A stretch of 64,000 nucleotides of DNA, from contig NC_068991.1 in NCBI RefSeq assembly GCF_001194135.2, positions 73,440,124-73,504,123 on the forward strand, in the 5' to 3' direction. The translations under genes were made by a program, and so were the position numbers. Positions 1 to 64,000 of this stretch are shown in pieces. A model generated the notes under the pieces. That model searched no databases and was not told the origin of the DNA. It was given only the letters and a program-made list of their open reading frames with translations. Each line of letters opens with the position of its first letter. Position 1 is the first letter of the stretch. Source of the stretch: Octopus bimaculoides. Taxonomy: Eukaryota.

Positions 1-13295: not shown

Positions 13296-13376
13296 CGTCT
13301 CCGCATAATTCTTTGTCACCATAATTCTTTGTTACCATAATTCTTTGTCGCCGCCTCCGCATAATTCTTTGTCACA
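13296..13376. repeat. Minisatellite, CATAATTCTTTGT(C/T) core x4
   Basis: Seen directly between S2 copies. Confidence 0.85.
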
Positions 13377-13377
13377 A

Positions 13378-13780
13378 GGCAGAAACGTTAGCACGTCGGG
13401 CGAAATGCTTAGCGGTATTTCGTCTGCCATTACGTTCTGAGTTCAAATCCCGCCGAAGTCGACTTTGCCTTTCAGCCTTTCAGAGTCGATTAAGTAAGTT
13501 CCCGTTACGCACTGTTGTGGATGTAATCGACTTAATCCGTTTGTCTGTCCTTGTTTGTCCCCTCTCTAGCCCTTTGTGGGCAGTAAAGAATTGAGAAACG
13601 TTAGCACGCCGGGCGAAATGCTTAGCAGTATTTCGTCTGCCATTACGTTCTGAGTTCAAATTCCGCCGAAGTCGACTTTGCCTTTCATCCTTTTCGTGTC
13701 GATAAATTAAATAGCAGTTGCGTACTAGGGTCAATCTAATCGACTGGCCCTTCCCCAAACATTTCGGGTCTTATGCAACC
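13378..13780 (+). mobile_element. Two head-to-tail S2 SINE copies (13378-13593, 13594-13780)
   Basis: Both match the 12887 copy. Junction reads GTAAAGAATTG|AGAAACGTTAGCACG. Confidence 0.9.
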
Positions 13781-13789
13781 GCGAAACGA

Positions 13790-13890
13790 TGAAAATCAAA
13801 GATCGACCTTGGCGGAATTTGAGCTCAGAACATAAAGGGCCGGGCGTATTTTGTTCGACGCGCTAATAATCCAAACTGCTAGCTGCCTTA
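13790..13890 (-). mobile_element. Degenerate S2 SINE head, inverted
   Basis: TCGACCTTGGCGGAATTTGAGCTCAGAAC is the reverse complement of the B-box region. Confidence 0.7.
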
Positions 13891-13994
13891 AATGTGCACA
13901 AACTTAATGCATTGGAACGGTCTTTATTTACATATATTTGGTTTTCTTAGTTATGGCTTGCTTTACCAAGGAAGAACTACGAGGACTAATGCAA

Positions 13995-14027
<33 letters not shown>

Positions 14028-14258
14028 GGTTGGTCCACCAACGATTGACAACTGCTATTGGTTGGTTTACATTCCTGCCAATGAAATGTTTGAATTAACA
14101 CAAAATGTTAAAGAAATACTGCGGTACAAGTAAAAGATATATATGCGCACGCGTGTGTGTGTGTGTGAGCATGTGTGTGTGCGTGTGTGTGTGTGTGTGT
14201 GTGTGCATCTGTGTATCTGTGTGGGTATGTATATGTATTGATATATGCATATATACAG

Positions 14259-14292
<34 letters not shown>

Positions 14293-14439
14293 GTATGTGT
14301 ATATATGTGCGTGTGTGTGTATGAATGTCTATATACATGTAAATATATATATACATGTATGTATGTGGGGAGGGTGTCCATGACAAAACGTAAGGACGAA
14401 CGAAATGCCACTGAATGTTTTGTTCGGCGTGAGTGAGTA

Positions 14440-14460
14440 TTATTAATAATGATAATAATG

Positions 14461-14541
<81 letters not shown>
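14440..14541. repeat. (AAT)n microsatellite
   Basis: Seen directly. Confidence 0.95.
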
Positions 14542-14545
<4 letters not shown>

Positions 14546-14849
14546 AAGTATTAGAGGTAATGAAAGTACCACCCTCTCTCTCTCTAACATTATCTATCTA
14601 TCTATCTATCTGATATGTAAATATCGTCACACATACACACATACACACACATACGCAAAAACATATATATAGATACATATGCACACGCACACACACACAC
14701 ACACAGGTATGCATTTATGCGTTCATCATTTCTATACGACTGAATGTGTTCATACGCATGAACATAAGCGGTATGCGTTATATGTAATGCATAGACAGCG
14801 AAACCACGTTTATTAGCTACATAGATTAAAAATATACGCCTGAACGAGT

Positions 14850-14904
<55 letters not shown>

Positions 14905-15572
14905 CACACTCATACATACACACACATACACACATATATATGTACGCACCGGTCTACACATTTAATTATACGCACATCAGTGATTCCATACGTACGCCTG
15001 TGCATTCGTATGCGACTTTGGTTTCAAATATGCAATCACTTATATCAAACACGAATTATATTGCAGTATGAATATATATGCATAAATACACGTATGTATG
15101 TATGTATGTATGTATGTAGCATTTCCATTAATATATTTAGGATTGCTTGGTTAATTGATTCGGTATTTCAAATATGGAGACCAAAGTGACTGTGGAGGAA
15201 AATCATATTTCGCCGATAATCTATATCGGTTCATGTCTGATGCTGTATTTAGGTGCAAACGATTCAATACTTAGTTGGTGTCCGCACTCTGATAAATGAT
15301 GCATTTCTGTGGGCAGGGATGATTGTTATTCTTTCGCTACTAAGTAATTTATTTGTTCCGCTGCTTGTTCTCTTTCTCATTTCCTCCTGCCTTCATTTTC
15401 TTTCTTTCTCTTTCTCGCTCTCTCTCTCTCTCTCTCTCTCTCCCTCTCCCTCTTTCAATTTATCTATCTATCTATCTCTATTCTTCCCTGTCTCCGTTCC
15501 TAGATGTTCCTCCTACATCTGAATATGTGGGCGTGTTTGCCTATACATATGTCTAAATATAATATAAATGTA

Positions 15573-15622
<50 letters not shown>

Positions 15623-15916
15623 NNNNNNNNNNNNNNNNNNNNNNNNNNNNNNNNNNNNNNNNNNNNNNNNNNNNNNNNNNNNNNNNNNNNNNNNNNNNNN
15701 NNNNNNNNNNNNNNNNNNNNNNNNNNNNNNNNNNNNNNNNNNNNNNNNNNNNNNNNNNNNNNNNNNNNNNNNNNNNNNNNNNNNNNNNNNNNNNNNNNNN
15801 NNNNNNNNNNNNNNNNNNNNNNNNNNNNNNNNNNNNNNNNNNNNNNNNNNNNNNNNNNNNNNNNNNNNNNNNNNNNNNNNNNNNNNNNNNNNNNNNNNAT
15901 ATATACATATTTATGT

Positions 15917-15983
<67 letters not shown>

Positions 15984-16173
15984 CACATATATATATATGT
16001 TTGTATTTACATATAGGTGTATATTTAAGCATATATGAATAAATATACAACCATACACATATATCTAACATGCATATATGCGTAAGTGTGTGTGTGTGTG
16101 GTTGTGTGTGTCTGTTTCTGTGCGTGCGTGTGTGTGTGTAGAAATAGATTCATATGCATTTGTACATATTTGC

Positions 16174-16222
<49 letters not shown>

Positions 16223-16752
16223 CATATATATGTTCGTGTGTGTGTATACATGTATATACGTACACATACACACACACCACATATATATATATATATATAT
16301 ATATATACCTATACATATATATATACATACATACATGCACATACATTAGTACATATATGCGTATGTTTATATGCACCGTTTAATTAAAACAGGTGCACAC
16401 ATACTCACGCGCTTCATAGCGAAGTATAATACATTCCAGTATTTTCCTTCCATTAATACTTTGGCTATTTTGCGGTCATACAATGCAATTTTATTCGCAA
16501 GCCATTTATTATTCAATAATTGCTTCTCACTAACATAATATGGTTGGTCTTTCTTTAATACGTATATATATATCTATATCTATCTATCTGTATATATATA
16601 TATATATATAGCGAGAGAGAGAGAGATAGAAAGATATGGAGAGATAGAGAGATAGATGCATATCTACACCTAACTATCTAACTAACTCTGTTTCTATCTA
16701 TCTATCTATCTATCTATGTACATATCTATACTTCGATACGTACATACATATA

Positions 16753-17301
16753 TACAGGATGCGATGGGTAAATTGTCGCCTTTTTGTATTTCTAATTTCG
16801 CGCATGTGCAATTTTGAATTTTGATTTAGTCGTCTACATATTATAGTAAGGTCAGTTAGGCACCATCTGTGAAAAAAAGCCACGGCATCACACAATTCAC
16901 TAGAAATTTAGAAACGCCATGCTGTACCGCTCGGCATTAGCACCGGAAGCTCCAATACGAACATTTCAGAGCGTTTGTGTGTCAATCTTAGGACAAGTCT
17001 CAGGACATGTACCGAGAGGGAGAAAATCAAACATCCTGTCGACTTCATGGTGTTTGGAGTGATCACCAGTGATGGCGACGTTGTGCCTCCATTCATTTTT
17101 TCATACAGGACTACATCGACTGCCTGGAGGAGATAGTGCTACTCTGGGTCAAGTGGGTGACTAACGGAAGACCCTATGTCTAGCAACAAGACTCTGCATC
17201 ATACCACACAAGTAGGGGAAGCCAGTCATGGCTGTCAGACAATTTCTGCGACCACATCACCCCTAACATCTGGCCACCTAACTCCACAGACTGCAGCTCC
17301 C
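16753..17301 (+). mobile_element. Internally deleted Tc1/mariner DNA transposon, DD37D (maT-type) transposase remnant
   Basis: Begins TA-CAGGATGCGATGGGTAAATTGTCGCC. Translation KIKHPVDFMVFGVITSDGDVVPPFIF/YIDCLEEIVLLWVKWVTNGRPYV*QQDSASYHTSRGSQSWLSDNFCDHITPNIWPPNSTDCSSL(H). There are 37 residues between the QQD aspartate and the decayed (CAT) third position. Confidence 0.85.
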
Positions 17302-17375
17302 TTCATTTTGTGTGTGTTATTTCATTTTCGGATTTGGTTTGCAAGATTCTTTACGTGAGTTCGTGTTTTGAAGAA

Positions 17376-17652
17376 TATTCTGTTGTGTCTGGGGAGAGTC
17401 ATTCTCTTTTAGTGCCTTATAGTTTAACACATTCACCGGTAAAATTTCCACTTATTTCTTCTTTATTATTCTAAAATTTTGGTTGCATATTGCAACCTTT
17501 TCAATAGTTTTGATTGAAGACGTTTGAAAAAGTTGCGAGATGCAACGAAAACTTTAGAAAAATAAAAAAGAATTTAGTGGAATTTTTACTGGTGAGTGCA
17601 TTAAATTATAAGGCACCAAAAGTGAATGACTCTCCACAGACACAACAGAATA
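17376..17652. mobile_element. Foldback MITE with ~120-bp inverted arms, TA-flanked
   Basis: TATTCTGTTGTGTCTGGGGAGAGTCATTCTCTTTTAGTGCC... versus ...GGCACCAAAAGTGAATGACTCTCCACAGACACAACAGAATA. Confidence 0.85.
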
Positions 17653-18149
17653 TGTTTAAGTGTGTATATATATATATGCATTTGCGTGTGTCTGTGTCTG
17701 TGTGTGTATCGATATACAGATTTTGACAAAAGTCACCTGGCAGTAAATCAAAACGATTTAATTCCAAAATTTATTTATGTTTAACAACGGAACGGATTCA
17801 ATAAAAGCATCTAAATATGAAACATTATGAAAACTGTTCAAACTGTCTTGGGCCACACCATTTTTCCATTCGAGTCAATGCAGAATTACAGACAGCATTT
17901 ATGGAATTTTGATTTACCCTGCATACACACATAAACACACACACACACATACACACACACACACACACACACGGAAACAGAGAGTACGACAGAGATTTAT
18001 GTTGAAAGAACGGTAACTATGTATAAAGTGAACGTGCATATAAATGTATATATGTACTTGTGTGTAGACATGTGTGTGTGTTTTGTTTGTGTGGACACTC
18101 CCTATACACTAACCCTCCTCGCCATATTTGTATATATATGTATATGTAT

Positions 18150-18225
<76 letters not shown>

Positions 18226-18226
<1 letters not shown>

Positions 18227-18318
18227 GTGTAGGAATGACTGTGTGGTAAGTACCTTGGTTACCAGCCACAAGTTTTCGGGTTGAGTACCACTCCGTGGCA
18301 TCTTGGGCAACTGTCTTC
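18226..18318 (+). mobile_element. S1 SINE head only
   Basis: GGTGTAGGAATGACTGTGTGGTAAG...CCACTCCGTGGCATCTTGGGCAACTGTCTTC. Confidence 0.8.
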
Positions 18319-18833
18319 AGCTGATACATTGAGTATTGAGGCGATGGTGCACAAGCAACTGTTACGTTGGACTGGAGACCTTATTAGAATGAAGGATAGC
18401 AGGATTCCTAACCAGATGCTATATGGAGAACTTGTGAATGGAAGAAGACCCCGGCAAAAACCAAGGCTGCGATTTAAGGACTGTGTCAAGTCCTCATTAA
18501 AGGCCTGTGATATGCAGGACACTGACTGGGAGAACAATGCCTGCCATCACCACAGATGGAGGAAGCAGGTTAATGAAGGGGTCGACACTTTTGAGAGAAC
18601 ACGTATCCAGCATGAAGAACTTAAGCGAGCTGCGCCAAAGCGCACGGCTCGTATAGTGAATGGGGAAAGCTTGGTCTGCAATGTTTGCAGTCGTGTATGC
18701 TTGTCAAGAGCAGGGCTCATTAGCCACCAACGGAGCCGCAAATGCAAAATATAAGTTAGTCCTAGAGCGCACTATGTTCCTGAAGGTCGGCAATGGTCTT
18801 CCTCGGTCACGAGTGGACGGCCATCATCATCAT
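18319..18833 (+). mobile_element. RTE-clade LINE 3' fragment (ORF C-terminus, zinc knuckle, 3' UTR, (CAT)n tail)
   Basis: SIEAMVHKQLLRWTGDLIRMKDSRIPNQMLYGEL..R..KPRLRFKD..WE..A...W...G...FE..R...CNVCSRVCLSRAGLISHQR*, typical of the RTE/BovB C-terminus, with an uninterrupted frame. Confidence 0.92.
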
Positions 18834-21074
18834 ATATATGTATATACATATATATANNNNNNNNNNNNNNNNNNNNNNNNNNNNNNNNNNNNNNNNNNNN
18901 NNNNNATATATATATATATATATATATACATTTTTATTTTCTTGCGTCAAGTGAAGCCAAATCGTTTCTTTTGTTTTCGTACTTTTTGAGTTCCAAAACT
19001 TATTTTACCAATATTTTTTCTATTCCTCCCGCTCTGTACCTTTCCAAACCACGACTAATCCGCAATAGAATTAGATATTAGGCGTGAATTTTATTTCTGT
19101 GCTTCGTTGGTTTTTCAAATGCTGATGGAGCACATTTCCTCGCCGAGATATACATGCTGTTGTCTCAGAAGTTTTGCCTCCGTCATTCATATATTTATCT
19201 ACATTCGTTTTGAGCCCTTCAAATCCTTGTCACTGGACAAGGTCAGTAAGTGGAGAATGTTGTTTAATGTCGGCTTGTGCTAGATTAAACGGACGCCAGG
19301 TGCAAGACTCCTTCAATCTCTGCTGGAATTGGCCCTGAACAGACTATATTGCGTGTATAATAATTTCCTTTTAAAGCCTTACATAATTTTTGTATATCTT
19401 TCCGCAATCAAAGACTACCGTTAAACTTGTTGCATGACAAGATTTTCTATTTAGTATTGTTGTTTAATGCTCTCGCCCTGGTAAGCTTTGTTTGAAAATC
19501 GTGGAACTTGCATTTAAACAACGATTAGATTTAACAGCACCATACACATATTTTTATATGGATCAGATTCACCTCTGTTTAACGATGATAAAAATCCGTT
19601 TCTGCTTTTAAACTCAAAATCTTTAATCATTTGAAATTATTTCCTCAACAGAATTTACCAGATTCATGTCATGTCCCAAGATTATTGAATTCGCTATTAA
19701 TCACACGCCACGAGAGGATCCATAGTACTTATATTAACTCAATATGTAATAAGGTCTTTTGCTTCTATGTTACCATTTTTTCTTTTCATATACGAAAATT
19801 CCTGTCTGCCAATTAAATCCAATCTGCATAATTGCATTCCTCAATCTCATCGTTACGTCTTTGAATAATGATCAAAGAAATTGTTCAGAGAGCGGAACGT
19901 TACAAATATAAGAGTTAAATGCGTGATTCTATACTGATGCCGCAATTTATGTAAAATTCGAGAAAATGGCATCTATTTCATTACAATGACCGACTGACAA
20001 TTCCAGAAGTTAGTAGTACATGATTAAATTTGATCATAAAGACTTTTAGTTACTCCAGATGGAGTCACATTTGCAGCAAAGCAAACGTATCTCTTTACAT
20101 TATTGCATTACAGATTTCCCCGAAACGTATTCTTAATTGCAATGCCAAAGGGTGTGGAATGAACAATGTAGCAACTTAGAATTAATTCTGAGGAGAATTC
20201 AAAATTGTTCTCTTAACGTTAACACGAAATGATTATAATTCAGTTTTCTCTTTTATTGATTCAGATAACTCTTTCATTACAAGTAATAAGATCGATTTAC
20301 ACAGTGGCATTTATAAATGAATTCCGGAATGAATATTGACGTGTAAATAGAACGCTGACGTGGTTATAGGAAATGTAAGCATGTTGATCTGAGAAAAATA
20401 ACGACGGTTCAACAAATCAAGTTATCTGTGACAGCAAAGATCTAATTTCTCTGATATTTTAAACTATTCTATAATGATAACGTCATTTCTGTAATTTGCA
20501 ATGTAAGTTATTTAAATATATTCCAACATAATTATATTTCTTCCAAACAAAGCATTAGTTCATTCTGTTTCCATCGCTAAGAATACAGTTATAAATATAG
20601 CCATACACATATCATGACTGTATATGTATGAGTGTGTCAAAGTGTGTGTATGCACGTTAGAATGTGTGCGTGAGAGTGTGTTCAGGGTGTATGTGTGTGT
20701 GTGTGTGTTCCTAATTTTTGCTACGAATTCTATAAATTGAGTTAATATCGCATGCATTTGGAAATGTTCGTGTAGAACGAAACATATGGCCATGTGTGAC
20801 GAATTACACTTATAGTAACATAATAATAATAATATTCTTGACATCAAATTTCGATTGTTGCTTGCAGTTTATGGCCTTACAAATACACACAAACACAAAA
20901 ATATACATGAATATATATGTAGGTGCATGTGTATGTATGTATATATTCACCATGATAGATCGCTAACCACTACACACATTTTTCTCTCTCCTTGTGTCTC
21001 TGCTCGTTTCTTTCTGTGTTTAAACAAAGGGAAATTACTGTGTTTAACGGTCATTTTTCACATTTCAATGGCCG

Positions 21075-21135
21075 GATAACTGAAGAGATGTTGGCGTGGG
21101 TTCCCACCCCGGCATCCGAAACTCGGAGTCTTATC
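21075..21135 (+). ncRNA. Type I hammerhead ribozyme with complete core and GUC cleavage site (cut after 21130)
   Basis: GAUAA-CUGAAGA-GAUGUUGG c GUGG guuc CCAC c CCGGCAUC c-GAA-ACUC g GAGU C-UUAUC. Stem I 5 bp perfect, long stem II, near-palindromic stem III. Confidence 0.85.
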
Positions 21136-21779
21136 ATGGTTACCGAATAAGTGTCACATATTTTTACAGATAAATTCTTCTATTTACATAATATCGTTGT
21201 CTCTTTCTTTCTTTTGTTTTCCTTTCTATCAATATATATATATATANNNNNNNNNNNNNNNNNNNNNNNNNNNNNNNNNNNNNNNNNNNNNNNNNNNNNN
21301 NNNNNNNNNNNNNNNNNNNNNNNNNNNNNNNNNNNNNNNNNNNNNNNNNNNNNNNNNNNNNNNNNNNNNNNNNNNNNNNNNNNNNNNNNNNNNNNNNNNN
21401 NNNNNNNNNNNNNNNNNNNNNNNNNNNNNNNNNNNNNNNNNNNNNNNNNNNNNNNNNNNNNNNNNNNNNNNNNNNNNNNNNNNNNNNNNNNNNNNNNNNN
21501 NNNNNNNNNNNNNNNNNNNNNNNNNNNNNNNNNNNNNNNNNNNNNNNNNNNNNNNNNNNNNNNNNNNNNNNNNNNNNNNNNNNNNNNNNNNNNNNNNNNN
21601 NNNNNNNNNNNNNNNNNNNNNNNNNNNNNNNNNNNNNNNNNNNNNNNNNNNNNNNNNNNNNNNNNNNNNNNNNNNNNNNNNNNNNNNNNNNNNNNNNNNN
21701 NNNNNNNNNNNNNNNNNNNNNNNNNNNNNNNNNNNNNNNNNNNNNNNNNNNNNNGAGAGAGAGAGAGAGGGGGGAGAAG

Positions 21780-21857
<78 letters not shown>

Positions 21858-21904
21858 CGCAGTTATGCATATATATGTTACTGATTCGTTGTGAAAGCTT
21901 CAAG

Positions 21905-22160
21905 TGTTCGATCAACTGAATTACCTGCTCCTGAATCAACGTGTAAGATGGCCGAGTATTCCACAGACACGTGTACTCATAACATAAATTCCCAGGAAAA
22001 TTACTGCCGCTTGGTATGCGACACTGCTGTACTCTTCTGAATTGCAAGTATAGTCGGCATGATGAGCTTCTCTACAGTTTCTGTCTACTAACCAATTTCG
22101 CTAAATAGATATGGAGTTTGACCTGAAGTTATAAACAATGATATTTGTCTACGAACCAAA
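21905..22160 (-). mobile_element. Degenerate SINE: S3-type body with S1-like head
   Basis: GATCAACTGAATTACCTGCTC...TTCCACAGACACGTGTAC matches the 35150-35230 copy, followed by CAGTTTCTGTCTAC. Confidence 0.6.
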
Positions 22161-22230
22161 GCAATTGGTTATATGTATATCAATACACACACACACATAC
22201 ACACACACACACACATACACACACACACAG

Positions 22231-22263
<33 letters not shown>

Positions 22264-22680
22264 GTTACTTTTGAATAGATATATAGATATATATATTTAT
22301 ATCCATACACACACAATCATATATGCATGTATGTGTGTGTGCGTGTGTGTGTGTAACTGTGTGTGTGTGTGTGCAGATCACTCTTCATTTATTTTTATTT
22401 ATGTTCTTGAACGGAAATAGACCTTCTGGACGGGAGAAATACGCGTTTTGCTTATGCAATCTCCGCTTACCGACAATTGTGTGATGGCTTCCTGAGGCAA
22501 ACGCCTGGATTAATCACAAACACATGTATGTTAATATATATATGGCCATCTCTTACGTGTTTAAATGTACACTGTATATATAATGAATGATATATAGTCT
22601 ATTGACTAGATTTTTCTACACGCTAGTCCACAGTGTTAAAAGATTTCTAAATAATATTTCACTACTCTGAAATGTATTAT

Positions 22681-22715
<35 letters not shown>

Positions 22716-23104
22716 NNNNNNNNNNNNNNNNNNNNNNNNNNNNNNNNNNNNNNNNNNNNNNNNNNNNNNNNNNNNNNNNNNNATATATATGTATATATAT
22801 ATATGTATGTATGTATGTATGCATGTATGTATGTATGTATCAGGATATGTGTAATGTTGGTGTATTTTTAATGCAAAAATTTACAGTCGAACTGGATAAC
22901 CTCTATTGATTTCCACGACATATTTTCGTATATTAATATTTACTATTTGACTGTCTTGTCTATACATCTCAAGTTAGCCGCTTTCCTACAAACAGATTTC
23001 TGTATAGAAATATAACGCATGAATCCTCTCAACGCCAGCGAGCTTCTATCTTTCCCACCACCTCTCTCTCACTCAGTCTTTCTGTCTATCTGTCTCTGTC
23101 TCTG

Positions 23105-23197
<93 letters not shown>
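23105..23197. repeat. (CT)n microsatellite
   Basis: Seen directly. Confidence 0.95.
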
Positions 23198-23199
<2 letters not shown>

Positions 23200-24045
23200 A
23201 TGTGTACGAAAACAACTACTGTTCATTTTTCCATAGCTGCTTCCTAGTTATGCTTTATCTACTCGCCATCGAGACATTACACACCAAGTCAGTCTTATCC
23301 TGTAAAGTGAGACTTCAATGGTGAACGTGACAATGTTGTCTCATTCACCAACGTAAATAATAATCACTACTGATATCAAATAAGCCGTATGCACCATGAT
23401 CCTGCGCAACACACACCTGGAACCCTCACCAAGCGATTCTTCTGACGAAACACGCTCTAAATAGGACGCAATGAATGGTCCTTTACTTGATGGCTTCAAA
23501 CCCACCTCACAAATATTAATATTCGGGTGTGGCCCACAAAGTGTTATTGCTTTCAAGGTTGGTATGCTACTGTTGTTGCACTATACCTGATGTCCTAGAC
23601 CACATCCAAAAACATGAACACGAAGGAACTTCCGGCTGATTGTCATTATGTCACTCGTAAGCACGTTCCTGCCAGTGGATCATAGACACGCTGTTTCCCT
23701 TCTTTCGCTGCTTTTTCTGCAATTATTTTAATGATCATCTGTATTTTTCGAAGCTGGCTGGGCTCGCAGACATTTCAGATAAAGTCACAATTCCTCCCAT
23801 CTTTACTCCAAACCAACCCCAAACAAGGCCCTGCGGTTGTCACTGTTTGCCTTAGCGGTGTGTTCCCTAGAATTCTTTCTCTGTTCATGCAATCAGCTTT
23901 CCTGTAAGCTATTGATTGTCAAATCTTCCAGAGAAACGCCAATGGCCTAAGACTTTCTGATCGACAAGAGTCTGTGAATACCATGGCACTACAGTTTTCA
24001 CCAGACCCACCAGGTAAATATTTAAAAAAAAGCATTAAATCATAT

Positions 24046-24510
24046 GGACGTAAGCATAGCTGTGTGGTAAGACGCTTGCTTCCCTACCACCTAGTTCCGA
24101 GTTTAGTCATACTGAGTGGCACCTTCGATGTTCTCTGCTATAAACCCAGGTCGACCAAACCCTTGTGGGTAGATTAGGTAGACGTCGTATTCATCGTCAA
24201 ACTATAACACCTGCTTGTAGTTCCCTTACCTGTCTTTGTCTTCTGTTAACAGCACATTTGAACTATACATATATATGTTTGGGAGGGGTGTCTTAAAGCA
24301 TGTGTTTTTCTGCCACCTCCGCTATATCACCCGCGTTGGTTTGCTTATATCCCTGTAGACTAATGGTTTGGCAAAAGAAAAAAGGGACCTGTAGAATAAG
24401 TACCTTACTTTAAAATAAGTCCTGGGGTCAATTTGTTCGACGAACTTCCTTCCAGGCAGTGCTCCAGCCTGGTCAGAGGCAAATAATTGAGACAAGTAAA
24501 AGATAAAACA
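24046..24510 (+). mobile_element. S1 SINE, head (24046-24190) and tail (24310-24510)
   Basis: GCTGTGTGGTAAGACGCTTGCTTCCC...; TAGAATAAGTACC...AAGTCCTGGGGTCAATTTGTTCGAC...GTGCTCCAGC...ACAAGTAAAAGA. Confidence 0.85.
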
Positions 24511-38580: not shown

Positions 38581-39420
38581 ATCTCCTTTAGCTGTTGATG
38601 TCGTTGCGAGCAGAGAAGGCAACCATCTCAGCCCTGCCGCGCTTGATCAAATACAATAATGGCTTTACTTTGCTATTCATAGTACTGGAATCTACAAAAG
38701 GGGTCAGTGAAGTGGGGTGGAGGGTATAACCGATTGTTCTCTCCCTTATATATCTTGGCTTTGACTCTCTATTAGCAATTATGGATAATTCATAGAATCT
38801 TATCGATATATCTCCAATTCTCAAAACGGGGTTGTTCTGGGAATCGAGAATTGTATTTGCTTAGATAAAGTAATTTCAAGACTATTTGCGAAGCCAATAG
38901 TTTTCAGGGAAAAACATTAGTTGATTACATCGTTCCCAATACGGAAATAGTAATTTGTTTTATAAAGGTCGAAAGAGCGAAAAGAAAAGTTGATCTCCGT
39001 TGCTTTTGACCTCAGAACGTAAAGTGCCGAACAAATACTGAAATTGATTTATTTCTGACGTAATTTCTGAGACACAAAACCAGAAATATTAAGGAAGATA
39101 ATATCGATACCAGTAATTTGTTGATACTTTATTTTATTGATTGCGTGGGGCGAAAAACAAATCTAATCACGGGGCGGCGTCAATTGTCCTCGGGTCATAG
39201 ACAAGAAACAAAAGTACCAGAGTTAAATGTAAATCCACAAACTTAAAATGCTATTTAAATGAATAATAGCTATTCTCTAATATGCGGAGCCCTTTTGCAA
39301 AAGTTACTTGACCGTCAGCTTGAATATAAAACTAATATTTAATTTTGAGGTCAAATCGTAACTCAACGAATACCTACTGACCATTTTATGCCTCTGATTA
39401 AAAAGCAAAGCAATTAGTAG

Positions 39421-39652
39421 TATGTTAGCTTAATGTAACAGTCGCATAAAAGGGGGAAATGCTACTGTTTTTTATCCTGATGAAACACCGTTTCCTGTTG
39501 GACTTGACATATTTCCTGTGTCCTTACGTTTTCAAAGTGGAGATAAGAACACCGGAAATGTGTGAAGTCCAACAGGAAACGGTGTTTCCTAGGGTTAAAT
39601 AACAGTAGCATTCTTCCCTTTCATGGGACTGTCACATTAAGTTGACAACATA
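39421..39652. mobile_element. Foldback MITE with ~105-bp inverted arms, TA-flanked
   Basis: CTTAATGTAACAGTC...GAAACACCGTTTCCTGTTGGACTT... versus ...AAGTCCAACAGGAAACGGTGTTTC...GACTGTCACATTAAG. Confidence 0.9.
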
Positions 39653-40129
39653 CTATCACTTTATCGTGCTGCTACTGCATAAATCTCTCTGAGAGATTTA
39701 GAAATATATTATTCCTATTTTCAAAGCAATTTCTAGTCTAATACTTGATCGGATTAAATTGGTGGAACCCTTCCTTCGTTCCTAGGAGAACCGAACTTAG
39801 ATTGATCTGATTAACAGAAATCAGTCTCTGATAGTATTTTTCCATTCAAAATTATAGAAACACTCTTACAGTCCGTCATTCGCTAAGGAACTGGAAGATC
39901 CTTACAATGAAAGCTCCTGTTTCTTGTTTTTTTTTTATAGTTTTCTTATATTTATTTATTTATTTCATTATTTCAGGCGATAAAAAAAATTTGAATTTCA
40001 AATAAAACTCTTTGTTGTGGTTTTAAATTGGGTCATTAAGCAATATCGTCGTTTTATCTGTTGATACTACAAAACAAAACACCAAAACACCGATATAGTG
40101 CTTCTTCTCCCTCGCTTCAACCCTATTTT

Positions 40130-40775
40130 ATCATCATCGTCGTCGTCATCATCATCATCATCATCATCATCCTCATCCTCATCATCATCATCATCAGAAG
40201 CAGCAGCAGCAGTAGTAGCAGCAGCCACCTTATAATAATGATATTCGGGCACAAAGCCACCAACACCATTAACTCATCATCATCATCATCATCATCGACA
40301 TCGTCAGTCTCTTCAACGCCATAACCATCATGGTTGCCATCAATATTACCCATCACCACCGACAACTCCATCAGCGCCATCATCGCTCTCCACCACCGAC
40401 AAACCACCAATCGTCTGCCGTCGGCTCCATTAATGGTTCCGTCAAAAGCCACCAAAAGAAATATTACTCATGCTAGCAATTTCATCACCACCACGACTAC
40501 CACCACCACCTCAAGCAAAACTACCACCACCAACAACAACAACACCAACACGAAACTATTTTTCATCATCATCATCATCATCACCATCATCATTATCATC
40601 ATCATCATAGACGTCGTCGTCGTCGTCATTATCGTCATCATCACCATCATCACCATCATCATCATCATCATCATCACCATCACCATCACCATCATCATCA
40701 TCATCGTCGTCATCATCATCATCATCATCATTATCATCATCATCACCATCACCATCATCATCATCATCGTCGTCG

Positions 40776-40842
<67 letters not shown>

Positions 40843-41445
40843 CATCATTATCACCGAACTACAACCGCAATAACAACCATTATTAACAATAACGCTGTCG
40901 TCACTACTACTACTACTACTACAACAACAACAACAACAACCAATGCAATAATTACTTCTTCCTCTACGACCTCTCTTCGCTTGTCACAGCCATTGCTCTG
41001 GCCTTCAATACAAACCTACTACTACCAATACAACTACCCGCACCACTGCCAATACAAACAACCATGTGACTGCTATCGAAAATACACTAGTACTATTGCC
41101 CCAACTACTACAAACGGCAGTGAAAACATCACAGCACTTACTACTACTACTTACTACTACTACAACTACTACTACTATAACCATGACTCCTGTACTTATT
41201 ACACCACAACTAGCGCATCTACTGCAATCCTAGTATCAAACATCGTAACCACTACTTGTCGAACTGTAGCCTATACTGCTACGAGTACTGCTACACTGCT
41301 ACAGCCCAACCGCAGCCAGCATCATCGACATTATCATCATGCCGTCACCATCATTATCGTTATCGACAACATCATCGTCATCATCAGCAGCAGCAGCATC
41401 AACAACAACGTCGTTGTCATCGACTTGGTCATTGACATCATAATT

Positions 41446-41519
<74 letters not shown>

Positions 41520-41703
41520 ACATCAAAAAGAAAGGAGAACGGGCATCGGCAAACGGAGCAAGGAAATAAATAACAGAACGATGCTTACGACAAAGTTAAT
41601 ACCAGCAACAACTACAACTACAACGATTTGGGTTGTCTTGACAAATTGGTGATTTAATGAGACCTCAAATGGGCAATTTCACATTTAAAAAAAAATTTAT
41701 TAT

Positions 41704-41759
<56 letters not shown>

Positions 41760-41817
41760 TAATAATAATAATTATTATAATAATAATAGTAATAATAATA
41801 GTAATAACAACAACGAC

Positions 41818-41849
<32 letters not shown>

Positions 41850-41881
41850 TAATAATAATAATAATAATTATAATAATAATG

Positions 41882-41914
<33 letters not shown>

Positions 41915-41962
41915 GTAATAATAATAGTAATAATAACAACAATAATAATAATAATAATAATA

Positions 41963-41999
<37 letters not shown>

Positions 42000-42131
42000 C
42001 AATGATAATAATGATAATTATAATAATAATAATAATAATAATAGTAATAGTAATAATAATAATAATAATAATAACGATAATAATAATAATAATAGTAATA
42101 ATAATAATAATAGTAATAATAATAATAACAA

Positions 42132-42196
<65 letters not shown>

Positions 42197-42213
42197 ATAA
42201 TAATAATATTTTT
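40130..42213. repeat. ~2.1-kb compound trinucleotide field: (CAT/CAC/CGT), (ACT), (AAC), (AAT), (GAT), (AGT)
   Basis: Seen directly; explains the poly-I/M/L/N/V ORFs. Confidence 0.95.
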
Positions 42214-42677
42214 TTAATGAAATGAAATTAAATATAAAAGCAAAATAATATATTAAAAAAACGTTGCATTTACAAGCATGGCCTCCACCGCCATCTAGCG
42301 TTTCCTTCCTGGTCCTAACTTCTCATCTAATAATACTGTTAGACAAAGAGAATTAAATAGAAAAACAATGGTGCAAAGCAAACTATTAAAAACTAAGGGA
42401 AAACACCAAACATTGCAGGTAAAGAAATAATTTCTGTTTTTTTTTTGGGGGGGGGGTAAAAGCTACAACTACTGAGGAATGAGAGGTGGGTTACTCTTTT
42501 AATGAAAAAGAGGGCATAGGAAAGTGAAGAACGAGAGAAAGAGGAAGAAAGATCTTGTGTGAGAGAGGGGGAAAAGAAGGGAGGAGGATATCACTTAGAG
42601 AGTAGAAAAAAATTATTTCTGATTTGAACATGTATATGTGAATGTGGATTTAAGCGTATTTAAACATGTAAAATACA

Positions 42678-42782
42678 CGTCGTGCGAATAAACGTTGTGC
42701 GAATGAACGTTGTGCGAATATACGTTGTGCGAATATACGTTGTCTGAATATGCGTTGTGCGAAATATACGTTGTGTGAGTAT
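42678..42782. repeat. 15-bp tandem repeat (ACGTTGTGCGAATAT) x~7
   Basis: Seen directly. Confidence 0.9.
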
Positions 42783-42921
42783 ATCTGTGTACATACGTAC
42801 ACACACACATATACACATACACACGCACACACATATGTATATGTATTCATCTTGTAATGAATGCTTTCGATCTAAAACGGATATATATGTTTGAATATTG
42901 ATTGCTTACGGTAAATCACAT

Positions 42922-42954
<33 letters not shown>

Positions 42955-42957
42955 TGA

Positions 42958-43000
<43 letters not shown>

Positions 43001-43010
43001 NNNNNNNNNN

Positions 43011-43060
<50 letters not shown>

Positions 43061-43839
43061 GATATATGTGTATGTGCGCGTATGAATGTGCGTGTCTGTG
43101 TGTCTATGTATACTCGTGCGTCGATATGTAATCAGCGAGATATGATAGATAGAGGTGTTTGTGAAAGGCGAAATTGAGGAAAGAGAGCTGAACAGATTGA
43201 CAGAGGAAGAAATATATATAACAGAATTAGAGAATGGGAGACGCAGAGGTAGGGGGATTCAATTGAAGAGCAACGACCTTAATTCCTTAACAAATACTAA
43301 CAAATACATATAAATTAAGAACACAAAACTTCCACAAAAAGTATTAGTACCATCAATTTTTCACACTACTACTATTACAACTACTAATGCTGCTGCTATA
43401 AATATGCGGTACTGTTAAAGGTAGAAAGCAAAGGAGGTTGCGAGACATCATTTATTGAGCAGAAAACTCAATTGAAAATTCGATGCGTCAAGAATGAAAA
43501 ATGGCGTTTGATTGGTCGTAACTTTTAAAAATGCAGACGTGATGCATTACTGCTGCTTATAAAGCTGCACTTAACGAAACTTGTGTTTGCATTTGTTTTA
43601 TTTGAATAAATAATGTGTGTGTGTATGTGTGTGTGAGTGTGTGTGAGTATGTGTGTGTTTGTGTGTGAGTGTGTGTTTGTGATTAACGTTTTTTTTAAAG
43701 TATATCTGTGTATGCTTCAATGTGCGCATGATTGCGCTTTGGAGGCTGCAAGTTTGCATCAACGTGTGGGTGTGTCCCTGAGAGTTTGTGTGTGTGTCCC
43801 TGTGCTTTTGTGATTGTGTGTGTGTGTGTGTGTATGTGA

Positions 43840-43871
<32 letters not shown>

Positions 43872-43873
43872 TT

Positions 43874-43905
<32 letters not shown>

Positions 43906-45036
43906 CTTTGTGTTTGTGTGTCGCTGTGCTTTTGTGATTGTGTGTGTCAACTATTTCTTGAAGTATATGCATGTTTGTGTGTACGTCTGTATTTGTGTGC
44001 GTGCGTGTGTGTGTGTGTGTCAACTGTTTGTTACTTGAAGTATATGCATGTTTGTGTGTATGTGTGTGTGCGTAAGGGTGTGTGTGTCTGTGTCAATGAG
44101 TGATTGCGTATTTAAGAGTCCGCATATTTGCATTAATAAAGATTGTGTGAGTGTGTGTGCGTTTTTCTGTGTGGCATTCAATGGTTGTTTCGAATCATGT
44201 GAGCCTGTGCTATTAAGTAGCTGGTAGCTGCATGTCAAAGCAAGTATTTGTACGGACATGTATGTTGGCTGGTGCGCGTGTATGAGTCTGTATGACTAAG
44301 ATTGTGTCACTAAGTGACTACAAGTCTCGTGAAATGTATGCGTATGTGTGTATGTATATATATATATGTGTGTGTGTCCATCTGCCACCAAGTAGCTCTA
44401 TGTATGTATGTATGTATGTATGTATGTATATCTCTACATACATGTGTGTGTATATATGTATGCATTTATGTGTATTTATCAATTCGTATATATGTGTATA
44501 TGTATATATACGTATGTATATATATGTATGTTTATCTGTATATATATATATACTTCTAAGTGTATACGCGCACTTGTGCATGCTCTAAGTATGTACGTTT
44601 GTGTGTGCGCATTTATGTGGCTGTACGGCACTGTACATGATTTTTTGATATTTAAAACGCCTCCAAGTATGCGTCATTCTGTATGCGTGTATGACTACGC
44701 TTGTATATGTGTGCGGAGGTGCTTAAGTGGTTGTGATTAATGTATGCGTACCTATATGTTTGGTTACTTGTTGGAGTCTATAAACGAGGTTATTTCTGCA
44801 TGTGTATGTTTGTGTGCGTGTTTCGATAAACATAATGTAAACGTGTCGTTTGTAGTAAAACGCCAACGTTGCATATTTTGTATTTTCGCTAAAGCATTTC
44901 AGTTACATTTATATACATAGACACATGTATGGATGCGTGATTAAGGGACTTGTGTCACATGTGGTGATCAACATCCTGTTGTTTCTCTTTTGTGAAGCAA
45001 AACCATGCAGAAACTGCTGCTATAAACAAATATACA

Positions 45037-45077
<41 letters not shown>

Positions 45078-45201
45078 AGTAATTATCTATATGTAAGTAA
45101 CTATTTGGACCTTGGGGATATGTTTAGTAGTATGCTGTTTGTAGCACATTTTCACTGGATCTACGTCAGATATTCCGCTATAGTAGAAGATACTTGTGTG
45201 C

Positions 45202-45233
<32 letters not shown>

Positions 45234-45446
45234 NNNNNNNNNNNNNNNNNNNNNNNNNNNNNNNNNNNNNNNNNNNNNNNGATCTTATATACACATGCAC
45301 ACACTCACAATATATGTATATTATTGTTATTGTTACTTGTCAGAGCTTTCAGTCTTGCTTGCTTTGGTTGGTTCTGTGGGAGCGGACAGAAACTTGTTGC
45401 CAGCACTCCGACTGCGTCTCATTCTGCAAATGATAAGCTTTGGTAC

Positions 45447-45503
45447 CTGAATGTTAACTCATCGTGGAAGACACCCGGCACCCAAGCACCAAACCGAAGT
45501 TCT
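45447..45503 (-). CDS. Candidate 57-nt phase 2-2 coding exon, ELRFGAWVPGVFHDELTF, unknown product
   Basis: Acceptor AACTATTCAG|, donor CAG|GTACCA, a single open frame, raised GC. No homology recognised. Confidence 0.3.
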
Positions 45504-46217
45504 CTGAATAGTTAATCTGCGTCTCACGTCAATACTCAAACGATTGAAGTGTAGCAAGGTTAGAATATAAACAGAAAAAATATTCTTAATCATATCGAAA
45601 TGAGATTAGTGAATGAGATTTCATAGCTGCTTAAAAACTAGCAATAAAATGCGTCACACGTTCTACATTCAATTGCTGGACGCACCCCAGGGTTTGTGAC
45701 AGCTTTAAAGACTTTCTCCTGTCTTGCCACTTAACTTGCCAAATTTAATTAAGTGTTCCTAATGTGCCTTTCGCAATGCATGCCGGTATGCACATGTGCG
45801 TATATGCTGTATGACTGTGGTGATTATGTATGTTCAGTATTATATGGAAAGCACGCTAAACCAATGACAGTGACTAGTTTTAATGCAGTTTAGTATTCAT
45901 GAATAATTGAACGTGCTGCTTTTTAATCTTTTTCCATATTTTAGTGTATGACAAACACATTATATGGAAATCGTCTCATTTGGCTCTTTGATAGCAATTA
46001 AAGTATATGCAAAAATTCGCGAATTCTGATCACTTGGTTCAACATTGAAAAAGGCTATATCAAAATAGAGTACTTCTCCGAGAGACAAAGATCACAACTT
46101 TCAGTGTAATTAACGTAAGGTACTGAACGTTCTGTAACTAGTCACTCGATTTTACAATTTTTTAAATTGTCATGCTTTATTTCTATAGTCTTGATGTGAA
46201 ATGTCTTTCTGATTAGA

Positions 46218-46248
<31 letters not shown>

Positions 46249-46541
46249 NNNNNNNNNNNNNNNNNNNNNNNNNNNNNNNNNNNNNNNNNNNNNNNNNNNN
46301 NNNNNNNNNNNNNNNNNNNNNNNGAGAGAGAGAGCCAAACAGGCAGAGACAGAAAGAGATAGCTTTATTATCTGTGTGTATATATACATATACATATATG
46401 CATCTTATACATATATAAATATACGTGATATCAATATGTATATACATGACGTACATGTATGTATATGTTAATAATGTGTATACGTCTCTTTACGTATGTA
46501 CATATGTGGCAACGCATATCTATGTGTGTTCGTACGTGTGT

Positions 46542-46596
<55 letters not shown>

Positions 46597-47706
46597 TGTT
46601 TGTATTTGTGTGCTGTATTACGTGGAAGTATTTGTTTGCCTGCAAACAGGAATCTATCTTCAATAAGAAACTATTTAAATCGACAAGAATGGGAATTTCT
46701 CATAATTTTCATTTGTTTACCATTCTACAAAGCTGATCAGATAATTTTCTTCTAATGTTAGCCTCAGAACTTCCTGTTCCACCATCTGTTTTTTTTTCTT
46801 TTTCTTTTTCTTTTCTCTATCAATTTCTTATTCAGCTCTATAATCATAAATACTACTACAAACTCCACAACCGTCGTCGTCATCATCGTCATCTTCCTAC
46901 TCCTCCTTCCCTCTTCATCATCACCATCATCACTGTTATCATCATCTTCTGTTACGTTGCAGTCTAATTCCTTGTAGAAACTGGTTTTGTTTTAATACAG
47001 ATAATCTACATTGTGCTATTACACCAAGATATTAATCAATTGAAGTAAGACTTTGCCGGAGAGAAAAACCAAGCTAATTTATTCCACAACCTAGTTTCCA
47101 TATTTTAATTATACTTATTTCAGAAAATGTCGTATTCAAAATTTTCCCAATCGTGCCTTCTTCATAAGATAAAGTTAATATGTGCAAAATTGTTTTATTC
47201 AATTAAATTTATACTTCTGGTGACAAAAAATTTGATGAAACTTTATAATAATCCTTGTCATTAAAAGGAAGAGAGGAAACTCCTCCGTAGTTAGAGTAAC
47301 AACTCTATACATATTTCAGTTTTATTAGGTCTCCTCAGCGATTAATAGTCATGCAGTATTTTTGCCACACATATTTCTATTCAATGTGCATATAGAAAAT
47401 ATCATTCTATTTTGTTAAGGGATATATATTAAAATCTTTTACTATTTTCTTTCTCGTAGTGTATCAAAAATATAAAATATATACAGATATAAGGAAATTA
47501 TGATGTAATTTCATTTAGATTTAGTGTTTTTTGCATCTTTGATATATGTGTATATATAAATATGAAAATATATAGATATCAATATTAATGTATTTATTTA
47601 TATATATATATATATATACATATACATACGTACGTACATACATACATACATACGTACATATATACATATATACATATATACATACATATGTATATATATA
47701 TATATG

Positions 47707-47772
<66 letters not shown>

Positions 47773-49453
47773 GTGCAAAGTGTTTAATTTTAATATCGTA
47801 AAACATAGGTGACATTGGAAAATTGGAAATATATCATTGTAAATACATTATACTTTAATATATAAAGTAATGCTAAGTATTGTTAGCTTTTGTAATAACC
47901 ATATTGGTTTTAATGTATTCTGACTGAAGACAGAATATATATGTATTTCAGTTTAAGCGCAATATTGACAAAAGGGGGTGGGTGTGATATATATTTCTAT
48001 GTATTAGAAAACAGAGAATAAAATTTATAAACAATAATATTTATAAATATATGTAAAAGTACGTTAGATGGTTATAAAATTATAAAATCATAATTGAAAC
48101 TTAAGTTATCTAAATATCTGAAATGATGATAAGATAATATCTATGTTTATAAGAATTATTGAATATAATCCAATTTTATGAGGATAGGTTAAGTTAAGTG
48201 TGAGTACGAATATCTAAACATATATATGATATTTGCTTTATTAGATAGAGTCTAAATGTGTCACAACTAATGATTAATTTTGATAACATGATATCTTTGA
48301 ACTACTTCAACATATATACTAGTTTAAACAAAGGGATGGTTTGCTATGGAGAGGATATTAATAACTTAGTTATTAATAGTTTATAGTCATTAGTTTCAAA
48401 TTTCTACTCGTCTAGTAAACGCTTTCGTCTGATCTTGATATTGTGATTGAAACTGAAATATCGGCATCATGGACGATGCACTTAATAACACAGAAAGCTG
48501 TTAAGTTTTAAGTTTATTTCTCGAATTGTCAAAATATTCGCCACCATTGTGACTTGGTTGCTGACACAAACTCAAACTAGTAGAAATGTCGACACCTTGC
48601 GAAATAATTTAAAATTTAGAGTAAATGAAACATGTTTAATAGTTGTAATCCTATAGTCATTTACAATAATTTGTGGACTGGTTACGTAATGATTGCTTAA
48701 CTAAAGTTAACACTAAATCTAACATAACTTTCCATGTTTACATGGATATTTTGGTGTAAAATTAGGTGTACGTTAAGGGTAGAATTTTGCAGAGGCAACA
48801 GTGTGAGACTTGTGTAAGTATTATTAATATTAAAGGGGTTGTATTATTATTATTAGTTCTATAACAGGAAGGAGTAAATATACAAATGTAAACCTGTGAA
48901 GTAATTCAGTACAATCTTGTAATGGGAAAATGTATAATGGGATCTGCAGTGGCAGAGATGTAAAATTATTTAGCGCGAAGGTTCACCTTAATGGAGTGAA
49001 ATATCATTAAACCGCCTCGGTACACACATATGTACAGTAATACATACATAGATACATACATGCCTACATATGCGTGTATATTTGTATGTGTGTTTGGTAT
49101 GTATGCGTTAGAGAATGTAAGAATTACATTATGTAGCTAAAAAGGCGACAGATCTGATTCTGAGAAAAAGATGGAAAAATCATCGTGTCTTGACAAAGGA
49201 GATAGGTATACCCTTAAATGTCATATGTGTTATATCATGTGTAGATCATATTTTTGAATTGTTGAGAATTTTTACATGTTTTAAATAAGCAAGACGTCAT
49301 CAATTTAGGGTATGGTTAAGAAGAAATATTTTGTACAAGAGTATTCCATAATTCCGTATTTTATAGTTGAGTTCTTTCTTTCAGGTTGTATTTAACGATA
49401 TTATTTACATTATTTACATTTGACGGATATTTGCCCTCATCTTGTTTGTTGTT

Positions 49454-49499
49454 AACACAACCTTTCGGCAGATGTACCCTCCAGCCTTCATCAGGTGTC
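49454..49499 (-). ncRNA. Minimal type I hammerhead (H1), mutated (GAAAG instead of GAAAC; stem II mismatch)
   Basis: GACAC-CUGAUGA-A-GGCUG gaggguacau CUGCC-GAA-AG GU U-GUGUU. Confidence 0.7.
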
Positions 49500-49547
49500 T
49501 TGGGGGAAATTTAGAACCTGGGTTCTCATTCCTAAGGTATTTTTCGA

Positions 49548-49601
<54 letters not shown>

Positions 49602-49631
49602 TATTATTATTATTATTATTACTATTATTAC

Positions 49632-49702
<71 letters not shown>

Positions 49703-49703
<1 letters not shown>

Positions 49704-50107
49704 AAAAGATATGCGGCCCATATGACATCAGGAGAGTATTCAAGAGTAATACAACGCTTCGCAAATATCTTCTTCGGGTAAAACCACCAATAGAAGAGAA
49801 TATGACCAAAAACTGCGTGTACTCCATCCCATGCAGCTATGGTAGGTTATACAAAAGTGAAGCATGACGCCCCCTCAAAATAAGGGTAGAGGAACATTGC
49901 AAAGGTGTGACACGAGGAGATATTGGTAAATCGGGTATAGCTGATCATGTATGGAACAATGGAGACTACCTCCTCCTGTGGGATGAAGTTAAAATAATAG
50001 ACAGAGGACACCATTGGAAAATACGAAAACTAAAAGAAGCAGCACATAAGTTAGGACGCAACAACCTCCTAAACAGACCGAGTTCAGATATGAATAGCAT
50101 ATGGTAA
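49703..50107 (+). pseudogene. Penelope-type GIY-YIG endonuclease C-terminal fragment, one internal stop (49865-49867)
   Basis: KICGPYDIRRVFKSNTTLRKYLLRVKPPIEENMTKNCVYSIPCSYGRLYKSEA*RPLKIRVEEHCKG...KSGIADHVW...WDEVKIID...WKIRKLKEA...NLLNR matches the VY.IPC.CG..Y.GET.R....R..EH..S.+A.H pattern of PLE endonucleases. Confidence 0.92.
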
Positions 50108-50180
50108 CTGGTATTAAGGAAGGATAGAAAAAAAATATTAGATTTATAAGCCCTAAAATTCACTCCATAATTGCCCACGG

Positions 50181-50245
50181 GTATATGGCGTACTGGTTAA
50201 GAGCGTGGGCTACTAACTCCAAGATTCCGAGCTCAATTCCACGCA
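50181..50245 (+). promoter_or_regulatory. tRNA-derived Pol III internal promoter (A and B boxes), not a functional tRNA
   Basis: A-box-like TGGCGTACTGGTTAAG, anticodon-arm-like TGGGCTACTAACTCCA, B-box-like GAGCTCAATTCC. Confidence 0.75.
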
Positions 50246-50306
50246 TAATAATAATAGCATCGAAAAATACCTTAGGAATGAGACCCCAGGTTCGAAATTT
50301 CCCCAA

Positions 50307-50352
50307 GATACCTGATGAAAGCTGGAGGGTATATCAGCCGAAACATTGTGGT
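50307..50352 (+). ncRNA. Minimal type I hammerhead (H1), mutated (ACAU instead of ACGU)
   Basis: GAUAC-CUGAUGA-A-AGCUG gaggguauau CAGCC-GAA-AC AU U-GUGGU. Confidence 0.7.
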
Positions 50353-50959
50353 AACAACAAAGAAGATGAGGACAAATATCCGTCAAATGTAAATAATGTA
50401 CATAATTCCTCATCTCTTAAATTTAGTACTGTATTTAACGATTCTCATTTTTTTTATGTATGACAGATATATTGTTAGTTTCTAAACCATATTTGTATGT
50501 CTTATCTTGAAACTTATGAGCTGTTATTTGGATAAGTGGAGTTAAAAATGACATCTGGTGTTAAGAGTCTTCAAATTTAATTAGTATCAGGTAGAAATAA
50601 CTAAATATTGCAAGAAAAAATTGCATAATAGAATATGATATTTTATGATGTGTATTATACGAAGTAAACTGTTTGTTCAATAGATTAAGTACATTTTTGA
50701 AATTTGTCTGGCTACAGTTTAGTTATAATGGAAGAATATAAAACGATATTATATTTCTTCTGCTCCTAATTTTTCTATGTAAAATAGTTTCTAGAAATCG
50801 TGTTTTCTATTAAAATTCATTGACAATGTTGCTATCATTCTAATAAATATGTTGTCATTAGAGATTTAACAGATTCTATCTCCATAATAAATCACCGAAT
50901 TTCATGTATATTTTGTTTATTTACAGTCACAATAATACTATCGTTACATTTTTATATCT

Positions 50960-51170
50960 GCACTTGTTTCGGAAATTTCGACTGCGGCTATGCTGGAGCA
51001 CCACTCCCACTTCAATGGTTAAGTCATACGAATCAACTTCAGTATTTGTTTCGCTTTTAAAGTTTGGTAATTATCCTACCGCCGTCTTATTCGGAAACTG
51101 TGAGTTACTGGGACGTGAAGAAATCAACACCGGTTGAAGAGCGATGGGGAGGATGACGAAACACAACCAC
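50960..51170 (-). mobile_element. S1 SINE tail, inverted
   Basis: GACTGCGGCTATGCTGGAGCACCAC...AAATCAACACCGGTT...GCGATGGGGAGG. Confidence 0.7.
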
Positions 51171-51210
51171 ACACACACATACATATGTATATATGTATAT
51201 ATATTTATAT

Positions 51211-51343
51211 GAGTGACTGCGTGATAAGAAGCTTGCTTTCCCACCACGTGGTCCCGTGTTCAGTCCCACTGCCTGAGACCTTGGGCAAGTGTCTTCTGCC
51301 TTGTGAGTGGATTTCGTACACGGAAACTAAAAGAAGCCCGTCC
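51211..51343 (+). mobile_element. S1 SINE head
   Basis: AAGAAGCTTGCTTTCCCACCACGTGGTCCCGTGTTCAGTCCCACTGC...CCTTGGGCAAGTGTCTTC...GGAAACTAAAAGAAGCCCGTC. Confidence 0.9.
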
Positions 51344-52397
51344 TAAATATGTATGTATATATNNNNNNNNNNNNNNNNNNNNNNNNNNNNNNNNNNNNNN
51401 NNNNNNNNNNNNNNNNNNNNNNNNNNNNNNNNNNNNNNNNNNNNNNNNNNNNNNNNNNNNNNNNNNNNNNNNNNNNNNNNNNNNNNNNNNNNNNNNNNNN
51501 NNNNNNNNNNNNNNNNNNNNNNNNNNNNNNNNNNNNNNNNNNNNNNNNNNNNNNNNNNNNNNNNNNNNNNNNNNNNNNNNNNNNNNNNNNNNNNNNNNNN
51601 NNNNNNNNNNNNNNNNNNNNNNNNNNNNNNNNNNNNNNNNNNNNNNNNNNNNNNNNNNNNNNNNNNNNNNNNNNNNNNNNNNNNNNNNNNNNNNNNNNNN
51701 NNNNNNNNNNNNNNNNNNNNNNNNNNNNNNNNNNNNNNNNNNNNNNNNNNNNNNNNNNNNNNNNNNNNNNNNNNNNNNNNNNNNNNNNNNNNNNNNNNNN
51801 NNNNNNNNNNNNNNNNNNNNNNNNNNNNNNNNNNNNNNNNNNNNNNNNNNNNNNNNNNNNNNNNNNNNNNNNNNNNNNNNNNNNNNNNNNNNNNNNNNNN
51901 NNNNNNNNNNNNNNNNNNNNNNNNNNNNNNNNNNNNNNNNNNNNNNNNNNNNNNNNNNNNNNNNNNNNNNNNNNNNNNNNNNNNNNNNNNNNNNNNNNNN
52001 NNNNNNNNNNNNNNNNNNNNNNNNNNNNNNNNNNNNNNNNNNNNNNNNNNNNNNNNNNNNNNNNNNNNNNNNNNNNNNNNNNNNNNNNNNNNNNNNNNNN
52101 NNNNNNNNNNNNNNNNNNNNNNNNNNNNNNNNNNNNNNNNNNNNNNNNNNNNNNNNNNNNNNNNNNNNNNNNNNNNNNNNNNNNNNNNNNNNNNNNNNNN
52201 NNNNNNNNNNNNNNNNNNNNNNNNNNNNNNNNNNNNNNNNNNNNNNNNNNNNNNNNNNNNNNNNNNNNNNNNNNNNNNNNNNNNNNNNNNNATGTATATT
52301 AAATAGTATATTTTTTCTCCTTACGTTGACACAATTATTTTAGTAAGTAATCAGTTTTATAATACGTGTATATAGTTATCTACCTATGTCTGGTAGA

Positions 52398-52764
52398 GGC
52401 GCAATGTCCCAGTGGTTAGGGCAGAAGACTCACGTTTCAATTCCCTGCCCGGGCGTTGTGAGTGTTTATTGAGCGAAAACATCTAAAATTCAACGAGGCT
52501 CCGGCGGGTGGCGGGTGGCGGGTGGTGAATCCTGCTGTACTCTTTCACACAACTTTCTCTCACGCTTTCTTCCTGTTTCCGTTGTACCTGTATTTCAAAT
52601 CAGCCTTGTCACACTCTGTCTCACACTGAAAAACTCCCCGAGAACTACGTTAAGGGCACACGTGCCTGTGGAGTGCTCAGCCGCTTGCACGTTAATTTCA
52701 CGAGCAGGCTGTTCCGTTGATCGGATCAACTGGAACCCACGTCGACGTAACCGACTGAATGCCA
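52398..52764 (+). mobile_element. SINE family S3, near full length, tRNA-derived head
   Basis: GGCGCAATGTCCCAGTGGTTAGGGCAG...TTTCAATTCCC...GGGCGTTGTGAGTGTTTATTGAGCG...CGTAACCGACTGAATGCCAC. Confidence 0.9.
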
Positions 52765-52844
52765 CGATCTATCTATGAATTTATCTATCTGTCTACCTAT
52801 CCAATTTATCTATCTGTATATCTACCTATCTATATATCTCTCTG

Positions 52845-52901
<57 letters not shown>

Positions 52902-53546
52902 TTATACATGCATTCACACACATACGAAAATATATAGGGGACGTGTACGGTGCATTAGTATGTGCGCATTCGTTTATATATGGGTGAATATAGCTATTTA
53001 TCCGTGCACAAGCTGCTTGGAGCGCTTTCTTTTGCCCATTTCCCAATACCACGAATATGATGCTGTTTCCACCGTTATTGGATTATCTAAAATAACTTCA
53101 TTGTATGTAATAATGGAAAGCCATACGTAATATATATATAGCTTAATTGTCAATTTGTTATTTCGAAGAAAAATTCTATGAATTGAAACCATACATTTAC
53201 TATTTCTGAATATTACATCGGAATATCTCAGTAGCCGCCTCATCATAATTCACCAAACTCTTCTGTTTGACTCACTTTCACTTCCTATAACTGCACGAAA
53301 TTTGATATTCTCATTCTTTCTCACACACTGCTGCTTCTCTCAACCATAGCCACCACCACCATCACCACCACCACCATCACCACCTCCACCATCACAACCA
53401 CCACCTCCACCGATAGCACCACAAACCATTTATTAAGGAAATATTGCCACCATTCATGTTCTTCACCAACATATAAATGTTTTTATTACTGTTTCAATTA
53501 TTCTAGATTTAAATGTGGTTCGTTTCCTCGTTATCAATAATACCAC

Positions 53547-53586
<40 letters not shown>

Positions 53587-53963
53587 GCAATTGTTGTTTT
53601 TATTGGTATTATTGGCATTGTTGTTGTTGTTTTTTTTTATATATTCATAAACGTTAATCGAAATGTAATTTGCTGTAGCGTCTGCACAAGTTTTCTAAAT
53701 ATTATTTACTGTTATATCACTTTTATTATATACATGCACGCATTGGCTTCAACATACACAAGTAAACATAAGCACACTTTTACGTACATCATACACGCAC
53801 ACACTAACACACACACACACTCATACATATATACAGATATATATATATATATATATATATANNNNNNNNNNNNNNNNNNNNNNNNNNNNNNNNNNNNNNN
53901 NNNNNNNNNNNNNNNNNNNNNNNNNNNNNNNNNNNNNNNNNNNNNNNNNNNNNNNNNNATATA

Positions 53964-54089
53964 TAGGGTGTCCACGAAGTCTGGGTACATGGAGTAAATA
54001 AAATCATAATATAAACAATTAAATATAAGAAATAATTATTTTTAAAGTATGTGTTAATCCCCATGTACCCAGACTTTGTGGACACCCTG
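53964..54089. mobile_element. 126-bp Tc1/mariner-type MITE in a (TA)n context
   Basis: ~30-bp TIRs: AGGGTGTCCACGAAGTCTGGGTACATGG / CCATGTACCCAGACTTTGTGGACACCCTG-TA. Confidence 0.9.
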
Positions 54090-54139
54090 TATATATATAT
54101 ATGTACACGTATATATACAGACAAATGTGTGAATATATA

Positions 54140-54394
54140 TAAACTACAGCCATGTTGGGGCATCGCTCTGAAGGGTTTTAGTCGAACACATCGACCCTAG
54201 GCCTTATCTTTTAAAGCCTGGTAATCTTACTACGCGTTTCGTTTACCGGGGACATAACCAAACCAATCCCGGTTTCCGAGCAGTGGTGGGAGGGCAAACA
54301 TACAGACAAAGAGGCACACATGTAGATACACATACATGCACTTAGATACACACACTCACACACACATACACACACATGACACACACACACACTG

Positions 54395-54433
<39 letters not shown>

Positions 54434-54797
54434 AACATAGACACAGACACATGCCTGAATATATATAAACAACGGCCTTATCTTTTAAAGACTTGTACTT
54501 GTACTACCTGTTTCTTTTGCCGGGGGCGTAAACAAACCAATCCCGGTCGTCGAGCGGTGGTGGGAGAGCAAATATAAACACAGAGGCACATACATAAATG
54601 CACACACACACATGTATACATATATGTATATACATAAGACGGGCTTCTTTGAGTTTCCGTCAGCCGCATCCACTCACAATGCTTTGGTCGGCCCGAAGCT
54701 ACAGGAGAAGACATTTATCCAAGGTGTCACGCAGTGGGACTGAACCCAGAACCATGTGGTTGGAAAGCAAGCTTCTTACCACGCAGCCACGCCTGCG
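54140..54797 (-). mobile_element. S1 SINE with duplicated tail segment
   Basis: Head 54638-54797; tail segments at ~54200-54330 and ~54473-54600. Confidence 0.85.
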
Positions 54798-55774
54798 GCT
54801 GTATATATGCATCGACAGAGAGAGAAAGAGACAGATAGTGGAGACGAACAGATACACAGAGAGACACGCTAAATATGTTCGTCTTAACTCAATGTCTGCC
54901 CAAGAAATTCATAAAACGTAATATTCAAAATAACGGCACGACAGTGAGCACAAGCGGATAATAAGTATTTAGGTGTTACAATAATCAACAACATTAAAAC
55001 ATCAGTAACTATCACTGACAAATCGTCAGTGAGATTTTAAACTCTTTCCAAAAATGCGTTATTGATGCAAATCTGTTGACTCGATTTAATGAAACCTTTA
55101 AAAATTGTGGCTATTTATAGTGTATCTGTGAAATCTCTATAATCATTGAAACCAGTTCAGTTAATCGTTTTTCATTGTCTATGCTTCGAAAAGAATCAAT
55201 TGTTGAGAAGAGTCTCGGGATATTCGGGTTTAATTTACACATGCCTCTTTCACAAAATCTATACTTATTTCCTGCAATACAACGCAGTACACCCACACAC
55301 TTATATGTGTGTGGCTGTGCCATGGATACATACATTTGTATGTATTCATATATGTATGAATACATGTATGCATGTATTATATATGTATGTCTATATATAA
55401 TGCACGTTATATATATTCATATATATATATATATGCATTATAGTGTATTCACAGATAGATAGATAGATAGATAGATGCTATATCGACATTATGATTGTTG
55501 CAGTAGTAGTAGTGGTGGGCGGTGGAAAGAGTTTAGTCGTGGCAAAGGAAAAGGAGTACGGGAAGCTGTGCGTGAGTTCCGTTGCAAAACTGAATCAAAT
55601 CTACCTTTTAGACGCAGCGCAGTCTCATATTTCGCGCTCACGCTAACAGCCATATTGAAAAAAGAAAACGTTGTCTATTTGACACCTTCTCGCTCAGATA
55701 ACGTACATTTATCGGATATATTTGCAGACAACATACACGACATAGTTTACCGTCTGTATACTAATCGTAATCAC

Positions 55775-55891
55775 CTGAGGCTTTGTATGAGGAAAGCAGA
55801 GACGATTTGACTGGGGTTATCAAGTTCGAAGTTCAAATCTTCTACTTGCTTTTCATTGTGCTTTGGGGGTATAAATATCATATTATGTGTG
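55775..55891 (-). CDS. Candidate 117-nt phase 2-2 coding exon, THNMIFIPPKHNEKQVEDLNFELDNPSQIVSAFLIQSL, unknown product
   Basis: Acceptor TTTGCATTTCTCATAAGTTTTGCAG|, donor CAG|GTGATT, one open frame, length divisible by 3. Confidence 0.4.
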
Positions 55892-56389
55892 CTGCAAAAC
55901 TTATGAGAAATGCAAAGCAATTCACCTAAGATACACACACACATGCACACACAAATATCCATGACCGTGCATGTGCAAGTATAAGTTTTCCTGCATATAT
56001 GCGTGCACATACACACACACACACACACACGCACACGCATATATATATATATATATATATATATANNNNNNNNNNNNNNNNNNNNNNNNNNNNNNNNNNN
56101 NNNNNNNNNNNNNNNNNNNNNNNNNNNNNNNNNNNNNNNNNNNNNNNNNNNNNNNNNNNNNNNNNNNNNNNNNNNNNNNNNNNNNNNNNNNNNNNNNNNN
56201 NNNNNNNNNNNNNNNNNNNNNNNNNNNNNNNNNNNNNNNNNNNNNNNNNNNNNNNNNNNNNNNNNNNNNNNNNNNNNNNNNNNNNNNNNNNNNNNNNNNN
56301 NNNNNNNNNNNNNNNNNNNNNNNNNNNNNNNNNNNNNNNNNNNNNNNNNNNNNNNNNNNNNNNNNNNNNNNNNNNNNNNNNNNNNNNNN

Positions 56390-56438
<49 letters not shown>

Positions 56439-56551
56439 TATATATATATACATACGTATATATACATATCTATACGTATATATACATGCGTATATATACA
56501 TATATATACGTATATATACATGCGTATATATACGTATATATATATACACAG

Positions 56552-56583
<32 letters not shown>

Positions 56584-56643
56584 CTATATATATATATATA
56601 TGTGTGTGTGAGATCCTTGGTACAGTTTTCGAACATATATAAT

Positions 56644-56800
56644 ATGGGCTTTTTTTTGTTTCCGTCTACTAAATCCATTCACAAGATTTTGATCGACCCG
56701 AGGCTATGGTAGAAGATACTTGCTGAAGGTACTACGCAGTGGGACTGAAACCGGAACCACGACCATGTTGTTAGGGAGCAAGCTTTTTACTACTTAGACA
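56644..56800 (-). mobile_element. S1 SINE head
   Basis: TTTCCGTCTACTAAATCCATTCACAAG...GAGGCTATGGTAGAAGATACTTG...CAGTGGGACTGAAACCGGAACCA. Confidence 0.85.
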
Positions 56801-57187
56801 TGCTATATTTGTATATATATATATACATAAATTTTGTAATAGTACTCATTATATGTGTGTGTCTGTGCGTTTAATATATATTTATACTCGGCATATATTC
56901 TCCACACGCATACAGACACAAACTCAATAACACACACACACACACACACAGTTTTCTCCCCGTCTTTGTAGTCCCCGACCACCACGTCTACTTTTCCTTG
57001 TTCGCATTAATGTCCTACAAGGTGAAGTTACTTGGTTCAGGTGCAATTCGTACAAACGATTGTCCATGGATTATTTAAAGTCAAATTACAAAATGAGTTG
57101 TTAGTTATAGAAATATTGCGTTCTCATTATATCGATCGTTTTCGGCAAGCTAACTTTCGGTTACACACACATTCACAAACACACAGC

Positions 57188-57190
57188 GTA

Positions 57191-57278
<88 letters not shown>

Positions 57279-57280
57279 GA
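57188..57280. repeat. (GA)n microsatellite
   Basis: Seen directly. Confidence 0.95.
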
Positions 57281-58255
57281 AGATATTAAGAGACGCGTAC
57301 AAATAGGAATCGGAGGCTGCAAATGAAAGAGTTAAACAAAATGGATCGAGGGTGAGAAAATAGAAAGATGTAGGTTGAAAGAACGGTTAAGGAGAAGTAG
57401 AAGGAAAATTATTTAAATGTCAAATACACTTATTTTCATTGAATTCCTCCTTAAATATTGGAATCTATCGGGAATCTTACATGATTTTCAATTCTTTGTA
57501 AATGACAGCTATATGAACAACATTTCAGTCTCAATTGGTTTCTTGTAATTTTCATTTTTATTATTTTTCTATTATTACTATTATTTTAACCTATATGGTC
57601 TCTATAAGCCTTGAAAATCCCTTTTGGCGTTTGTTAAAATAATCGATGCCTTTTTCGTAATCTCTTTTCTTTGTTTCATTCTTCTCCGAAACATGATATC
57701 CTCATAGGACCCGCATTTCTCTGGCGGCGTTCACTGACAGTAACAAGATGAGAGCTAAAGATCACATCGTCTAAAGCAGAGCTATGTCATATGTTAACTC
57801 TTTCTAGCCACATTATCTTGATGGCGTATTGCCTTTTTATCTTAGCTTTTCCTTTGTTAATTTGACAACGGAGTCAATAACAACAATATTAACGTAAAAC
57901 TATATCACAATGATTCTCAGTACATATAACCTCCGGAAGTACTATCATAAATTAAAAAGATCCAGTCATATATACAGCTACTAAATATTTATATATTAAT
58001 TCTGTTCATCCGCTGAGTTTCAATAGTTAACCCTACAGATCCACATACGTAATTCTAAACAGTAAAAACCCATTCGTTCTCTCCATAAAATGATAGATCG
58101 AACAGTATTTCCAGGGTTAAATTTAAACTGCTGTCAGATCTTACACATTACGCGATTGTGGGTTGGTTTTAGTGGAATGTTTTACGGTGCAAACATCCGC
58201 GCCAAGACGTGTAAGTGTATTATATTATATTAGATAAATATTACACTACACATAT

Positions 58256-58300
<45 letters not shown>

Positions 58301-58513
58301 CACACACACACACAAACATATGGCCTTTTGTACTTGCGATTGAGATGTTGAAAGTGTTTAACTCTTACATGTAGATACCTGATGAAAACGTTTTTTTTTT
58401 TTGTTTTTTGTTTTTTTGCATGATGTAACATTTCTATTCTTCAATAACAAAAGCATGTCTGAAACAGCTGTAGTGACTCATTATCCAGCTGTTGTGATTT
58501 GTTTGTCATTCAC

Positions 58514-58622
58514 CTAACTCGGAACCTGCAATTCGCTTCGATCTGGAGTCCGTTGAGTGCTGTCCAATGGGTGCAGTGTTTGTACCCATGTGACTGTACG
58601 CGTAATCGAAGTATGACTCCAT
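58514..58622 (-). CDS. Candidate first coding exon MESYFDYAYSHMGTNTAPIGQHSTDSRSKRIAGSEL (exon possibly 58514-58729 including 5' UTR)
   Basis: AAACATGG Kozak-like start, upstream in-frame stop, pyrimidine-rich acceptor TTCTTTTAG| at 58729, donor TAG|GTGAAT, raised GC. Confidence 0.3.
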
Positions 58623-60642
58623 GTTTACTTTAGTAAGTACGCATATGTCCTCAAATATAGTTTGTACACGATAGCACTATCACCGACCTGACCTTGGTGC
58701 TGTGTGTGTGTTACGTGTAAAATATGGTACTAAAAGAATATGTAAATTGAAGAACTTATAAATAGAAAGAAGAATAGAGAAAGAGAAAACCAGAAACTGA
58801 TTTAGATATTACGAAAGTGCAATCAAACATAGTTGGATCGGCGTAGGATTGTTTGTCACGGAGTCATAGTAATGACGTCTGTTAGGTTTGTGATTCGACT
58901 GTATCAGCAACAACGAATGTGGTAGCCATAATTGTCGTGGGCTCTGGTCGTGGTTGTAATAGATCTATGATGCTAGTTTATAAGGAAAACTAGTCGCATA
59001 GAATTCTTTCTATATTTCTTCTCTTAAATAGATTTGAAATATGATCCATTGATGAGCATTAGATAGTTGATAGATCTCTATAGTATCAAACAACGACATG
59101 CAGTTAGTCGAGATAGCTGGCAAAAATTTGAAGTTATCCAATAATTCGTTGTTCCCCAATACATGATAAGAGGAGGAAGGACATTCATTTCTACTCACAC
59201 TGTACGTTTTAGCTAAATAGAAGCTGTTTAAATTTACTGAAAAATCTAGCAGATATGAATTTGTTGTTTTCAGGAATGATATTTTATTTACGTAGTGTGA
59301 AGTTTGGAATTCTTCAAAATATCTGCGAACAGAATATGCTTTTCTTTAAGGTTTTACTCAAAAGTGTCATATAAATGTATTAGACATCCATAAACCATGA
59401 GCATCAAACGGACTTTATTTCATGGAATAGAATTAAAAGAAGGTAAATGGTAAGAGAAAATATAGTCATATGACTATATGAGTATAATAATACTGGTTCC
59501 TTTCAATGAACTATAAAGAGTCCATAAAATAAGAGAATCGGTAGAGGAAAACGAAGTTGTGACGGTGATGCCTCTTAAAAGAGAATTAGAGATAAGCAAA
59601 AAGGAAAAACAGTAAGTACTAGGAATCGAAATCTCGTCATAGATTTGTTCGTGGAAAAATTGACTTTTTAATCACGGAGATTTCACGAGATTGATTTCGT
59701 TGGACTCGTTTGGAAATAACCGAGTTTTACAAGAGACTGAACAAAGTCGATTAAATCGCTTCAAATATATTATTGATATATTCCTGTTATTGACCATCGA
59801 ACGACGAAATGCGAAGTCAAACGGGACTGAAATTCAGAAATGATTTGCCCTAACATATTTCAGGCAACAACGCATAAGGTTTTATTATTATTGATTTTGT
59901 TTATATTAGTCATATAGTGAAACAGTTCATTGGATCGAACACAATAAGTTAGAAATGCCTATGTTATTGACTCTAGCTGGATTAACGGCAAATCTGCCTT
60001 GCAAGGGTTTTCTCGTCTTCAGAATATGGAAGATCGAAAGTATATTCTCTTATATACATAACTTTATACGAATGTATAAAGTGCTTTTAATTTAAACAGC
60101 CCCATACTTATTTTTACCAAGTTTATCTCCTAGAGCTTCTCACAAGAAAACATTCCCCATAAATGTATCGCTGAAGGATGATTTAAAGTAATGGGAAAGA
60201 TGAAAGTTGGGAAAATTGATAAAAGCATTTATTTATTGTAAATGAAACCGGAAATAAAATAATCTAACGTCTCGTTTATAACTTTCATTTTTTTTTTTGT
60301 TTCTTTAACTATTTCGTTTTCCTATAAATGTCATGTTGTTAGAGCCTCGTTTATGAAAATCGTATTTATAATTTGATGTATATATTCACACACATATATA
60401 CATACACTTATAGACACACACACAAACACACATGCACACAGATACACACAATATACAAACACACGCACACACACATACACACACTCATACATATATAATA
60501 TATACATACATCTACGTAATATATAGATTTTCATATAAATGTGAGTTGATAGATAGGTAGATAGATAGAGAGACAAACAGAAAGACAGACAGACAGATAG
60601 AAAGACAGACAGATAGATAGATGGATAGATAGATAGAAAGAC

Positions 60643-60689
<47 letters not shown>

Positions 60690-61347
60690 GTGGGAGAACG
60701 AGGATGAAGGGGAAAGTCCACAGGTTTCTCAGTAACAAGCATGCTGTGTCTGTTCCCTTCTGTCTCCCCCAATATATATTTATCGATCTTTCAATCTTTG
60801 TATTAAAATAGCATCTATATACATCAAAAGCACACACACTTATTCAGACACTGATGAAAAGGATTTAGCTGCCGGGCTTCGTTATGCTAAGGACGACCAT
60901 GTATAAGTGAGAGCAATACACTGTGGTAGCTGGAGTCACAAATCTACACAAAGGTGCCCCAGGGAATAGGATCGATACCCACTGACCGAAGCAGAGGTGA
61001 AACTTGGCAGCTCCCGGTTGTCTGAGGAACCCTCTTTAATAAGTATTGCCCTGCTCACCTCCATGATCCGAGAGCTATACTCTAAGATATATATTATCTG
61101 AGCGTTAGAAGGTTAGTCGATAGTATATCTGACCTGAGCTTTATAGAGTAGTTGATCTATCCAGAGCTCAATCTGGTTTTAATGGCGAATGAATGACTGA
61201 CGTCAAAACATTCCCTCCTGAACGGGAGGCCTGTCCTTCGCAGGGTTAACATCCCAACTATAGATGGATTTCATATACAGCTTAGTGGACAGTGGCAACG
61301 TCAACTTTGAAGAAGATAGTAAATGCAACCTAACATTAGTTGTTGTA

Positions 61348-61564
61348 CGAGGGAGTGCTGCAAAGTTCCTTGCTTTGAGTAAAAGAAAATACAAGAGGAT
61401 CAGTCAATTATGATTTTCGTCAACACATACCGCTCTCAGATTCTTACACTTATTGCAACGGTCCTTCAGTTTTTCTAAGCTCTGCATAAAAATTCGGAAG
61501 GTTAAGCCACCAGCCAGGCCTTTCGCGATAGCCTTAAAGCTAGACAATTCTCAGCACCCCTTCG
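61348..61564. mobile_element. 217-bp mariner-type MITE with TA target duplication
   Basis: TA-CGAGGGAGTGCTGCAAAGTTCCTTGCTTT ... AAAGCTAGACAATTCTCAGCACCCCTTCG-TA. Confidence 0.85.
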
Positions 61565-62082
61565 TAAATGCGACCTGAGCTTCGTAGAGGATTAGTAAAT
61601 ATGTTCTAAGCTTTTTGTACAAGATTAATAAATCTGATCTGCGCTTTATAGAAGGTGAATAGTTTGTTTTTTTTAGGAGTGAAGCATTTTCTGTTTAGCA
61701 GAAAAAAAAATCCCGTCTTTGAATTAATGTTACTCTTACTTTGTGTGACTCTTTTCACGCAGCAAACGTTTCCAACTGCTTAATTTTATTTCAGACATTT
61801 TTTTTTTTGTTTTGGTTTTAGAGTAGAAGTAATCTGTGATTGAGACGAATTCTTAAGGAAGTTTCACTGGAGTCGGTGAATGCCCAAAACACAAAGGATA
61901 AACATCATGAAAGCTAATCCCTACTGCATATTTCTCTCTGAAGCCTCGACATGAAAAACCTGTTTTCATTGGATAATGTGCCTGGGGTGGTTGTGGGGGA
62001 TATAGCTGTGAGAGTATCATGCATACACAAAGATGCGGATATATACATACACATATGCAGATATGCATATATGTATGGATAC

Positions 62083-62125
<43 letters not shown>

Positions 62126-62199
62126 CGTGTGTGTGTTTGTGTGTGGCCTGTGCGTGCGTGTGTGTGTATATATATATATACATATGTATGTATATATAC

Positions 62200-62247
<48 letters not shown>

Positions 62248-62702
62248 ATATATACATATATATTCATATGCTATTAGTATATGTTTGCATGCATTCATGC
62301 ACACAGACATATATACATACATAGTTATACATGCATACATATGTTTATATGTGTGTGCGAGAAAAAATATTATGTATGTATATATATATATATATATATN
62401 NNNNNNNNNNNNNNNNNNNNNNNNNNNNNNNNNNNNNNNNNNNNNNNNNNNNNNNNNNNNNNNNNNNNNNNNNNNNNNNNNNNNNNNNNNNNNNNNNNNN
62501 NNNNNNNNNNNNNNNNNNNNNNNNNNNNNNNNNNNNNNNNNNNNNNNNNNNNNNNNNNNNNNNNNNNNNNNNNNNNNNNNNNNNNNNNNNNNNNNNNNNN
62601 NNNNNNNNNNNNNNNNNNNNNNNNNNNNNNNNNNNNNNNNNNNNNNNNNNNNNNNNNNNNNNNNNNNNNNNNNNNNNNNNNNNNNNNNNNNNNNNNNNNN
62701 NN

Positions 62703-62758
<56 letters not shown>

Positions 62759-62849
62759 CATGTATTTATTAATTTACGTTTTCCGTACAGGATAAAATAC
62801 AAAGCGTGATTGGAAGTCTTTCAAATGTGAACATTGGAGGCGAAAACTA

Positions 62850-63284
62850 AGACAGAAGATGGCACGACAGGGGAACATGAAGAGACTGAAGCAATGGAAT
62901 AGAGGGAGTGAGACGTAGAGGAAAAGGAGTTGGAGATAGGATGTAGATCTGTGTGAGAGAAAGAGAGAGAAAGAGAGAGGAAGAGAGGGTGAAAGATAGA
63001 TAGAATGACGAAGAGGAAATTGAAAAGGTTCTGGTTATCGAGAGAAGAGTAAAGAGTGAGAAAAAGAGAGTGAAAGAATTTGAGTGAAGAAAGAAAGGAA
63101 GGGTTATATGGTGAGGTAAGCGAGGTTGAAACGGTAAAAAAGGAGAGAGAGGAAAAAATGAAAAGAGAAAGAAAGACAGGGAGAAAGAAAGACTAAAACA
63201 AAGAAAGAAGTAGAAGGAAAACATGACAGAAAGAGAGGAGGAAGGAATGAAGAAAAGGAGAAAAGGAAGGATATTAGTTTGATG

Positions 63285-63330
<46 letters not shown>
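62850..63330. repeat. Purine-rich low-complexity tract and (GATA)n
   Basis: Seen directly. Confidence 0.85.
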
Positions 63331-63332
<2 letters not shown>

Positions 63333-63410
63333 TGCAATTACGTATATATACATTTATATATACACCCAAATACACACACGCACACTCATACATACATATA
63401 TATATATATA

Positions 63411-63451
<41 letters not shown>

Positions 63452-63736
63452 ACATACATATATATGCATACATAGTGAGACAGATAGGATAAAGAGAGAG
63501 AGAGAGAAAGAAAAGGAGAGAAGGGAAATGGGAGACTAGTCGACTCAACCAGGAATCGAAAACATACAAGTGAAATAAGTATTTAGAACATAAAATGTCG
63601 GCGAAATCGAGGATGAGGGAATGGGGTTGGGCAGTGTTCGGTCTATAAGTTGACTGAGAAAGGAAACGAAACTATACACATAAAAATGTATGTGTGTTTG
63701 TGTATATGTAAGTGTATGTATGTATGCATATATACG

Positions 63737-63767
<31 letters not shown>

Positions 63768-63778
63768 GCATGTATGTG

Positions 63779-63834
<56 letters not shown>

Positions 63835-64000
63835 TAGAATCATATACAAGACATAGGAGAAAATTAAACCGTTGCATACACCGTGATAGTTTTTCATTCA
63901 CATGTTTTGTTTTGTTTTACCATTTCAGATTTTTTTTTTCTCAAATATCAATTCTGAATCAAATATTCGTAAAACAATAAAACAATGGCGAAACTCCGAG

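What the first reader, a model, noticed from the sequence alone, without database searches (positions are those of the whole stretch)
49387..50442. Single-insertion Penelope cassette: inverted hammerhead repeat, GIY-YIG, tRNA head, direct hammerhead repeat, bounded by a 13-bp direct repeat
Seen: TGTATTTAACGAT flanks both ends. 49401-49550 is an inverted copy of 50258-50407, and each carries a minimal hammerhead. A GIY-YIG frame with one internal stop lies between them. Known: Penelope-like elements carry GIY-YIG endonucleases, tandem or inverted pseudo-LTRs and minimal type I hammerheads. Inference: the 1.03-kb block inserted as one event with a long target duplication, and the inversion breakpoint falls inside the element's own (AAT)n tract. 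It looks like a well-preserved snapshot of the integration mechanism.
Basis: partly seen in the sequence, partly recalled or inferred. Interest (0 to 1): 0.85.

Follow-up and report, generated by a model that had tools for sequence, protein, structure and literature searches.

The report
Decayed Penelope retrotransposon insertion, inverted arms
This 1.06-kb block is an old, broken copy of a Penelope-like retrotransposon that landed in one complex event, leaving two inverted end-pieces and a 13-bp target duplication, which is the textbook insertion pattern of this element class and so is ordinary rather than new.

Summary
The 13-mer TGTATTTAACGAT occurs only twice in the window, at the two ends of the block. 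The arms 49400-49550 and 50258-50407 are inverted copies (~91%). Between them lies the C-terminal 134 codons of a Penelope-like element (PLE) ORF with one in-frame stop. Full-length relatives (~830 aa) carry an RT domain followed by this GIY-YIG-type domain.

The family consensus of the arms matches the published "min-HHR" of metazoan PLEs, but both window copies carry disabling mutations and Rfam finds nothing. ARAGORN and Rfam do not confirm the "tRNA head". That stretch is a conserved part of this lineage's 3' UTR.

The 22 nt between the right arm and the 13-mer are the PLE "tail", conserved family sequence. The 13-mer itself is not family sequence, apart from possibly its first two bases.

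The layout is already described for PLEs: a 5'-truncated copy, an adjacent inverted 5'-truncated copy, a tail at one end and a TSD around the whole. Published biochemistry explains it: both strands cleaved and extended, with two RT start sites.

No empty site could be tested. Interest 0.22.

The parts
49387..49399 (.). Left copy of the 13-bp target-site duplication TGTATTTAACGAT
   Evidence: Exact direct repeat D9. The only two occurrences in the window. Empirical chance about 0.002. It directly abuts the recurrent tail-less terminus of the inverted arm.
49400..49550 (-). Inverted arm: a 5'-truncated copy of the element's 3'-terminal 'H body' (pLTR-like). Its outer end at 49400 is the tail-less family terminus ...GTAAATAAT.
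   Evidence: 91% identical to 50258-50407 in reverse complement. The same terminus occurs in the solo copy at 29959 and in L002a. 5 private substitutions in 150 nt.
49452..49501 (-). Decayed minimal type-I hammerhead motif of the inverted arm
   Evidence: CUGAUGA, unpaired A, helix II, GAAA and helix I GUGUU/GACAC are present. Helix II has a U/U mismatch and 15.2-16.2 reads GG, which is not palindromic. No Rfam hit.
49550..49702 (-). (TTA)51 on the + strand, which is (AAT)n in element sense. It is the element's internal A/T-rich spacer, expanded, and it forms the inner end of the inverted arm and the inversion junction.
   Evidence: TRF: period 3, 51 copies, 96% matches. The same spacer position lies upstream of the H body in all copies. 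The junction with the direct copy at ~49701-49703 shares 2 nt (TA) with the upstream sequence seen in L003.
49703..50107 (+). 5'-truncated ORF remnant: the RT-EN linker plus the GIY-YIG-type endonuclease domain (134 codons), with an in-frame TGA at 49865-49867 and a terminal TAA at 50105-50107. It is inactive: the second core Cys is now Tyr and GET is now SEA.
   Evidence: Translation. 115 homologues, best E = 1.5e-54. Motif alignment. Full-length relatives of 742-841 aa have RVT_1 in 10 of 10 and sub-threshold PF01541 in 2 of 10 at the homologous position. hhalign against I-TevI E = 7.7e-4. T4 EndoII 2wsh E = 0.0034.
50108..50244 (+).
   Evidence: Colinear and conserved in O. vulgaris L002a (85%), in L003 (86%) and in the distant L001/L005 family. 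No tool calls it a tRNA.
50245..50257 (+). (AAT)4, the unexpanded internal spacer of the direct copy
   Evidence: The homologous A/T-rich spacer is present in L002a and L003.
50258..50407 (+). Direct arm: the 3'-terminal H body of the 5'-truncated main copy
   Evidence: 6 private substitutions in 150 nt.
50305..50354 (+). Decayed minimal type-I hammerhead motif of the direct arm
   Evidence: Core boxes are present. There is an A/C mismatch at 10.1-11.1, 15.2-16.2 reads CA, and helix I is weakened. No Rfam hit.
50408..50429 (+). PLE 'tail': a 22-nt extension present at only one end of the composite. It may extend 2 nt further, ...GTACTG, overlapping the first 2 nt of the 13-mer.
   Evidence: Conserved after the H body in L002b, L002c and, at its end, L001. 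Absent from the inverted arm, the solo copy, L002a and L005. It matches the published tail concept (PMC3846280, PMC8557442, PMC11167929).
50430..50442 (.). Right copy of the 13-bp target-site duplication
29814..29959 (+). Related solo H copy elsewhere in the window (tail-less, preceded by (CTA)n(AAT)n), used as an outgroup
   Evidence: 92% identical to both arms. Its HHR motif at 29860-29909 is also decayed.

Best explanation
The block 49387-50442 is one old, dead insertion of an endonuclease-encoding Penelope-like retrotransposon (PLE) of an octopus-type genome.

Steps 1-5 are inferred from the anatomy and from published PLE biochemistry.
1. The element's RT-EN protein made staggered cuts 13 bp apart on the two strands of the AT-rich target TGTATTTAACGAT.
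2. The bottom-strand 3'-OH primed reverse transcription at the distal of the element's two internal start sites. The cDNA therefore carries the 22-nt tail and then runs through the H body with its hammerhead, (AAT)n, the 3' UTR and the EN-coding region. It stops early in the RT-EN linker at codons Q-K-I-C.
3. The top-strand 3'-OH primed a second cDNA at the proximal start site, so this one has no tail. It ran through the H body into the (AAU)n spacer.
4. The two cDNA ends were joined head-to-head at a 2-nt microhomology (TA), leaving an expanded (TTA)51 tract at the junction.
5. Gap fill-in duplicated the 13-bp target.

Shown: since insertion, each arm has accumulated about 3.7% substitutions, both hammerheads have lost pairing or palindrome features, and the EN frame has a stop and lost motif residues. 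The copy has no function now.
For: PLE identity:
- The ORF remnant has 115 homologues, best E = 1.5e-54.
- Longer and full-length relatives have RVT_1 followed by this domain.
- The diverse consensus reads VY-IPC-CG--YIGET-R--R--EH, with Y, Y/G, R and E invariant or nearly so.
- hhalign against I-TevI aligns the GIY, YIG, R, H and E positions at E = 7.7e-4.
- The PDB profile search hits T4 EndoII in the EN region and telomerase RT in the RT region.

Hammerhead:
- The family consensus has the published min-HHR signatures: a nucleotide between 9 and 10.1, a G10.1-C11.1 pair, palindromic 15.2-16.2 and a short helix I (PMC4209133).
- A strict descriptor gave 0 hits in 200 shuffles of the window and 1 hit, on copy L002b.

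Architecture:
- Two discrete family termini lie 22-24 nt apart. The tail-less one ends Hleft, copy3 and L002a; in the L001 family the homologous tail-less terminus ends L005 and the L001 inverted arm. The tail-bearing one ends Hright, L002b, L002c and the L001 direct copy.
- Three of three GIY-containing loci whose 5' junction is visible (window, L002, L001) have an inverted 5'-truncated arm next to the direct copy.
- The arrangement is head-to-head, the commonest PLE form (PMC3846280).

TSD:
- The exact 13-mer is unique to the two boundaries, with P about 0.002.
- It is not conserved after the tail in other copies.
- Neither sub-element has a TSD of its own.

Age: the arms are equally diverged, with 5 and 6 private changes.

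Literature:
- The same composite, with an 8-10-bp TSD and a 31-bp tail, is described in rotifer PLEs (PMC3846280).
- The general scheme is given in PMC8557442.
- A purified PLE protein cleaves and extends both strands at AT-rich sites and starts RT at two adjacent internal sites, with the tail lying between them (PMC11167929).
Against: - No empty site could be examined, so 'one event' rests on the TSD and on analogy.
- The arms share no derived variants. The phylogeny is star-like, so sequence relatedness neither supports nor refutes co-synthesis from one RNA.
- Formal GIY-YIG tests are weak. Pfam is below threshold or silent, the AF2 model is poor at pLDDT 59 and Foldseek is empty.
- Covariation in the hammerhead is not significant with 7 sequences, and Rfam finds nothing.
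- The bottom-strand nick site does not show the ATT motif reported for the anole PLE.
- The 51-unit length of the junction tract is unexplained; slippage or later expansion are both possible.
Confidence: 0.78

Rival explanations
1. Two independent insertions. A solo '(AAT)n + H body' element landed in inverted orientation right beside, or at the 5' edge of, an older 5'-truncated PLE copy. The 13-mer would then be the TSD of only one of them, or chance.
For: Solo '(AAT)n + H' copies exist (window 29814-29959; L002 5795-6061). The arms share no derived variants. (AAT)n arrays are common in this window, and PLEs favour microsatellites (PMC8557442).
Against: The 13-mer brackets the composite exactly, abutting the two recognised family termini. 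Neither sub-element has its own flanking repeat: TGTATTTAACGAT against CAAAAGATATGCG for the left part, and (TTA)n against the 13-mer for the right part. The arms are equally old. The same composite recurs in L002 and L001 and is the documented PLE norm (PMC3846280).
Confidence: 0.1
2. Region ~50166-50429 is a separate tRNA-derived SINE or retrozyme-like non-autonomous element (Pol III head + hammerhead + PLE-type tail) that inserted downstream of an unrelated PLE ORF fragment.
For: There is an A-box-like 11-mer, with 1 mismatch here and a perfect match in L002a and L003, plus a D-arm-like GGTTAAGAGCG (no segment passed the combined A/B-box scan). SINEs make up ~12% of octopus genomes (PMC13282606). 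HHR-bearing non-autonomous PLE derivatives are known (bioRxiv 10.64898/2026.07.22.740005). A second copy of the head lies apart from any ORF in L002 6061-6115.
Against: The ORF end, 3' UTR, head-like segment, spacer and H body are colinear, with the same junctions, in the window, L002a, L003 and the distant L001/L005 family, which is ~71% identical in nucleotides. The segment is therefore part of the autonomous lineage's 3' UTR. It starts ~60 nt after the stop codon with no TSD of its own. No tRNA is called by any tool.
Confidence: 0.04
3. A post-insertion rearrangement, such as fold-back replication or recombination, duplicated and inverted the H arm of a simple 5'-truncated PLE copy.
For: Inverted duplications do arise by replication errors near microsatellites, and the junction lies in a long (TTA)n tract.
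Against: The outer end of the inverted arm coincides to the base with a recurrent family terminus and directly abuts the left 13-mer. A later duplication would not be expected to end there or to stay inside the TSD. The arm lacks the tail that the supposed source arm carries.
Confidence: 0.05
4. Assembly artefact: the inverted arm was created by mis-joining of repeat-containing reads in a gap-rich draft assembly.
For: The window has 22 N gaps. PLE tandem and inverted structures are known to trouble short-read assemblies (PMC8557442, PMC3846280).
Against: There is no N within 49387-50442. The arms differ at ~9% of positions, so they are not a collapsed or mirrored copy. Analogous structures occur in a chromosome-level O. 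vulgaris assembly (L002).
Confidence: 0.03

Closest known systems
Canonical EN+ Penelope-like element insertions with an inverted pLTR, an optional tail and a TSD (for example Pen2a_Av and Pen2 derivatives of Adineta vaga, PMC3846280; general scheme in PMC8557442, Fig. 2)
   Same: There is a single ORF ending in a GIY-YIG-type EN, here with an in-frame stop. An adjacent inverted 5'-truncated copy forms head-to-head inverted repeats. A short extension (tail) is present at only one end. A short TSD surrounds the whole composite. The copy is 5'-truncated and the pLTR-like region carries a hammerhead motif.
   Different: The TSD is 13 bp, against 8-10 bp in the rotifer examples. The tail is 22-24 nt, against 30-40. 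The main copy is so truncated that only the EN domain and 3' UTR remain, so there is no upstream direct pLTR. The inversion junction is a long (TTA)51 tract, not a palindrome. The host is a cephalopod.
Minimal type-I hammerhead ribozymes (min-HHR) of metazoan PLEs (Cervera & De la Pena 2014, PMC4209133)
   Same: The family consensus has CUGAUGA, an unpaired nucleotide between 9 and 10.1, a G10.1-C11.1 pair, a 5-6-bp helix II, GAAA, palindromic C15.2/G16.2 with no real helix III (implying action as a dimer) and a 5-bp helix I. It lies in the terminal repeat. Paired motifs on opposite strands a few hundred bp apart are described in that paper.
   Different: Both copies in this cassette are mutated in helix II and at 15.2-16.2. 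No cleavage activity has been tested. Rfam models do not detect it.
Dual-strand cleavage and two-site internal initiation of reverse transcription by the Anolis Poseidon PLE (Frangieh et al. 2024, PMC11167929), and by analogy L1 'twin priming' inversions (own knowledge: Ostertag & Kazazian 2001)
   Same: The two cDNA-derived arms have their RT-start ends facing outward against the TSD. One arm starts at the tail-bearing site and the other at the tail-less site. The target is AT-rich and the internal junction shows microhomology.
   Different: Nothing was measured here; the mechanism is inferred from the end product. The ATT cleavage motif is seen on only one strand of this target.
HHR-bearing non-autonomous derivatives: the Sm-alpha SINE of Schistosoma (own knowledge, cited in PMC4209133) and animal non-LTR retrozymes (bioRxiv 10.64898/2026.07.22.740005)
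   Same: An A-box-like segment lies upstream of a hammerhead-bearing PLE terminus. Solo H copies are scattered in the genome.
   Different: Here the segment is physically part of the 3' UTR of the autonomous element and is not a recognisable tRNA. There are no tandem arrays, and no Pol III transcript has been shown.

Membership tests
Penelope-like elements (canonical, C-terminal EN+) | Single ORF with a reverse transcriptase domain upstream of the endonuclease | tested here: met
   The window copy is truncated and has no RT. Its homologues extend upstream into RVT_1. 10 of 10 full-length relatives (742-841 aa) have a central RVT_1 hit. The consensus shows AMGSPLSP and RYVDD motifs. The profile also hits telomerase RT 3du5 at E = 1.2e-5, among group II and retron RTs.
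Penelope-like elements (canonical, C-terminal EN+) | C-terminal GIY-YIG endonuclease with CCHH residues, two of the Cys lying inside the GIY-YIG core | tested here: met
   At motif level the match is clear: VY-IPC-CG--YIGET-R--R--EH...AEH, with Y55, C59, C61, Y65, G67, R71, R76, E79, H80, H97 and E128 invariant or nearly so. Formal homology is modest. hhalign against I-TevI gives E = 7.7e-4, probability 25%. T4 EndoII 2wsh scores E = 0.0034. PF01541 is sub-threshold in 2 of 10 relatives. JGI names P0038 a GIY-YIG endonuclease. Pfam on the fragment, a shallow PDB profile and AF2 with Foldseek were uninformative. The window copy itself has lost C61 (now Y) and GET (now SEA).
Penelope-like elements (canonical, C-terminal EN+) | Terminal repeats (pLTRs) in direct or inverted orientation, formed by partial tandem or inverted 5'-truncated copies | tested here: met
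   There are inverted 150-nt arms. Analogous inverted arms occur in L002 and L001. No direct upstream pLTR is present because the main copy is 5'-truncated.
Penelope-like elements (canonical, C-terminal EN+) | Optional short 'tail' extension at one end only | tested here: met
   50408-50429 is present on the right arm only. The sequence is conserved in L002b and L002c and, at its end, in L001. It is absent from five other termini.
Penelope-like elements (canonical, C-terminal EN+) | Short target-site duplication around the whole insert | tested here: met
   A 13-bp exact repeat with P about 0.002, not part of the family terminus. The empty site was not available.
Penelope-like elements (canonical, C-terminal EN+) | Hammerhead ribozyme motif in the terminal repeat | tested here: met
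   Met at family-consensus level and in copy L002b. Both window copies are decayed.
Hammerhead ribozyme, type I (Rfam RF00163 and relatives) | Match to the curated covariance model | tested here: not met
   No hit at the gathering threshold on the window, nor at E <= 10 on the cassette or on the homologous segments of L002 and L001. This is expected for min-HHRs, which lack helix III.
Hammerhead ribozyme, type I (min-HHR variant of PLEs) | Conserved core (C3-A9, G12-A14), helices I and II, a nucleotide between 9 and 10.1, a G10.1-C11.1 pair and palindromic 15.2-16.2 | tested here: inconclusive
   All features are present in the consensus and in L002b, and there were 0 strict hits in 200 shuffles. 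In the two cassette copies the core boxes are intact but the pairing and palindrome features are broken. Covariation amounts to one compensatory pair and is not significant.
Hammerhead ribozyme | Self-cleavage activity | not testable with these tools
   This needs in vitro transcription of monomer and dimer constructs.
tRNA-derived SINE head | tRNA-like cloverleaf, or a match to a tRNA model | tested here: not met
   ARAGORN at default and relaxed settings, and the Rfam tRNA model, were negative on the window, L002a, L002d, L001 and L003.
tRNA-derived SINE head | Pol III A and B boxes at tRNA-like spacing | tested here: inconclusive
   The A box has 1 mismatch in the window and matches perfectly in L002a and L003. 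By eye, the best B-box-like stretch has 3 mismatches in the window and L002a and 2 in L001 and L003. No segment passes a combined scan allowing <= 2 mismatches in each box.
Twin-priming-type inversion (as for L1) | Inverted 3'-end segment plus a direct 5'-truncated segment, TSD around both, and microhomology at the internal junction | tested here: met
   Geometry. The 2-nt TA microhomology is inferred by comparison with L003. The process itself is inferred, not observed.

The most novel reading that the evidence does not exclude
The conserved 3'-UTR module of this cephalopod PLE lineage may be a functional unit in its own right. The module is an A-box-bearing tRNA-like stretch, then an A/T-rich or (AAT)n spacer, then the min-HHR body, then the tail. 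It could be an internal Pol III-type promoter, or an RT-recruiting RNA structure, that lets short 'head + H' or '(AAT)n + H' transcripts be copied by the PLE machinery. Under this reading, part of the very large 'unclassified SINE' fraction of octopus genomes would be PLE-mobilised, and the internal (AAT)n would be a preferred site for 5' junction formation: three of the five H copies seen here begin in it.
Probability: 0.1. Interest if true: 0.6.

Novelty: new member of a known kind. Interest (0 to 1): 0.22.

Why it matters
It matters little beyond annotation. It is a clean, base-resolved example, in a cephalopod, of the composite PLE insertion: inverted arm, direct arm, tail at one end, TSD. 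Its two arm termini lie 22-24 nt apart, as expected from the two RT start sites measured in vitro for an unrelated vertebrate PLE. That gives genomic corroboration that dual-strand priming and two-site initiation are general to PLEs.

It also shows that repeat annotators may label the H arms and the head-like 3'-UTR piece as SINEs or unknown repeats when they are in fact PLE termini. The conserved head-like 3'-UTR segment and the recurrent breakpoints in the internal (AAT)n are small leads worth a genome-wide look.

Tried and rejected
- Rfam at the gathering threshold on the whole window, and at E <= 10 on the cassette, L002, L001 and L003, gave no hammerhead and no tRNA, only chance-level hits.
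- ARAGORN at default and relaxed settings gave no credible tRNA. At ps70 it made calls, but 92 of 400 shuffled controls did too.
- An A/B-box scan found no segment passing <= 2 mismatches in each box.
- Pfam on the window fragment and on short homologues gave nothing. A PDB profile search with the shallow alignment A2 returned only noise. hhalign of the shallow profile A4 against I-TevI gave probability 0.4%. The AlphaFold2 model from A4 had pLDDT 59 and pTM 0.33, and Foldseek against PDB found nothing at E <= 0.001. These tests became informative only after a diverse profile, A6, was built.
- A shared-variant test for co-synthesis of the two arms gave a star phylogeny and was uninformative.
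- Counting covariation on 7 HHR sequences gave no significant result.
- The search for more family copies or the locus itself failed. Metagenome scans with the H 3' end and with the left flank plus the 13-mer each gave 0 hits. Widening the O. vulgaris locus to 20 kb added no copies. An exact-product look-up of an ORF spanning the right junction found nothing on record.
- The window has no recognisable host exon through which to reach an orthologue.
- I considered and rejected a foldback or TIR DNA transposon. The arms' outer ends differ (tail on one side only), the arms occur solo elsewhere, and the interior is a retroelement ORF.
- I considered and rejected reading the H body as a minus-strand SINE with an (ATT)n tail. 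The H body is colinear with the ORF 3' UTR on the plus strand in four loci.

Full report
**What is in the sequence**

The 13-mer TGTATTTAACGAT sits at 49387-49399 and 50430-50442 and nowhere else on either strand of the 64-kb window. For random pairs of 40-nt windows taken at the same spacing, a shared exact word of 13 nt or more occurs with frequency about 0.002, and those cases come mainly from microsatellites. The 13-mer is not low-complexity.

Between the two 13-mers lie, in order:
- an arm at 49400-49550 that is the reverse complement of 50258-50407 (91% over 150 nt)
- a (TTA)51 tract at 49550-49702
- a reading frame at 49703-50107 with one internal stop (TGA 49865-49867) and a terminal TAA
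- about 137 nt of further sequence
- (AAT)4
- the direct arm at 50258-50407
- 22 nt (50408-50429) before the right 13-mer

There are no N's inside the block.

**The coding remnant**

The translated frame finds 115 proteins, the best at E = 1.5e-54. One is an annotated Octopus vulgaris protein, and another is named by JGI as a predicted GIY-YIG superfamily endonuclease.

Longer relatives extend upstream into an RVT_1 domain. An exhaustive representative search returned full-length relatives of 742-841 aa, with the query region at their C-terminus. All ten that I scanned have a central RVT_1 hit, nine of them above Pfam's gathering score. Two have sub-threshold PF01541 (GIY-YIG) matches at exactly the homologous position.

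The diverse alignment shows RT motifs (AMGSPLSP, RYVDD). In the C-terminal domain it shows VY-IPC-CG--YIGET-R--R--EH...AEH, with the GIY Tyr, the YIG Tyr/Gly, two Arg, a Glu and the Cys/His residues invariant or nearly so. This is the CCHH-bearing GIY-YIG pattern described as characteristic of canonical EN+ PLEs (PMC8557442).

Formal homology to solved GIY-YIG enzymes is modest but lies at the right place:
- hhalign against the I-TevI catalytic domain aligns the GIY, YIG, Arg, His and Glu positions (E = 7.7e-4, probability 25%). The reference sequence was verified at 100% identity in T-even phage records.
- The PDB profile search hits T4 endonuclease II in the EN region (E = 0.0034). That this enzyme is a GIY-YIG nuclease is my own knowledge. 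The same search hits telomerase, group II and retron RTs in the RT region.

Shallower tests were uninformative.

The window copy itself is dead. It is truncated in the RT-EN linker, has the in-frame stop, and has lost the second core Cys (now Tyr) and the GET motif (now SEA).

**The arms and the hammerhead**

A third, solo copy of the arm lies at 29814-29959. An 8-kb O. vulgaris locus (L002, OX597819.1) holds three more.

All share a body that ends "...GTAAATAATGTAAATAAT" and is preceded by an (AAT)n or A/T-rich spacer.

Rfam finds no hammerhead at any threshold. By hand, the family consensus reads:

5'-GACAC CUGAUGA A GGCUG(G)...(U)CAGCC GAAA CG U U / GUGUU

[quoted passage not shown] These are the features Cervera & De la Pena list as diagnostic of the dimer-acting "min-HHR" of metazoan PLEs. 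They also note pairs of motifs on opposite strands 100-700 bp apart (PMC4209133).

A strict descriptor built from those features gave no hit in 200 shuffles of the window on both strands. In the real data it gave one hit, on copy L002b.

The three window copies all fail it. The right arm has an A/C mismatch at 10.1-11.1, CA at 15.2-16.2 and a weakened helix I. The left arm has a U/U mismatch in helix II and GG at 15.2-16.2.

A distant relative (L005) has GGCCG/CGGCC where the octopus copies have GGCUG/CAGCC. With seven sequences this single compensatory pair is not statistically meaningful, since shuffles reach it 217 times in 500.

So the family carries a PLE-type min-HHR, and the two copies in the cassette are decayed versions of it.

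**The "tRNA head"**

ARAGORN finds no tRNA in the window or in any homologous locus. With relaxed thresholds it gives calls only at a setting where 92 of 400 shuffled controls also give calls. The Rfam tRNA model is silent on four versions of the segment.

What remains is an A-box-like 11-mer. It has one mismatch here and matches perfectly in L002a and L003. It comes with poor B-box matches, and no segment passed the combined A/B-box scan (sequences).

The segment is nevertheless real and conserved. The order of ORF end, 3' UTR, head-like piece, A/T-rich spacer, HHR body and tail is colinear in four places:
- the window
- L002a (85% identity)
- a scaffold from a metagenome-labelled ENA assembly, L003 (86%)
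- the much more distant L001/L005 family from another ENA assembly (~71% nucleotide identity in the EN region)

The segment is therefore an integral part of this PLE lineage's 3' UTR, not a separate SINE that happened to land there.

**The tail and the 13-mer**

The 22 nt between the right arm and the right 13-mer (CATAATTCCTCATCTCTTAAATTTAGTAC) are conserved after the H body in L002b and L002c. Their end (TTTAGTACTG) is also conserved in L001. They are absent from the left arm, the solo copy, L002a and L005.

The family therefore has two discrete 3' termini 22-24 nt apart. This is the PLE "tail", an optional extension found at only one end of an insertion unit (PMC3846280, PMC8557442).

After the tail, the four available copies continue with unrelated sequence:
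- TGTATTTAACGAT (window)
- AGGATTATTATTA (L002b)
- TGCTTTAAAATTA (L002c)
- TGAGACAAGAAAC (L001)

They share at most the first two bases. The 13-mer is therefore target DNA, not the family terminus. This answers the finding's first refutation criterion, with a 2-nt ambiguity (TSD of 11-13 bp, or 2 nt of microhomology at the priming site).

**One event or two**

- Neither sub-element has a flanking repeat of its own.
- The two arms are equally diverged from the family consensus, with 5 and 6 private changes per 150 nt, about 3.7%.
- They share no derived variants, so the phylogeny is star-like and this test is neutral.
- The outer end of each arm coincides to the base with one of the two family termini and directly abuts a 13-mer.
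- The same composite recurs in L002 and L001. In L002 the tail is on the inverted arm and the junction lies inside the H body, with an 11-nt filler. In L001 the tail is on the direct arm and the junction has a T-run.

[quoted passage not shown] They note that head-to-head is the commonest arrangement (PMC3846280).

Frangieh et al. show that a purified PLE protein cleaves and extends both DNA strands at AT-rich sites. They also show that reverse transcription starts at two adjacent internal sites, and that the tail is the sequence between them (PMC11167929).

The cassette is what that mechanism predicts. One cDNA is primed from each strand, one from each start site, and they meet head-to-head. 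Here the internal junction lies at the end of the element's own (AAU)n spacer and shows a 2-nt TA microhomology, judged against the upstream sequence preserved in L003. The order of events is inferred, not observed.

**What could not be done**

No orthologous or allelic empty site could be reached:
- The window has no recognisable host exon.
- Scans of the metagenome collection for the H terminus and for the left flank plus the 13-mer found nothing.
- An exact-product look-up across the right junction found nothing.

The 51-unit length of the junction tract is unexplained. (AAT)n-type arrays are common in this window, at about nine places and 1.3% of non-N bases, so later expansion is plausible.

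**Verdict**

The "tRNA head" is not confirmed, the hammerheads and the ORF are decayed, and the tail was overlooked.

PLEs are a known and abundant TE order in octopus genomes (PMC13282606, PMC8967140), and this architecture and its mechanism are already in the literature. The finding is a new member of a known kind, of low interest (0.22).

The only mildly novel leads are the conserved head-like 3'-UTR segment and the recurrent breakpoints in the internal (AAT)n spacer.

Noticed in passing
window 29661-29959: A solo, tail-less copy of the H body (29814-29959, + strand, decayed HHR at 29860-29909). It is preceded by a compound (CTA)n(AAT)n array, and no ORF or head-like segment lies upstream.
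   Followed up: partly
window 51210-51345: A tRNA-related SINE-like stretch (...GTGTTCAGTCCCACTGC...) on the + strand, running into the N gap at 51363. It contains an 18-nt echo (51320-51337) of the EN-coding sequence at 50023-50040, probably by chance.
   Followed up: no
window 33670-33790: Another SINE-like piece with GGCTAAGAGCG and a B-box-like GAGTTCAAATCCCAC. It is unrelated in sequence to the cassette's head-like segment beyond these motifs.
   Followed up: no
window 18281-18754 and 37782-38126: ORF fragments with weak C2H2 zinc-finger matches (E = 0.003 and 0.04). They look like the C-terminal ends of LINE-type retrotransposon ORFs.
   Followed up: partly
window, whole: The draft assembly is very microsatellite-rich. 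It has 22 N gaps and perfect (AAT)n/(ATT)n runs of 6 units or more at about nine separate places (for example 14463-14543, 27703-27798, 34704-34778 and 41707-42072), covering 1.3% of non-N bases.
   Followed up: partly
L001 4130-4220 (ENA ERZ21867824 ctg123337l): The inverted arm of this distant relative joins the H 3' end directly to the first ~25 nt of the 3' UTR. It skips the ~345 nt that hold the head-like segment and the hammerhead. This could be an internal deletion, a template jump, or a variant lacking that module. A 20-nt T-run fills the junction with the direct copy.
   Followed up: partly
L002 4049-4059 (O. vulgaris OX597819.1): At the junction between the inverted and direct arms, an 11-nt filler (ACGGATATTTG) repeats H sequence from ~20 nt upstream. 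This looks like a template-switch signature. The flanks of this composite share only a doubtful ~7-nt repeat.
   Followed up: partly
L002 6061-6297: A second, shorter copy of the head-like segment (GCCCGTGGGCATAGCGGTTAAGAGCGCGGG...) lies between the (ATT)n of an inverted H copy and a long (AAT)n(AAC)n(AAT)n array. No H body follows it.
   Followed up: no
L005 3899-3948 (ENA ERZ21867824 ctg83674l): This is the best-preserved hammerhead of the distant family. Helix II reads GGCCG/CGGCC where the octopus copies have GGCUG/CAGCC, one compensatory pair. Helix I has only 3 bp. The copy ends at the tail-less terminus.
   Followed up: yes
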